The notes beneath the pieces were generated by a model. The model had not been told where the DNA came from, did no database searches, and saw nothing but the letters and a program-made list of their open reading frames with translations. Below are positions 1 to 64,000 of a DNA stretch of 64,000 nt, one piece after another. Source of the stretch: Parachlamydiales bacterium (GTDB lineage Bacteria > Chlamydiota > Chlamydiia > Chlamydiales > JAJFMK01); assembly GCA_963765145.1 (NCBI GenBank), contig CAVXVG010000021.1:96001-160000 (forward strand). Reading direction: 5' to 3'. A program made the translations under genes and the position numbers. Every line of letters starts with the position of its first letter. Position 1 is the stretch's first letter.

Positions 1-799
1 TTCTTCCACTCCAATAGTCAAGAAGCGCTAAATAATTTATGAATCCAGCTCCTAACACTAAAACAAGAGACTGAACAACGCCTGTAAGGAATCGCTTTTT
101 AAAAAAGGTAGTAAATTTGATAATTTGGCTATCAAGCTGCTCAGAGAGCTTGTTAGATACAACATCTAGAATGTGGTAATTATTCACAAGTTGCCGATTA
201 CTCAGAAAATCATGCAGCTTTGATCGAGTTGACAAAGTTTCATTAATAGCACTCTTATGCAATGGACGAACCGAATCCGTCAATTTCAACACGGTAAAAA
301 AATAGATTCCAACAACAGAGAGGAATGTAAAAGAATACTTCAATCCAAAGCCGATTAGAATCAGAGCTGAAGATATAATCACCTCTAGAAGTAATGGCAG
401 GACCATATAGTAAATTCTCTCCAGAATGACGATAAAACTACCTTCTCCGTTATTAATTATTTGAGTCAATTTTCCCAAATCTTCGTTTCTTTTTGATCCT
501 AGATTGTTAGAGAAGATGTTTTCAAAACTTTTTAGCGACAGAACCTTCAACAACCGTTGTGAAAGCGGGCCAAAAATAAACAATTGCATCTCTCGAGTAA
601 CTCGAGAAAAAAGAAATGCGAACACAAAAAATGTGAAATAAAAAAATACATCAGCACCTTCTTTAACGTGATTAATAAGATTATTAATAGAAATTGGGAT
701 TTGGGACGAAAAAAATGCATACAGCGCGACATTCACCAAGGACAAAGTAATAAACAATTTGTCTTTTGTCAGCAGTCCCGTATTTACCCTCGCAAACAC
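1..799 (-). CDS. ABC exporter, transmembrane domain (ABCB/ATM1-like), 3' part outside the window
   Basis: Not in the ORF track. Manual translation from GTG 799 is open to base 1: VFARVNTGLLTKDKLFITLSLVNVALYAFFSS...FLFSRVTREMQLFIFGPLSQRLLK...DLGKLTQIINNG...VLPLLLEVIISSALILIGFGLKYSFTFLSVVGIYFF...LHDFLSNRQLV. Several TM helices in the ABC_membrane pattern. Start codon uncertain. Confidence 0.8.
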   Translation of the reverse strand, partial: MFARVNTGLLTKDKLFITLSLVNVALYAFFSSQIPISINNLINHVKEGADVFFYFTFFVFAFLFSRVTREMQLFIFGPLSQRLLKVLSLKSFENIFSNNLGSKRNEDLGKLTQIINNGEGSFIVILERIYYMVLPLLLEVIISSALILIGFGLKYSFTFLSVVGIYFFTVLKLTDSVRPLHKSAINETLSTRSKLHDFLSNRQLVNNYHILDVVSNKLSEQLDSQIIKFTTFFKKRFLTGVVQSLVLVLGAGFINYLALLDYWSGR

Positions 800-862
800 T
801 CTTCTAATCGTTAGCTTTTCTCTTAATTTGATAAAAACCTCTCTAGAATCTCAATAAATTAG

Positions 863-1459
863 CTAACTGTGAAACCAATAGCGACGAATAGTTCTCTCTC
901 CAGAAAAAGAACCGCGACTGTGAAGAAATCTCCAATTATTTATCACTAAGACCTTGCCAAGAGGTATAGCACCAAGAGAAATTGAATTAGACTGGGCAGA
1001 AAGAAATAGCTCTTGATGAACACGCTCTAAATCTGACTCTTCCAAAGCAGGAGACATAAAATCACGCCTATACCGAAATAGAAATGAGCCGTCAGGCGCT
1101 CTATCAAGGATTCTAGCTAAAATTCTTTGATCACCTGAGCCAAAATAGCACGGCATTTCTAAATTTTTTGAGTTAAGATGGCTCGAATTGAATACTCTTA
1201 TCTCCCCACCTTCGCAAGGCTTTAAAAGCTGAATAGCAATATACTTTGGAGGGATTAACTGGAATGTGGCATCGGTATGGTAATAAAATTCATCATTTGA
1301 CGATTGAAGATCTCCCTCACCAATGAGGGAACTAATCGTCACAGATCGAGTTAGATTTAATCTCGTTCCACTTAAATGAGAAATCTCATTGAGCAGATTT
1401 AAATCAGTACCAACATCTAGATAGGCATATCCTAAATTAGTTAATTCATTTTGAGTCAT
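863..1459 (-). CDS. TauD/TfdA-family 2-oxoglutarate/Fe(II) dioxygenase
   Basis: HxD (YYHTDATF) and distal His/Arg (NNWRFLHSRGSF...RTIRR). Likely start ATG 1459, overlapping the upstream gene. Confidence 0.8.
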   Translation of the reverse strand: MTQNELTNLGYAYLDVGTDLNLLNEISHLSGTRLNLTRSVTISSLIGEGDLQSSNDEFYYHTDATFQLIPPKYIAIQLLKPCEGGEIRVFNSSHLNSKNLEMPCYFGSGDQRILARILDRAPDGSFLFRYRRDFMSPALEESDLERVHQELFLSAQSNSISLGAIPLGKVLVINNWRFLHSRGSFSGERTIRRYWFHS

Positions 1460-2522
1460 CTTTAGGAACTCCAATCTTGATAAAATATAACGGGTCTAGT
1501 GGGATTCCAACTAAATTCAGTAGTTTTTTTGCACTTGTTTCATGAATTGCTGGCGTGCCCCACCCACCTAACCCAAAGTTACTTGCTGCTTGAAAAAACT
1601 CCTGACCTAACTCTCCCGCTTGAATAAGGAGGTTGATATAGGCCCTTGAATGCCTATAAATCCAATAATACCGATCCCACTGTGAGCATAGAAAAAGACA
1701 GAAGCCACCGCCTTTAATCCATCGCTGATACTGAATACAAGAATAAATATCTCTTTCGTTTTTATAAGAATTAACTCTAGTCAATCCATGCCTGACAGGA
1801 TCATAATGATAGATCCCATTATCTATACCCTCAACACCTTGAATTGCAATAAAAACAACTGCCCAAGAATAAAATGAATTAAACATTTGTAACGGGTCGG
1901 GTTGACTTCTCGATACATGCAAAGCTCTAATCTGCTCAGTTGCATCATGAATTACCGATGAAAAGCATGAAATGGACACTATTTCTTTTTTAAAAGACCT
2001 TACGCTTTTCCTTTTGAAAATAGAATCAATCCTGTTCTCTTTAGGTGAGTGAGGTTCTTCAAGCTGAATAAAATCACCAATAAAAGTGATGTACTCGGGA
2101 TATTTTCCCTCTTGCTGTTGCTCACGAACAATCTGCCTTCTGAGTTCGAATAGGCTCGGAATGGATACCTCATCTGGATCTTCCTCTACATACTTCAAGT
2201 TGAGTTGAGAAAAAGCTAAGTAAGCGGCTCTTGTCCAATTATGCTTCTCCCACAACTCAGCAGACACATATTCATCAGAACAAGTATCACAAATAATTCC
2301 GCTTGAAAGGGCACAAACTATTTCCCTTTCAGAAAAACCATGTTGCAATAACTCTCCCCTTAATTTAGGTGTCAAGCAGAAATGCGAGATGTCTACTAGT
2401 CGCGAAGAGACTTTTTTAAAAGCTGAATTAGTGTGCAGATTTCGCGCTACAATCTTACTGTTGTTAAATTCAAAAACAAAAAAAGGAGACGTTACAAACT
2501 TTAAATCTTCGCTTAGCCTCAT
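1446..2522 (-). CDS. SagB/ThcOx-like nitroreductase-fold protein (copy B)
   Basis: IFKRKSVRSF (RxSxR FMN-phosphate motif), GIYHYDP, WIYRHSRAYINLLIQAGELGQ. About 90-aa N-terminal extension, possibly an RRE. Confidence 0.8.
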   Translation of the reverse strand: MRLSEDLKFVTSPFFVFEFNNSKIVARNLHTNSAFKKVSSRLVDISHFCLTPKLRGELLQHGFSEREIVCALSSGIICDTCSDEYVSAELWEKHNWTRAAYLAFSQLNLKYVEEDPDEVSIPSLFELRRQIVREQQQEGKYPEYITFIGDFIQLEEPHSPKENRIDSIFKRKSVRSFKKEIVSISCFSSVIHDATEQIRALHVSRSQPDPLQMFNSFYSWAVVFIAIQGVEGIDNGIYHYDPVRHGLTRVNSYKNERDIYSCIQYQRWIKGGGFCLFLCSQWDRYYWIYRHSRAYINLLIQAGELGQEFFQAASNFGLGGWGTPAIHETSAKKLLNLVGIPLDPLYFIKIGVPKDDSK

Positions 2523-3577
2523 ACAAGAGTACCAACATAAAGTGGCGTTTGAGTTGCCTGGTTGATTTTTAAAAGATTAGAAATCGTAGAGTCCTCAAAT
2601 TTTTGATAGGTATAGTGCTTGTAACCAAGTAAATTTGAAATAGTCCGATAGGCCATTATTGCATGACCAACATCAAGCAGAATAGCTCTCCAGGACCTAG
2701 ACTCTCTATATCTCCACATCGCTCTTTCATAGAGCGTCGTGTATATCAAGAGCGCTTTAGGCGCTGATTTATACTTTCTAAAAAGATCAAAAGTGCCTTT
2801 TTCGAACTGTGCGTAAAAGTCACCTGGATTGATCAGATCGAGTGAATTGCTTTTAACGTTATAATGATAACAACCTTTTTGAAGGACCTCTTCGCTACCA
2901 AACCACACCAAAAACACTTCTAATGGGTGCCTAGCACCACCAGATGGAATTGCCTTTTTTAAAAAATGTCCCTGCACGCCAAAATTGAGTTTGGATCTTT
3001 CCCCATAAGCAACATCTAAAAGAACTGAGAGACCCTCTATGCCCAATTTCTGCTTTTCGGAAAGCTTGTTGATGTATTCATCGACAGACTCATCATTTTT
3101 AAATTTAACTAATAGCTTCGATGAAAGCGCATGAAAATTTTGGTAAATTGAAGGAGGACAACCTTCCTTTCGGTATTGCACCATCCTAGCTTCATCTTCC
3201 ACTAAACCTTTCCGTACGTTCATCTTTAAGAACGGGTAATCTTTAGTTGCTTCATGATAAACGGATGCTTCACTCCAGCCATACTTTTTCCATTCCTCAT
3301 AGCCTGTCTCTATTCCGGCTTTACGGATAATTCCTGCATTCAGACATAAGTCAAAAACTCCGGTAAACTTCAAAGTATCACCAAAGATAGTAATCCAAGC
3401 ATCTTTAGCAAGATGAAGGTCAAACGTTCTGCTTAATGCTAAAAGCCAGGTGAGGATTTTTGGGTCCTTAAGAATAATACAAGGACTAGCTGAATCTATT
3501 TCAGCTACAAGCTTCCTCACCCCGGAGACAATCTTTGTAAATACAAGTAGGTTGCTATGTATCTCGTAATTGGTCAA
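2519..3577 (-). CDS. SagB/ThcOx-like peptide dehydrogenase (copy A)
   Basis: KAIPSGGARHPLEVF, GCYHYNV, AMWRYRESRSWRAILLDVGH. N-terminal extension. 4-bp ATGA overlap with copy B. Confidence 0.85.
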   Translation of the reverse strand: MTNYEIHSNLLVFTKIVSGVRKLVAEIDSASPCIILKDPKILTWLLALSRTFDLHLAKDAWITIFGDTLKFTGVFDLCLNAGIIRKAGIETGYEEWKKYGWSEASVYHEATKDYPFLKMNVRKGLVEDEARMVQYRKEGCPPSIYQNFHALSSKLLVKFKNDESVDEYINKLSEKQKLGIEGLSVLLDVAYGERSKLNFGVQGHFLKKAIPSGGARHPLEVFLVWFGSEEVLQKGCYHYNVKSNSLDLINPGDFYAQFEKGTFDLFRKYKSAPKALLIYTTLYERAMWRYRESRSWRAILLDVGHAIMAYRTISNLLGYKHYTYQKFEDSTISNLLKINQATQTPLYVGTLV

Positions 3578-3612
3578 CTGATTCCCAAAAATTTTATTTT
3601 TCCGTTATTAAC

Positions 3613-3636
3613 GATCAACCCCAATGGCGGTGGATC
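3613..3636 (-). promoter_or_regulatory. Stem-loop between precursor gene and modifying enzymes
   Basis: On the minus strand GATCCACCGCC-ATT-GGGGTTGATC forms an imperfect hairpin with no downstream U-tract. Confidence 0.45.
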
Positions 3637-3643
3637 AAAAAAA

Positions 3644-3802
3644 TCACTCTTCTATTTGCTCATCAGCATATTCCTTAATGGAAATATCACAACCAGTAAT
3701 GATACTCCCATTTTGAATGGTTGCAGCAATTACTGAATCTGCATCAGCAATTTCGATCAGATCTTGGTAGTCTTCAATAAGATTAACTAAACATGCACTC
3801 AT
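3644..3802 (-). CDS. Candidate RiPP precursor peptide, 52 aa
   Basis: Below the ORF-track cutoff. AAGGAG RBS (3810-3815) 7 nt before ATG. Sequence MSACLVNLIEDYQDLIEIADADSVIAATIQNGSIITGCDISIKEYADEQIEE*. First gene of the operon. Confidence 0.8.
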   Translation of the reverse strand: MSACLVNLIEDYQDLIEIADADSVIAATIQNGSIITGCDISIKEYADEQIEE

Positions 3803-4082
3803 GACATAACTCCTTGTTCACGTCGATTGAGGAGACTAAGGCATGCCTTCTTTTTGCGCAACTTTGAAGTCTAGGAAACAATAAGGTAATCAAAAGCGGT
3901 CTTTGAGAAAATGCTTGCGAAATTCCCAATAAAAGCTAGCTACCAGACTTATAAAGCCTATGAGTCGTCTGAGCAGCTCTGTCACATTAAAAAACTTCAA
4001 ATAGCTTAGAAAGTCCTTTTCATTGAGACAATTTCTACCGAGCTTTGCTTCTGCCGATTATAAAAATTTAAAGTAGACTGAT

Positions 4083-4172
4083 CGCGCCCTTCGTAAAACC
4101 CACAGCTGCCCCCTCATTCCACTTACTATCGCCTCTGTCAAATGGCGCCTCGGCCAACCCGGTTTCATTTAA
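4083..4172 (+). repeat. Orphan copy of the 3' 90 bp of the PRTase-domain gene
   Basis: Encodes RALRKTHSCPLIPLTIASVKWRLGQPGFI*. Matches 4734-4823 with 12 differences, 11 of them silent. Confidence 0.9.
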
Positions 4173-4239
4173 CTCACCCTCTGCATGGCATACACATCAA
4201 TCTAAGGAAAAGCATCCTGTTATTTTTGTGTAAGGTGAG

Positions 4240-4260
4240 TTATCTAAAATTGGTTGTTGG
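4240..4260 (-). repeat. Orphan copy of the 3' end of the amide hydrolase gene
   Basis: ttatctaaaattggttgttgg matches 5926-5946 at 20/21 positions. Minus-strand translation ...PPSIPTTNFR* versus ...PPTTPITNFR*. Confidence 0.7.
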
Positions 4261-4823
4261 GATGCTTGGAGGAAGAGCTCCGGCTCCGTCCAAGTCCCAT
4301 TGCAGGAGCTAAAACACACAACATCTCTCCAGGACTTAGCCTTTTTGATGGCAAAATGCGGATGCCGCTCTTTCTTCGCTTTATGAAAGAGCGTGCCTTA
4401 ACAGAAGAGGCCCATCCCGACATCCTCGCGCTTCTCATCCAGCATACCTCTACATTCTTGCCCATTGCTGCCATCGTTTCCCTCCCCTCTAAAACATGGA
4501 AAGCCCAAAACAGCTACGCCAAAGCCCTTTCGACACATTTTAATGTTCCCATCCTTCCCCTACTTACCTGGGAAACCCCTCCTGAAAAGCGGCAAGGAGA
4601 ACTTCTCAACAACGACCAGCGCCACCACAATGTCCATCAAAAAATGAAAGCAAGCTTCACAAGCATGCCTCCCGGCGCTCTGATCCTTCTCGACGACTAC
4701 ATTGACTCAGGCGCCACCCTGAAGGAGGCTGCACGCGCCCTCCGCAAAACCCACAGCTGCCCTCTTATCCCTCTCACCATCGCCGCTGTCAAATGGCGCC
4801 TCGGTCAACCCGGTTTTATTTAG
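4254..4823 (+). pseudogene. ComF/PRTase-like domain, probably a 5'-truncated C-terminal fragment of a RecQ-PRTase helicase gene
   Basis: LILLDDYIDSGATL PRPP-binding motif and Q..LLNNDQRHHNV. The apparent start lies inside the remnant of another gene's tail. Confidence 0.6.
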
Positions 4824-4865
4824 CTCGACTTTTTATAAAAAAAAAATCATCTTTTAAAATAAAAG

Positions 4866-4895
4866 TTGACAAAAGAAGCCCCCATCCGCTACAAT
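4866..4895 (+). promoter_or_regulatory. sigma70/sigma66-type promoter
   Basis: TTGACA (4866-4871), 18 bp spacer, TACAAT (4890-4895), then GGAG RBS and ATG 4913. Confidence 0.65.
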
Positions 4896-4912
4896 CAAGC
4901 AACGGAGACCTT

Positions 4913-5828
4913 ATGCATTTATCTTCAGTTAACAAAAGTTTTAGTTCATTTATCCCAAGTCAAATCCAATCTAGTGGCAAAGCGCTCGCAGGATTCATAA
5001 GTGAAGCTTTTTCGAAATACACTGGACTACAAGCCCCATCATTAAAATCCTTTAAATCTAACTTGATTCCTGGCGCTCTTGCCTTAGCGGTCTGTGCTAT
5101 TTACTTTTATATTTCTCGCGGGTCGAAGCCTCCAATAGACCAATTCATCAAGGATATGTCTATGTATCCATTTTCTAAGCATCCAACAAGCGTTAATGTG
5201 GTTCGTGCTATTTTATTAAGCCCTGATAAAACCCGTGAATTGCTAGATAAGACTTCCTCAAATCTAGGAAGGGGGGGGGAGGAATCAACTCATGGAGATG
5301 GCACCATCAGCCGATGTTGAAGTGTTTAAGATACTCATCGATAAAATAAAGCTGACTGAGGAAGAATTCAGTGAAATTGTTCACTGGGCTTCATTTGACT
5401 GGGGTGAGGACATGCCCCCTTTCTATAGTCGCGTCATAGCACGTCAAGAAAAGTTAGACTTTATTCTTTCGAATTATAAAAAGGATAATTTGCTTTTTAG
5501 TTTTGAAGAACCAAACCCCTATTTAGATCATTACCTTTTATCAACAACCCTGATAAGCTTTAACGAAATTCTTGATGGAGAAGCGGGGATACGTAATATA
5601 GAGATAAAAACTATCGAGTGTCTTGCTAGGCTTGTGGACTTCGGAGTCGATCCAAATGCAAAAGATAAAAAAGGTGAAACGGCCATCCAAACTGCTTATC
5701 GTAACAATGATTTAAAGCGGATGGAGGTTCTGCTAAGAATGGGAGCAAATCCTCTAGTAAGAAATTGGCTAGGAGATAATGTTGACATGACTCAGTTTCC
5801 GGACATCCCAAAATTTAAAAATGCTTGA
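4913..5828 (+). pseudogene. Ankyrin-repeat protein with N-terminal TM helix, split by a frameshift at a G9 tract
   Basis: Removing one G at 5271-5279 joins the ORFs 4793..5320 and 5292..5828. C-terminal ankyrin repeat LVDFGVDPNAKDKKGETAIQTA...LLRMGANP. Confidence 0.7.
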
Positions 5829-5853
5829 ACCCTCGAGCTTAAGCCCGAAGGGT
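5829..5853 (+). terminator. Hairpin after the ankyrin gene
   Basis: accctcgagcttaagcccgaagggt, imperfect inverted repeat followed by gttt. Confidence 0.4.
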
Positions 5854-5860
5854 GTTTCCT

Positions 5861-5933
5861 CCACAGCAGCCCTCTCATTCTACTCACGATTGTCGTAATC
5901 AAATGGCGCCTCGGCCAACCCGGCTTTATCTAA
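5861..5933 (+). repeat. Third copy of the PRTase-gene 3' tail
   Basis: HSSPLILLTIVVIKWRLGQPGFI*. Overlaps the stop codon of the convergent hydrolase gene. Confidence 0.85.
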
Positions 5934-7095
5934 AATTGGTTATTGGAGTGGTTGGGGGAGTAGCATTTGGAACAGTTGGTGGAATAACGCCCATCCCTGC
6001 TGCTTCTGGAGGCTTCACCTCAACGGGAATCATTGAAGTGGTGGCGTTGACGAACTTGGTGGTGGTCGGAATGGTCATTTTAACTTGTGGAGCATTTGGT
6101 GCCATGTTTAGCTTGCTCATGTCGATCTGATAGAGGTTGGGATCTTCATACGAACGAACGTAGAAGTTTTTATTGGTCAAATCTTTGATGACAACCCATT
6201 GGGTGTAGTCGCTTGTGTTGTTCTTTTCTTGAACATCGCCAAGAGGGATATCGACCGTATTCAATAAGTGAAGTGCAAGGATGGTCACATCTGTGCTGTT
6301 TTTCGCCCGTTTAGCAAATTGCTTATAAGCGGCAATCCGGACAAATCGAGATGGAGGAGTCCAATCGCCCGGTATCCCTAAAAAACCGCTCCCTTGTCCT
6401 GTACCATCTATTACAGTATTGCCTATTTTGACAGGACCGGCATTCATCGCATTTAAGTTAATATAGTTAGATAAGTTAACCACATGCCATTCGAAATAGG
6501 GGGCGTTGGTTAAAATCCGGACAGGGTTATCTGAAATAACCTTTTCCCCTTTGATAAACTCGATCACAATCGACTTGCCGGTTGCATCATGCAAACTGAT
6601 ATGGCAGGGAGGAATGGTATTACCAAATTCAGCAATGGGTTCAGCAAAAAGGTACACTTTTTCTAAGCCTGCACGGGCTTCATCCACAGTCGCAAAATTG
6701 CCTAACAACCAGTTGCCAATATTGGTCAATAAAAGGGCTTCAGACTCTTTTCCAGCGGGGACTTTTTGGTATTCAGCCCCGGGAAACCAAAGTGCACCAA
6801 AAGATAGCCCTTTTTCATTCATCCCATCGACAGGCAAATCGAGGCCAAAAGCATTGACAGCAAGATACCCATATTTAGAGGTCCAACTCAGCCCTTGGAT
6901 AGGGTCGGAATGGGGGTTCGTTAAAGTGATCGAATACTTTTCTCCCTGAGGATGGAGGACCACTTCAGAACGGAGGTTAAGGGCAAATTCCATTGACCGC
7001 CCCACCACCTCGCTTTTATCTTCTGCCGTCAGCTGAAAATCGGTACAGCAATAAAGAGGGGCCTGCAAAAAGAGAAGGGCCAATAAGTATTTCAT
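5926..7095 (-). CDS. Choloylglycine hydrolase / linear amide C-N hydrolase family (Ntn hydrolase), secreted
   Basis: Signal peptide MKYLLALLFLQAPLYC, then nucleophile CTDF. GRSMEF, DGMNEKGL, PGDWTPPSRFVR. Pro/Thr-rich tail. Confidence 0.9.
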   Translation of the reverse strand: MKYLLALLFLQAPLYCCTDFQLTAEDKSEVVGRSMEFALNLRSEVVLHPQGEKYSITLTNPHSDPIQGLSWTSKYGYLAVNAFGLDLPVDGMNEKGLSFGALWFPGAEYQKVPAGKESEALLLTNIGNWLLGNFATVDEARAGLEKVYLFAEPIAEFGNTIPPCHISLHDATGKSIVIEFIKGEKVISDNPVRILTNAPYFEWHVVNLSNYINLNAMNAGPVKIGNTVIDGTGQGSGFLGIPGDWTPPSRFVRIAAYKQFAKRAKNSTDVTILALHLLNTVDIPLGDVQEKNNTSDYTQWVVIKDLTNKNFYVRSYEDPNLYQIDMSKLNMAPNAPQVKMTIPTTTKFVNATTSMIPVEVKPPEAAGMGVIPPTVPNATPPTTPITNFR

Positions 7096-7124
7096 TTCAA
7101 AACTCCAATAAAGATTTACCAATA

Positions 7125-7730
7125 TCAGCTTTTGAAATATTTCTCAATGGCTCGGGCTGTCGAGGCGTAGCTTGTGTGGTACAGGGTTTGTATCCCCATC
7201 TGTTTAGCTATTTCGATATACAAAAAGGTATTTTCGACATACAAAACCTCTTCAGGAGGAGTTTGAGAAAGGTCGAGTGCAAGTTTGAAGATATCTCGAT
7301 CTGGTTTTAACAAATGGACGTAGCACGATGAGACGAACGCATCGACAAAATCGGTTAAATGGAAGGTTTTGATCCGATAATCGTTGAGCTCTTTCCCCTC
7401 GTTGCTCACCACAAAGATTTTCAAAGCATGTTTTTTCTTCAAATTTCGAAATAACTCGAGCATCTCTGGAAAAAGCTTCGACTGATCGAACATAAACCGT
7501 TTAAAGTCGTCCATTGTGAAAGATCTTTTTTCGGTAAAAACAACTCTGGTCAAATAATCATCTAAAGAAAGTTTGCCCCGCTCGAATGGATCAAAAGTCA
7601 GATGGTGTAAGTCTTCCACCTTTTCACTGTTCAGATGAAAAGTTTCGCAGGCTAATTTTCTGGAATTGCGATCCCAACCATTTGTTAAAAAGACCCCTCC
7701 AATATCTAAGAACAAGGTTTTGATCGGCAT
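7125..7730 (-). CDS. HAD-family phosphatase
   Basis: FLDIGGV motif I, VVSN, KPD motif. Confidence 0.85.
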   Translation of the reverse strand: MPIKTLFLDIGGVFLTNGWDRNSRKLACETFHLNSEKVEDLHHLTFDPFERGKLSLDDYLTRVVFTEKRSFTMDDFKRFMFDQSKLFPEMLELFRNLKKKHALKIFVVSNEGKELNDYRIKTFHLTDFVDAFVSSCYVHLLKPDRDIFKLALDLSQTPPEEVLYVENTFLYIEIAKQMGIQTLYHTSYASTARAIEKYFKS

Positions 7731-9205
7731 TTCAATTCCTTAATGGGGGGCCAATAATGATTTTCTTGAGCAAGAAGACGGTCGGCAGCAATAGGGCCCC
7801 ATGTCCCGGCTTCATAGTTTGGAAAATCTTCTGAAGGCGCTTTAGACCACATATCGATGATGGGCATCAAAACCTTCCAAGCGGCAGCCACTTGGTCGGC
7901 TCGCATAAATTCGGTCGGGTCGTTTTTCATCACATCCCATAGCAGAGTCTCATAAGCATCGGGCGATTTAGTTTTAGAGTCCCCTTCATAGTTGAACTCC
8001 AGATCGACCGTTCTTAGCCTCATTTCAGGGCCTGGACATTTGGCCATCACTGTCATCATGATCCCTTCAGTGGGTTGGATTGCCAAATAGAGCTCTGAAG
8101 GTTGTTTATCAATCGTAGCCTCTATTGGGAAAGCCTGATGAGGGACCCGTTTAAAGTGGATCACAGCCTGAGAGGACTGCTGAGGCAATCTTTTCCCTGT
8201 TCTTACGTAAAAAGGGACATCATGCCATCGCCAGTTATCGATCAGAAGTTTAAGGGCAACAAAAGTCTCTGTTTTTGAAGTGGGGCTAACCCCCTCTTCC
8301 TCCCGATATCCTAAAACTTTTTTCCCATCGACCTTTCCGGCACCATACTGACCGCGGACGGCTACATTTTGAACATCTTCCGGTAAAATCGGGCGGATTG
8401 CATGCAGAACATCGAGCTTCTTATTTCTGATTTCATTTGGATCAAATGAAGTCATCGGCTCCATGGCAACCAGACACAGCAATTGCATCATGTGGTTTTG
8501 AACCATGTCACGCAATGTTCCTGCATGTTCAAAATACCCTCCTCGATGCTCAACGCCCAAGTCTTCTGCCATTGTGATGGTGACATAGTCTATGTAACGT
8601 CGATTCCAAATAGGTTCAAATTGTGGATTTGCAAATCGAAAAGCCAAGATGTTTTGAACGGTTTCTTTTCCTAAATAATGGTCGATGCGGAAGATTTGCG
8701 ATTCGTCCATGCAGGCAAGCAATGTCTCGTTTAAATCAGAAAAAGACTTTAAGTCATATCCTAAAGGTTTTTCAATGATAATTCTGGAATGTTCTTTATC
8801 ATCTAAAAGTGCTGCTTTCTTTAGATGTGGGGGAATCACGCCAAATAATGAAGGGGGAACTGCTAAGTAAAACAGGAGATCATATTCGTCCTGGTATGGC
8901 TTACAAAACTGTTTTAATTCTCGATAGGTTTCTTGCTTTGTAAAATCACCCCTTATCACATGGACATGTTTTGCAAAACTCTCTAAAGATTTTTTATCTG
9001 CTTTGCCATGTCGTGCAAACTGCCTAATACCATCAAAAAAGTGGCTGTGCACCTCAGCATTTGTCATTGTGATACGGTCTAGCAGCACAATTTGGAATTC
9101 TTCAGGTAGCCGTTGGTCCATCCACAGATCAAACAGAGCAGGGACCAACTTTCTCCAAGAAAGATCTCCTCCACCCCCAAAAATGACTAAAACAATAGGT
9201 CTCAT
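7706..9205 (-). CDS. zwf: Glucose-6-phosphate 1-dehydrogenase
   Basis: GGGGDLSWRKLVP, RIDHYLGKETVQN, RDMVQNH. ATGA overlap with gnd. Confidence 0.97.
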   Translation of the reverse strand: MRPIVLVIFGGGGDLSWRKLVPALFDLWMDQRLPEEFQIVLLDRITMTNAEVHSHFFDGIRQFARHGKADKKSLESFAKHVHVIRGDFTKQETYRELKQFCKPYQDEYDLLFYLAVPPSLFGVIPPHLKKAALLDDKEHSRIIIEKPLGYDLKSFSDLNETLLACMDESQIFRIDHYLGKETVQNILAFRFANPQFEPIWNRRYIDYVTITMAEDLGVEHRGGYFEHAGTLRDMVQNHMMQLLCLVAMEPMTSFDPNEIRNKKLDVLHAIRPILPEDVQNVAVRGQYGAGKVDGKKVLGYREEEGVSPTSKTETFVALKLLIDNWRWHDVPFYVRTGKRLPQQSSQAVIHFKRVPHQAFPIEATIDKQPSELYLAIQPTEGIMMTVMAKCPGPEMRLRTVDLEFNYEGDSKTKSPDAYETLLWDVMKNDPTEFMRADQVAAAWKVLMPIIDMWSKAPSEDFPNYEAGTWGPIAADRLLAQENHYWPPIKELKCRSKPCS

Positions 9206-10605
9206 ACGATTTTGGATTGCTCCCAATTGGTGTGAAAAGTCCCTTTTTCATCCACTCTTTCATAGGTATGAGAGCCAAAATAATCTCGCTCTGCTTGTAT
9301 GAGGTTGGCCGGCATCCAACCGCTGCTATAACCGTCTAAATAGCTTAAAGAAGCCATGAAGGCCGGAATGGCGATTCCCATCTCGGCGCCATTAGAGGCA
9401 ATGAACCGTAAGGCACCCTCGTTTGATAAAACTTTTTGCTCGATCGAGGAGTCTAACAAGATGTTGTGCAGCGTTGGATCTTTTTGATAGGCCGCTCGGA
9501 TATCTTCCAAAAAATCGGCCCGGATAATGCAGCCGCCTCTCCAGATCTTTGCCACGTCTTCTAATTGCAAATGGTAGCCCAATTTATCGGACGCCACTTT
9601 TAAAAGGGCAAACCCTTGGGCATAAGAAATGATCATAGAAGCATAAAAAGCATCGTGCAGCTGCTTTAAAAATTGAGTGCGATCTCCTTTAAAGAGTTGG
9701 ACATTTCTGCCAAGCTTTTGGTTAGCCTCCTTCCTTTCCTCCACAAACATCGATAGATCTCTTCTAGAAACTGCTAAATCGATGGTCGGAATCGGGACTT
9801 GCAATTCCATCCCACTTTGGGAGGTCCACATGCCGGTCCCTTTTTGCTCAGCAACCCCTAGGATCTCGTCTACAAGAGGTTTATGGGTTTTTTCATCAAC
9901 CACGCCAAAAATGCGGCTTGTGATCTCGACAAGATAGCTTCTAAGCTCCCCTTTATTCCAGTCTGTAAAAACGGTTTCAAGCTCTTCATCATTAAAACCA
10001 AGGCCCCGTTTCATCAAGTCATAAGATTCGGCAATCAGTTCCATTAAGGCATACTCGATTCCATTGTGCACCATTTTTACAAAGTGGCCAGCACTACTTG
10101 GCCCAAGATAGGTCACGCAAGGGTCATTTCCTACTTTAGCCGCAGCAGATTCTAGATAGGGCGCAATAATGGAATAAGCCTTTTGATCTCCACCCGGCAT
10201 CAGGCTCGGCCCATGCCTTGCGCCCTCTTCTCCTCCGGACACTCCAACTCCAAAGAAGTAGATCCCTTTCTCTTTTAGGTTTCGCTCTCTTACTTCAGTA
10301 TCTTTGTAGTAAGAATTTCCCCCATCAATAATCACATCCCCTTTTTTCAACTTAGGGACAATCGCTTTCAATACCTCATCCACCGGTTTTCCGGCCGGAA
10401 CTAGCAACATGATCACCTTGGGAGATTGAAGCTTAGAAAGAAACTCGTCGATAGTGGATGCGCCCTGCAGACCCAATTTCGAAAAAGCATCTACCTTGGC
10501 CTTATCGGTATCGTATCCGGCCACTTTGAACCCTTTATCTGCTAAATTGAGGGCAAAATTTTGCCCCATCACGCCCAGCCCAATCATTCCAAATGTCTTG
10601 TTCAT
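9202..10605 (-). CDS. gnd: 6-phosphogluconate dehydrogenase (decarboxylating)
   Basis: GLGVMG, VSGGEEGA, KMVHNGIEY, RDYFGSHTYER. Confidence 0.97.
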   Translation of the reverse strand: MNKTFGMIGLGVMGQNFALNLADKGFKVAGYDTDKAKVDAFSKLGLQGASTIDEFLSKLQSPKVIMLLVPAGKPVDEVLKAIVPKLKKGDVIIDGGNSYYKDTEVRERNLKEKGIYFFGVGVSGGEEGARHGPSLMPGGDQKAYSIIAPYLESAAAKVGNDPCVTYLGPSSAGHFVKMVHNGIEYALMELIAESYDLMKRGLGFNDEELETVFTDWNKGELRSYLVEITSRIFGVVDEKTHKPLVDEILGVAEQKGTGMWTSQSGMELQVPIPTIDLAVSRRDLSMFVEERKEANQKLGRNVQLFKGDRTQFLKQLHDAFYASMIISYAQGFALLKVASDKLGYHLQLEDVAKIWRGGCIIRADFLEDIRAAYQKDPTLHNILLDSSIEQKVLSNEGALRFIASNGAEMGIAIPAFMASLSYLDGYSSGWMPANLIQAERDYFGSHTYERVDEKGTFHTNWEQSKIV

Positions 10606-10607
10606 CT

Positions 10608-12264
10608 CTATCTCCTGACTATAACCGGCGTTTGATTCAACACTTCATCTACTATTTTTTTTGCCTCTTCCAAAATCTGCATCATGTGCTCTTTGCTTTT
10701 GAAGCTTTCGATGTAGATTCGATAAATATCTTCCGTACCGGATGGACGAGCTGAAAAAGAACCATTTTCTGTGATCACTTTCATCCCTCCAATCGGCTCA
10801 TCGTTGCCAGGGGCTCGCGTGTAGATTTTCTCGATCTTTTCTCCTGCCAATTCTGTCGAGCGGATATCTTCCGGAGAAAGACCTTTCAATATCTTTTTTT
10901 GCTCCATCGAACAAGGCCCTTCGTATCGTATGAAGTAAGAAATGCCAAAGGTATCTGTTAATTCTTTGTAGATCTGTCCTGGATCTTTTTTTATCTTAGC
11001 CGTGATCTCTGCTGCCAATAGGCAAGGGATGATCCCATCCTTATCGGTGGTCCAAACCGAACCATCCAACCTAGAAAACGAAGCACCCGCACTTTCTTCT
11101 CCACCAAAAGCTAAAAAACCCTTTGTACAGACCATCAACAAACCATTTAAAACCAACAGGAACCTCGTATAGTTCTCGGCCGATTTTTTTGGTCACACGG
11201 TCGATCATTTGGCTGCTGACCACGGTTTTTCCGACCATCGCTTCTTTCTTCCAGTTTTTTCGATTTTGAAAGAGGTACCAAATAGCGACAGATAGGTAAT
11301 GGTTAGGCTGAAGCAAGCCAGAACTTTTGGTTACAATCCCGTGCCGATCGGCATCTGTATCACACGAAAAGGCAATATCGAACTTACTTCTTAATTGGAT
11401 CAATTTCTCCATCGCGAAAGGCGAGGAGGGGTCCATCCGGATTTGGCCATCCCAATCGAGTGTCATGAATTTGAAAGTAGGATCGACAATTTCGTTGGTG
11501 ACCGTTAGGTTGATCCCATATTTCTCTTTAATCGCCTTCCAATAGTGAACGCTAGCTCCTCCCATCGGATCGACCCCTATGGAAATATTAGCCCGTTTGA
11601 TTGCATCCATGTCGATGACATTACAAAGGTCATCCACATAGGCTTTCATATAGTTATGAGGCTGAATAGTCGTCGCTTGATCAACCGGAATCCGTTTGAT
11701 CTCTCCAAATTGTGCCCCGAGATAGCTGTTGGCCCTTGCTTGCACCCAATTGGTGATATCGGGCTCGGCAGGTCCACCATTAGGAGGGTTATATTTAAAG
11801 CCCCCTTCTCTCGGAGGGTTATGAGAAGGGGTGATCACAATCCCATCTGAAAGTTTGGTTGTTTTGCCTTTATTGTAGGTCAAAATGGCGTGGGAAATAA
11901 CCGGCGTGGGAGTAAATTCATTGTTTTCAGCTACTTTTACAGTCACACCATTGGCACATAAAACCTCAAGAGCACTTTGCAGGGCAGGTTTTGAAAGAGC
12001 GTGCGTATCGATGCCAATAAATAGAGGACCATCCATCTTGTTTTCTTTGCGGTAGTCGCAAATAGCCTGTGTGATGGCTAGGATGTGTCTTTCATTGAAA
12101 CAACTGTCAAAGGAGCTGCCTCTGTGGCCCGATGTCCCAAAGACCACTTTCTGTTCCAGCTTATTAGGGTCTGGAATGTTAGAATAGTAGGCCTTGATGA
12201 GGGCGTTAACATCGATCAGATCAGAAGGTTCTGCAGGTTTGCCTGCCCGGTTATTTTGTTTCAT
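10608..12264 (-). CDS. pgm: Phosphoglucomutase (alpha-D-glucose phosphate-specific), frameshifted in this sequence
   Basis: FGTSGHRG, TPSHNP, DTDADRH, GEESAG, RPSGTE. Split at the A6 run 11113-11118 (one extra base). Confidence 0.9.
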
Positions 12265-13351
12265 TTTTTTCCCCGTGTGTCGCTTTTTCAATCGATTCCA
12301 TCAGGTGGTCCATCGGTTTATTGAATTTATCAACCCCTTCGACCACTAATTTTTCGGTTTGTTCGTCGATGCTGATCTTTAATTCTTTCAGCCTCTCAAA
12401 AACCTTTTTTGCTTTATCGAGATCTTTTTCTAGCCGCAATTCAGGCTTGCCGTGGTCTCTGTACGCATCCAAAGTCTCTGGAGGAACGGTATTAACCGTT
12501 TGCGGACCAATGAGCGGCTCAACATATTTGACATCGCTATAGGAGGGGTTTTTGGTGCTTGTGCTGGCCCACAGCAACCGTTGTGGACGTGCCCCTTTAG
12601 CTTCCAGTTTTTTAAACCTATCACTTGTGAAAAGCTCTTTATAGATTGGGTAGGCTAATTTGGCGCTTGAAATGGCCACTTCCCCTACCAAATCTTTTGC
12701 CCCCATTTTTTCTAAAACCGGATCGAGCAACACATCGATACGGCTCAAGAAAAAGCTGGCGACAGAAGCGATGTTTTTTAAAGGCTTATTCTTAGAGGCT
12801 AATATTTCGAGCCCGGCAATGTAGGCCTCTGCCACCTCCCGATAGCGTGGCAAGCCAAACAGAAGCGTCACGTTGACATTGATCCCTTCTCCTATCACTT
12901 CCGTGATCGCCGGTAATCCTTCTAGAGTTGCAGGTATTTTGATGAAGACGTTGGGGCGATTGACCCTTTTCCACAGCCTTTTTGCCTCTTCGATTGTCCC
13001 TTTTGTGTCATGCGCTAAATGGGGGTTCACCTCTAAGCTGACATACCCATCACGCCCATCTAAACGGTCATATAAGGGGCGAAAAATGTCGGCAGCATCT
13101 TGAATGTCACGGATCGTGATCGCATCGTAAATTTCATGGACAGATTGCTTGCCTGACATGCTGTCGATGAGATCATCGTAGAGGTTTGTTTCAGAAATAG
13201 CTTTGTCGAAGATTGCAGGATTCGAGGTCATTCCACGGAGGCCATCTTGATCGATCAGCTTTTTCAAGCCGCCGCCTGTAAGCAAATCTCGTCTGATGTA
13301 ATCCAACCAAATCGATTGGCCTAATGCTTCAAGTTCTTTTAAAGGGTTCAT
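12251..13351 (-). CDS. tal: Transaldolase
   Basis: [35 protein letters not shown]. Confidence 0.95.
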
Positions 13352-15381
13352 TTTTTCATCCTTGCCAAAAGAGATTTGGCTTTCTCTACAACATTATCCA
13401 CATTGAATCCGTAATTTTTCATCACCAGAGGGCCCGGAGCTGACATTCCAAAGGTATCGACAGAGATGGTGTCGTCTGCATATTTGCACCACCCTTGCGA
13501 CACCCCTGCCTCTACAGCAAGGGTTGGAACATGAGCTGGCAATACGCTGTCTCGATATTCTTGAGGCTGTTGGTTGAACAATTCCCAGCTGGGCATTGAT
13601 ACAAGACGTGCGTTTGGCAATTTCTCTGCTGCTGCGACGATGAGACCCACCTCTGAACCTGTTGCGATTAAAATAAGCTCGAGGTTTTGTACATCCTTTA
13701 AAGTGTAGGCCCCTTTTCGTAAACCTTCCGCAGATGCAAACACAGTCCGATCAAGGGTTGGAACATTTTGCCTGCTCAAAATCAGGACCACCGGTCTTTT
13801 TCGACTTTCAATAGCTACTTTCCAAGCCACTGCCGATTCGTTAGCATCCCCCGGACGGATGACCGTCAGTTTAGGAATCGCTCGAAGGGCTGCGATATGT
13901 TCGACAGATTGGTGCGTTGGTCCATCTTCTCCTAAACCAATGCTATCGTGGGTAAAGACAAAAACGACCTGCAGCTCCATTAAAGCAGCCAGCCGAATGG
14001 TGGGCCGCATGTAGTCTGAAAAGGTCAAGAAGGTCGCTGTAAAAGGGATTAGGTTGCCTGCTGCCGCCATCCCATTTGAAATGGCCCCCATGGCATGCTC
14101 TCGAATGCCATAAAAGATGTTACGCCCGGCATAGCTCCATCCGCCCCCTTCGGCCCCTTGCATATCACCACTGGCCCTGTCAGGGCTTTCAAAATCTCCC
14201 CCATCTTTCAAAGCAGTAAACGTCGAGGCATTTAAGTCAGCAGAACCTCCAACGAAGTTTGGCAATTTGGGATAGAAGCTTTGCATCACTTTTCCGGCTG
14301 CAACACGTGTGGCCATCCCTTTTGGATCGGCAGGAAAAGTGGGGATCTCTTTATCCCACCCTTCGGGCAATTTTCCGTCGATCAACTCTTGGATTTCTTT
14401 TCCTTCCTGAGGATATTTTTTTCGATAAGCTTCGAATGTTTTATTCCATTCCCCCTCCCATTTTTTGCCCCGTTCAACACATTCACGGAAGTGTTTTAAA
14501 GCTTCTTCAGGGATCAAAAAAGGAGGCTCTACCGGCCAATCGAGATTTTCTTTTGTAAGCTTGACCTCTTCCACTCCAAGGGGCGATCCGTGTACCTCAT
14601 AAGTATTTTCTTTGTTTGGAGAGCCGTACCCAATGATGGTTCGAACTAAAATAATGGAAGGACGGTCTTTGACAGCCTTGGCTTTCTCGATCGCTTTAGC
14701 GATGGCTTCGATGTTATTTCCATCGGCCACCTCTTCGGTATGCCATCCATACGCTTCAAACCTCGCCCGTTTATCCTCGGTATACTCAAGCTGTGTTGAG
14801 GAAGAAAGTGTCATGTGGTTGTCATCGTAAAGATAGATCAATTTACCCAGCTTCAAATGGCCTGCAAGAGAGGCGGCTTCTGATGCGACCCCTTCCATAA
14901 GGTCCCCATCGCTCACCAAGGCATAGGTGTAATGATCGATGATGTTGAAGTCTGGTTTGTTGTATTTTGCGGCAAGATAGGCCTCAGCCATTGCGACGCC
15001 GACACCATTTGCAAATCCTTGCCCTAATGGGCCTGTCGTCACCTCTATTCCAATATCAGGATGCCGTTCCGGATGGCCTGCTGTTTCGCTTCCCCACTGT
15101 CTAAATTCTTTGATTTGATCTAGCGAAAGGGGATAGCCGGTTAGATGGAGTAAACTGTACAGCAGCATCGAACCGTGACCGGCAGATAAAATAAACCGAT
15201 CTCTATTAAACCATTGAGCATGAGCAGGATTGTGTTTTAAAAATTGCGTCCACAATACATATCCCATGGGGGCTGCATCAAGTGGCAACCCTGGATGGCC
15301 GCTATTGGCTTTCTGCACCGCATCAATCGACAACATTCTTATCGTGTTGATACACAATAGATCTAAAGAAACCCCTTCCAT
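13348..15381 (-). CDS. tkt: Transketolase
   Basis: [37 protein letters not shown]. Confidence 0.97.
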
Positions 15382-15447
15382 CTACACCTCGTAATAACTT
15401 TTATTTACTTCAAGTCGAAAAAGAAAGAAATAGTTATATAAACCAAT

Positions 15448-16254
15448 ATGGTCACCTCTCTTTTATTATCTATTTTGTGTCTGATTCAGATTCCACTTTC
15501 ATTGACTGAAGAGGGCATGCCTAAAATCACCGTCGACGTAGAAGGCAAACAGCTAGAAGCCTGGGTCGATTTGGGCAGAGGCATTGCGCTGATAGAAGAA
15601 AGCAAGCTTCCTGCCGGATCGCTCAGTAAAACGGGAATGAATGTGACCTCGCAAGCTTTCAACGAACAGGCGAAAAAGCAAGATGAGGTGAAAATAGGAG
15701 TAGTAAAGATCGCATCGTACCCTTTCTACGATGTAAAAGGGACGACCGGAACAGGTCAAATCCAAAGTTATTCGATCAGCCCAACGAATACCTCCGTTCA
15801 CGCCAATGCCCCTCCTGCTATCATGCTGGGAAACGAGATCTTCCGAGGTGGAGCTCTCTTAGTTGATTATAAGGGGGGATATTTTGAGTATGGAAAGGAT
15901 TCTGCAGAATTTATACGAGAGATCCCTTTTCAAAGATGGGCTTATGTCCCCTTCCAAATTGATAGAGGGCAAATCCAATTTCTGGCTTTAACCAGGGGCT
16001 TAAGCGGCCATTGGATTTTAGATTCGGGTTCGACCATCAATTTGATCTATAAAGGGTTCATGGGTCCTTTAAAATTTGCGCAGATAGATAACCAAACGGT
16101 TAATTTTGGTCGGTTCGCTTTCATCCTAGACAACGTTTATACCTCTAACAAACCGTTAAAAACGGGCATTTTTGGCATTCTCGGCGCTCCCTTTTTGAAA
16201 AAATATCGAATACTGATCGACTTCAAAAAGCAGCATCTTTACATCGAGCCCTAA
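15448..16254 (+). CDS. Exported retropepsin-like aspartyl protease domain protein
   Basis: Signal peptide. Two D(T/S)G-like motifs (WVDLG, ILDSGS). GILGAPFLKKYRILIDF. Confidence 0.65.
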   Translation: MVTSLLLSILCLIQIPLSLTEEGMPKITVDVEGKQLEAWVDLGRGIALIEESKLPAGSLSKTGMNVTSQAFNEQAKKQDEVKIGVVKIASYPFYDVKGTTGTGQIQSYSISPTNTSVHANAPPAIMLGNEIFRGGALLVDYKGGYFEYGKDSAEFIREIPFQRWAYVPFQIDRGQIQFLALTRGLSGHWILDSGSTINLIYKGFMGPLKFAQIDNQTVNFGRFAFILDNVYTSNKPLKTGIFGILGAPFLKKYRILIDFKKQHLYIEP

Positions 16255-16276
16255 AAATGAGTTATAATCGCCACTA

Positions 16277-16825
16277 ATGAAAAAGCAAATTGTTTATCAA
16301 GATAAAGCTGAAGGGCTAACTGTCCGTTTTCCTACCATGAAAGATGTAGAACCGATGCTGGACTACATCAACACCCTTTCAAACGAAAGGACCTACACAC
16401 GCAGCCAAGGGGAACAAATCACTTTAGAGCACGAAAAAGTGTATGTCAAAAACCTGCTCGAAAAAATGGCTCGAAAGGAATCGCTTTGCCTGCTGGCCTT
16501 TCATGGCAAAGAATTGATTGGTGTTGGCGGCATTGCCATGCAAGATCGAGTGGAAAAACATGTGGGCATTCTTGGCATCTCTCTTGTAAAATCGGCTCGT
16601 GGATTTGGCCTTGGCTCTCTTTTAATGGAATTGCTTGAAAAAGAGGGTAAAAGCTACCTTCCTCAGATGAAAATCATCACCCTTGAAGTGTTTTCCAATA
16701 ACGAAGTGGCCCTCAACCTCTACAAAAAGATGGGCTACATTGTCTATGGCGTTCTTCCCCGCGGCGTCCTCTTTAAACGTCGCTACGTCGACCGCATCCT
16801 CATGCACAAGCCAATACGCAAATAA
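16277..16825 (+). CDS. GNAT acetyltransferase (RimJ/YhhY-like)
   Basis: RGFGLGSLLM acetyl-CoA motif and LEVFSNNEVALNLYKKMGY. Confidence 0.9.
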   Translation: MKKQIVYQDKAEGLTVRFPTMKDVEPMLDYINTLSNERTYTRSQGEQITLEHEKVYVKNLLEKMARKESLCLLAFHGKELIGVGGIAMQDRVEKHVGILGISLVKSARGFGLGSLLMELLEKEGKSYLPQMKIITLEVFSNNEVALNLYKKMGYIVYGVLPRGVLFKRRYVDRILMHKPIRK

Positions 16826-16850
16826 CGCGCAAGCGTTTGGAGTGCTAAAC

Positions 16851-17124
16851 GGCCTTGTTGCGTAATTGCCTCGAGATCTTTCGAGTTTCCGGCAGCCCTA
16901 CAGGCTGCTATCTTTATTTTCTACCTAACCTGGGGCGTTGCCCACAGGCTGTTGCAACTATCCGGCTTTCAGCCGGAAAATCTCTATACACGTTTTCACT
17001 GGCCTGAAAGGCCAAAATTGCAACAGCCCGCGGGCAACGCGTCGGGTTAAGTTGGAAAATAAATTAGGTAGCCTGTAAGGCTACAGGAATAAAGAAGCGC
17101 AGTGAACAATTATGCAACAAGGCC
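16851..17124. mobile_element. MITE with IS903-group (IS5 family)-like terminal inverted repeats
   Basis: TIRs GGCCTTGTTGCGTAATTG / CAATTATGCAACAAGGCC. Flanked by GTGCTAAAC and GTGCTAA-C (9-bp TSD with one indel). Confidence 0.75.
16892..17090. repeat. REPIN/BIME-like long hairpin repeat (copy 1)
   Basis: Inverted arms ggggcgttgcccacaggctgttgca / tgcaacagcccgcgggcaacgc. Homologous to 30548-30750. Confidence 0.8.
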
Positions 17125-17164
17125 GTGCTAACTCCTCTAGCAACTCACAAAATTAACGATAAAG

Positions 17165-17216
17165 AGATACAACGATAAGAACAATGGAAATTTTTTATCG
17201 TTCTTATCGTTGTATC
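17165..17216. repeat. Short perfect inverted repeat
   Basis: gatacaacgataagaac ... gttcttatcgttgtatc. Confidence 0.7.
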
Positions 17217-17320
17217 ATTCCATCGTTGATTCTTCTCTAGTGCTAAGGTCTATCGTGTTACTTCTTGATCAGAGGGACGGCAGTCTCTTCCTTGCTCCAA
17301 ACGCTTCGCGTAATAAAAAT

Positions 17321-17734
17321 TTATGCAGGCAATAGTGTTAAGGAGAACCAGAAGTCATAGATGGCGATGACAAGCCGGTCAAAACCTTGTTCATCGTAGG
17401 GCTTACGGATGTAGGCATTGGCATGGTTTTCATACGCCTCTTTGACATCTTGCTGCCTGCCTGAAGTGGTGAGCATCACGACAGGGATCGATTTGAAGTT
17501 GGCATCCCTTTTTACATGGCGCAAAGCCTCTAGACCACTCACCCGATCCATGTTGATATCCATCAAGATGAGGTCAGGTTTGCCTCCTTGTTTTAGATAG
17601 GGCATGAGGGCATCGCCATCTTCAATGTGGTCCACTTTCAAAGGGATTCCACACCGTTTCAATGCGTCCTTCAATGCTATGAAATAACTTTCGTTATCCT
17701 CTACCATCAAAAGACGACGATGCTCTTTATCCAT
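17321..17734 (-). CDS. Single-domain response regulator (Rcp1-like receiver)
   Basis: VEDN, PDLILMDINM, IPVVMLTTS, ANAYIRKP. Confidence 0.9.
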   Translation of the reverse strand: MDKEHRRLLMVEDNESYFIALKDALKRCGIPLKVDHIEDGDALMPYLKQGGKPDLILMDINMDRVSGLEALRHVKRDANFKSIPVVMLTTSGRQQDVKEAYENHANAYIRKPYDEQGFDRLVIAIYDFWFSLTLLPA

Positions 17735-18426
17735 TATTGTGCCTTTTCAAAATGTTGGAAATCTTTCATGGTAAGGGTGCACCATTCGTCAGCCCATTTC
17801 CATCCCAAATTTTCGAAGGAAAACCAATCGCCACCCCATTTCCATCCGAATTCTTTGAAGGCTTGGTAAACCACGCCATCTCTAGTGATCAAACCTGGAG
17901 CTGGTTTATCTCGCTCAAGATAGGCCTTTCCTCTTTCAGGGAGAACTTTTTTACCTTTTATATAGGGATTTTGACCTGGATTGACATCGACAGCAGATCC
18001 GGCATGAGATGAAAGCAGAGTAGAACTTCCAGTCATTGCTCGGAAACAATAGGCCGAGGTGTTATTAGCTTCCATTGAACGTTTGTCCAATTCTTCAAGG
18101 GTGATTCCTTCATAACCGAAGTCATCGATCAAGACCATCTGATAAATCGGAAACTTACCAACAAAGATTCTCTGAAAAATCATCATTACATCTAAGGCCA
18201 ATCGCTTATGGATGACCATTTCACCGAGATGGATATTTCCGTCGAAATCTAAATAGGTAATGCGAAGATATCTCAAATCATCCCAGCCAATCTGCTCATT
18301 TTCTCGATGGGAATACTTCATCCTAGCTTGCACTTCTGGAGGTATTTTAGAAGCAGTCGCTTCATAGTCATCGACTTTGAATTCTAAAAAAGCAGCATCT
18401 TGAAGATCACAAACAGCGGCGATCAT
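17734..18426 (-). CDS. M15-family metallopeptidase (D-Ala-D-Ala carboxypeptidase-like)
   Basis: NNTSAYCFR, SSHAGSAVDVNP, GWKWGGDW, DFQHFE. Confidence 0.85.
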   Translation of the reverse strand: MIAAVCDLQDAAFLEFKVDDYEATASKIPPEVQARMKYSHRENEQIGWDDLRYLRITYLDFDGNIHLGEMVIHKRLALDVMMIFQRIFVGKFPIYQMVLIDDFGYEGITLEELDKRSMEANNTSAYCFRAMTGSSTLLSSHAGSAVDVNPGQNPYIKGKKVLPERGKAYLERDKPAPGLITRDGVVYQAFKEFGWKWGGDWFSFENLGWKWADEWCTLTMKDFQHFEKAQ

Positions 18427-18923
18427 TTAGTCATCTTCGAGGCTAATTGGTTGACTGTATGAAGGACAACACGGTTGAATAGGAAACTCAATAAAACGCC
18501 CCATGTCAACGTACGGGCTAATTGATCCGTCTTTTCCGGTTTGACTCTGCCTGTTAGAACACCGACCTGTCGTACGATGGTGGGGGCCATGAAAGCGAGG
18601 GCAGCAATGCTAGCAACATGTCGAGGATGCCAAGGGTTGATAGCAAAAATTGTGTTTCTGCCGAACATTGATTCGAGCTTTTGCGGGGTAAAGCAGCGGT
18701 GGGCAATCGCCGAAATGGCCTTCACTCCCCATGGAGAAATGGCTCCACTTAAAACGAGAGAAACACTCCCTGTAAGTTGAGTAAAATTTCTTTTCCGCCA
18801 GTTGCACGCTAAATCGTATAAGGCTACATGGGCAAATCCCAACGTCAGTGCGCCGCTTCCATCTTTGATAGTCTGTTTGTATTGGTTCAAAAACTGAACC
18901 ATGCTTCGTATTGTTGTTGTCAT
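18423..18923 (-). CDS. Hypothetical membrane protein
   Basis: 166-aa ORF with hydrophobic segments, ATGA-coupled to the peptidase gene. Confidence 0.65.
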   Translation of the reverse strand: MTTTIRSMVQFLNQYKQTIKDGSGALTLGFAHVALYDLACNWRKRNFTQLTGSVSLVLSGAISPWGVKAISAIAHRCFTPQKLESMFGRNTIFAINPWHPRHVASIAALAFMAPTIVRQVGVLTGRVKPEKTDQLARTLTWGVLLSFLFNRVVLHTVNQLASKMTK

Positions 18924-18990
18924 GCAAACAACATTACTTTAAGGCTTTGTTAAAGAAAAGAGATTAGCCACCCCAGCCCATTCGCCTCGA

Positions 18991-19023
18991 ACGTGTCGAT
19001 TTTTACACGAAAAATCGACACGT
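18991..19023. repeat. Intergenic palindrome
   Basis: acgtgtcgattttt-acacg-aaaaatcgacacgt. Confidence 0.6.
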
Positions 19024-19124
19024 CAGGAGAATATGTCGATAGGATCGATATGTCGCTGTTTAACCACTAAATGAAAAGAGGCCTGGATCTCGCAGCAATT
19101 GTTCAATTCAACTAAGATAAAGTT

Positions 19125-19415
19125 ATGCAACTAGAACGATGTAAAAAAATCCTCCGGGAACATAGGAATGACCTAGTCAACCAAGGAGTTCTCGGACTTT
19201 CTGTTTTTGGCTCAACGGTCAGGAACGAAAGCACGCCAAAAAGCGACGTCGACATCCTTGTTGATTTCGACCCTAAGAAGGGACTTTTTGTTTTCATAGG
19301 CCTAAAAGATTATCTAGAAGACATCCTTCAGTGTGATGTCGATTTAGTCACTAAAAACGCCTTACATCCAGCGCTCAAAGATCGAATCCTCCAAGAGGCC
19401 AAGCATGTCTTCTAG
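19125..19415 (+). CDS. Minimal nucleotidyltransferase (MNT antitoxin)
   Basis: VFGSTVRNESTPKSDVDILVDF (GSx10DxD) and DVDLVT..ALHP.LKDRIL.EA. Confidence 0.9.
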   Translation: MQLERCKKILREHRNDLVNQGVLGLSVFGSTVRNESTPKSDVDILVDFDPKKGLFVFIGLKDYLEDILQCDVDLVTKNALHPALKDRILQEAKHVF

Positions 19416-19452
19416 AGACTAGAAGTTTCGCATACAAGTTATTCTTGCGGTA
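19405..19452 (+). pseudogene. Remnant of HEPN/DUF86 toxin gene
   Basis: Overlaps the MNT stop. Reads MSSRD*KFRIQVILAV, like DUF86 N-termini (RDWxxRIxDIL), with TAG at the Trp position. Then runs into the convergent EamA gene. Confidence 0.6.
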
Positions 19453-20364
19453 TCACTTAGCAGGAACTAATTTTTTTGGTTGGAACCAAGCGTCGTAGAC
19501 GAAGAGGCAGATAGAGATAGTGCAGAAGAGACTGCCTAATATTTTAAAGGGAGTCCAGGTGTAGTCGAAAAGGCACAAGGTGATGATGGCAACAAAGAAG
19601 GGGTTTGTCGCCCGTATCGAGCTAATGGTCGAAAGCTGCCCCATCATAATGGCTTTGAAATAAAGGGTGAGGCCTATGCCTTGTGCAATCCAAGTAGTGA
19701 TGGCAAGAATGGTGAAATTGTGGCTTAAAAAAGCCCTTTCAAAATCAAACGACTGCTCGACCGCAAAGCTTGTAAAACCGGAAAGAAGCATCGAGAACAA
19801 CGAAGTCCAAAACATGATCGATTTTGTAGGAATGACAGGCCCTAATTTCAAAAACAGCCCTCTTACAGCGTAGGCAGAGCAAAACATAAAAGCGCAAAGG
19901 ATGCCGGTAAGAGTAGAGCTATCTAAACTAGAGAATGTAAAGAAATAAGCCCCTACCATCGCTAGAACAATGGCCGACCAAACCGTTTTTGTTGGCCTTT
20001 CTCCTAAAAAGAAAAATGCTAAAACAACCGAAAACAAGATGTGATTTCTTCCTAAAAAAGAAAAATCGATCGAATTTAAATGTTGCAGCGACAAGAAATA
20101 GAAAAGAACTCCCAAAGCGCTGATCAAACTGCCCACTAGAAGGTAAAAAAGACCTTTTCTGCTTTTATCTGCAATTTTCCATCCGCCAAGGGCAGCAAAA
20201 AGAACGGCTAGGCAAAAAGAATCGACGAATGCCACTTCATGATAGGGCATCCCCACCAACACCTTTTTATAAACTACAGCTTCTGCTGCCCCCAAAACAG
20301 TTGAAATAAGGGCAAAAAGGGTCCATTTTCTACTCACACTAAGAATTTTACAAGGTTTGAACAA
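19453..20364 (-). CDS. EamA/DMT-family transporter
   Basis: About 10 TM helices and LAFFFLGERP motif. Confidence 0.85.
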   Translation of the reverse strand: MFKPCKILSVSRKWTLFALISTVLGAAEAVVYKKVLVGMPYHEVAFVDSFCLAVLFAALGGWKIADKSRKGLFYLLVGSLISALGVLFYFLSLQHLNSIDFSFLGRNHILFSVVLAFFFLGERPTKTVWSAIVLAMVGAYFFTFSSLDSSTLTGILCAFMFCSAYAVRGLFLKLGPVIPTKSIMFWTSLFSMLLSGFTSFAVEQSFDFERAFLSHNFTILAITTWIAQGIGLTLYFKAIMMGQLSTISSIRATNPFFVAIITLCLFDYTWTPFKILGSLFCTISICLFVYDAWFQPKKLVPAK

Positions 20365-20392
20365 AAACCTAAATCAGGAAGTTACCAGAACT

Positions 20393-20488
20393 CCGCAACG
20401 CGTTTGGAGTGCTAAACTCCTGTTTAGCTTTCATTTTCACTAATAAGTGAAAGCGCAACAAGAGGTGCGCACTCCAAACGCGTTGCGG
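20393..20488. repeat. Palindromic REP-like element (same family as 16825-17311)
   Basis: ccgcaacgcgtttggagtgc ... gcactccaaacgcgttgcgg. A lone MITE-type TIR aattatgcaacaatgcc lies at 20516-20532. Confidence 0.75.
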
Positions 20489-20535
20489 ATTAAAAAATTC
20501 GCTGTATCAGCGGTTAATTATGCAACAATGCCGAA

Positions 20536-21252
20536 CTAACTAGGGCTTTCGAAGAGGAAACGGTGGATTTTGCTCTCTTTTTCAAGCGGAGCGATTTGCT
20601 TATCAAACGATTCAGCAATAGAACCGTTTTCAAGGAAGAAAGCTCGGTCTAGGCTCTTCGCCCCAAAGTTCATGTCTTGGGTAGAGATCACTATCCCCTT
20701 GTTCTCCTTCAAAATCATCTGAAGGATATTGAGAAGAAGAAGGGTGTTTTCCGGGTCAAGCGCCGATGTTGGCTCATCGAGAAAAAGATAAACAGGGTCG
20801 AGTCCAAGAGCACGAGCAATGGCCACCCTTTGCTGCTGACCGCCGGAAAGCTCGTGCGGCATCGCTTTTGCAAACCGTTCCATATCCAGACGAGCTAGCA
20901 GCTCCATCGCCTTCTTTTCAGCCCTTTCCCTGCTAAATTTGAGAAGTGTTTGGATAGGGTGTGCGCAGTTTGCAAGCACATTCATGTGGGGAAATAAAAT
21001 AAACGCTTGAGGCAAAAACCCGACAGTTTGCGCCCTTCTTGCCCGTGGAAATGTTTCGAGCCTTTCGGAATTTGAGAAAATCTCTCCCGAATAATTTTTT
21101 TCCAACTGAGAGAGACATCGAAGGAGTGTTGTTTTGCCTGAACCGCTTTTCCCAAGCAAAAGGGTGCATCTCCCTGTAGGTATTTCGATATGGATATCGT
21201 TTAAAAGCTGCTTTTTGGACTTCGCTACTCTAAGTCTCTCAACTTTTAACAT
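20536..21252 (-). CDS. Polar amino-acid ABC transporter ATPase
   Basis: GKSGSGKT, LSGGQQQRVAIARAL, LDEPTSALDPE. Confidence 0.93.
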   Translation of the reverse strand: MLKVERLRVAKSKKQLLNDIHIEIPTGRCTLLLGKSGSGKTTLLRCLSQLEKNYSGEIFSNSERLETFPRARRAQTVGFLPQAFILFPHMNVLANCAHPIQTLLKFSRERAEKKAMELLARLDMERFAKAMPHELSGGQQQRVAIARALGLDPVYLFLDEPTSALDPENTLLLLNILQMILKENKGIVISTQDMNFGAKSLDRAFFLENGSIAESFDKQIAPLEKESKIHRFLFESPS

Positions 21253-21907
21253 ACTTCATCCTCTTTTCGATGAGCCGCATCACCACGTTTAAAAATCCAG
21301 ACATCACCAGGTAAAATAAGGCAATCGTGAGGTAGACCGGCACCGGCTGCATCTCTCTTGAAACGATATTCATCCCCATACGTGTAAGCTCAAGCATCCC
21401 AATCGAGGCGACGATGGAGGTGCTTTTCAATAACGTATCGAGTTCGTTGTTAAAGGCAGGCAGCACATTGCGAAACATCTGAGGCAAAATGATAAAGCGC
21501 AGGGTCTGCAAGGGACTATAACCGAGAGTAAAAGCGCTCTCCCATTGAGAAACAGGAATCGAATTAATCCCCGCCCGAACAATTTGAGCCACATAACCGG
21601 AGGAGCAAACCCCTAAAGAGAGAACCGATGCCGGAAACGGCTCAAGGTTGTACCCAATCAGGTCGGGAAGGACAAAATAGACAATGAGCAGCTGCACAAA
21701 AAAAGGGATGGCTCTTAAGACAAACGTGATCGATTCAATCAGAGCTGAAAGGAAGGGTATTCGAAGCCGATCGGTTGATAATGAGCCAAAAATAAGGCCA
21801 AGTATCATGCTTAAAGTCGCCGACGCACCCATCACTTGCAGGGTCATCAGCGCCCCTTGAAAAAGGAGCGGTGCCGATCTCTTAAGAAACTCTAAGTAAA
21901 CATCCAC
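21239..21907 (-). CDS. Polar amino-acid ABC transporter permease
   Basis: RAIPFFVQL, IVRAGINSIPVSQWESA, IILPQ. Confidence 0.93.
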   Translation of the reverse strand: MDVYLEFLKRSAPLLFQGALMTLQVMGASATLSMILGLIFGSLSTDRLRIPFLSALIESITFVLRAIPFFVQLLIVYFVLPDLIGYNLEPFPASVLSLGVCSSGYVAQIVRAGINSIPVSQWESAFTLGYSPLQTLRFIILPQMFRNVLPAFNNELDTLLKSTSIVASIGMLELTRMGMNIVSREMQPVPVYLTIALFYLVMSGFLNVVMRLIEKRMKYVKS

Positions 21908-21908
21908 T

Positions 21909-22676
21909 TTACTGCGCCAAATTCCATTTCTTTTCTAATTTCAGAATAGTTCCATCTTGCTGCATCTCTGCGATGGTAGACTGAACTTTTCCAAATAGCT
22001 CTTTATTCACAGGGCTAACACAAATGCCAACTCCTTGAACTTGTTGGTCTTCAGGAAGGTCTATTTCAAGCACTTTCAATTCGGGATACTTGGCCGTAAG
22101 GGCAGGAATGAGAGAGGGGTCAAGTGTTGTCCCACATGACTTCCCATATTTTATTTCCATGAGGGCATCGGTAATCTTATCTACATATTTCAGATTCACT
22201 GATGGATAATTTTTTAAAATCTCTTCTTGAGAAGTTCCTGCCTCTACACAAATGTATTTCCCTGTGCTCGTACTTGCAATTTTCGATAAATCATCGATAG
22301 TTTCTATATTTTGCGGCACCTCTTTCCAAAAAACGAACGGCATTTTGGTGAGCTTTTCTCCTTGATAATAGACAAAATCAATATGTTTGGCCCTTTCGGC
22401 AGTTATAGAAACGGCCCAAATAAGTAGATCGATTTTCCCCTGCTTTAAAGCAAGCATCAAACTGGGCATACTTCCAAGATCTTTTAAAACAAGCTTCCGG
22501 TGAAGTCTTGCTGCAAGCTCAGTGGCGACATCGATATCAAACCCTTCATAATCCCCATGGTCATTTAAACTAACAAAAGGGGCATACCCTGAAGAGGTCC
22601 CAACAACAAGAGGAGGAAGTTCCGCCTCTTGAGCAACAAGTCCAAAAGAAAGTAAAAGTGCAAAAATCAGTTTCAT
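21909..22676 (-). CDS. Amino-acid ABC transporter substrate-binding protein (ArtJ/HisJ-like)
   Basis: Signal peptide, GTSSGYAPF, GFDIDVA, SITAERAK. Confidence 0.9.
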   Translation of the reverse strand: MKLIFALLLSFGLVAQEAELPPLVVGTSSGYAPFVSLNDHGDYEGFDIDVATELAARLHRKLVLKDLGSMPSLMLALKQGKIDLLIWAVSITAERAKHIDFVYYQGEKLTKMPFVFWKEVPQNIETIDDLSKIASTSTGKYICVEAGTSQEEILKNYPSVNLKYVDKITDALMEIKYGKSCGTTLDPSLIPALTAKYPELKVLEIDLPEDQQVQGVGICVSPVNKELFGKVQSTIAEMQQDGTILKLEKKWNLAQ

Positions 22677-22733
22677 TATCTAGCCATTTTTATTTTGCTT
22701 TGTCTCCTAATAAAGAAACAAATCGGTGAGTAT

Positions 22734-24311
22734 CTAGTCTACTAAGCGCTTTATCGATGTTAAAATAATATTCGAAAGCAGTATCTGTTTCAATGGGGAA
22801 TTCAACTTGCGAATTTTCTTTTTAGGGTATGAAAAGAGCTGTTCGCAGGGGAGACCTGCCGACAGAGAGGGGAATTTTAGCCGAGCAATCGAATAAGCCT
22901 GCATCATGACAGTGCCATACACTGCAAGAAGCTGGCGGAACAGCTCGAGCTGTTCCAACAGTTTTTGACCGGCTGATGCTCCGTAACTGACGACATCTTC
23001 CGACTCATTGGCGCTTGTAATGTTAAAGGCCGAAACCGGGTTTGCCAATTGGCAGATTTTTTGAGCCAGCGCATTAGCTGTGTATTGAGGAATCATGAAG
23101 CCTGAAAGAAGGCCCTGCTGTTGTTCATTACAAATCAAATAGGTAGGCAAAACATGTCCATTGCGATCGGGATTCAAGACATAGGTGATTTGCCGCTCGA
23201 GCGTCAGAGCAAGTTTTGCATTAGCCATGCAAAGGACATCGGCCGAGGTGGCTAAATTTTCTCCATGGAAGTTTCCACCTGAAAGGATCGCCCACCGATC
23301 CCCACCCACTTGCATTTGATACCGGGCGGCAATGGAGTCGAGAATTTCTTCGTTTTTAAAAAGAAGGGGGTTGTCTGTAACGGCATCAAGTTCATTGCAG
23401 ATAACGTCTCTTTGAGAAAGGATCAGCTCGATTTTAGGCCCAAAAATCTGAGGAAGGCAACGGATGCAATAGTCATCTTGCACTTTTTTGCTATCGACGA
23501 AGGGGGAATTGTGCAGGAACTTAGCCAAAATCTTAGCCACTTGAGACTGCCCTTTTTGATTTCTCACATGGTGAATCGACTCAGAAAATGCCGCGTCCAA
23601 AGCCTGTACGCTGTTTAAAAACAGGGCTTGCAGAGCTAGCATCGTTTCTACGTGGTGAATCTCCTGCATGTAGGCATGGGCGAGCATAGAGGCCATAAAG
23701 GATGTACCATTAGTCAAAGCCAGCCCTTCTTTGGCGCGCGGACGGAACGGTGTAATCCCATGTTTCTTTAAGGCTTCGGCTGCAAGACAGCGGGTGTCCC
23801 CATTTGTCACCATCACAGGATCACCCATCATGGCACGGCCAAGGCGAGCAAGTGTGGCTAAGTCGCCGCTGGCCCCAAGAGATCCTGTAGCTGGAATGTC
23901 AGGGATAATATCGGCATTTAACATCTGAACCAGTGTTTGCAACGCCTCTAGAGAAAAACCAGAATGGCCTTTTGCTAATGAGTTAATCCGAAGAAGCATG
24001 GCTCCCCGGACAACCTCTTTCGGCATGCACGGTCCTATCCCCGCATCGTGACTGCGGATTAAGTTTTCTGAAAGTTCTGAAGCTTTCTCCGGCGGAATCG
24101 TGCGGTTCCTTAAATTGGCAAACCCTGTAGTCAATCCATACACTTTGACTTTTTGTTCAAGGAGGACGTCGATGAGGTTGCGGGTTTCTTGCAGCCGCAC
24201 GACTGTCGGTTCCGATAGAGCAACTCCAGACCCCTGATAGACCACACGGGCAAAATCTTCCAGCGAGAGCTGGATCTCTTCACCTAAATATTGGGGGGTT
24301 AATGTCGTCAC
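22734..24311 (-). CDS. hutH: Histidine ammonia-lyase
   Basis: MIO motif GSLGASGDLA, YGLTTGF, LIRSH, GGNFHG. GTG start with AAGGAG RBS. C-terminal ~30 aa possibly frameshifted. Confidence 0.88.
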   Translation of the reverse strand: MTTLTPQYLGEEIQLSLEDFARVVYQGSGVALSEPTVVRLQETRNLIDVLLEQKVKVYGLTTGFANLRNRTIPPEKASELSENLIRSHDAGIGPCMPKEVVRGAMLLRINSLAKGHSGFSLEALQTLVQMLNADIIPDIPATGSLGASGDLATLARLGRAMMGDPVMVTNGDTRCLAAEALKKHGITPFRPRAKEGLALTNGTSFMASMLAHAYMQEIHHVETMLALQALFLNSVQALDAAFSESIHHVRNQKGQSQVAKILAKFLHNSPFVDSKKVQDDYCIRCLPQIFGPKIELILSQRDVICNELDAVTDNPLLFKNEEILDSIAARYQMQVGGDRWAILSGGNFHGENLATSADVLCMANAKLALTLERQITYVLNPDRNGHVLPTYLICNEQQQGLLSGFMIPQYTANALAQKICQLANPVSAFNITSANESEDVVSYGASAGQKLLEQLELFRQLLAVYGTVMMQAYSIARLKFPSLSAGLPCEQLFSYPKKKIRKLNSPLKQILLSNIILTSIKRLVD

Positions 24312-25282
24312 AAATTGCTCCTTAAATTGCTTTTTAACCACTTTTTATTAAACCACAACGCCGCAAAGCTTGCCGCAAGATGGGCTGTAATAGAACCCAC
24401 ATCGTTAGGTGGAGACAGCTCTGCAATATCGAATGCGACAGTTTTTGGATTTTCAAAGATGGTCTCAAACAAACTGTAAATCTCTTTTGGCAATAGGCCT
24501 AAACTCTGCGGCGCACTTACCCCCGGAGCAAATGCGCTGGCTATCACATCGAGACAAAGTGAAACATAAACGATGTCATTGTCTTCGATCAGCCTTTGAA
24601 TCATAGCCGGAGCCGTTTTAACATCGTCAGCAAAGATCCAGCGGCTTTTTTGCTTAGCTGCTCTCTCAAAAAGGAGTCTATTATTTCCGTAAGGCTGAAT
24701 TCCGACGACTAGATGGTCAAAAGATCCTCCATGCTCACCGACGTAATCAGCTATCTGAGCAAATGAAGTCCCTGAAGTCCCTTTTTGGTCTTTAAGTGGC
24801 CGCATATCAAAATGAGCATCAAGTTGAAGAATGCCGATTCTTTTCTTTGGGTAGGCTTTAAAAAGGCCCTGATAATGGGCAAAAGCAACCTCATGTCCCC
24901 CTCCGATAACAAAAGAAGAAAAGCCTTTCGCATGTAGTTTCGCAACTATTTCTGCAAGCTTTTGCTGAGATCCTTCTAGATCTTGATTTTCGCAAGTAAC
25001 TGTGCCTACATCATAAAGAGGGGGGATATCTTGATGAGGAAGAGCCATTTTTCCTAAAACTTTTCTTAAGGCATCAGGCCCAGCTTTCGCCCCTAGCCTT
25101 CCGCCATTTCTTCTCACCCCTTCCTCTACTGCAAACCCAATCAGAGCGGCCCCCTTTTCATCGGGTGGAAACTCTGCAACGGGAAGGGGTCGAACGATCT
25201 CGTGAAAGTAACAATTGGGCTGACTTTCTTTTCGGCCTGACCAATGCTCAAGCGTAGGAGCGAGGTAGTGGTTGTCGGTCAT
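24308..25282 (-). CDS. hutG: Formimidoylglutamase
   Basis: EGVRRNGGRLGA, GGGHE, DAHFD, APGVSAP. Confidence 0.92.
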   Translation of the reverse strand: MTDNHYLAPTLEHWSGRKESQPNCYFHEIVRPLPVAEFPPDEKGAALIGFAVEEGVRRNGGRLGAKAGPDALRKVLGKMALPHQDIPPLYDVGTVTCENQDLEGSQQKLAEIVAKLHAKGFSSFVIGGGHEVAFAHYQGLFKAYPKKRIGILQLDAHFDMRPLKDQKGTSGTSFAQIADYVGEHGGSFDHLVVGIQPYGNNRLLFERAAKQKSRWIFADDVKTAPAMIQRLIEDNDIVYVSLCLDVIASAFAPGVSAPQSLGLLPKEIYSLFETIFENPKTVAFDIAELSPPNDVGSITAHLAASFAALWFNKKWLKSNLRSNL

Positions 25283-26505
25283 AATCTTGCAACTCCTTTA
25301 ATCCACACCTGTTTTGGCTTCATGCCACCTTGCCAATAGAGAATTTCCCGAAAGTCGCTACAAGGGTAGGCAGCAAAATCGGCTCTCTTCCGGGGAGACA
25401 GCTCTCCTCGATCAGAAAATTTAAGCGCATGTGCTGCTCGACAGGTTATCGCGGCCAAGGTTTCGGCCATGGAAAGTTTTTGTTGAGCACCCAAAAGGGC
25501 ACTTTGAGCTAAAAGATAACCCATGGGAGCTGAACCTGGATTCCAATCAGAAGCAATCACAAGAGGCAATCCCATATCGAGCGCTAAGCGAGCCTTCGGC
25601 AGGCCTATTCCGAGACCAAAACTTGCCCCCGGCAACATAATCGGAACCACCCCTTTATTTTTCAGAGCTCGGAAATCCTCTTCTTCTGAAACCTCTAAAT
25701 GGTCGGCTGACAAGGCAGAAACTTCGGCTGCAAGCAACGCTCCTCCACGAGAGAATTGGTCTCCATGGACAACAAGATCAAAGCCCAGCTCTCCCGCTCT
25801 TTGGAGGAAAGGTTTTGCTTCTGAAGGAGAAAAGGCTCCTTTTTCGACAAAAATATCGACCCTTGTTGCCAGCTTTTCTTTTTTAACTTTCGGCAATAAC
25901 TCTTGCAAAATCCACTCTAGATAAAGGACGGGAGATGCAAATTCTTTTGGTGTTGTATGGGCTGCAAGGCATGTCGAAACGATTTGCAGCGGTTGCAAAT
26001 CTCGTGCTTTTTGAATGGCGCGCAACATTTTTAGTTCGCACTCTTCAGAAAGTCCATAACCGCTTTTCACTTCGCAAGTGGTAATTCCCTCTGATAGCAT
26101 CTTAGAGAGCCTCGGCAACATGGTTTGCACAAGTTCAACTTCTGCTGCATTCCTTGTCTTTTCGACAGTGTAAAGGATGCCGCCTCCTCTTTTGCTGATC
26201 TCCTGATAGGTCGCTCCGCTGAGTCTATCGGCATAGTCTAGTGCACGGTTGCCGGCAAAACAGATGTGTGTGTGCGCATCAATCAAACCGGGGATCAAGA
26301 CCGACTCCCCTTCTACCCCTTCAATCTTTAGCCCCTCTTTCTTCAGCTCTGAAAAGGGACCAATGGATTCAATGAGTCCATCTTTTACAATAATGCCCCC
26401 ATCTTTCAGAACGTGGAGTTCACGATCTAAAAGGGGGCCCTCCTTTTTGACAGAAGAGAGAGGCACGATCTCTGTGAATGGTCCGATAAGGTGTCGATGG
26501 CTCAT
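25279..26505 (-). CDS. hutI: Imidazolonepropionase
   Basis: [27 protein letters not shown]. Confidence 0.95.
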
Positions 26506-28211
26506 GCTTTGCTACGAACAGCTTCTCCATCAGCTAAATGCAACGAAGTTTCGTAACCGGCATCTGCATGGCGGAAAATGCCAAGGGCAGGATCGTTGAA
26601 CAACACCCTTCTTAAACATTTTTCAGCCCGGTCTGTCCCATCAGCCACAACCACCATGCCGGCATGTTGTGAATAGCCGATTCCAACTCCCCCACCATGG
26701 TGAAAGGAGATCCAAGTAGCGCCACCTGAAGCATTCGACATTAAATTGAGCAGCGGCCAATCAGAGACCGCATCGCTTCCGTCTTTCATTGCCTCTGTTT
26801 CTCTATACGGCGAAGCTACCGATCCGCAATCTAAGTGATCGCGGCCAATGACAATGGGAGCTTTGACAATTTTTTTCCTAACAAGATCGTTAAAAATCAG
26901 CCCGGCTTTTTCTCGTTCGCCCATTCCCAGCCAACAAATTCTTGCCGGAAGGCCTTGGAAAGCCACTTTTTCATGTGCTGCTTTTAACCACATTGCAAGA
27001 TGAGGGTTTTCCGGAAAAGCCTTTATCAATGCCTCATCGGTCTTTTGAATATCTTCTGGATCACCTGAAAGGGCTACCCAGCGAAACGGCCCCTTTCCTT
27101 CGCAAAAAAGAGGTCGGATATATTCAGGAACAAAGCCTGGGATATCAAAGGCGTTTTCTGCCCCTCCCTCTTTGGCAAAAGCCCTCAGGTTATTACCATA
27201 GTCAAAAACCTTTACCCCACGATTCTTGAAGGCCAACATCATTTTTACATGTTCTGCCATGGTTGCAATCGATTTTTCCCGATATCCTTTTGGAGAAGTT
27301 TGTCTCAGTTTTTTAGCTGTTTCCGGAGTATAACCTGAGGGGATATAACCATTAAGAGGGTCGTGTGCTGAGGTTTGGTCGGTCAAAAGATCGATCGCTA
27401 TTTTATCTGCGTAAAGTTTGCCTAAAATCGTTGCAGCATCGCCCACAAGACCTAGCGAGAAGGGCCGTTTTTCCTCTTGAGCTTTTAAGATAAGTTTTTT
27501 TGCCTCTTCATAGTCAAACGTCATTTGATCGATGTATCTTGTCTCAAGCCGTTTTTTGATTCTTTCCGGATCGATGTCAATACCAAGGAAAACGCCTCCA
27601 TTCATTGTGACAGCGAGGGGTTGTGCACCTCCCATTCCACCAAGCCCACCTGAAACAACCAGCTTCCCCTTCAAGTTACCTTGAAAGTGCTTTCTAGCTG
27701 CTGCTGCAAAGGTTTCGTAGGTTCCTTGCAAAATACCTTGCGTTCCAATGTAGATCCAACTGCCTGCCGTCATTTGCCCATACATCATCAACCCCTTTTC
27801 TTTTAAGGCGTTGAAGTGTTCCCAAGTAGCAAAGTGAGGAACTAAATTGCTATTTGCAATCAATACTCGTGGAGCTTCTGGGTGAGATCTGACCACTCCA
27901 ACAGGTTTTCCCGATTGGACAAGCAGGCTTTCATCATCGTTTAACACCAAAAGTGCTTCTATTATCTTTTCAAGGCTTTTCCGATCACGCGCAGCTTGCC
28001 CTGTCCCGCCATAAACAATCAAATTGGCAGGGTCTTCGGCCACTTCTTGATCCAAGTTGTTGAGCAACATTCTAAGCGGCGCTTCTGTTTGCCATGATTT
28101 TGCATGCAAAGAGTTGCCCCGTGGCGCACGATAAGAGGGATGTTTTGCAAATTCGTTTAAAAAATCTGAAAGCTGATTTTTTTGACTCATCTGGGCTGGT
28201 ATCGTATGCAT
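26502..28211 (-). CDS. hutU: Urocanate hydratase
   Basis: [36 protein letters not shown]. Confidence 0.97.
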
Positions 28212-28360
28212 GTCTAGATCCTAAACTTGAAAATTGATAACGAAGCGAAGATAGCCTAGCCTTCCCTTTTAGACAAGCAGTGGATTGAAAAATCGTTCTT
28301 GGAAAATATTTTCACGTATGTTTTATTGCACATGTAACTTTAAAAAATGAGGAGCATTTA

Positions 28361-29740
28361 ATGAGCGCAACAACCGCAACTGCCGCAACTACAGCAACAC
28401 GTGCAGTAATTTCTGGATTTCACAACTATACAGAGGCGCAACAGGCGCTTTTTGGAACTTGGAAAAAGATTCTTGGCGTCGTCTTTTCTCGACATGGCTT
28501 CGTTCAGTTTAACCCACGCCCTGCAGAACTTAAAGCAAGCTTACAAACAGGAGGTATTGGGCACGAAGTTTATCAAATCAATCGAATGACAGATGGTCAA
28601 GAGACCGAACTTGCACTTCCTTTTGATAGAACAGTTCCACTTGCCAATTGGATCAGTGAGCACGCAAAAGAGATCGTTTTCCCTTTCAAAAGACAGCACA
28701 TTGATATCTCGTGGAGAGCTGAACGGCCTCAATCAGGGCGCCTCAGAGCTTTTTATCAAGCCGATGTTGATATGGTGGGGCCAAAACTTGGGCCTTTAGC
28801 CGATGCAGAGTGCTTTGCGACCATTTTTGAAGCGGTAGAGGCTCTTGGTTTTAACGATTTCAGAATGTCTCTGAATCACATGTCGATCACCAGAGGTATG
28901 CTTAAACCGCTGAATCTCTCTGAAGAAAATGTAACACTAGCCCTACGGGAGATCGATAAGCTAGATAAACTGCCTGAAGAAAAGGTAGTCGAAGAAATCC
29001 TTAAAATAGACCCTAATTTGCAAGTAGATGCTGTTAAAACACTTGTCAGCAGCCTCAACTTCCGTGGTTCTATTAACGACTTCATCCTTCGAGAAGAGTG
29101 GGGCCAGGAAGCAGTAGACGGACTTGCTGCCTTAAAAGACCTCTTCCGCAATTTGGAAACACTTGGCATAGACATTAAACGCCTCGACTTTTGTCCCGGC
29201 CTGGCCCGTGGCCTGGCCTATTACACAGGACCCGTTTTTGAAACGCATTTAAAAGGTGGAACAAGTAGCATTGCCAGTGGTGGCCGTTTTGACAAGCTGG
29301 TCCAAGGCCTAGGGGAAGGAGAACTTCCCGGTGTTGGAGGCTCCATCGGTCTATCTCGCCTTTTTGATATTCATATGAAAGCCTTGGAATCAAATCCGGA
29401 AGAGGCGGAAAAGGTTCTCAGAAAAAAATCGGACGCAGATTGCGTAGTTCTTTTCCACCAAGATGCTGACATGGAAAAGGGAATTCAAATTGCCAAGACC
29501 CTAAGAGAAAAGGGACTTAATGTTGAGTTGTATACCGAAGGCTCAACAATGAAGCTTCCAAAGAAACTAGAATACGCCAACAAAAAGGGGATACCTCTTG
29601 CTGTCATGGCCTTTAGTGACGATGTTTCAGTTCGAAACATGGAAGCGGGAACGCAAGAAAAATATGCATCAGAAGATGAGGCCATTGCTGCGATCATCGC
29701 TTTAAAGCGAAATGAAGCGGCATTTGCTGGAGCTGTTTAA
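28361..29740 (+). CDS. hisS: Histidine--tRNA ligase (divergent)
   Basis: WRAERPQSGR..FYQADVD, RGLAYYTG, GGRFD, GVGGSIG, C-terminal anticodon-binding domain. Confidence 0.85.
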   Translation: MSATTATAATTATRAVISGFHNYTEAQQALFGTWKKILGVVFSRHGFVQFNPRPAELKASLQTGGIGHEVYQINRMTDGQETELALPFDRTVPLANWISEHAKEIVFPFKRQHIDISWRAERPQSGRLRAFYQADVDMVGPKLGPLADAECFATIFEAVEALGFNDFRMSLNHMSITRGMLKPLNLSEENVTLALREIDKLDKLPEEKVVEEILKIDPNLQVDAVKTLVSSLNFRGSINDFILREEWGQEAVDGLAALKDLFRNLETLGIDIKRLDFCPGLARGLAYYTGPVFETHLKGGTSSIASGGRFDKLVQGLGEGELPGVGGSIGLSRLFDIHMKALESNPEEAEKVLRKKSDADCVVLFHQDADMEKGIQIAKTLREKGLNVELYTEGSTMKLPKKLEYANKKGIPLAVMAFSDDVSVRNMEAGTQEKYASEDEAIAAIIALKRNEAAFAGAV

Positions 29741-29755
29741 TCTACATATTCAGCT

Positions 29756-29800
29756 AAAATAGGCGCTAGGTAACTACGTTATCTAGCGCCTATTTTTTTT
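29756..29800 (+). terminator. Intrinsic terminator, possibly bidirectional
   Basis: aaaataggcgctaggtaac-tac-gttatctagcgcctatttttttt between convergent genes. Confidence 0.85.
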
Positions 29801-30391
29801 ACTGCCCTGTCAAAAATATTCTAAAGCCTTGTACAAGCAATTTCATTGAAAGTAAGACAAGTACCATTCCCATCAACTGCTCGAGCGCAAGAATGCCTCG
29901 GCTTCCTAAAATCTTCTTTAAATAGATGGAAAGAAACATCACCGGTATAACGGCACACCAAGCGACTAGAAGAGCAGACGTCACTAGAAGAGGATTTTCA
30001 GTCAGCCCAGAATAGATCATGATCGAAGACATGACACCGCCCCCAGATATCGTGGGCGTGGCTATTGGGACTAAAAAGGGTTCTTGCTTAAGGGCGCTTT
30101 TCTCCTTTGGCCCCTGGTTTGGGAACATCATTCTTATAGCTACAAAGAAAAGCAAAAGGCCCCGGTAATGCTTACTGCATAGGTTTTAACCTGCAAATAA
30201 TTCAAAAGCTCTCTGCCAATGAATTGAAAACCAATGGCTACCATCAAAGCAAAAATGGCCTCTCGTAGTACGATGATCCTCTGCCGCTCTAAAGGAAAAT
30301 CCTTCACAAGAGCGACCACAGTAGGAATATTCCCAATCGGATTAGCGATCAGAAAAAAATTTGATGCCAGCGCAAAAAGACTAAGTTCCAT
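29799..30391 (-). CDS. marC: MarC-family membrane protein, frameshifted in this sequence
   Basis: LIANPIGNIP and PFLVPIATP...LEQLMGMVL. Two ORFs are joined by adding one base near 30155-30165. Confidence 0.8.
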
Positions 30392-30547
30392 GCAGCTAAC
30401 AATCTACCTCTCTTTTCAAAAAAATGACAAAACTTAAATGACAGCCTTCGTCAAATCGACTAGGAAAACGATATAAGGATAAGAACGGTAGAAAAAATGT
30501 GCTAAGCGGTCTTGTTGCATACTTGCTTGTAACGCCTCGTCCCTCCT

Positions 30548-30750
30548 GCAGCCCTTCAGGCTGCCATATAAATTTTCGTCCTAGACCCGGGGCGTTGCCC
30601 ACGGGCTGTTGCAGTTTTGGCCTTTCAGGCCAAGGAAAAAGCCTGTATTGCGCGGATTTTCAGGCTGAAAGCCGGATAGTTGCAACAGCCCGCGGGCATT
30701 GCCTCGGGTTAAATTGGAAAATAAAATTGGCAGCCTGTAAGGCGGCGGGA
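30548..30750. repeat. REPIN/BIME-like long hairpin repeat (copy 2)
   Basis: Same arms as 16892-17090, with the central segment inverted. Confidence 0.8.
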
Positions 30751-30781
30751 ATACAGATGCACTTTGAAGGAGATAGCGGCT

Positions 30782-31477
30782 TTAAGCTTCGCTTGAATAC
30801 CGCACAGTTAAATTATCCTTTTTTTGGGTAATTCCGGTGACGGAAAAATTTTTAATCTCAGCAGCATTTTCTAAATGAGTTCCCCCGCAAGCAACTTTTT
30901 CATATCCATCGACAGTAATGAACCGCGTATCTCCTTCGAAAGAAATGTCAATTGCTTTTCCTGCTTGTATGTCTTGAGACATTTGCTCTGAGAGAAATTG
31001 TTTAAGCTCTTCAAGATTAATATTGCCATTTACCTTGCAAGAAACATAGGAGTCATTTGGAAAGTGGTGCGCTCTGGATATATTGCAGAGCAATTTTTGC
31101 TCTAACACGCTTCCCAGAAGGTGGCCAGCTGAATGGAGAGAAGCATGAAGAGAACGCACAGCCATATTGATTTTAATAACGACATCCATGCCCGGAGAAA
31201 ATGAAGATGTGTCATCAACGTAATGCTTCACTTGAAACTCTGTATGAGTCCCCTCTTTAGTTACGTTTAAAACTTTTACATCGCCGATCGTACCTTCATC
31301 GCTTTTTTGACCGCCTCCTTGAGGGTGGAAGAGTGTTTGAGCAAGCCCTAAGAACCGCCCATATTGATCTTCGCCTACTTTTGTAACTTGGGTTTGGAGT
31401 TCAGATTGTTTCGACATATAGAGATACATTTTGTCGATGTATTGTTTTGGAATAACTGCTAGCGTTCGTAAGCTCAT
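30782..31477 (-). CDS. AlaX-type tRNA editing protein
   Basis: FHPQGGGQ..D.G, HSAGH (HxxxH), CGGTH. ATG 31477 with GAGGT RBS. Confidence 0.88.
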   Translation of the reverse strand: MSLRTLAVIPKQYIDKMYLYMSKQSELQTQVTKVGEDQYGRFLGLAQTLFHPQGGGQKSDEGTIGDVKVLNVTKEGTHTEFQVKHYVDDTSSFSPGMDVVIKINMAVRSLHASLHSAGHLLGSVLEQKLLCNISRAHHFPNDSYVSCKVNGNINLEELKQFLSEQMSQDIQAGKAIDISFEGDTRFITVDGYEKVACGGTHLENAAEIKNFSVTGITQKKDNLTVRYSSEA

Positions 31478-31548
31478 TGTGATTGACCTCAAATAAATTT
31501 TAAAAGGAAAGACTGCATTCCTTCTGGACTGCAGCAGAAAATGCGTTT

Positions 31549-32556
31549 TTAAGTAGATTTAACATAATAACGATTCGAATGTTCAACTGGAATAGTCCTT
31601 GAGAGATCATTGACTCCAAAGAGTCTCATTAGCCAGCGATCAGTTCCATCAAAGCGCGCTTGAAAAGCTTCTCTTGAGTGAGTGACTCTTTGATTTTTGA
31701 AAATCAGAAAGTCTCCGCCTTGCAAGAAGATATTATTTACAAGGCCATTGCCGTATAGTGTTTCCTCAAATTTTGCGAAAGCTGATCGAGCTTCTTCTGT
31801 AAGAGGATTTGTATACTCTTTATCAAAACGACTGTAATAAGTCCCGACTTCATCTTGAACAAGAATGGGCAAAGTATATTTTTCTCTTACAGAGAAAGAA
31901 TCTGGGAGGGTTAGTTCAAAAAGAGATTTTTTTAGAACCTCAATGGTATCACGATCCAGCCTTTTGACTACTTCATCTAAGAAACTAATCTTGGTCGCAA
32001 CTCTAAGATCACATCTCATGCCAAATAATGAGAGATATTCAGGTGCAATAGAAAGAGAGGTTCTTGAAGTTTCAGGGACTAGGGCCAAGTGGCAGTCATC
32101 GACATGCATGCCAAGGGTGTACTTCGACCCTAAAGAACTTTTTTCATTTGTTGCATATGATTTTGGAACTACATCTCTAAATAGTCTGCCATCATTTTCT
32201 CCCTTATAAGTTACAGGAAATATTCCAAGGGCATTGTACAGCGCAATATTCAAAGAAGAAGCGAGCTTGATATCGAAAAGACTGGCATTGCCTGTATAAG
32301 GTGTTGGAGGCAGATGGGAATCAACGGGAAGACCTCGAATAATCAAGGCCGACACTTCTGGTTGATATTTAAAATCTTCAAGATCTTTAAGTATGTTTTC
32401 GTTAACGCATTGGCGAAAAATAGTGCCGTAATGGGCATTGGAATTGAATAGATCGAATTCATTCTCTGTTAGAATTTCTGGCATTCTTTTTTTAAGAAGT
32501 TGCGCTTCCTCGTATGGAAGGTATATCTCTTTTAGCAGCATAAAAAATCTCGACAT
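31549..32556 (-). CDS. Clavaminate-synthase/AsnO-like 2OG-Fe(II) oxygenase
   Basis: IRGLPVD..LPPTP, LGMHVD, NQRVTHSREAF.ARFDGTDRWLMR. Confidence 0.85.
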   Translation of the reverse strand: MSRFFMLLKEIYLPYEEAQLLKKRMPEILTENEFDLFNSNAHYGTIFRQCVNENILKDLEDFKYQPEVSALIIRGLPVDSHLPPTPYTGNASLFDIKLASSLNIALYNALGIFPVTYKGENDGRLFRDVVPKSYATNEKSSLGSKYTLGMHVDDCHLALVPETSRTSLSIAPEYLSLFGMRCDLRVATKISFLDEVVKRLDRDTIEVLKKSLFELTLPDSFSVREKYTLPILVQDEVGTYYSRFDKEYTNPLTEEARSAFAKFEETLYGNGLVNNIFLQGGDFLIFKNQRVTHSREAFQARFDGTDRWLMRLFGVNDLSRTIPVEHSNRYYVKST

Positions 32557-32777
32557 TATTTCTAGATTGACCTTTTTGAAGATACGACAGGAATTAAATT
32601 GATGTAAAGAGCCTTTAAAACATCTGTTTTTCCAGAGCGTCAATCGAAGTTAGCCATCCACTCTATTTCCTGAAACTGCCTTCTTATCATCCTGAAGACT
32701 AAGAATATAGAACATCTATAGACACTTAAATATTGGCATGATAGCTTTCTTGAAAAGTTTTTTAGGACAAGGCGTCA

Positions 32778-34130
32778 TTGCAAATGGACACAGCTTTATT
32801 TATCTCTCTATTGTTTGCCCTGCAAGTTCTGTACTACTTGGTCGGCAAAAAAGCCTCTCCCAAAAGCGATCAAGACGATGACTATTTCCTGGCAGGAAAA
32901 AAAGTCCCTTTCTTCCCCCTGATGATGACTTTTGTGGCAACTCTTGTAGGCGGCGGTGTGATTTTAGGCTCTGCTGAAGAAGCCTATAAATCTGGATGGC
33001 CTATTTTCTTTTACCCCCTGGGTGCTGCGCTAGGACTCATTGTTTTAGGTCTTGGGATTGGGCGAAAACTTGCCGAATTTAAAGTCTCAACCGTGGCTCA
33101 AATTTTTGAGGTTGTCTACAAATCAAAACTGCTCCAAAGATTTGCCTCAACCCTTTCAATTATTTCACTTTTTACAACTTTGATTGCGCAACTTGTTGCC
33201 TCCAACCGTTTTTTAGTCAGCATGGGAGTCACAAGTACCATCCTATTCGTCCTTTTTTGGGCCATTGTGATCCTGTATACTGCAAGAGGCGGCCTCCGTG
33301 CTGTCATTTCAACTGACTTTGTACAGGCAGCTTTTTTCTCATTCATTTTTATTACCTGCGGAGCCATTGTTTGGTGGAGCTATGGAGTGCCGGTAGTAGA
33401 AAATGTCAATTTTTCTGCTGCTAAAATTACCGGCTGGTTTTTGATGCCTCTCATATTTATGATAGTGGGGCAAGATGTTGGTCAAAGGTGCTTTGCAGGA
33501 GGATCTGCAAAAATTGTTTCAAGAGCCACTTTGTGCGCCGGCCTTTCCTTAATTGTTATTTGCATTATCCCTGTCTATTTCGGTGTTTTGGCAAAAGCCT
33601 CCGGAATGGAAATTGGGGAAGGATCCAGCGTTTTGATGACCGCCATTAGCACACTGACAAACCCCTACCTAACAGCCATAGTAGGCTGTGCAGTGCTTGC
33701 AGCCATTGTCTCTACTGTCACCTCATTGATTAATGCGATCAGCTCTAATATTTTCACCGATTTTATAAAGGTAAACAGCATGGGGGTGATCACTACCATA
33801 ACGACTATTATATCCTTTGTCTCGGTAGGCTTTGCCCTTTATTTTAACAGCATTGTGGAAGTCATGTTCTTTGGGTATGAACTTTCGGCCTGTTGCTTAT
33901 GTGTCCCTTTGCTCTTTGCCCTCTTCAAAAAAAATGGAGATTTTTTTGCAGCTCTTTTTTCAGCACTCTTTGGTTTAGCCGGATTTGTTATTTTCAGAGC
34001 TGTCCCCCTGGAATTCCCCAGGGAGATTTTAGCCCTTCTATGTTCTCTTTTAGGTTTTGGCGTAGGAACCCTATTTCAAAAGCAGTTTGCCTCTTTATTT
34101 TCCTCTAAGGAGGAGATCGCAGAGGGTTAG
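32778..34130 (+). CDS. Sodium:solute symporter
   Basis: DDYFLAGK, ATLVGGG..LG, YTARGGLRAV..TD, QRCFA. Confidence 0.92.
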   Translation: MQMDTALFISLLFALQVLYYLVGKKASPKSDQDDDYFLAGKKVPFFPLMMTFVATLVGGGVILGSAEEAYKSGWPIFFYPLGAALGLIVLGLGIGRKLAEFKVSTVAQIFEVVYKSKLLQRFASTLSIISLFTTLIAQLVASNRFLVSMGVTSTILFVLFWAIVILYTARGGLRAVISTDFVQAAFFSFIFITCGAIVWWSYGVPVVENVNFSAAKITGWFLMPLIFMIVGQDVGQRCFAGGSAKIVSRATLCAGLSLIVICIIPVYFGVLAKASGMEIGEGSSVLMTAISTLTNPYLTAIVGCAVLAAIVSTVTSLINAISSNIFTDFIKVNSMGVITTITTIISFVSVGFALYFNSIVEVMFFGYELSACCLCVPLLFALFKKNGDFFAALFSALFGLAGFVIFRAVPLEFPREILALLCSLLGFGVGTLFQKQFASLFSSKEEIAEG

Positions 34131-34193
34131 TGTTGTTCATAAAATCACCTCTGGAATAGAGTTCCCCTAGCAACAAACCAAAGGAAACTGCTT

Positions 34194-35672
34194 ATGAGTT
34201 CACATACAATCCCCCCCCTTGTAGCATCTGGAGCCACAAATGTGGCAACAGGTACGATTGCTCCACTTCATGAAGTTATCGAGAACATCACATTGCTTGC
34301 CCCTGAGCAAATGGGTCATATACAACCGACTACAGATCCCCTCTCATTTTTGCGAGTTCGTACGCTCGACACTGTCAATGAAGCTATTTTGCAAAGTGCT
34401 ATTCAAGTCTATCAAGCAGCCTTCTCCAGAGCCCCTTACTATGAATCTTTTAGCGTAGAGGATGTAAGAGGGGTCTTCGGAGATATTCTCGGAAACGATG
34501 GCGATTTGGTGCTTGGGGTTAAACAAGAAAAGACTATTTCTCTTACGGGAGGTTATCCAACGGAAGATGGAACCTACATGATAGATGAGCTTGCCGTCCA
34601 TCCGGAAGAACAGGGGAACGGCTACGGCAAAAAAACTTTGGAAGCCCTATTTGATGTTATTAAAGAAAGAAACCCTCCAAGGCAAGAGCTTCGAACCGGA
34701 TTACGGAATAATGACAAAGCCTTGCATTTATACACTTCAAAAGGTTTTCAACGGCAACCCGGTGTAGAAGCAGTTGCTAATGCAAGATTAGGAGGAACAA
34801 TTGGTCTTGATGAACGTGTCTACTTATCTAAACCCGCTCTACCTCTTGAAGAGAGAATGAAGAAGTTAAAACAAATGGCCGTTGCTTATCCGTCCGGCAA
34901 TACAACAGCGGTTGTTTTTGACAAACTTTTAGAGCATGATCGAAAATGGTTCAACAACAGTATCATGAATGCCTGGAAAGGCAAAATGCCGCAAGCGCGT
35001 AAGGTAGAGCAATGCTGCTTTGTGACCATGGCTCAAGACCCAGCTGTGACTGCACGAATAGAAATGTTTGGGGGAGAATTTCGCGGAGATGCCCCAAGAT
35101 CTGCTGTATGGGCTATCACTCAAGGAAAAAAATGCGAAGGACTAATTGAAGTTTCTAGTGTTTCAAGGCCTCTGAAGTTTATTGTTGAAAATGGTGAGGT
35201 GGAGCTGGAAATGCCTTTACCTATCGGAGGCAGGCTGATCGAATCGGTAGAAGAAGGTTTGCTTGTTTTTTTCGAAGGCATTACTCATCTAGTTGTTACC
35301 GAGACCCACCCATTACTTGACCCTAAGCAACTTCTTGAAACTCTTATAAAAGAAGATAAATACCATTGCACCTCTTACCCTGCTTTCTGTGTCACTACTT
35401 ATGATAAAGAGACCAAAAAAGCAGATTTTTGTGTTTCGGTCAAAGCTCTCGATTATATCGACTATAAAACTGCTTGTGGAAGTGGTACAAGCGCTATTGG
35501 CATTGCACTTGTGTCTGAAGGGAAGGAATCTTCTAAATTTAATGTGATTCAACCTTCTGGAGAAACGCTCCGCACATCTACAAACTATGATAGTGATAGA
35601 GGAGTTGTTACAGAATCTTTTATCACCGGCCCTGTAAGCAACTTATTCAAAGGAATATTCCAACTAAATTGA
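34194..35672 (+). CDS. GNAT domain fused to a DapF/CntK (histidine racemase)-like domain
   Basis: ELAVHPEEQGNGYGK (GNAT). PSGNTTA, EQCCFV, MFGGEFRGDA, ACGSGTSA (DapF fold). Confidence 0.75.
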   Translation: MSSHTIPPLVASGATNVATGTIAPLHEVIENITLLAPEQMGHIQPTTDPLSFLRVRTLDTVNEAILQSAIQVYQAAFSRAPYYESFSVEDVRGVFGDILGNDGDLVLGVKQEKTISLTGGYPTEDGTYMIDELAVHPEEQGNGYGKKTLEALFDVIKERNPPRQELRTGLRNNDKALHLYTSKGFQRQPGVEAVANARLGGTIGLDERVYLSKPALPLEERMKKLKQMAVAYPSGNTTAVVFDKLLEHDRKWFNNSIMNAWKGKMPQARKVEQCCFVTMAQDPAVTARIEMFGGEFRGDAPRSAVWAITQGKKCEGLIEVSSVSRPLKFIVENGEVELEMPLPIGGRLIESVEEGLLVFFEGITHLVVTETHPLLDPKQLLETLIKEDKYHCTSYPAFCVTTYDKETKKADFCVSVKALDYIDYKTACGSGTSAIGIALVSEGKESSKFNVIQPSGETLRTSTNYDSDRGVVTESFITGPVSNLFKGIFQLN

Positions 35673-35706
35673 TCAAAGAAGAAATTTATCGTCTGTTTAA
35701 AATCAA

Positions 35707-35747
35707 CATGCTTGGGCATCTCAATATAGTCGAGATACCCAAGCATG
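35707..35747. terminator. Hairpin between convergent genes
   Basis: catgcttgggcatctc-aatatagtc-gagatacccaagcatg. Confidence 0.6.
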
Positions 35748-35752
35748 ATAAT

Positions 35753-36037
35753 CTAAAAGCCGAAATTCTCTCGGCATTGTTTAATTGCTTTGTCTAATTG
35801 CCGAACAAGTCGTTCCTTACCCTCACGAAGATCATTTGTATAATCTGAGGTTAAGTCCTTGCAAATAGTGATATTGTATGTTCTCCCTTCGTACACAATA
35901 CACACTTGACCTCTGTTCTCATTAATGACCATTTGCCCAATGGCTTTATACGGACAATTTGGGTAAATACTTAATATCGCTGCATTTAAATACTGTGCAG
36001 TAAGACGATGAGCTGGAGAAGATGAGACTGACACCAC
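35753..36037 (-). CDS. Hypothetical protein
   Basis: 94-aa ORF filling the intergenic space. No motif recognised. Confidence 0.45.
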   Translation of the reverse strand: MVSVSSSPAHRLTAQYLNAAILSIYPNCPYKAIGQMVINENRGQVCIVYEGRTYNITICKDLTSDYTNDLREGKERLVRQLDKAIKQCRENFGF

Positions 36038-36188
36038 AAATAAGATTCCTATAAAAATAAAGTCGATAAATAAACGCGGAATTCGATGGAATTTTCACTC
36101 ACGCTCGCTAAGTAAAAGAAAAAACCACATTTCTATCCAGAAAAATCGAGTAGCTTCTAAGAAATTGCCGTCAAATCTGAAGTTTTTT

Positions 36189-37148
36189 CTAAACGCCTGA
36201 TTGGATCAGGTCGTGCATTTTGATAAGGCCGACGACGCGAGAGTCGTGATCCAAAACTGGAAGGACAGTGATGGGTCTTTTTTGGTCGGTTTCCATGAGG
36301 CGAAGGGCATCCCACGCTAAATCATGCGAGGCAACCGAGCGAGGTTCAGAGGTCATGAGGCTCGAGAGAGGTTGACTGAGCACTTGCCCGCCATGCTTTT
36401 GCAAAGAGCGGCGAAGGTCTCCGTCAGTAAAAATCCCCTGTAATTTTTTCTCTTGGTCAACAACGATGAGGCATCCGCACCGCTTACCGGAAAAGTCAGA
36501 CAGCACCTCTTCTAACTTTTTATCAGGCGAAGCAATGGGAAGTTCTGCCCCTTTTACCATCAAATCAGACACTTTAATGGTAGATCTGCGTCCTATTTGT
36601 CCGCCTGGATGGTTAGAAGCATATTCATTGAGGCTAAATTCTTTGGCACGCATCAGAGCAATAGCCAAAATATCGCCAAAAATCAGCTGAGTGGTAGTCG
36701 AAGTGGTAGGCGCCAAATCAAAGGGGCACAGCTCTTTTTCAAAAGGGAGGACGATGTTGAGGTCACATCCCTTGGCAAGGCGAGATCCCTCTTGCGAGAT
36801 GACAGCGACTAGTTTGGCCCCTTTATTTCGAACAAAAGGGAGCATCTGAAGCAATTCTTCTGTTTCGCCGCTTTTACTTAAGATGACAAAAACATCTTCC
36901 TTCGACACGATGCCAATATCGCCATGGAGCGCATCGGTAGGAGAGAGAGCTAATGCTTTTGTCCCGGTCGAGGTCATGGTCGCTGCAATTTTTTGAGCAA
37001 CTAAGCCACTTTTGCCGACACCCGTAAAGAAAAGAACTCCCTTGCAACCAAGGAAAATTTCGAATATCTGTGTAAGAGAGGCCACATCGATCTGGTCGAA
37101 GAAGGCATCGAGATGGCTTCTGGCTTTCTTTAAAAGTTCGGTCAACAT
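36189..37148 (-). CDS. kdsD: Arabinose-5-phosphate isomerase (KdsD/GutQ/KpsF)
   Basis: TGVGKSG, HGDIG, APTTST, HPGG, tandem CBS domains. Confidence 0.93.
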   Translation of the reverse strand: MLTELLKKARSHLDAFFDQIDVASLTQIFEIFLGCKGVLFFTGVGKSGLVAQKIAATMTSTGTKALALSPTDALHGDIGIVSKEDVFVILSKSGETEELLQMLPFVRNKGAKLVAVISQEGSRLAKGCDLNIVLPFEKELCPFDLAPTTSTTTQLIFGDILAIALMRAKEFSLNEYASNHPGGQIGRRSTIKVSDLMVKGAELPIASPDKKLEEVLSDFSGKRCGCLIVVDQEKKLQGIFTDGDLRRSLQKHGGQVLSQPLSSLMTSEPRSVASHDLAWDALRLMETDQKRPITVLPVLDHDSRVVGLIKMHDLIQSGV

Positions 37149-37180
37149 ATTTTGATAATAGTCTAACGAAAAGAGGTAAT

Positions 37181-38599
37181 GTGCACCATATCGCAGTTGC
37201 AAAAGGGGATGGAATTGGTCCCGAAATCATGGACGCCACCCTCAACATCTTGAAATCTGCCGGCGCAGATTTGCAAATCGAAGAGGTCGAGATCGGAGAA
37301 AAGGTCTACCTCCGCGGAGAAAAGGCTGGAATCGAAAAAAAAAACTTGGGACATCCTACGAAAGTGTAAAGCTTTTTTGAAAGCGCCGATCACTACACCT
37401 CAAGGCGGAGGGTTTAAAAGCCTAAACGTCACAGTGCGAGCAACGATGGGGCTGTTTGCCAACATCCGCCCTTGCATCTCTTATGCCCCCTTCGTTAAGA
37501 CAAACTATCCAAACATGGATCTGGTCATTGTAAGGGGAAAATGAAGAGGACCTTTACACCGGGATCGAATACCGACGGACCGACGACCTCTACCAAGCCC
37601 TTAAATACATCACAACAACCGGAAGCGAGCGGATCGTTCGGTACGCGTTTGCTTATGCCGAAGCGCACAGCCGGAAAAAAGTGACCTGCTTTACCAAAGA
37701 TAACATCCTCAAAATGAGTGATGGAGAATTTCATAAAGTCTTTGAAGCGATCGCTAAAGACTATCCCCACATCCAATCAGAACATTGGATTGTCGATATC
37801 GGAGCTGCAAAATTAGCCGACACCCCGGAAGCTTTTGATGTGGTTGTTTTCTCCGAACCTCTATGGAGACATCCTCTCTGATGTGGCGGCAGAAATTGCA
37901 GGCTCTGTGGGTCTTGCAGGGTCGGCTAACATCGGGCCTCACAGCGCCATGTTCGAAGCCATCCACGGATCTGCCCCTCGAAGAGCCGGACAAGATGTGG
38001 CTAACCCATCCGGTTTGTTGCTTGCTTCTCTGCAGATGCTTGACTATTTAGGAGAAGGAAAGACAGCCAACCTCATTGAAAATGCGTGGCTCAAAACATT
38101 GGAAGATGGTGTTCATACTTATGATATTTTCCGTGAAGGGGTCTCTAAACAAAAAGTAGGGACAAAAGCATTTGCCGAAGCTGTCTGCAAAAGGCTTGGG
38201 CAAAGCCCGACAACGTTGAAAACAAGGCCTCTTCCAAAATCGAAGCTGCAATGGACCCCTCCAAAACCACCCAAGGAGGCAAAAAAAGAGCTAAAGGGTG
38301 TGGACATCGCTGTGGAATGGAAAGGGACTTTGGATGAACTGTTGCCCCAAATTAAACCTCAAGCCCCTTTTGAACTGAAGATGATTGGAAATCGCGGCGT
38401 AAAAATGTGGCCCGATCCTTTACCTGAAAGCACCACAACCGACGAATGGCGAGTACGATATGTTGGCAAAGGGATCACACAAAAGGATTTACTCCCCTTG
38501 ATTGAGCAGGTTTCGAGCAAATTGCGCATCGCCCACATCGACCCCCTCTACAGTTTTGACGGGGTTGCAGGCTATACGCTATCTCAAGATGAGCAGTAA
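37181..38599 (+). pseudogene. icd: NADP-isocitrate dehydrogenase with three +1 frameshifts
   Basis: [46 protein letters not shown] lie in successive frames. Extra bases in A10 (37335-44), G4 (37534-37) and T4 (~37847-50). Confidence 0.85.
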
Positions 38600-38722
38600 A
38601 CCATTGCCTGTACCCGAATTAACCCTTGCCCGTGCCCGAAAGCTTCTTGATGAAAGCCTCGTAAATTATTCCTCAAAAGGGATTCTTTATTAAAAATCGG
38701 GCACGAGCACGGCCCCTTTCAC

Positions 38723-39199
38723 TTAGGCAGCCGTTTGAACTGCTTGCCAGCCATTCTCTGTATCTTTAAAACAAAGCTGATGGTGCTCATCATTTATTTT
38801 CTCTTCTAGGTTGGCTATTCTTCTTAACGTACTCGCGATCCTTCCACTTTGATCATTGACATGCTCTTGATAAAGCAAACGTAGAAGGGATTCAGAAGGT
38901 TTAGGTATTTGAGTTTGTCCATTTTCCCAGCGTCGTATAGCTTGCTCACTTATACCTAAAAGATTAGCTAATGTTCTTTGAGACATAAGCATTTCATGCC
39001 TCAAAAAGCAAACCTCTTCTCCGGAGAAATCCTTTTGCGATTTGACAAGACATAAACCTATTGCCTTGTGTAATCCGTCTACATCATTTATAGATACCGA
39101 TTTTCCTCGTGGCGTCTCAATAAATCTAAACCCATTCACAAGGTAGATATTATCTAAACCGCATTCGGTATAATGATAAGGTGTATTAGTCATGAGCAC
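38723..39199 (-). CDS. XRE-family HTH antitoxin (MqsA-like)
   Basis: YHYTECGLDNIYLVNG and FLRHEMLMSQRTLANLLG.SEQAIRRWE. Confidence 0.8.
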   Translation of the reverse strand: MLMTNTPYHYTECGLDNIYLVNGFRFIETPRGKSVSINDVDGLHKAIGLCLVKSQKDFSGEEVCFLRHEMLMSQRTLANLLGISEQAIRRWENGQTQIPKPSESLLRLLYQEHVNDQSGRIASTLRRIANLEEKINDEHHQLCFKDTENGWQAVQTAA

Positions 39200-39206
39200 C
39201 TCTATT

Positions 39207-39563
39207 TTAAATCACTGTTACAACTTCTAAATATTCTTTAACTACGACTACCACCTGGACAGATCGACCAGCGGTGTAACGCTTCATTTTGATTCTCCAG
39301 TCCCCATATTTGTCTAGAGTTGGACCGTCAATCCCTTTTCCATGCCTTAGTACATCCAAGATTTGCCTGATTGTTACATTTCTTTCTTTCATCCGTACTT
39401 TCACGTGAGGAGTATTAAAAAAAACATTCTCAGAATTTAGAGCCAATGCTTGTACTCTATCAACTAACTCGTCTAAAGACGCAGGAGGATCGTTTGCCTC
39501 AGGAAAAGCAATTAGCTCAACCATCTTAACTTCCACTCTATATAAATCATCCTGACCTGTCAA
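39207..39563 (-). CDS. DUF4258-like toxin
   Basis: TPHVKVRMKERNVT...L..G...VVTVI, upstream of the HTH gene. Confidence 0.7.
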   Translation of the reverse strand: MTGQDDLYRVEVKMVELIAFPEANDPPASLDELVDRVQALALNSENVFFNTPHVKVRMKERNVTIRQILDVLRHGKGIDGPTLDKYGDWRIKMKRYTAGRSVQVVVVVKEYLEVVTVI

Positions 39564-39724
39564 GATGATAGTTCAAGATGTAAGGTTTCCACTAATTACA
39601 AGCGTAAACCTATCAATATAATAGGTCAACATGCCTATCACTATGATAGGACATGTTGATTTTGAAATGCCAAACCTGACGTAGAGTGACCCCAAGCTCC
39701 TGGCGACATTCATTATTTGAAACT

Positions 39725-42700
39725 CTAAATGACAGGAAAGGTAGAATCTGTGTCTCTAATTTCCACATACTTGTCCTCTGCCAGCTTCGCTTCACGGATC
39801 ATGGGTAGGAGCTTTGAAGCAGAGTCAACTTCATCTGAGTCACCAAATACAATGGACTTAAGTGAACCTTTTATCATCAAGGAATGAAGTTCCCGCAACC
39901 GCCTTGACTCGGGCCGCCAGGGGAATATGAGCTTCGTAATGGAGCTATCCTTTACAAGCTTAGCTATTGACGCACCTTCTCCGTAGTAGCCTGTAAATTT
40001 GAGGCAGGTCACCTTAGGCAACCATGGCAGCAGGGATATAAAGGCTTCTGCCTCTTGAACACCGAAACCCATATGGTTTATGCATAATTGGTTACCAGTC
40101 ACACCCCCTTCATCATAAGGGAATTTTTCAGGAGACCAACCAAAGGGAGAGTGCCATTTAATCTTATCTTCTATCAAAGAAACTATAGTCCTTGAGATCG
40201 TTTCTTTATCAAACAATCTCAATAGAGGTAAGCCATTTTTCCACTCTTCCTCATATCTAAATTCAAATTTGCCATAAAGTAAGGCAAGGTACAAGCAGAC
40301 TGCAGCTCGAAAATCCACCTTTAACTCCTCTTCGAGAAAGCGATGTTTATTGAATAGAGGGAAATGCTTCAACGTAACCTCCTCTAAACTGACCTTTGGT
40401 GAACCTTCTAGCTGAAAGACTGTTTCAAGGTTAGGCCTTACGAAAAGTTCTGAAAGATGGGGGTTATGGCTTGCTTTTAGCTCTTTTAAGCCTCGAGCTT
40501 CTAACCGGAGTGTAGTGAGGCTTTGGCAGTTGGCAATGTGGAGGATTTCGAGTGAGGAGAATTTGAAGGAGGAGGCGAAGAGGTTGGGATTTTTGAAGGA
40601 TATGAGCTGGGAGGAACCACTGAGATAGAGCTCTTTGAGGGCTTGGCATTGCTGTAGCTCCGACGGGAATGAGGTGAGGCCGGAGCGGGAGAGGTTGAGG
40701 TGGGTGAGGTTTGGGTGGAGAAAAGAGGCGAGCAGTCCAGGTGTCAGAGCGCTGGCATTAAGAAGGCTGATGGAATTTGGTCGTTTTCCTTTGTGGGTGT
40801 AGTGGCTTAGCCCTTTGAGGAAAAGCTGTTGTCTTTCAGGTGTGATTTTTTCAAAATCGACCTCTAGGCAAATTCTATCATTCTTGATGGTGACAAGGGC
40901 GCCGGAGGCACTTAGAAGCGTATAAGCAGCAAGTTCTTCTTCCTGTTCCTTGAGTGAGAAGAATTTTTTCTTCTCTATCTCTTCTGCTGTGGGAATAGTC
41001 CCGAGACTTGCCTTGAATGATTGTGAAGAGGTCATCGAAGCTTCAGTCCTTTTGCCAAGGACCGCTTGCAGTTTATTCGAAGGGGTTGCCCCTTTAGCTT
41101 TGCTATAATAGGCAGCTAATTGCTCACCGAGTGGGTTTGCTCTGTTCTCTTCTCCCCTTAAAGTGACAATCCATTTTAAAAGATCGCTACCTAGGGTCTC
41201 TTCTGGACGAATCTTTGCTAGCTCTTGCTGGATCACATGGAGCTGCGCGCAAAAAGTCGCCATCGTCCCCTCCCTTAAGAGAAGATACGGGGTGAATTTG
41301 TTGTTGGAGTCCTCTGTGTAGAGCTTTTCTCTCTCTTTGTCATCGGGAAAAAGGGCTACATAGGCCGCCTCCCGCTCTTTTAGATCTTGCATCCAGCTTG
41401 GAAAGAGGTGCTCTGGAAAGAGTTTAGTCCATAACTCAACTGCGCCTGGATGCAGATACCAAGGAGAAAGGCAAAAGAGGATTGAGGAAAATTTGACCGT
41501 TTTCATCCCATATTCTCGGACGATCGGCTCAACTAAAATGTCCTCATTATCTACAAAATGCACCCTATTCCGATCGTCGACAACGCCGTTCAACCGCTTC
41601 CAATCCCCAGGGCAAAGGAGAAGAGAGAGAAGGGACATGTGGGTTAAAGACTCAGAGGAAAAAGTTTCCTTCTCGTTCAAAGGTGTCCCTTCCACTGTTT
41701 GAGAGGCAAGAACCGGGTAGCTCACTCGGCCCACTTCAAAACGGAGCAATTCAGAAGGAGGAATCCCTCCCCCACAAATTCGCGCTGCAAGGGAGTAAGC
41801 AACATACTCCTTCATGGGGCTCGGTTTTTGCTTGAGATGAAGATTTACCCCTTCACTTTGGATGTGGCAAACATTGTGGAGAGCACTAGAGTATTCCTTT
41901 TTGAGGTTGTTTCCCTCCATGTAATTGCTGATAAGATCTTGCTTTAAGTAGCGAATCTCTGAAAAAAAGGAGCTTTTAACCGCAACAGAGGTAGGTTCTG
42001 TTTGCGTGATCGCTTCAATCTGCGCTCTCAGTTTCGCTATTTCCTTTGCGGCAGAGATCCGGCGACCATCGATGTTAGGGATCAAGGCAAGCTGGTCTGC
42101 AATGGGCCCCTCAGGAAGAGCATTGAGGTAAGCTTCTCGTAATGGTTCAAAAGCGATCTTTGTAGAGAGCATCTTGTAGAGTTTTTTGTGCTGAGTCAAA
42201 GGAGCATCTTGAAGATGTTTTACTAAGTGCTCTACCCGAGGGATAAAAGTCAGAGGGTCGGCTTCCGACCCCAGAATCTCTTCTATCGCCATCTCTGCTA
42301 AAGAGGTGGGTTGGAATTCGGGATTATTTTCTTTTCTCTGGAGGAAAAAAGAGAGGGGGCCAAAGACCAGATGCCGGAGGTTTTCAAAGTCGATTTCCTT
42401 TGAAGGGCAGCTTAAAGTCCCCCTCAAATGGTGAATATCAAGGAGGGAAAGGACCTCACGAAGATAAGCTCTATCCTCAGGCAGCTTTTCGAACAGTTGA
42501 TCGATCACATGGAAGGGGGCACCAGATGCGATGTGACACGCTAATGCCAACTTGCGTAAAAGCTCTTTAAGCGATGCTCTCGGCGTGGCAGGAGTTAAAG
42601 TGTCCTCCACGAGCGGTGCATTGCACGCCTCCACCCAATCCTTCAGCTCGGGAACACGATCAAAGATGACGGAGGAGAACAGGTAAGCGATTCGATCTGA

Positions 42701-43720
42701 AAGCGAGACGGGAGCAAGAGTTTCAACTTTCTTTTTTGTCTCGATCAATTGTTGCAATTGCTCTAGTACCGGGTCACCTTCCAGAATCTGCTGATGGGGA
42801 TGCTCGAGGAGTATTTGTAAAAGTTCATCTCCTAACTTCGGGTAATTTGCTACAGAGAAGGGGCGCTCCTCTTCAATTTCTACCGAAAATCTTGCCAACG
42901 CTTGGGTCCGATCCCCAAAGACAACAAGCTCATCATAAGTAGGAGTATCCGAGGGATAAAAAATTTTGCCCGAAGGGTCGCCTGCATCACCGACAAGTGC
43001 ATAGTGGGCATCGTGGTGATCAAACCTTTCGCCCCCTCTTAGCGTCTCCATGTCTTCTTTTAAAGCAATATAGGGTTCTGTGACAGCCACAAAGGCAAAA
43101 ATCAGGTGCCGCTTGGCGTACTTTACAGCATATTCCATGCTTGTCGTGAAGTAACACCCACTCCCAATGTAACCAGCATCCGTGCTACTGCCTGGAATTC
43201 CTCTTAGCTCATTGTGTTTGCCAAAATGGGTAAACCCAATCTCTCCGCAAATAGAGTGGCATTTTTCAGCGGAACTTCCATGGATAACAGGGACCACCCG
43301 CACTTTGTTTAGCAGACGTTTTTTGACTTTTACTCGATAAGAGTCTGTCATCTCCCGCCATTTTGTTAAATTTTCTACCCTCCGGCTATCTGTAATAGGT
43401 TGCCGTGGAAACTCTTCGGCTGCTTTCTCAAGGCTTACAAAGCTTTTTTTAAAAATGGTTATATTTTCTTTCTGCTCAATAACAGAGATCCGTTTGACTC
43501 TCCACTTAGAGCTTTTGTCGGCTTCGCAGTATTTCCATATAAAAATCCCTTCCGAATCATCGAGAGTCACCAAGCACTTCTTATAGGTGCTCCCCTCTAC
43601 GAAAGGGGCTTTTGCCACCTGCTCCTGCAATTTTGCACTCAATCGAAGTGGATCCTCAGGATATGGGAGAAAAGCCGTTAACCCGGGTAAATATTGATGC
43701 GCATGAAAACCGCTCGACAT
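39725..43720 (-). CDS. Multidomain effector-like protein: PARP-like ART + PI3/4K/HipA-like kinase + LRR
   Basis: VIHGSS, GYIGSGCYFT, YDELVVF; LHLKQKP...E, PGDWKRLN, VDNE; LTHLNLS...LKELYLSG...LEILHIANC. Confidence 0.7.
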   Translation of the reverse strand: MSSGFHAHQYLPGLTAFLPYPEDPLRLSAKLQEQVAKAPFVEGSTYKKCLVTLDDSEGIFIWKYCEADKSSKWRVKRISVIEQKENITIFKKSFVSLEKAAEEFPRQPITDSRRVENLTKWREMTDSYRVKVKKRLLNKVRVVPVIHGSSAEKCHSICGEIGFTHFGKHNELRGIPGSSTDAGYIGSGCYFTTSMEYAVKYAKRHLIFAFVAVTEPYIALKEDMETLRGGERFDHHDAHYALVGDAGDPSGKIFYPSDTPTYDELVVFGDRTQALARFSVEIEEERPFSVANYPKLGDELLQILLEHPHQQILEGDPVLEQLQQLIETKKKVETLAPVSLSDRIAYLFSSVIFDRVPELKDWVEACNAPLVEDTLTPATPRASLKELLRKLALACHIASGAPFHVIDQLFEKLPEDRAYLREVLSLLDIHHLRGTLSCPSKEIDFENLRHLVFGPLSFFLQRKENNPEFQPTSLAEMAIEEILGSEADPLTFIPRVEHLVKHLQDAPLTQHKKLYKMLSTKIAFEPLREAYLNALPEGPIADQLALIPNIDGRRISAAKEIAKLRAQIEAITQTEPTSVAVKSSFFSEIRYLKQDLISNYMEGNNLKKEYSSALHNVCHIQSEGVNLHLKQKPSPMKEYVAYSLAARICGGGIPPSELLRFEVGRVSYPVLASQTVEGTPLNEKETFSSESLTHMSLLSLLLCPGDWKRLNGVVDDRNRVHFVDNEDILVEPIVREYGMKTVKFSSILFCLSPWYLHPGAVELWTKLFPEHLFPSWMQDLKEREAAYVALFPDDKEREKLYTEDSNNKFTPYLLLREGTMATFCAQLHVIQQELAKIRPEETLGSDLLKWIVTLRGEENRANPLGEQLAAYYSKAKGATPSNKLQAVLGKRTEASMTSSQSFKASLGTIPTAEEIEKKKFFSLKEQEEELAAYTLLSASGALVTIKNDRICLEVDFEKITPERQQLFLKGLSHYTHKGKRPNSISLLNASALTPGLLASFLHPNLTHLNLSRSGLTSFPSELQQCQALKELYLSGSSQLISFKNPNLFASSFKFSSLEILHIANCQSLTTLRLEARGLKELKASHNPHLSELFVRPNLETVFQLEGSPKVSLEEVTLKHFPLFNKHRFLEEELKVDFRAAVCLYLALLYGKFEFRYEEEWKNGLPLLRLFDKETISRTIVSLIEDKIKWHSPFGWSPEKFPYDEGGVTGNQLCINHMGFGVQEAEAFISLLPWLPKVTCLKFTGYYGEGASIAKLVKDSSITKLIFPWRPESRRLRELHSLMIKGSLKSIVFGDSDEVDSASKLLPMIREAKLAEDKYVEIRDTDSTFPVI

Positions 43721-43721
43721 A

Positions 43722-44924
43722 CTATTGAGCCAGGTAAACGGCGGGGTCGAGCTCTTTTTCTTTTTTAGCTACGTAAATGCTGCAGACAGCGTCGCCGAGG
43801 ACATTGAGGGTTGTCCCTCCCATTTCTCGTAATCGGTCGATACCGGCTAGGATGGCCACCCCTTCTATCGGGAGCCCTGCGGCACTGATAACAGCTGTCA
43901 GCATGATGAAACCGGAGCCAGGGATACCGGCTGTTCCGATAGCAGCTAAAGTCGCTGTCAAAACTATGGTGATGATTTGATTAAAATCTAACGTGATACC
44001 GTATGCCTGAGCAATAAAAAGGGCGGCAGATGCTTGGTAAAGGGCCGTTCCATTCATATTGATGGTTGCTCCAAGAGGAAGCATGAAACCGGAAATGCTT
44101 TTTGACACACCAAGCTTATCTTGCACGCAGCTCATCGATACAGGCAGTGTGGCAGAACTTGAGCAGGTGGTAAAAGCCATGACAATCGCATCGCTCATTC
44201 CACGGAAAAAAGGGATGATGGGCATCTTTGCCATCTGTTTCAAAATGAAGCAAAAAACAACCAAGATATGGACGGCGTAGCCTAAATAAAGGCCTCCTAA
44301 AAGCTTTAGTAGAGGCAAAATCGCTTTGATTCCAAACGTACCAAACACCCAAGCCATCAAAGCAAACACAGCATAAGGGGTCAGTTCGATGATCATGCTG
44401 GTGACCTTGATCATCACATCAGCTAACGATTCCATGACCCGCAAAAGAGGTTTTCCTCTCTCGCCGCTAAAGCTGATTCCAAAGCCAAAGATAACTGAGA
44501 AAATGATGATCTGTAAAACATGCCCTTCAGCTAAAGACAACACCGGATTTCTTGGTAAGATGGAGGAAATTAACTCTCCAAGTGTAAGTGGAGCGACGGG
44601 AGTAGCCACAGTCGCCACATCCATGTGGAGGCCGGCTCCAGGCTGGATCCATGTGGTGATTAAAAGGCCAATGAGGATCGCAAAGACCGTTGTGATAAGG
44701 TACAACATTAAAGTCATGATCCCGACTCGACCCATTTTTTTGGGGTCATGGATGTTGGTCACACCCACTGTCATCGAGGCAAACACCAGCAATGGAATGA
44801 TCATATTGATCAATTGCAAAAAGGCATCGCCAAACACTTTTAACCAAAGAACCTGATCTTGAAAGATAAGACCGGTTATCGTCCCTAGGAACATCCCTAT
44901 CAAAATCTTTTGCCACAGTTTCAT
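43722..44924 (-). CDS. gltT: Dicarboxylate/amino acid:cation symporter
   Basis: FTTCSSSATLP, GATINMNGTALY, IDRLREM. Confidence 0.9.
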   Translation of the reverse strand: MKLWQKILIGMFLGTITGLIFQDQVLWLKVFGDAFLQLINMIIPLLVFASMTVGVTNIHDPKKMGRVGIMTLMLYLITTVFAILIGLLITTWIQPGAGLHMDVATVATPVAPLTLGELISSILPRNPVLSLAEGHVLQIIIFSVIFGFGISFSGERGKPLLRVMESLADVMIKVTSMIIELTPYAVFALMAWVFGTFGIKAILPLLKLLGGLYLGYAVHILVVFCFILKQMAKMPIIPFFRGMSDAIVMAFTTCSSSATLPVSMSCVQDKLGVSKSISGFMLPLGATINMNGTALYQASAALFIAQAYGITLDFNQIITIVLTATLAAIGTAGIPGSGFIMLTAVISAAGLPIEGVAILAGIDRLREMGGTTLNVLGDAVCSIYVAKKEKELDPAVYLAQ

Positions 44925-45823
44925 TGTTTTATCCGTTTACAAGTTTTAACGACTTTATCCCAAATATCTTGGCCTTCTAGAATCTTGAGTTGAATCTGAA
45001 GAGGAGCCACTTCAAGGGGAAAAGAGCCGAGAGGAAGTTTGACCCAGTCTTTCTCTGTGCAGAGAACGACTGTTGCCCCTCTATTTTCGCATGATTGGAT
45101 AAAATCGTCCAATTTTTCTCTTGTTGGCGCCGCATGATCTGGCAAAAACCAGTGGTTTACGATTTCGGCCCCTGCAAGCCTTAATCCTTTTGCGACCTGT
45201 TCAGGTTTCCCCACCCCGCAAAACAGCCCCACCTTTTTTCCGGTTAAGCTCTTTTCATCCCACTTTCCCACTAGTTGTCTTTCCATCCGAACATATGGAC
45301 AAGCAGGAGCATAGTTGCCGCCCATCACAACAACCAGATCGGCGCGCTTCAAAGAGGATGAAAATTCTCTTAGCTTAAGAAAAGGGAAGGGAGCTTCTCC
45401 ATCGACAACAACAATTTCTACATCGCGCGCTAACCTTCGGTGTTGCATCGCGTCATCTAAAACCGTGATGGAAGCTTTGGCAAACCGGACCCCTCTTGGC
45501 CGATCGGGATCGACGATCACTCTGACAGAAGGCAGTCGTCTTTTGATTAAAAGAGGCTCATCTCCAACGACAGTTGGATCAGAATTTGAAAAAACTTCTA
45601 AGGGCAGGTCCTTGCTTTGGTATTGTCCCCGGTATCCTCGCGTGACTAAAGCGACCGATTCACCTTGCAGTTCTTCTAACAGCTTGAGGGCAACAGGCGT
45701 TTTACCCGTACCGCCATACGTCAAATTTCCGATGCTAATGACAACTGTTTCGGGCACTCTGTCGATTTTTAAAAAATGGTGATCGTAAAGCCAGTTACGG
45801 ATCAGGTTAACGAGTGGCAGCAT
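44921..45823 (-). CDS. lpxK: Tetraacyldisaccharide 4'-kinase
   Basis: SIGNLTYGGTGKTP, GDEPLL, LDDAMQH, CTEKDWVKL. Start uncertain. Confidence 0.93.
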   Translation of the reverse strand: MLPLVNLIRNWLYDHHFLKIDRVPETVVISIGNLTYGGTGKTPVALKLLEELQGESVALVTRGYRGQYQSKDLPLEVFSNSDPTVVGDEPLLIKRRLPSVRVIVDPDRPRGVRFAKASITVLDDAMQHRRLARDVEIVVVDGEAPFPFLKLREFSSSLKRADLVVVMGGNYAPACPYVRMERQLVGKWDEKSLTGKKVGLFCGVGKPEQVAKGLRLAGAEIVNHWFLPDHAAPTREKLDDFIQSCENRGATVVLCTEKDWVKLPLGSFPLEVAPLQIQLKILEGQDIWDKVVKTCKRIKQ

Positions 45824-46409
45824 GAGAGACACGTTCAGCGCTAATCTGAAAAAACATCCTTTCTTCAACCGCTTTGATCATCATATGGATAGCTGCCATA
45901 TGGACCTCTTGGATCCTGTCGCTTGTAGAAGCGGAACCGACAATCCATTCCAGGTCGGCGAGCCCTTTCATCCTACCTCCCCCTTTTCCTAGAAAGGCGA
46001 TCGTTTTCAATCCTCTCTCTTTGGCTCTGTTAAGGGCACGGTATAAATTTTCAGAGTTGCCACTGGTCGTCAAGGCGACAAAGACATCTAAAGGTTGCCC
46101 GTAAGCTTCAACCCCCCTAGCAAACACCTCATCAAAACCGACGTCATTTCCCACACAGGTGATGTGACCCGGTTCTGTCAGGGCGATGGCAGGCAGTGGA
46201 GGACGTTTCTTGTGAAAAAAACCTGTTAACTCTTCTGCAAAATGGGCCGCATCGCAAAGCGATCCCCCATTTCCGGCGACGATGATTTTTCTTCCATTTT
46301 GGAAAGTTTCAATCAAAAGCTGAGAAGCGCTTTCTAAAAAATGGAGTCCGTCAGCTGTTTGCAGCTCTTTCAAACACAAAATGGCTTGGTCAATATCGGC
46401 GTGGAACAT
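45807..46409 (-). CDS. gmhA: Phosphoheptose isomerase
   Basis: GNGGSLCDAAHFAEE, TTSGNS, RIQEVH. Confidence 0.93.
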   Translation of the reverse strand: MFHADIDQAILCLKELQTADGLHFLESASQLLIETFQNGRKIIVAGNGGSLCDAAHFAEELTGFFHKKRPPLPAIALTEPGHITCVGNDVGFDEVFARGVEAYGQPLDVFVALTTSGNSENLYRALNRAKERGLKTIAFLGKGGGRMKGLADLEWIVGSASTSDRIQEVHMAAIHMMIKAVEERMFFQISAERVSHAATR

Positions 46410-46455
46410 GTCACTAGTTTAATGAATTGTACTGTTTCTGATAACCTCCGAATTT

Positions 46456-47055
46456 ATGCAAGACACAATAAAAAAACCATTTACACTTCCACTCGGCTCT
46501 AAAGCTCCAAATTTTTCTTTGAAAGGCACCGATGGGAAGCTCCATTCTCTTAACGATTTCAAAAAACCAAAAGGGATCGTTATTTTCTTCACCTGCAACC
46601 ATTGCCCTTACGTTAAAGCGTCTGACGAAGTCACCCGTGCAACTGTAGATAAATATGCCAAACAGGGTATTGCCTTCATCGGCATTAACTCAAACAGCGT
46701 GAACACAGTTCCTGAAGATTCTTTTGAAGAGATGATCCACCGCCACAAAGAACACCACTTTCCTTGGCTCTATTTACACGACCCGACGCAAGAAGTTGCC
46801 GTTGCATATGGAGCTTTGCGCACCCCCCACTTTTACCTTTTCAATGATAAAAAAGAGTTGGTCTACACCGGAAGAGCTGTCGATTCTCCCCGCGACCCGT
46901 TGAAAATAACAGTGAACGATCTAGAAAATGCTCTAGAAGAATTTGTGAACGGCAAACCGATCACAACACCACTGACAAACCCGATTGGGTGCAACGTCAA
47001 GTGGGAAGGTAAAGATAAAAAATGGATCCCAGGCGATGCCTGTGACTTAGTGTAA
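46456..47055 (+). CDS. Thioredoxin/redoxin (AhpC-TSA-like) family protein
   Basis: FTCNHCPYV, YGALRTP, IGCNVKW. Confidence 0.9.
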   Translation: MQDTIKKPFTLPLGSKAPNFSLKGTDGKLHSLNDFKKPKGIVIFFTCNHCPYVKASDEVTRATVDKYAKQGIAFIGINSNSVNTVPEDSFEEMIHRHKEHHFPWLYLHDPTQEVAVAYGALRTPHFYLFNDKKELVYTGRAVDSPRDPLKITVNDLENALEEFVNGKPITTPLTNPIGCNVKWEGKDKKWIPGDACDLV

Positions 47056-48143
47056 TGTTAACAATTGTCTCTCTCATTCTTATTCTGATTTTTTTCATTA
47101 GCGGAGCGCAGCCTGCGCCAACTCCTCATTTGGAATGGATAAGCGGCATCCAAGGGTTTATTTCAGCCGTTGCCCTCTTTTTTTATGCCTTCTGGCTTTA
47201 TAGCCGGTCTAAAATGAGAGCTAAACTGAAAATGTACGCCTCTCCTCTGATTGCAAAGCTAGAGGCCCCTTGCCGCCCTTTCTTCATTTACATCCTTCCT
47301 TTGGTCGCCCTCGTCTCTTTGATCCCTCCTCTACTATTTGATACAGGGTTTTGGACAGATACACGCGGCGTTCTAGCGGTTCATTTCTTTTTGATCGCCC
47401 TCTTTTTGGATCTTTTCATCTTTGCCTCAAGACATGGATCTGAAAAGATCACTATCGGAGAAGAGAAAGAGCTTGGAGATTACAAAGGCAACATCGATGG
47501 CGCCGTTGAATCGGTTTTAAAAGGGATAAAATCTAATAGCTTAACTCTTGCTGATAAGGGTTTACAACTTATTCCTAGCGGATTTTCAGACCATGTGACT
47601 GGGCTTGAATATAGGGCACTATATCTTTTTGATAATTTAGAGCTCATTGGCCGAAAAGCTACAGAAAAGGACTTTCTCCCTTTTGTTCAGGCCGTTTTAG
47701 GAAGGGTATTGAGGCTGAGCGGACATCTTCTCCATCAAATGCCCTCTCTAGCCACTGCCGGGGTTGAAACAGCCGGCCGGCTCATCCATTCTGAAATCCA
47801 TCAAGGGCACTCGGAAGCCGCTGAGAAAGGGCTTTATACTTTTGTGCAAGGGGTAAGAGGTTTAAAGCACCTGCCGGTGGGCCTTGGTGATTATCTAATA
47901 CGAAATATTCTGGAAATTGAAAATGGGCTTGAAAATCTTTATAAAGCTGACAAGACACGCTCTGTGAAGTCGTTATTGGTGCCTCTTGCAGAATTAAAAG
48001 CTGTGTTTCAAGAACCACGGTTCCAAGAAAATCCTGAAACGATTTTAGGGCAGCGAGAGCTTGACCGTGTTGTCGACATCTATAAATCACTCGACAGTGT
48101 CGTCACCGCCCAAAAATCGGCTCCCCCACAGGAACAAGCTTAA
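47055..48143 (+). CDS. Hypothetical membrane protein
   Basis: Four N-terminal hydrophobic helices, TAATG-coupled to the upstream gene. Confidence 0.7.
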   Translation: MLTIVSLILILIFFISGAQPAPTPHLEWISGIQGFISAVALFFYAFWLYSRSKMRAKLKMYASPLIAKLEAPCRPFFIYILPLVALVSLIPPLLFDTGFWTDTRGVLAVHFFLIALFLDLFIFASRHGSEKITIGEEKELGDYKGNIDGAVESVLKGIKSNSLTLADKGLQLIPSGFSDHVTGLEYRALYLFDNLELIGRKATEKDFLPFVQAVLGRVLRLSGHLLHQMPSLATAGVETAGRLIHSEIHQGHSEAAEKGLYTFVQGVRGLKHLPVGLGDYLIRNILEIENGLENLYKADKTRSVKSLLVPLAELKAVFQEPRFQENPETILGQRELDRVVDIYKSLDSVVTAQKSAPPQEQA

Positions 48144-48265
48144 TCGCGCGAAGCGTTTGGAGTGCTCCTGAGCCCGTTGCGATGCTCGCATAAGTTGGCA
48201 ACAACAGCATCACAAAACAAAATATTGAAGTGGTGTTCTCAAATGGTCTATAAATAGACCTTTCT

Positions 48266-49309
48266 ATGACAAAATCACTCTTTCTTTCGAAAAAGATTCT
48301 TAAGTCAACACTAAGTTTATTTTTCTTTTTTCTCATTTTTTCATCGCCTCTTCTTTCGGATGATGACGTCTGTTTAGGCGAAACAACCGACGACACCTCA
48401 TCTAAAACTGATAAACCCGAAGAAGAAAAGAAGTCTGACGAAGACAAATCGGACGATAAAGATTCTGAAGAAGGAAAAAAGGACGATAAAGACAAATCCG
48501 ATGACAAAGAAGAGAGCAAGTATTTAAAAATCGGCAACTTAGCCCTTCCAAATTCTCAACAACCGGGACCATTGGTTGGTCTTGGGGAAAACATCATAGA
48601 TGAGGGGCAGTCACAGGTTTTTCTATTTTTCGATGATTTCTTAGGAAGAAAAAAGTTTTTCATCGACGTAGTTCCCGGCTATTTATACGGAATCACAGAC
48701 GACTTTTCAGTTTTCTTTAACCTTCCTTACGCCCCAAAATATGGAGATGGCCCTTTTTATGCCGCAGGGTTTGAAGACTTTTTTGCACAATTTGAATATG
48801 CCTATTACACAGATGAACAGTTATGTTACCTCGACCAGGGCACTGTTTTACTCTCTTTTTTCATCCCATCGGGTTCGATAAAGAAAATACCGGCTACAGG
48901 GTTTGGCCCTCTAGTGTTTTTTGGAACAACTTTTAGCCGGACAGCAGTAGATTGGTTTGGTTTTACCTCCTACGGAGCCATCATAACCAAATCTTGTTGT
49001 GGCACCAGAGTCGGCAACAACTACTTTTACGAAGGTGGCTTTGGCCGTAACATTTGGTACATTACCGATGAAGCAATCTTATCCTGGATGGTTGAAATAA
49101 ACGGCCTATACACTGAAAGAAACAGAGATCAATACAGACTAAACCCAGATTCAGGCGGCAATGTTATCTATGTTAACCCCTCTCTTTGGTACTCTACAAA
49201 AGACCTTATTGTTCAAGTAGGCGGAGGGTATGCCGTAATCCAGAACCTTAATGGACGTCAAAATAAAGAAGGCTTTTTCCTAGCCTTTAACTTAGGTTGG
49301 ACGTTGTAA
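48266..49309 (+). CDS. Putative outer-membrane beta-barrel protein
   Basis: Signal peptide, D/E/K-rich linker, aromatic alternating strands, DSGGNVIYVNP, terminal GWTL. Confidence 0.6.
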   Translation: MTKSLFLSKKILKSTLSLFFFFLIFSSPLLSDDDVCLGETTDDTSSKTDKPEEEKKSDEDKSDDKDSEEGKKDDKDKSDDKEESKYLKIGNLALPNSQQPGPLVGLGENIIDEGQSQVFLFFDDFLGRKKFFIDVVPGYLYGITDDFSVFFNLPYAPKYGDGPFYAAGFEDFFAQFEYAYYTDEQLCYLDQGTVLLSFFIPSGSIKKIPATGFGPLVFFGTTFSRTAVDWFGFTSYGAIITKSCCGTRVGNNYFYEGGFGRNIWYITDEAILSWMVEINGLYTERNRDQYRLNPDSGGNVIYVNPSLWYSTKDLIVQVGGGYAVIQNLNGRQNKEGFFLAFNLGWTL

Positions 49310-49907
49310 ACGGGGGCTCTGACCGAAATTCCAGTTTTTCCTGCGTGATAGGATGAGGAATGGAGAAGTAGGTATGGTGCAGCAAAATCCCAGGAGATAA
49401 GTTGCTTTTTTTGGCCCCATATTTGACATCGCCTACAATCGGATGGCCTCTAGAAGCTAGCTGCAGCCTAATTTGGTGATATCTTCCTGTTTCTAACGTG
49501 ATCAATAAAAGAGTGCGATCTCTTTCTTTTTGTACGATTTTGTAATTAAGAGACGATTCTTTTCCCTCTTGATCAAGTTTTGCATGGTGAGAGGCATGTG
49601 CAATCTTATCGACAAGCCGCTTTTCCTCCTTTATCTCACCCTCAATCCAAGCTAAGTACCTCTTTTCACAATTCCGCTCTCTTAAGGAAGCCTGCAGCCT
49701 AGAAAGAGCTTTTGAACTTCTTGCAAAGACAACAATGCCGCTTGTCGGTTGATCGAGACGATGGATCGGATGGATAAAAGGTGTGCCCGTACGCCCCTCT
49801 CGAGCATTGATCTCTTCTTGAAGCTGTTTTAGAGCCATTTCATCTTGAGTTTCAACCCCTGCAGGCTTATCCCAGACAAACAGCTGTCTTTCAAGATATA
49901 AAATCAT
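49287..49907 (-). CDS. RluA-family pseudouridine synthase
   Basis: DKPAG, HRLDQPTSG, TGRYHQIR, PIVGD.KYG. Confidence 0.92.
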   Translation of the reverse strand: MILYLERQLFVWDKPAGVETQDEMALKQLQEEINAREGRTGTPFIHPIHRLDQPTSGIVVFARSSKALSRLQASLRERNCEKRYLAWIEGEIKEEKRLVDKIAHASHHAKLDQEGKESSLNYKIVQKERDRTLLLITLETGRYHQIRLQLASRGHPIVGDVKYGAKKSNLSPGILLHHTYFSIPHPITQEKLEFRSEPPFTTSNLS

Positions 49908-50695
49908 TTCATATCTCTTTGGCGCAAAGCCTCAAAAAGAAGCAAGGTAGCCGCTGTCGCCACGTTCAGCGAGTCGGCCTTCCCTCTCATTGGAATACGC
50001 ACCTGGATATCTGCTTGTTCCATCCAAAGCTTTGATAGCCCCAGCTGTTCAGTGCCGACCACAATGGCAATATCGCCTGTCAAATCTGACTCTGTATAAG
50101 AAAGGGTTGCATGGGGTGTTGCAGAGACAATTTTGATCTTATTATTCTTTAAATAGGCAAGCGTCTCTTCGGCACTGGCCTCTATAACCGGAAGGGTAAA
50201 TAGGGTTCCGACACTTGCTCTTACGACATTGGGGTTATGGAGGTCGGTTGTTTTATCTGCCAAAATGCAGGCATCGATCCCCGCAGCATCGCTACTGCGA
50301 AGCAGTGTCCCTAAATTTCCCGGTTTTTCAATTGATTCAGCTACTAAAAGAAAGCGATGATCAGTCTTTGGAAGGTCTTTTAGCCCTAAATGACGCTGAG
50401 GTGCAACAGCTAAAAGCCCATCGGGGCGATCTCGGTAAGACAACTTCCTAAACACCTTTTCAGGTACTTGATAAACTTTAGTTCTAGCATTCGCTATAAG
50501 CTGATCTTCATTTGAGCCTAAAAACAGCTCAGGGCACACAAACAGATAATCCAGAGGTTGTTTTCCCTCGATGGCGCGGAGAAGTTCTCTGTATCCTTCG
50601 ATCAAAAACAGCCCTTGTTTATCTCTGTCTCGACGGTCTTGCAGTCGAAAAGCTAATTTGACTTTTGGATTGTCTAAACTGGTGATTTCTTCCAT
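49904..50695 (-). CDS. TrmH/SpoU RNA methyltransferase
   Basis: EKPGNLGTLLRS, GTEQLGL, IPMRGKADSLNVA. Confidence 0.92.
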   Translation of the reverse strand: MEEITSLDNPKVKLAFRLQDRRDRDKQGLFLIEGYRELLRAIEGKQPLDYLFVCPELFLGSNEDQLIANARTKVYQVPEKVFRKLSYRDRPDGLLAVAPQRHLGLKDLPKTDHRFLLVAESIEKPGNLGTLLRSSDAAGIDACILADKTTDLHNPNVVRASVGTLFTLPVIEASAEETLAYLKNNKIKIVSATPHATLSYTESDLTGDIAIVVGTEQLGLSKLWMEQADIQVRIPMRGKADSLNVATAATLLLFEALRQRDMK

Positions 50696-51504
50696 TAGAA
50701 AGTACCTTTTGCATAGCATCCGGAAGGCAAAGGAAATGGACCGGGCAGCAAGAGCTCGTCTGTTTCAACCTCTTTACAGCCAACCTCTCTGGTCAGGAGG
50801 TGAGAAAGGATCGTTGGGGTAAAGCCTGGGGTATGGCAAGAGAGGATGACAAACAGCGGACGATCGGAAAGGAGATCTCGACAAAGATGAAGCAACTGGA
50901 TCAGCCCCTCTTCAATTTTGAACAGCTCACCCTTTGTTCCTCGCCCAAACGTGGGAGGATCTAATACGATTGCATCGTACTTTTTTCCCCTCGTGACCTC
51001 CCGTCTTAAAAATTTAGTCACGTCGTCGATTATCCATCGGATCGGGGCATTCTCTAATCGATTTAAAGCGGCGTTTTCTCGCGCCCAAGCCACCATCCCT
51101 TTCGAAGCGTCTAAGTGGCATACTTCGGCCCCGGCTTTTGCTGCAGCCAGAGTTAAACCGCCAGAATAAGCAAACAGATTCAAAAGGGAAGAGCCTTTAG
51201 ACAACGACGTTTCGACTTTGCCCCACAACTTGCCATGCTCCGGAAAGAGCCCTAAATGGCCAAAATCTGTCGCTTTCAATAAAAACTTTAAACCGGCATG
51301 GGTGATATGAAAAGTTTCCGGCAGCCGATTCCATTGCCATTCGCTCCCTTCTCCTTCACGAATTAGTCTTGCATCGGCTTTTTTCCACACCGATTCCTCT
51401 TTCTGTTTAGACCAAAGAGCAAGTGAAGCAGGGCGATCGACAAGATAAGGGCCAAACTGCTCTAGCTTTCTTCCCTCTCCCGAATCAATAAGTTGATAAT
51501 CCAT
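50695..51504 (-). CDS. Class I SAM-dependent (RlmI-like) methyltransferase
   Basis: LNLFAYSG, LDPPTFGRG. Confidence 0.9.
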   Translation of the reverse strand: MDYQLIDSGEGRKLEQFGPYLVDRPASLALWSKQKEESVWKKADARLIREGEGSEWQWNRLPETFHITHAGLKFLLKATDFGHLGLFPEHGKLWGKVETSLSKGSSLLNLFAYSGGLTLAAAKAGAEVCHLDASKGMVAWARENAALNRLENAPIRWIIDDVTKFLRREVTRGKKYDAIVLDPPTFGRGTKGELFKIEEGLIQLLHLCRDLLSDRPLFVILSCHTPGFTPTILSHLLTREVGCKEVETDELLLPGPFPLPSGCYAKGTF

Positions 51505-51573
51505 GCGGAAGATTATACTAGATTCTTGAGATATGTAAAAACAATCTCGCGAGGCAAAACGACGGGTTCATAG

Positions 51574-54195
51574 TCATTCCTGTAGAATGGCGCCCAAGCT
51601 TTTTAGAACTGCGAGCTGACGTAGTTGTTCAATGGCATCAAGAATTTCTTTTGACTCTGGGTTGTTGGGACCTAAGCATTCATCCAGCATTGAAAGGGCT
51701 TTTAACGTGTAGGCCTGCCCCTGCTGATAGTCCCCTCTCATCGTATAAATGACACCTAATCTACCCATTGTTTGCGCGACAGAGACATTTTTTCCTCCAT
51801 AGTTCTTCTGTTCGATTCGAAGGCCTTTGAGTGTGTAAGCTAAGGCATCGTCGAGTTGAAGCGTCTCAATGTTAACGGCTCCTAAGTTACAATAAGGGGC
51901 TCCCAATCCACCATAGTCTGGTCCAAATTTATCTTCATAGATTCTGACCGCTTCTTTAAAAAGGGGAACAGCCTTTTGACTTTGGTTTAGGCCGATATAG
52001 CAGACAGCCACGTCATTAGAGCATTCAGCAATATCAGGATGATCTTCTGGAAGGATATTTTTTGTCATTTGATACGCTCGTTCAAGATAAGCGAGGGCTT
52101 GGCTGAATTGTTTTTGGGAACAATAGACTGCGCCTATGCAGCGGAGGCTCAAGGCCAGAGCGTGATCATCTTTTCCCCCCGCTAATTGCTCTGTGATTTT
52201 TAATCCTTTCTGATGGTATTCAAGGGCATTTTTATAATTGCCTAAAAGCAACTGTTGTTGCCCGGCCTGATGAAGGGTAAGGGCCTGAGTGCTCTCATTT
52301 GAAACTGTCTTGCCGCTTGCGACGAGAGCTTCGTGGGTACATTGGGCCGCTTTGATCCCGTTTCCAACGAGTGTATAGGCAAATGCCAGGTGGCTAAGGA
52401 CAGCTTCTTTTAGCTCTGTTATATCGGGATGCAGGGTGTCGAGCCGATCTTTTGCTTTCTCACACCATTCAACAGACTCCTTCCCCTTTTTTGCCTGGAT
52501 GTAGAAAACACCGATATTATAGATGGTTCTAGTACATTCCAAAGAGTTTGGACCAAACTCCTCCTGTTCTCTTTGTAGTTCCTCTTGCGAAAACTTTAAC
52601 GCTTTGGCCATGTCTAACTCTAAGCTGGAATAGAATGCGAAGAGTTTATTCAAAAACTTGTGCAGATCTTTTTTTATATAAGGGAGGAAAGCTTCTAGGT
52701 GTGAGACTAGCCTTTTTGCCTTTGGCCAGGCGGTTATTGGATCATCGGAATCAAAAAAGAGAAAATCGTTGTGAAAAACTGCCCAGACTTGAGCGATGAT
52801 CTCGTTTTTCAGTGCCGGTGTGGTAGACAAAGACTCCTGAACAGTTGCCTGAAATAGGCGGTGTGTTTCATAGGTACCCTCCTCTGTGCCTGGTGCGAGA
52901 AGACTGAATTTTTGGAAAAGATGGAGACGTTTTTGTAAAAGTAATGGAGTCGCCCCAACAAAGTCAAAAATTTCTGTAGGAATAGCCTCTGGGGCAATAA
53001 AAGCTGTTCTCCAAAGCAGTTTGGCCGATTCTCCAAGTCGTTTTTCCGACAGTTTCCAAGTGGTCATCAAGGTCGCTTGAGTCTTATCGGCTGAGGCTTC
53101 ATCTTTCCATAATTGGCCCCTGCACTCTAGAAACAGTTGATAATAGTCTTGATAAGAGGTTTTTGTTTCGCTTATATAACCTGCCGCTTGAGCAAGCCCA
53201 AGAGGTAAACACCCTAACTGTTCGACCAATTGCTGGCTCCAGCTGTCGCTCTCCTGACCTGTGATCTTCTCGAGGAGTTCTAACGATTCAGAGGGTGTGA
53301 TTGTAGACAGCACTAGGCTATTGGCAGAATGGGGATTGCGGCTGGTGATGATCGCATCTCCACCACGTTGAGGCAGATATAGAGAGCATTTGCTTGCGTC
53401 CTCAGCATTATCCAAAACGATGATCCAACCTGAATGGGTCTCAAACCAGCCTAGAACCTTTTCAAACACCTCCTCATTTGATGCTTTGAGACCGATGATC
53501 CCTATCTTTTCACCAAAGGCTCTGTAGGCTTTAGAGGGGTTGTCTGCTGACACCACCAAAGCAACCGGGTATTGGTTGCGGTGTCGCTTAGCATACTGAA
53601 GGGCAAGGAACGTTTTACCAACACCCCCAAGGCCGGCAAGCAAAACTTGATTGAGTTTGACCGTCGGATCTCCTTGCAGCATCTGACCGATCTTGCGCAA
53701 ATCACTCTCCCTTCCAACAAATGGAATAGAACTCTCCGGGATCATCCAGACAGATAGGGCGGGGACTGCAAGGCGAGTGTCTGGAAGGTCTAATCTTCTT
53801 TGCAAAGCAGCTGGCGCATCTGGCCCCATTGCAAATAAGGGATTTTCCGGCTCTTGAGTCCTTTTCGGTTGGGTGAAGGGTTGACCCCAAGGGGCTCTCT
53901 CCCCTTCTTTCCAAAGCGATTCGTGGCGGGATTGGCGCCCCCCTCCTCCCCTACCAAATGGGAGAAAACGGATAGAAGTTCCATCCCAATGGAACCGGAA
54001 GCGATTTTCCCTCAAAAGAGGAGCAATCTTGGCCTGGAATAGCTGGAAAGGGACCTGCTCCAAGCCCTTTACAGGAACACGGCCCATCCCATTGAAATAG
54101 CCTCTTACCTCACCATCAGGTTGAGCCCAAAGGGCAAAATGCCCCTGCCCATTTTTTTGATGGAAAACGCAAGGTAAAAAGGAAGAAAGGTTCAT
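51574..54195 (-). CDS. NB-ARC/STAND NTPase with C-terminal TPR array (NLR-like)
   Basis: FVGRE, GLGGVGKT, VLDNAE, IITSRN, LGCLPLGLAQAAGYI, kinesin-light-chain-like TPRs. Confidence 0.88.
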   Translation of the reverse strand: MNLSSFLPCVFHQKNGQGHFALWAQPDGEVRGYFNGMGRVPVKGLEQVPFQLFQAKIAPLLRENRFRFHWDGTSIRFLPFGRGGGGRQSRHESLWKEGERAPWGQPFTQPKRTQEPENPLFAMGPDAPAALQRRLDLPDTRLAVPALSVWMIPESSIPFVGRESDLRKIGQMLQGDPTVKLNQVLLAGLGGVGKTFLALQYAKRHRNQYPVALVVSADNPSKAYRAFGEKIGIIGLKASNEEVFEKVLGWFETHSGWIIVLDNAEDASKCSLYLPQRGGDAIITSRNPHSANSLVLSTITPSESLELLEKITGQESDSWSQQLVEQLGCLPLGLAQAAGYISETKTSYQDYYQLFLECRGQLWKDEASADKTQATLMTTWKLSEKRLGESAKLLWRTAFIAPEAIPTEIFDFVGATPLLLQKRLHLFQKFSLLAPGTEEGTYETHRLFQATVQESLSTTPALKNEIIAQVWAVFHNDFLFFDSDDPITAWPKAKRLVSHLEAFLPYIKKDLHKFLNKLFAFYSSLELDMAKALKFSQEELQREQEEFGPNSLECTRTIYNIGVFYIQAKKGKESVEWCEKAKDRLDTLHPDITELKEAVLSHLAFAYTLVGNGIKAAQCTHEALVASGKTVSNESTQALTLHQAGQQQLLLGNYKNALEYHQKGLKITEQLAGGKDDHALALSLRCIGAVYCSQKQFSQALAYLERAYQMTKNILPEDHPDIAECSNDVAVCYIGLNQSQKAVPLFKEAVRIYEDKFGPDYGGLGAPYCNLGAVNIETLQLDDALAYTLKGLRIEQKNYGGKNVSVAQTMGRLGVIYTMRGDYQQGQAYTLKALSMLDECLGPNNPESKEILDAIEQLRQLAVLKSLGAILQE

Positions 54196-54198
54196 CGA

Positions 54199-55504
54199 TC
54201 ACTTTCCTGCCTTTTCCCAACGTTCTAGAGTATCTTTAATGACCTGGAGGACCTGCGTGTCGGTTTCATTTCGTAGTTGTTCTTGTAAGGTTTGTTCTAT
54301 CAGGCGGCTCTCATCAGCAGTTCCAAAGTGTCCAAAGCTAAATGCATGGACTGCCGCGATCCGGATTCTCCAGCTGTTATTTTCCCCATCTTTTTGATCC
54401 TGCTTCGATAAATAGGTCTTTAAGAGAATCCTTGGCACGTATCTTTCGTGCTGTTGATCAGAGTTTTCTCCATATGATTTCCTAGCATTTTCACGTATGT
54501 AGACATCGCCATAAAGTTCACAAAACCCAACTGAGACATGCCAGCTCTCGTTATGTTCGAAATAGACTTTAAGCAGGCGAGCAGTTTCACGCGTGGCGTC
54601 GTGACGACTTGCTCGTATCATCAAAAGGGGCAGATACCAACTAGTCTCGGGAAGCGCTTGACCACGAAAAGAAAGTGCGACAGCCAGCTTATTTTGCGTC
54701 TGGACGATGTTCCTCAAACTTTTTTCGATCTCTTCTGAAGGCGAATATCCGAATTTCATCTTCTCACTGAAAAGCTTTCTTACAAGTTTTATTTCGAGGA
54801 TGTGGGGTGGCAGCCATCTATAGGCAAGCAGCCCCTGATTACAAGACTCCAAGCAAAAACGAAAATTATTCTCCGATAAAGTCTGGTCTGTTGAAGTCGG
54901 CATGACCGCCGCCACACCTTGCTTCAAGTTGAGGGCATCCTCGTAAGTGATCCGCGGACCAAAAACAATAGCGTAATCGAGAAAATGGTGGAGGTAGTGG
55001 GCTACTTGAAACTTTAGATTTAAGAGGAAATTCTTGCATTGCGTTTAAGGTTTCGATGAGATCACGGACAACACTAAAAGGTTGAGTGGGCAGCTTGCTA
55101 AAGATTTTGCTGAATTCCTCGATGAGTTGGTTAAACTTCGCACTATCATTGTTTTTTGCAGCTGCTTTTATGAGGGCTGTTTGCTGTTGCACTTCCTCAC
55201 TGCGCCGAGGGCCAAATAGGGACGAGGCGCCAGCGCCTCCCCCCTTCAAAGAGCCTGCAAATGAAAGTGAATCTGTGAAGGGGTCGGAAATGGGTTTAGC
55301 GTGGGCGAAATAATCACGAGCAGCCTCGATGTGCTCGGGAGATAGGTGAGAAGAAGGGAGCCCCTTGAGGGTATAATTTCTTCCATCCCCACTTTTTGCA
55401 GAGACTTGCCCGTCAGGCTGTCTAACAACCTCAATCGAACGGCCTTCGATTTGATAGGTTGCAAGGGGGAGGTGGGAATTAAAAAGGGGTATATTCAAAC
55501 TCAT
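54199..55504 (-). CDS. Hypothetical protein with LKGG leader and HEAT-like end, split by a +1 frameshift near 55026-55031
   Basis: The frame of 54199..54927 stays open upstream to ~55040 (LLNLKFQVAHYLHHF...). Removing one base fuses it to 54866..55504 (~434 aa). Confidence 0.65.
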
Positions 55505-55546
55505 AGCGACCTCATAAAAATTCGATTATTCAAGAGGGCGACTTTT

Positions 55547-55590
55547 AATACCAAGCGTAATAAATAATGTCTCATTTCAGCCCGTGAAAG
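55547..55590. repeat. Truncated copy of the 57665-57826 element end
   Basis: ataccaagcgtaataaataatgtctcatttcagcccgtgaaagc matches the reverse complement of the right arm. Confidence 0.65.
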
Positions 55591-55608
55591 CATCCACGAC
55601 AGAGAGAA

Positions 55609-56061
55609 TTATAGTAGGTTCTTAAGGTATGTAAAAATGTGATCTCCAATCTGTTGGATAATCTGACTTCGCTCTCCTTGTAGATGGAGATTTTCGGTCT
55701 TAGGTGATTCCCCTTTTTTCTGATAGGCAATCCAGATATTTCCAACCTCTGGACCTGTAGGCCCTGCCCACCCTGTCACTGATACACACACTGTTGCATC
55801 CAAAAGACAACTAAGCCCTTTGACCATTTCTTGAGCCATCTGCTCAGAAACAATTTTATCAGGGTATAGGTCGGGCGATACAGCTAAAAGCCCCTTTTTT
55901 ATCTGTTCTGAATAGGCAACAATGCTACCTAAAAAAACTTTCGATGCGTCAGGGACTTTCGTTAACCTGGCTGCGAGGTCGCCACCTGTGCACGATTCTG
56001 CAAAAGCAACAGTCCATTGCTTTTGTTTAAACGAATCTAAAAGTTCATGCTCCAGAGACAA
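55609..56061 (-). CDS. CinA C-terminal domain protein (NMN deamidase PncC-like)
   Basis: AESCTGG, SVTGWAGP. Confidence 0.88.
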   Translation of the reverse strand: MSLEHELLDSFKQKQWTVAFAESCTGGDLAARLTKVPDASKVFLGSIVAYSEQIKKGLLAVSPDLYPDKIVSEQMAQEMVKGLSCLLDATVCVSVTGWAGPTGPEVGNIWIAYQKKGESPKTENLHLQGERSQIIQQIGDHIFTYLKNLL

Positions 56062-56791
56062 TGATCCCTCTTTTTTCTAGTGGCAAATGTTTGATATTTT
56101 TCATTTCGTTTCCTAAACGGAACTCTGTTTGGTGCCTTTTGCCATCAGTTTCAAAGGCCACAGGGAACGTTTCATCTCGTATCCACTGCCTTAGCTCTTT
56201 CAAAAGAAGGGCATTGGGTGAAGGGGGGCGATCGGCTCTTAATAATTCTCGAGTCACAGGGTCTAAATAAATCTGCGGGAACGAGAGCTTTATCCCCCAT
56301 AAAATAGGGTCTTCCGTAAAGGCAGAGCTTCTAAAAGAGACATCAACGGGCGAATAAACGATTTTGCCGGCTTGCGCCACTATGCAGGGCAGGACAGTAT
56401 AGACCTGTTCCCTTCCATCCGGAACCAAGCGCCGATAAACGGCTTTTTCAACTGTGGAAACGTAAAAGTAGAACGGATCTAGTTGAGGCTCCCTTCCTTC
56501 TTCCAACGCTTGTAAATACTCCTTCCAAACCGTCAACAACTGTTGGACAGATTGTCTTGCTTCCCCCTGGTTAAACAACCCTTTTGAACGGTACATGAAA
56601 ACAGGCCCAAACCTTTCAAACAGCCGTTCCAGCTCTTTTTCTGAAGCTATAAATAGAAAATCAAGCCACTTTGACGCTTCAAGCGGACGTGGCGGCAACG
56701 GGTTTGGGGAGGAAGCAGAGGAAGATGACTCCTCCGGCGATGGCGATGTCGGCAACATTAAAAACCGGGTATGAATATCCAAAGAAAACAA
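56045..56791 (-). CDS. Hypothetical protein
   Basis: Long ORF between lspA and the cinA-like gene. True start probably near 56690. Confidence 0.6.
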   Translation of the reverse strand: MFSLDIHTRFLMLPTSPSPEESSSSASSPNPLPPRPLEASKWLDFLFIASEKELERLFERFGPVFMYRSKGLFNQGEARQSVQQLLTVWKEYLQALEEGREPQLDPFYFYVSTVEKAVYRRLVPDGREQVYTVLPCIVAQAGKIVYSPVDVSFRSSAFTEDPILWGIKLSFPQIYLDPVTRELLRADRPPSPNALLLKELRQWIRDETFPVAFETDGKRHQTEFRLGNEMKNIKHLPLEKRGIIVSGA

Positions 56792-57140
56792 AGTAGAACA
56801 TATCGACTACATGTCCTCTCGCAATGGTGTCAAAGATATTGCCCAAAGCACCGACCAAAATCAAGGACAGACAAAAGCGTTTAAGCCAGCCATCTGTTCG
56901 GAAAAAAGAGACAAAAAGAAACCCTACCAGAACCAACCGAAGGATAAACAACACCTCAGGATGATCTTCTAGCAAATTCCATGCGGCGCCATAGTTTTGG
57001 GCATAGACAAGAGAACCTTCGATTCCGAAAAAATCTTTAAACAATGGAATGCCGCCATAAGGGAACTCCATTCCTGCCGTTCCAATTTCTGGAAGCGTTG
57101 TGGAAATCCAATACTTCATCCCCTGATCTATACAGAACAA
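56679..57140 (-). CDS. lspA: Lipoprotein signal peptidase II
   Basis: NYGAAW, GALGNIFD, GHVVDM, VFNVADIAI. Start uncertain. Confidence 0.93.
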   Translation of the reverse strand: MFCIDQGMKYWISTTLPEIGTAGMEFPYGGIPLFKDFFGIEGSLVYAQNYGAAWNLLEDHPEVLFILRLVLVGFLFVSFFRTDGWLKRFCLSLILVGALGNIFDTIARGHVVDMFYFVFFGYSYPVFNVADIAIAGGVIFLCFLPKPVAATSA

Positions 57141-57168
57141 GAGAAGGGCAAAAATAAAGTAAAAAATT

Positions 57169-57537
57169 TTATATCAGACCTTTTTCAAGTTTTTCTTGCG
57201 CTTGAACAGTCATGGTTGCGTAAGGAATTGCTTCCAACCGTTTCACAGGAATGTCATCCCCGCTGATATCGCAAATCCCATAAGTGTCTTCGTCGATTTT
57301 CTGTAATGCTCGGTCTATCTGCCTCAGCAGATTGAACTCGCTGTTGGTCAATTCTAAGCTGATGGTTCTGTCAAAGTCGTCAGTCCCTTGGTCAGCTTGG
57401 TGCTGCGAGTAACCTGTTGCTTGATCGGGAGTTTTAACCTCTACAGCTGCCCCCTCTAATTTTTGAGTGATGGACCGGCGTAGATCTTCCAGCTTCTTTT
57501 TAAAGTGAGCGACTTCTGTTTTCGTTAGTTTTGCCAT
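57169..57537 (-). CDS. dksA: DksA/TraR transcription factor
   Basis: HQADQGTD, IDRALQKI, YGICD, RLEAIPYA. Confidence 0.9.
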   Translation of the reverse strand: MAKLTKTEVAHFKKKLEDLRRSITQKLEGAAVEVKTPDQATGYSQHQADQGTDDFDRTISLELTNSEFNLLRQIDRALQKIDEDTYGICDISGDDIPVKRLEAIPYATMTVQAQEKLEKGLI

Positions 57538-57664
57538 TTACCATAACTCCGTTGGTGGAATAAATTGGGGATAAGGAAATTACCCCGATTCTTACACTCT
57601 TCTCATCTATTCTATCAAGAAGTTTGTCAAAAAACCATCCATCTCCCTGTAATTTAAAATGATA

Positions 57665-57826
57665 TTATACCGATCGTAACAAATAATGCATCATTTGAGC
57701 AGCGTCAAAGCTGCCGGGATTCAAAGATCGTAATCGAGGTTGTTCGTATACTACCTCGATTTCGATCTTTGAATCGCGGCGCTTTCACGCGCTGAAATGA
57801 TCCATTATTTATTACGATCGGTATAA
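57665..57826. mobile_element. ~160-bp palindromic MITE-like element
   Basis: ttataccgatcgtaa.aaataatg ... cattatttattacgatcggtataa. The whole element folds back on itself. Confidence 0.7.
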
Positions 57827-57833
57827 CTTTCTT

Positions 57834-58409
57834 GTGCAACAAGATATGTTTATGACAAAGTCCAAAATGATGGATGAAAGCTCCCTATTTTATTACTTTG
57901 CCTATGGCTACAACCTGAACCAGTCCTTTTTGAAAGAACGATTAAAAAATGGGACCTGGAACCATGACGGGGTGCACAAAACAGGTCAGCTTGATGGCCC
58001 CGATCCCGTCGATCTCGGCACATACGTTCTACCCAACTATCAATTTAGCTACGATCTTGACCTGCAAAACTATAACGAAAAAGGGTCTGTAGGCAATGTC
58101 ACCATAGCCCCCAACCATAAGGTTTATGGCGCCCTTTATCGCCTGACCGAAACCCAACTCAAAAAGCTCGACCGTTCCGAAGAGGTCCCCCGCATTTATG
58201 ATCGGGTTCTTGTACAGGTCTACCAAGAGGGGGCCATCCACTCTAAAGTCGATGCATGGCTTGACTTGGGCCACCCTCAGGCAGTCACCCCCGCGCCGCA
58301 CCCTCTTTCCGACTATGTCGACACCATCGTCGCCGCTGCACAAAGCCGCCATTTCCCCCAAGAATACATCGATAAGTATTTGCGGTTTCCAGTTAATGCT
58401 GGGAAATAA
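57834..58409 (+). CDS. Gamma-glutamylcyclotransferase family protein
   Basis: YYFAYGYNL, VYGALYRL, LDRSEE.P..Y. Confidence 0.85.
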   Translation: MQQDMFMTKSKMMDESSLFYYFAYGYNLNQSFLKERLKNGTWNHDGVHKTGQLDGPDPVDLGTYVLPNYQFSYDLDLQNYNEKGSVGNVTIAPNHKVYGALYRLTETQLKKLDRSEEVPRIYDRVLVQVYQEGAIHSKVDAWLDLGHPQAVTPAPHPLSDYVDTIVAAAQSRHFPQEYIDKYLRFPVNAGK

Positions 58410-58580
58410 CAAGATCTCGTCATTTCGAGTGGTTAATTGTGCAAGAAGGCCGATTCCCCCTCCACTATCGCTACTCTCACATCCCGATCTAGAGCCTCTT
58501 GCAAAAATTGGAATGAACTCAAGATTGGCTGATAAAGCCCTTAAAATCCACTTAAGGGCTTTTGGTTACAATGTAAAAAA

Positions 58581-58692
58581 TAACAGGGTGAACAGGATAA
58601 GCTTCGCCAACTAAAATAATTTTCTGTTTACAAAACGATAAAGCTAGGCGGAGCTTATCCTGTCGCCGTAGGCGATCCTGTTCATCCTGTTA
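58581..58692. repeat. REP-like inverted repeat
   Basis: taacagggtgaacaggataagcttcgcc ... ggcggagcttatcctgt ... atcctgttcatcctgtta. Confidence 0.65.
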
Positions 58693-58768
58693 AATTTATA
58701 GGAAGCTTTTCCTTAGGTTAATGCAATGCATACAGGCCCATTTTGAAGCCTGATTTTTGCAAGTGCCT

Positions 58769-61700
58769 CTATAGAGTTGTTTTGATCTCTTCGCAAATAG
58801 CTTCTGCACCCTCTCCAGCTGCATGACCGAACTTGTACTCTTTTTGTCTAAGTTCATCATCTGTAACTTCCCCAAAAGAAGTCCCGGCTTCCAGGCGCCT
58901 GTCGCCGACAAGAGCAAGTATCCTGAAATGGTACCCATTCGTCCCTTGCCAGGCAAACCGTTCGCTGGTCCAAAGGAGGGCGTCAGCCATTGGCATCACA
59001 CGGTAGGTTAACTGCTTTCCCTCTGTCTTCTCTGGAAGCACCTTAAAAAAGGCTTCGGCAACAATAGCCGGCTGATCCATGTCCTTAGGAGTGGCATAGG
59101 TGATCCCCGGATTGACATGGAGACGAAAATCAACTTTATAAGGGGTCCCTTTAAGAAGCGGAATTTGCTCATTTCGATCGGGATAGCGGGCTTTTGAGAC
59201 AAAGGCTGTGACATGGCCTACAAGGTCATACTCTCGTTGCTTGATGGCCGACGCCACCTGCCGAGCCATCGCCTTGTCGGAAGAGACCTCGGCTTCCTGC
59301 TTCAGCTCTGCCTGCTGCGACTGTGTTGTCGTCACTGTTGTTTCCTTTTCGACAGCGCCTTGCGCTCCCCTCTCGTCCTCCATCCCATATTCTTTCTGCA
59401 AGGCCATTGCTCGTTTTTGCAGAGGGGTCGTAATCGTGGGAGCCGGCATAGGAGGCTCTCCGGCAGTTTTAACAAACTCTTTTTTGATGCCGGCGGCACA
59501 AGCAGCAAAGCGGGTGTCGTTTACAGGAACTCGACCGTTTTGAAGCTGTTCACCGGCAAGTTTTGCTGCTCCTTCCAATGCAGACTTCTGCCCCTCTGCA
59601 TATACCATCCTCATGGCGCTTAAGGTATTCAAAGTCCGTTCCGACTTTTCTGTGGTGCCGTCAACATGATCTAAAAACATCCCCGCAGTTGGATTCTCGC
59701 CGATCTTTTTCCCGACAGCCTCCGTAACAAAAAGCTCTATCATATGACCGGCTCCAAGATCGCGAAGCCGAAACACTGCCTGCTCCATTTGAGCAGCGGT
59801 TGCGGTTGGAGAAAGAAAAACTGCAGCGCGGGCATTTTGAGGAAGGACAAAGTTGGTTCCCCTCGTCGCTGCCGGGTCGTAGTACCAAAAAAGGTTGCCG
59901 ACTTTGGCTTGAGCAAACGGAATAATGACCTGTTTGCCTTCTTGATAGAGAAAGACCATCTTTTCCCGCGTGATGGGGTGCATGAAGACCACATTCTTTT
60001 TGTAGTGGGAGGCCAGATCTGCAATCAGCCGCATGGGCTCTTTTTCTTCTTGGAATCCTCCATGGTTGATGATGACATCAACCCCATCCGGAAATCCGCT
60101 TGGCCCTGTCATTTGAAGCGGTGTATCCAACCCTAACGGGCCAAGCGCTTCGGCCATCCGCGCCCGTACTTCAACGGAAATAGTCCTAGCACGGTTTTGA
60201 ATCACATTCTCCTCCGGGATAAGGAGGTCGGTATGGTGTCCCTCGCTTCCGGAAATCAAAGAGAGATTACACCCCCACCACGATGTCTGTACATCTCGAA
60301 CAATTTGCGATTTGCTACCAAAAATAGCCTCGGAACCTGCTTTTTCTGCAAGCATCAATCGGACATTCATCGCTTTAGGTTGCTTCAAACTTTTCAAAAG
60401 GTGCAGCCTATCTTTAAGAGGAGCCTCTTTTAGTTCAGGCGCAAGTTTAACGGCCTCATCCCAAAATTTGTTGATGAAGGACATGGCTGGCCAAACTGGA
60501 GATGAGAGGGTGAGAAGGTATGTTGCAGCCAATTCAATCGCTGTTTCGCTGAAGTGGTTATTTTTTTCACTGATGGTTTGCACAGCCGGAACGGCCACAA
60601 TGCCGCTTTTTTCATCCCGTTTTAGACCAATGGCGGCCTTCCTAGCCATTAATGAAGCGAGCCCTCCATGGTAAAGGAGATGGACAGTGACAAGCCGTCT
60701 CTTGAGGGCTTCATCTTCTATATCATCGAACCGACTTTGGGGATCCTTGACTCTTTTATTTAACTCTCCTCCTAGCCCTAAATTGCTAATGAATACATTC
60801 AAAGCTTTTTTGAGCTCACTCTCCTCTATCAGCGCCTGGTTGTTGTTCAAAATCGCCTTGCAAATCGTAGGATTCGATAAAAGACCCTCGAACAAAATTT
60901 TGACATCCTGCTGTTCTTGTGCTGTTAATGTGCCCCCTTGTTCCAGCTCGACATTGACTTGCTTGTGGCTACTTAAGGAGTGGTCCCCCTCATCTACAAT
61001 GATCTGGGTCGTCTTAGCTTGAAGCATCCCGATCATTTTTCCTAAAAGGTCGATGTTTTTTAAGAGCAAGGCTCCTGTTCCTCGGGAAAGATCGATCTCT
61101 GTGATAGGTTCATTCGGGTGTTCCTTATTGTATGCATCAATCCGTGCCTTCTCAGCCTCTAACCAGTCATTGTACAACATCGTATACCTGACAAGAGCGT
61201 TGTCCAAGGCCGGCTTTGTCGTCGGCGTCGTCAGGATAAAGCCGCCTGACGCCTTGGCATGGAGCATCCGCTGATAATGGGAGTGGAGTTGGATAAGACT
61301 TGCTTCGTGGTCATCAAGCGGCAGTTGAGCCAGATTAAAACGAAAAGCATAGGCAGCCATTCCAAATAGGAGCCGCCCCACTTCGTCTGCCTCCAGAAAT
61401 TGCGACTGGAACAACTCTTCGGGGACCACGCCAACGGCAAATCCTTTTTCGCTTAAAATATCAATGACGGCAGGAACAATGGTGCTTGTCTTCCCCAGCC
61501 CCATTCTCATGACGCGGTTGATTTGGGGTTTGGTGACAAGCTCATTGATCAACTCCAGTTGCTCTTTTCGATAGACAATCCCCTGCTTATACTGAACATA
61601 CATCAACCTTCTCACTTGCCCTTCGAGCCCCTTTAAATCCGATACATCGGGAATTGGATGCACGGCAGCAGCGATAAGCTCTGAAAGGGTGTTGTGCAAG

Positions 61701-64000
61701 GCATAAAACCGGGCCCTTTCCTGTTGATTTAACTCTTTTTCCGGCTTGTCAAGCAAAGCTTGATTTGCTTTTATAAGGCCATCCATTCTCTCCAGAATCT
61801 TTAAGCGAACAACAGTCGAGGCATAGCTTGCCATGTAGCCATCTATACCACTTTCATTTTCAAACTCCCCATTGCGCCATTTGACCAGATAAAGCTCGAG
61901 GGCCATCTCCCTGTTCCCTCCGGCCTCCTCAAGAACTTTGGCAAAGTCTTTGCTTGTACGCATGAGATGCAGAAACTGGAATTTCAACGCCTCAACGGAC
62001 TCTCTTGCTATCTCTAAATCATTGGGCAACGTCTCCAACAACTTCTTGTACTCTTCCGCTGTCATTTTTTGTTGCCGCCACGTTTCCACGTTCTTCAGAA
62101 CGCCCGAATGGAGCTCCTTAAACAAATAGCCGCCGCTATCCCATTTGTCTGCAGCCCTAAATTGCCACACTTGCCGTTTGATAGGGGCATCCTGAGGAGC
62201 AGGCTCTGGTTTGACCTCTTTAATAAAAGGAACACCAAAATCTTGTTCCGGTTCAAAAGGTTTCTGCGCCTTCTGAGGCCTATCATCAGCCGCTTTTTGC
62301 AACCTTGCAGTCTTTTCTTCGGCGCTCTTAAGAGACTCTTCCATCAAGACGTTTCCCTTCTTCAATGCAACCGGAGAGATGATCAACGCTTCCTTTAAGG
62401 CTGTATAAAACGCCTCTCCGGCCTCCTTGACGCGGCCTTTATAATGCCCCCCCTTCACCTCGTTGGCATATTCTCCGGCAGCCCCTAAAAAGGCGGCTGT
62501 CGTCTCTTCTGTACCGAATCCCATCGCCTCGCTTTGCGAAAGAAGCTGGTGAACCACCCTGATGTGCCGGAGAAACTCAGTTTTACTGCTGTTGACAGCC
62601 AGCTCAAGATGCAGATGAGCCAAGTAGAAAAAAATCTCCTTGGGAGCAACCACTTCTCCTGTCTTCTTCATTTTCAACACAACGGCCTGATTAGAAAAAG
62701 GACGGGGAAACAAAACCCATTGCCGGTTCCCCTCGGCATCGTTGCCAATGGGAAGGACATATCGATCCATCTCCGGACCAAACAGTTGTCTATCTTCGTA
62801 TCGAGAAAGGATGGCAGGACCTACCTCCACCCCATTTTGTTGAACATACCACTGTCCATCACGTCTCTTCAGCTCGACGCCGGTTTCCTTGACAACGATG
62901 GTATCGATAGATGTTCCGTCTCCAAAGAAGAAGCACTCTTTGGGTTGGATAGCGTTCCAAGGCAGTTCTTGTAGACTAGGTTTCTCCATCAAGACCTTAT
63001 TGCCGGCAAAAGAGATCAACTGTCCTTCTTCATCGACTTTAAATATCCGTTCGCTATTAGCCTCGGGGCGTTTATTCAAAAAAAGGACTCTCTGTTGTGA
63101 AGGGCCTTGGGAAACCCACAAACCGCAATCGTTTGCAAGTTTTGCCGCTGTCATTTCCTCTCGAGGTGGGATTTGGTAACGGAAGGTTTGAATAGGCCCT
63201 CCATCTAAACTGAAATGGGCTCTAATGATCAAAGGGTTTTCAGGATTGTTTGGAAGGTCAATCTCATAGTTGATACCTTCGGAGGTAAAATAGTAACAAA
63301 CCCGATCTTGATAAACCTCTTTCCCTCCGCTTTGGGGCTTTTCTCCAAAAAGCTTTTTGAATTGAGGGCTTTCCAAAATTCTCGGCTCTGTCACCGGCAC
63401 GTTGAATAACTGTCTTTTGGGCCCACTCTCTTCTGCATGCACAGAAAGGGTATTGATCCCTTCGGCAAGGTTTAGAACACCTCCGGTTTTCGGATCGACA
63501 AATAGATAAGGAGATTTCTGTTCAAGATTTTGGAAGACAACACCTCTTTTATCTGCCACTTTTCGCGCAATGCCTCGTAGCTGGTCTTCATCGAGATCTC
63601 CAATGACCTCTGCCAACATCCAGTGGTCTACTTTCCGATTCACTGCCTCAACTTGGAGCCGATCTAATTTGCTGTCCACCCATCGTTCAAAATAGTTTGC
63701 CCGTGCATTGATGTCAGATTTTGATACCTTTTTCCCCTCTTCCGCTACTAAAAAAAGTTGAAGAGAAGGGGCCAAATCAGCTTCCTTCGGCTTGTCATAG
63801 TCATCGCCTGTGAGCCTCCATTTAAAGAACTGCAGGAGCTGGTTGGGAACTCCTTTCGGGTCTTTTGCAAAATTCCCTTTCTTTCCACCCGTAAAATACT
63901 TAAGTCCATCTTGATAGTCAAAGTTCTCCTTCGCTTCTAAAAAGGCACTTGTGCCGAACATTTTTTGGAATAAAGCATTTTGCACTTGAGGATGCTCGCA
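58769..64000 (-). CDS. Giant DUF3638-like protein with SF2-helicase-like P-loop domain, 5' end outside the window
   Basis: Frame is open to 64000. MRMGLGKTSTIVP (Walker A), IIVDEGD (Walker B), TRGTNF, QAVFRLRDL. Confidence 0.7.
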   Translation of the reverse strand, partial: CEHPQVQNALFQKMFGTSAFLEAKENFDYQDGLKYFTGGKKGNFAKDPKGVPNQLLQFFKWRLTGDDYDKPKEADLAPSLQLFLVAEEGKKVSKSDINARANYFERWVDSKLDRLQVEAVNRKVDHWMLAEVIGDLDEDQLRGIARKVADKRGVVFQNLEQKSPYLFVDPKTGGVLNLAEGINTLSVHAEESGPKRQLFNVPVTEPRILESPQFKKLFGEKPQSGGKEVYQDRVCYYFTSEGINYEIDLPNNPENPLIIRAHFSLDGGPIQTFRYQIPPREEMTAAKLANDCGLWVSQGPSQQRVLFLNKRPEANSERIFKVDEEGQLISFAGNKVLMEKPSLQELPWNAIQPKECFFFGDGTSIDTIVVKETGVELKRRDGQWYVQQNGVEVGPAILSRYEDRQLFGPEMDRYVLPIGNDAEGNRQWVLFPRPFSNQAVVLKMKKTGEVVAPKEIFFYLAHLHLELAVNSSKTEFLRHIRVVHQLLSQSEAMGFGTEETTAAFLGAAGEYANEVKGGHYKGRVKEAGEAFYTALKEALIISPVALKKGNVLMEESLKSAEEKTARLQKAADDRPQKAQKPFEPEQDFGVPFIKEVKPEPAPQDAPIKRQVWQFRAADKWDSGGYLFKELHSGVLKNVETWRQQKMTAEEYKKLLETLPNDLEIARESVEALKFQFLHLMRTSKDFAKVLEEAGGNREMALELYLVKWRNGEFENESGIDGYMASYASTVVRLKILERMDGLIKANQALLDKPEKELNQQERARFYALHNTLSELIAAAVHPIPDVSDLKGLEGQVRRLMYVQYKQGIVYRKEQLELINELVTKPQINRVMRMGLGKTSTIVPAVIDILSEKGFAVGVVPEELFQSQFLEADEVGRLLFGMAAYAFRFNLAQLPLDDHEASLIQLHSHYQRMLHAKASGGFILTTPTTKPALDNALVRYTMLYNDWLEAEKARIDAYNKEHPNEPITEIDLSRGTGALLLKNIDLLGKMIGMLQAKTTQIIVDEGDHSLSSHKQVNVELEQGGTLTAQEQQDVKILFEGLLSNPTICKAILNNNQALIEESELKKALNVFISNLGLGGELNKRVKDPQSRFDDIEDEALKRRLVTVHLLYHGGLASLMARKAAIGLKRDEKSGIVAVPAVQTISEKNNHFSETAIELAATYLLTLSSPVWPAMSFINKFWDEAVKLAPELKEAPLKDRLHLLKSLKQPKAMNVRLMLAEKAGSEAIFGSKSQIVRDVQTSWWGCNLSLISGSEGHHTDLLIPEENVIQNRARTISVEVRARMAEALGPLGLDTPLQMTGPSGFPDGVDVIINHGGFQEEKEPMRLIADLASHYKKNVVFMHPITREKMVFLYQEGKQVIIPFAQAKVGNLFWYYDPAATRGTNFVLPQNARAAVFLSPTATAAQMEQAVFRLRDLGAGHMIELFVTEAVGKKIGENPTAGMFLDHVDGTTEKSERTLNTLSAMRMVYAEGQKSALEGAAKLAGEQLQNGRVPVNDTRFAACAAGIKKEFVKTAGEPPMPAPTITTPLQKRAMALQKEYGMEDERGAQGAVEKETTVTTTQSQQAELKQEAEVSSDKAMARQVASAIKQREYDLVGHVTAFVSKARYPDRNEQIPLLKGTPYKVDFRLHVNPGITYATPKDMDQPAIVAEAFFKVLPEKTEGKQLTYRVMPMADALLWTSERFAWQGTNGYHFRILALVGDRRLEAGTSFGEVTDDELRQKEYKFGHAAGEGAEAICEEIKTTL

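Follow-up and report, generated by a model that had tools for sequence, protein, structure and literature searches.

Introduction

What might a pair of SagB-like flavoproteins do to a ribosomal peptide when no YcaO cyclodehydratase accompanies them? The question is raised by a block of genes at the left end of a 64,000-nucleotide stretch of DNA (the window; contig CAVXVG010000021.1, assembly GCA_963765145.1, Parachlamydiales bacterium), which a preliminary description had presented as a novel RiPP operon. Here we characterize this locus and its relatives, and conclude from sequence comparison that it is probably a RiPP cluster of the tiarin family, with isoleucyl-tRNA synthetase (IleRS) as the predicted target of its product. 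The claim of novelty finds no support, since a precursor beside a SagB-like pair, with YcaO merely accessory, is the arrangement of the tiarins, a trifolitoxin-like family described in the available text of a December 2025 preprint (bioRxiv 10.64898/2025.12.02.691738). The family being known, what is new here is the putative splitting of one FMN site between two proteins, the tracking of an oxygenase gene with Asn, the occurrence of Pro after the conserved Gln, and the probable chlamydial host.

Gene content and layout of the cluster

The organism is represented by a genome of 84.8% completeness (G000), within which we extended the window locus leftwards (L001). All five ORFs originally proposed are real, co-oriented on the minus strand and tightly packed: a precursor peptide of 52 aa (3644..3802; Shine-Dalgarno AAGGAG upstream); flavoprotein A, 352 aa (2519..3577), with a predicted N-terminal RRE and a SagB-type oxidase domain; flavoprotein B, 358 aa (1446..2522), with a predicted RRE and a nitroreductase-fold domain; a TauD-like 2OG-Fe(II) oxygenase (863..1459; 198 aa from the likely ATG at 1459, 203 aa from a TTG at 1474; PF02668 above cut-off); and an ABC exporter, complete at 551 aa, which crosses the left window edge (5' half at 1..799; L001 15144-16799) and has an ABC_membrane Pfam match and no detected peptidase domain. 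The A and B genes overlap by 4 nt, and those of B and the oxygenase also overlap.

The five-gene set was incomplete in one respect: directly after the exporter, left of the window and on the same strand, lies a gene for a GNAT acetyltransferase of 162 aa (L001 14607-15095). We count it in the cluster's unit because the block shared with locus L002 (81% nucleotide identity) stops at the GNAT stop codon, and because L057 has the order A-B-TauD-ABC-GNAT; it may serve as the self-immunity gene. This gene had been overlooked, as had the invariant Gln and the tRNA-synthetase link described below. The expectation that no YcaO would be found held, a PF02624 search of G000 (84.8% complete) being empty and the gene beyond the exporter being the GNAT. 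Pfam scans of neighbouring genes covered 117 representatives out of 473 clusters.

A precursor family defined by one Gln

The precursor has an acidic/aliphatic leader (L15-A19, V24, A27), a core of I29-Q30-N31-G32 and an acidic tail, and the only positions without variation among 32 aligned precursors are A27, Q30 and the start Met. As a RiPP assignment would have it, homologous enzyme pairs are accompanied by a conserved small ORF: a precursor with the Gln motif lies upstream in 53 of 61 close loci, and B follows A in 50 of 50 close relatives. The residue before Gln in these 53 precursors is Ile in 23, Leu in 8, Ala in 6, Pro in 5, Met and Ser in 4 each, and Asn in 3, and that after it may be Asn, Ser, Gly or even Pro; tolerance of Pro speaks against a ring closure of the GFP type that depends on Gly. 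The closest locus carries a Parachlamydiales label, and the host is, as first proposed, probably chlamydial.

Complementary FMN motifs in flavoproteins A and B

Flavoprotein A passes the TIGR03605 (SagB) cut-off of 78.4 bits with a score of 85, and B, at 51.7 bits, falls under it. The PSGG loop and an R289-Y290 dyad are present in A, which lacks the RxSxR FMN-phosphate motif; B has R171-x-S-x-R175 and TPA, and lacks PSGG and W[RK]Y. This split extends to their relatives, PSGG and W[RK]Y occurring in 57/57 A-type proteins and RxSxR in 0/57, as against RxSxR in 41/42 and W[RK]Y in 0/42 B-type proteins. A and B thus appear to hold complementary halves of one FMN site, and this division of motifs, together with fused A-B ORFs in a sister clade, suggests one composite site per A-B heterodimer. 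PMC8795117 describes an FMN site formed by two subunits, as well as the pseudodimeric nature of the Ox domain in indigoidine synthetase.

Predicted models place three strands followed by helices, consistent with an RRE, at both N-termini, with a full-length match to ThcOx, which is also the top Foldseek match (TMq 0.66 for A, 0.51 for B). By sequence, both match Ava_2154 (PDB 3eo7) best, its N-terminal half aligning with A and its C-terminal half with B. A predicted structure of A, B and precursor together (agreement between runs no lower than 0%, partner pLDDT no lower than 45) weakly supports their association, scoring 0.59 against 0.15 for the best control, where the benchmark mark was met by 116/157 solved and 2/215 mismatched pairs and, at scores of 0.60 or below, by 18/157 and both mismatches. 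Viral contigs scanned with A yielded no relative, and a search of the ESM Atlas returned generic SagB/ThcOx clusters only.

Relationship to tiarins and other systems

The comparison with tiarins was made through locus L213, which encodes an RQGC precursor, A-like and B-like proteins, extra dehydrogenases, a divergent YcaO-like protein and an ArgRS, and fits the tiarin description in the available preprint text. Flavoprotein A is 28% identical to the first flavoprotein of L213 over 285 aa (E 3e-34), and B 32% identical to the second over 186 aa (E 1e-25). In trees, the window proteins join their L213 counterparts in starred clades (98/90, 96/96), apart from six azole-pathway SagBs; the large A tree was built by a quick method, with 16 loci bearing short A matches left out. 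On this basis the window cluster has an adjacent TfxB/TfxC-type dehydrogenase pair, L213 (28-32% identity, same gene order) standing in for TfxB (WP_183844979.1) and TfxC (WP_183844980.1) of R. anhuiense T24. Shared with the family are further an RRE on both enzymes (in predicted models), a precursor of 23-65 aa directly upstream with a strong Shine-Dalgarno sequence, acidic/aliphatic leader and conserved Gln, a synthetase that, where encoded, matches the residue before that Gln, and, by presence only, exporter and GNAT genes.

Within this likeness to trifolitoxin the window cluster is leaner, without a YcaO, third dehydrogenase or kinase; its core is I-Q-N-G instead of R-Q-G-C; and it has a TauD-like oxygenase and an ABC exporter where trifolitoxin has a MATE exporter. 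Trifolitoxin requires Gly and a thiazoline (PMC8816728), which the window core does not offer in register. The string 'chlamyd' is absent from the preprint's main text, and by the preprint's own account the Gln-derived fluorophore still awaits both a settled structure and a biosynthetic route (bioRxiv 10.64898/2025.12.02.691738). Literature searches for 'tiarin' and 'trifolitoxin-like' gave nothing relevant beyond this preprint among the matches listed, and of the titles listed for chlamydiae and RiPPs none concerned a cluster of this type.

Attempts to retrieve the tfx cluster itself yielded other things. Plasmid searches did not return it, the candidates NZ_CP016289 and NZ_CP140917 proving to be a YcaO-type cluster and an NRPS neighbour, respectively. 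Among 401 genomes of the family of G061, 13 matched and the ten regions examined held no RQGC cluster; a back-translated RQGCVA-stop pattern matched twice in 401 genomes, neither time beside a flavoprotein.

McbC, ThcOx and BmdC, of the LAP/TOMM, cyanobactin and bacillamide pathways, share the fold, the RRE-oxidase architecture and the [KR]-Y dyad of A, but are homodimers acting on azolines, whereas the window cluster distributes its FMN motifs over two genes and has no cyclodehydratase. The indigoidine synthetase Ox pseudodimer and Ava_2154 likewise have two nitroreductase-fold halves per unit, but IndC Ox, unlike the window pair, is embedded in an NRPS and acts on a tethered amino acid with no ribosomal precursor. 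The substrate of IndC Ox is Gln. In the TIGR04509/04510/04511 cassette, too, a SagB-related dehydrogenase adjoins a small peptide with no YcaO involved, but there is one dehydrogenase, not two, with cyclase and sensor genes that the window cluster lacks; the window proteins score 64.7 and 76.2 against the TIGR04511 cut-off of 240, with no adjacent cyclase.

An oxygenase that accompanies Asn

In the TauD-like protein, H66-x-D68, H185, R194 and R198 are invariant among 11 aligned homologues. Its gene tracks Asn after Gln, a relation new here, occurring in 17 of 18 Q-N loci (the exception being L025) and in none of 19 others, although gene and residue have common ancestry on the tree.

Synthetase genes and the predicted target

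We found 23 tRNA-synthetase ORFs in 22 loci. A precursor could be identified in 21 of these loci, and each time the synthetase specificity equals the residue before Gln (11 Leu, 8 Val, 1 Ile, 1 Arg). The matches cannot be counted as independent, since L048 and L114 lie on one contig and five Val loci are close Streptomycetaceae; they amount to about five separate pairings. The rule, for which the experimental test concerns Arg only, is thereby reproduced in genomes and metagenomes gathered independently of the tiarin preprint. In locus L078, which has the A-B-TauD order of the window cluster and a precursor with ALIQNG, an IleRS gene is also present; this sole Ile-IleRS pairing seen involves a 209-aa IleRS fragment at a contig end. 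From its Ile-Gln-Asn-Gly core, the product of the window cluster is predicted to be an IleRS inhibitor.

A rather unlikely alternative, although the strongest of those considered, is that the Gln chemistry is kept and the product is a signal, a host-directed compound or an agent with another target. It draws on the lack of a synthetase gene in the window cluster, and on those loci whose Gln is preceded by Ala, Ser, Asn, Met or Pro, where queries covering part of the synthetase types found no matching synthetase. Yet the trifolitoxin cluster likewise has no synthetase and relies on GNAT and exporter, according to the available preprint text (bioRxiv 10.64898/2025.12.02.691738), and within the window's own A clade the rule holds for both L078 (Ile, IleRS) and L076 (Leu, LeuRS).

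A genomic island with intact genes

The cluster occupies an island flanked by repeats of the recQ 3' end, recQ itself ending 2.4 kb left of the window. A short copy (4070..4172, plus strand; 87% over 103 nt to the recQ end) forms the right boundary, and a long copy of 546 bp (4277..4822, plus strand; 96%) matches the recQ tail. The 'ComF-like' ORF at 4254-4823 is this duplicated tail. The AT-richness noted at the outset is borne out, operon GC being 36.7% against 43.7% for the genome, with values as low as this in 0.4% of 2535 stretches of the same length. Contigs of two DNA runs, one of which may be the assembly source, span the cluster with no indel listed within its genes; no RNA run was among the listed runs holding it, small-share runs being left out. 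A promoter and terminator scan gave 13 and 2 sites, fewer than the 17.6 and 4.9 in shuffles, and is therefore uninformative.

That the cluster is merely recent cargo, silent or decaying, seems to us quite improbable. Such a fate would suit a low-GC island between recQ repeats, the matching of A in only 6 of 61 genomes searched (G000 included), and the splitting of gene A in L002 by an ISAs1 transposase; against it, all six ORFs are intact in G000, catalytic motifs are retained, and of the 12 synonymous and 8 non-synonymous codon changes that separate the precursor from that of L002, no non-synonymous one falls in codons 22-36.

Two remaining routes concern the chemistry. YcaO-free alpha,beta-dehydrogenation of other residues, unrelated to tiarins, has precedents in cyclodipeptide oxidases and in PflD (dehydro-Phe), a nitroreductase that desaturates a RiPP residue without YcaO (PMC12636437, available text), and AlbAB is among the weaker fold matches of A and B; we regard it as very unlikely here, Gln being the only invariant core residue and both the residue-synthetase match and tree position favouring tiarins. 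Least credible is a conventional azole pathway with its YcaO encoded elsewhere, for despite the McbC/ThcOx-type dyad of A, Ser, Thr and Cys after Gln in the precursor and a genome 84.8% complete, these residues are not conserved among the 32 aligned precursors, which lack the conserved Cys/Ser/Thr-rich core of LAP/TOMM peptides, no YcaO occurs in G000 or in any ORF of L001-L120 by queries that recover YcaO in five control loci, and the divergent YcaO-like protein of L213, itself missed by Pfam, has no homologue in either set.

Discussion

A tiarin-type pathway may be outlined as follows. As their motifs and gene fusions suggest, A and B would assemble into a heterodimer and jointly make up a single FMN site, B supplying the RxSxR phosphate clamp and A the PSGG loop and Arg-Tyr dyad, while the RREs grip the leader. 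The pair would dehydrogenate Gln30 directly, with no azoline intermediate, to give a conjugated heterocycle, by analogy with trifolitoxin, whose Gln site shows a net loss of six hydrogens, a shift of -6.047 Da. Of the direct peptide chemistries earlier envisaged for the pair, dehydrogenation is thus the most likely, and decarboxylation and cross-linking found no support. The TauD-like enzyme, judging by co-variation, would hydroxylate Asn31 or the Gln-Asn unit; host proteases would trim the peptide and the ABC exporter secrete it. In the target cell, aminopeptidases may expose the N-terminal Ile, and Ile-Gln* would fill the IleRS active site. The GNAT would acetylate the free amine as self-protection, and the host's single, type-2-like IleRS, of which no duplicate was found in G000, may add resistance.

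A wider reading, which as a whole we hold only tentatively and think likelier to fail in some part than to stand, sees in the cluster the simplest representative of a tiarin subfamily that has Ile-Gln-Asn-Gly cores and is widespread. In it the heterodimer would need only the Gln side chain, and no following Gly, to make a ring that mimics an adenylate, the TauD-like enzyme would tailor Asn, and an intracellular chlamydial symbiont, shielded by type-2 IleRS and GNAT, would use the product to kill co-resident bacteria that depend on type-1 IleRS. If true, it would give an environmental chlamydia an antibiotic role and overturn the GFP-like structure proposed for trifolitoxin. The cluster itself leads to three predictions: that each A-B heterodimer binds one FMN, that Gln is modified whether or not Gly comes next, and that the oxygenase goes with Asn. 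Having only three enzymes, it is also a convenient setting for studying the action of the flavoprotein pair on its own. Finally, the likely chlamydial symbiont would thereby have a probable antibiotic against IleRS, which bears on how such symbionts might defend their niche.

A tiarin-family cluster without YcaO

The gene cluster at positions 1-3815 was correctly read in the preliminary description as a RiPP operon, and its five minus-strand ORFs were re-found at the positions given there; the label "novel", however, does not hold, as the cluster is a further member of the tiarins, a trifolitoxin-like RiPP family described in a 2025 preprint (bioRxiv 10.64898/2025.12.02.691738; "the preprint"), and not a new kind of system. 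In the preprint's definition, a tiarin cluster encodes a precursor in which a Gln is conserved and an adjacent pair of RRE-bearing dehydrogenases, TfxB/TfxC; YcaO, ThiF, methyltransferases and oxygenases are listed as accessory functions, and immunity is ascribed to GNATs. Locus L213 (genome G1043) encodes an RQGC precursor, A-like and B-like enzymes in the order of the window, two further dehydrogenases, a YcaO-like protein and ArgRS, a content that agrees, compared by description, with the validated cluster of the preprint. With L213 proteins as reference, rather than the TfxB/TfxC sequences themselves, flavoprotein A (2519-3577, minus strand) matched the first enzyme (28% over 285 aa, E 3e-34) and flavoprotein B (1446-2522, minus strand) the second (32% over 186 aa, E 1e-25). 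An oxidase-domain tree of 33 rows placed A and B in starred clades with their L213 counterparts, apart from SagBs of azole pathways, the L213 A branch being long and its exact position unsure. AlphaFold models predict an RRE-like N-terminus on both proteins, and ThcOx is the top structural match of both models.

The absence of YcaO noted earlier extended to the left flank and the host genome G000 (84.8% complete), in which no PF02624 match was found. The window spans positions 96001-160000 of contig C21 in this genome. Three YcaO queries that pick up YcaO in five control loci matched no ORF of fetched loci L001-L120, nor of G000. The L213 YcaO-like protein is divergent, being missed by Pfam and matching TIGR03604 only weakly; as a query, it too retrieved no homologue from G000 or L001-L120.

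Operon boundaries and chromosomal setting

In profile searches A scored above the cut-off of the SagB model TIGR03605 and B under it, while the third enzyme matched TauD and the last gene ABC_membrane (Pfam). Sequence left of the window completes the exporter at 551 aa; beyond it lie, in this order, genes for a GNAT (162 aa) and an orphan protein (246 aa), and then recQ. The operon has a G+C content of 36.7%, against 43.7% for the genome. A second locus titled Parachlamydiales bacterium (L002) shares 81% nucleotide identity with a block starting just upstream of the precursor and stopping at the GNAT stop codon; identity being confined to this block, the comparison delimits the unit as precursor-A-B-TauD-ABC-GNAT, present in two different genomic settings. 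In L002, this closest relative, flavoprotein A is split by an ISAs1 transposase gene (6902-7894). The orphan (13699-14439 of L001, the window locus plus flanks), between GNAT and recQ and outside the shared block, had no Pfam or NCBIfam match. The 3' end of recQ is repeated in direct orientation on both sides of the operon: four copies, namely the end of recQ itself (L001 13530-13631) and window positions 4070-4172, 4277-4822 and 5861-5937, divide the tiarin-type cluster, a short spacer, and two ORFs including an ankyrin protein. Such copies between cargo blocks suggest that integration at the recQ end happened repeatedly.

Distribution and variation of the family

Protein searches retrieved 112 homologues of A and 57 of B, and the A alignment used as query yielded 55 genome and 64 metagenome loci. 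The precursor-A-B part of the synteny proposed as a check recurs: among loci with A of at least 200 bits, B follows A in 50/50 that extend far enough downstream. Of the 61 extending far enough upstream, 53 had a precursor in the count; L032, which is among the other eight, shows one on separate inspection. Precursors share a leader approximating LVExAPxxxVxxAL and an invariant Gln, and often comprise two tandem cassettes. In a Thermoleophilia-rich clade (L005, L011, L014, L016-L018, L020, L028, L062-L070, L077, L082) the core is X-Q-S-A-H, X being A, L, S, Q, N, M or I and differing between the two cassettes of L017; TauD is replaced by hydrolase-like and glycosyltransferase-like genes, and no synthetase gene lies nearby. 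Obscuribacterales loci (L022-L024, L026, L088) carry L-P-Q-P-G-G, with Pro on both sides of Gln. In a more distant clade (L037-L056, L104-L119) A and B form a single ORF, with neighbours including an HprK-like 320-aa protein, JmjC or other oxygenase-like genes, and LeuRS or ValRS. Its apparent precursor, a protein of 120-160 aa made of repeated units and ending LLQS or LVQN/LVQH, exceeds the 23-65 aa that are the only sizes in the main text of the preprint; the precursor proper would be its C-terminal motif.

Other variants include a Patescibacteria B (L025 6482-8416) fused to a 300-aa C-terminal domain without Pfam match; precursors with long, hydrophobic, signal-peptide-like N-termini (L010 7498-7746; L060 895-1137); and a Natrinema plasmid locus in which the two flavoproteins are encoded on opposite strands and the candidate precursor (L122 10090-10191) has His before Gln. 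Two more distant members from the order of the window organism (L145, G016; L146, G006) show A-B-ThiF-ABC with an LLQHDQ precursor, and fused A-B; this order seems to have acquired the family at least twice.

A proposed composite site and the predicted chemistry at Gln

In BmdC, one subunit holds the FMN phosphate with an RRS motif and the other provides a backbone loop (PMC8795117), and in McbC a Lys-Tyr pair initiates oxidation (PMC6395948). Here these elements are divided: A domains carry PSGG and W[RK]Y (57/57) and never RxSxR (0/57), whereas B domains carry RxSxR (41/42) and never W[RK]Y (0/42). This split, together with the fused forms, suggests that A and B pair as a heterodimer containing a single working site. 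A three-chain model of A, B and precursor (run agreement at least 0%, partner pLDDT at least 45) scored 0.59 against 0.15 for the best control, one of three runs giving 0.12; since passes at this level are wrong oftener than right unless likely beforehand, it lends the assembly slight support.

By the masses in the preprint, trifolitoxin lies 24.058 Da below the unmodified peptide, leaving -6.047 Da (6 H) at the Gln site once the thiazoline water is subtracted. Lethbridge et al. proposed oxidation at Gln C-alpha/C-beta, then GFP-like closure by the Gly nitrogen (PMC8816728), a structure that the preprint contests, reporting the Gln NH2 signal absent. Among 53 precursors, Gln is followed by Asn in 25, by Ser in 21, by Pro in 5 and by Gly in 2. 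As Pro has no backbone NH, the ring would be formed from the Gln side chain, provided that the five Gln-Pro loci make the same ring.

The TauD-like protein retains its iron and 2OG residues by alignment, and its gene occurs in 17/18 Gln-Asn loci (all but L025) versus 0/19 without Gln-Asn, counts that include near-duplicates and one uncertain core (L084). Because the gene tracks Gln-Asn, Asn hydroxylation is our best guess for its activity, weakened by shared ancestry; TauD-less lineages occupy at least two nested positions on a quick-method A tree.

Synthetase pairing and the predicted target

According to the preprint, the residue before Gln foretells the tRNA synthetase hit, a rule proven there solely for trifolitoxin and ArgRS. 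Sixteen synthetase queries from G000 recovered 23 ORFs in 22 loci, class I without exception. Typing and pairing with precursors left 21 loci with both (L114 being the same contig as L048; L054, with a synthetase and no identified precursor, falls outside), and synthetase type equals the residue before Gln in 21/21 (11 Leu, 8 Val, 1 Ile, 1 Arg), amounting to about five independent pairings. Where Ala, Ser, Asn, Met or Pro precedes Gln, these queries gave no matching synthetase. The Ile case (L078) has A-B-TauD as in the window; its precursor reads ALIQNG, and its IleRS, which is partial, has MupB as best-scoring match. The window core, Ile29-Gln30-Asn31-Gly32, predicts IleRS as the target. Three points speak against this prediction: the window cluster lacks a synthetase gene, G000 has a single IleRS, and the Ala, Ser, Asn, Met and Pro loci gave no match. 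That IleRS lies in two frames (C18 166405-169540) and LeuRS in many fragments (C29 40926-43607), which suggests indel errors in the assembly.

The G000 IleRS carries DUF5915, found in 4/5 genomes with Ile-Gln clusters, which we take, from its spread in control genomes, to mark type-2 IleRS. Two IleRS types are described in passages of 10.64898/2026.02.03.703510 that do not name DUF5915. Separately, type-2 IleRS is reported to resist mupirocin. The type-2-like IleRS of G000 may resist the cluster's own compound. Residing in a probable chlamydial symbiont, the cluster offers a minimal YcaO-free system for the unsolved chemistry of tiarins, with testable predictions.
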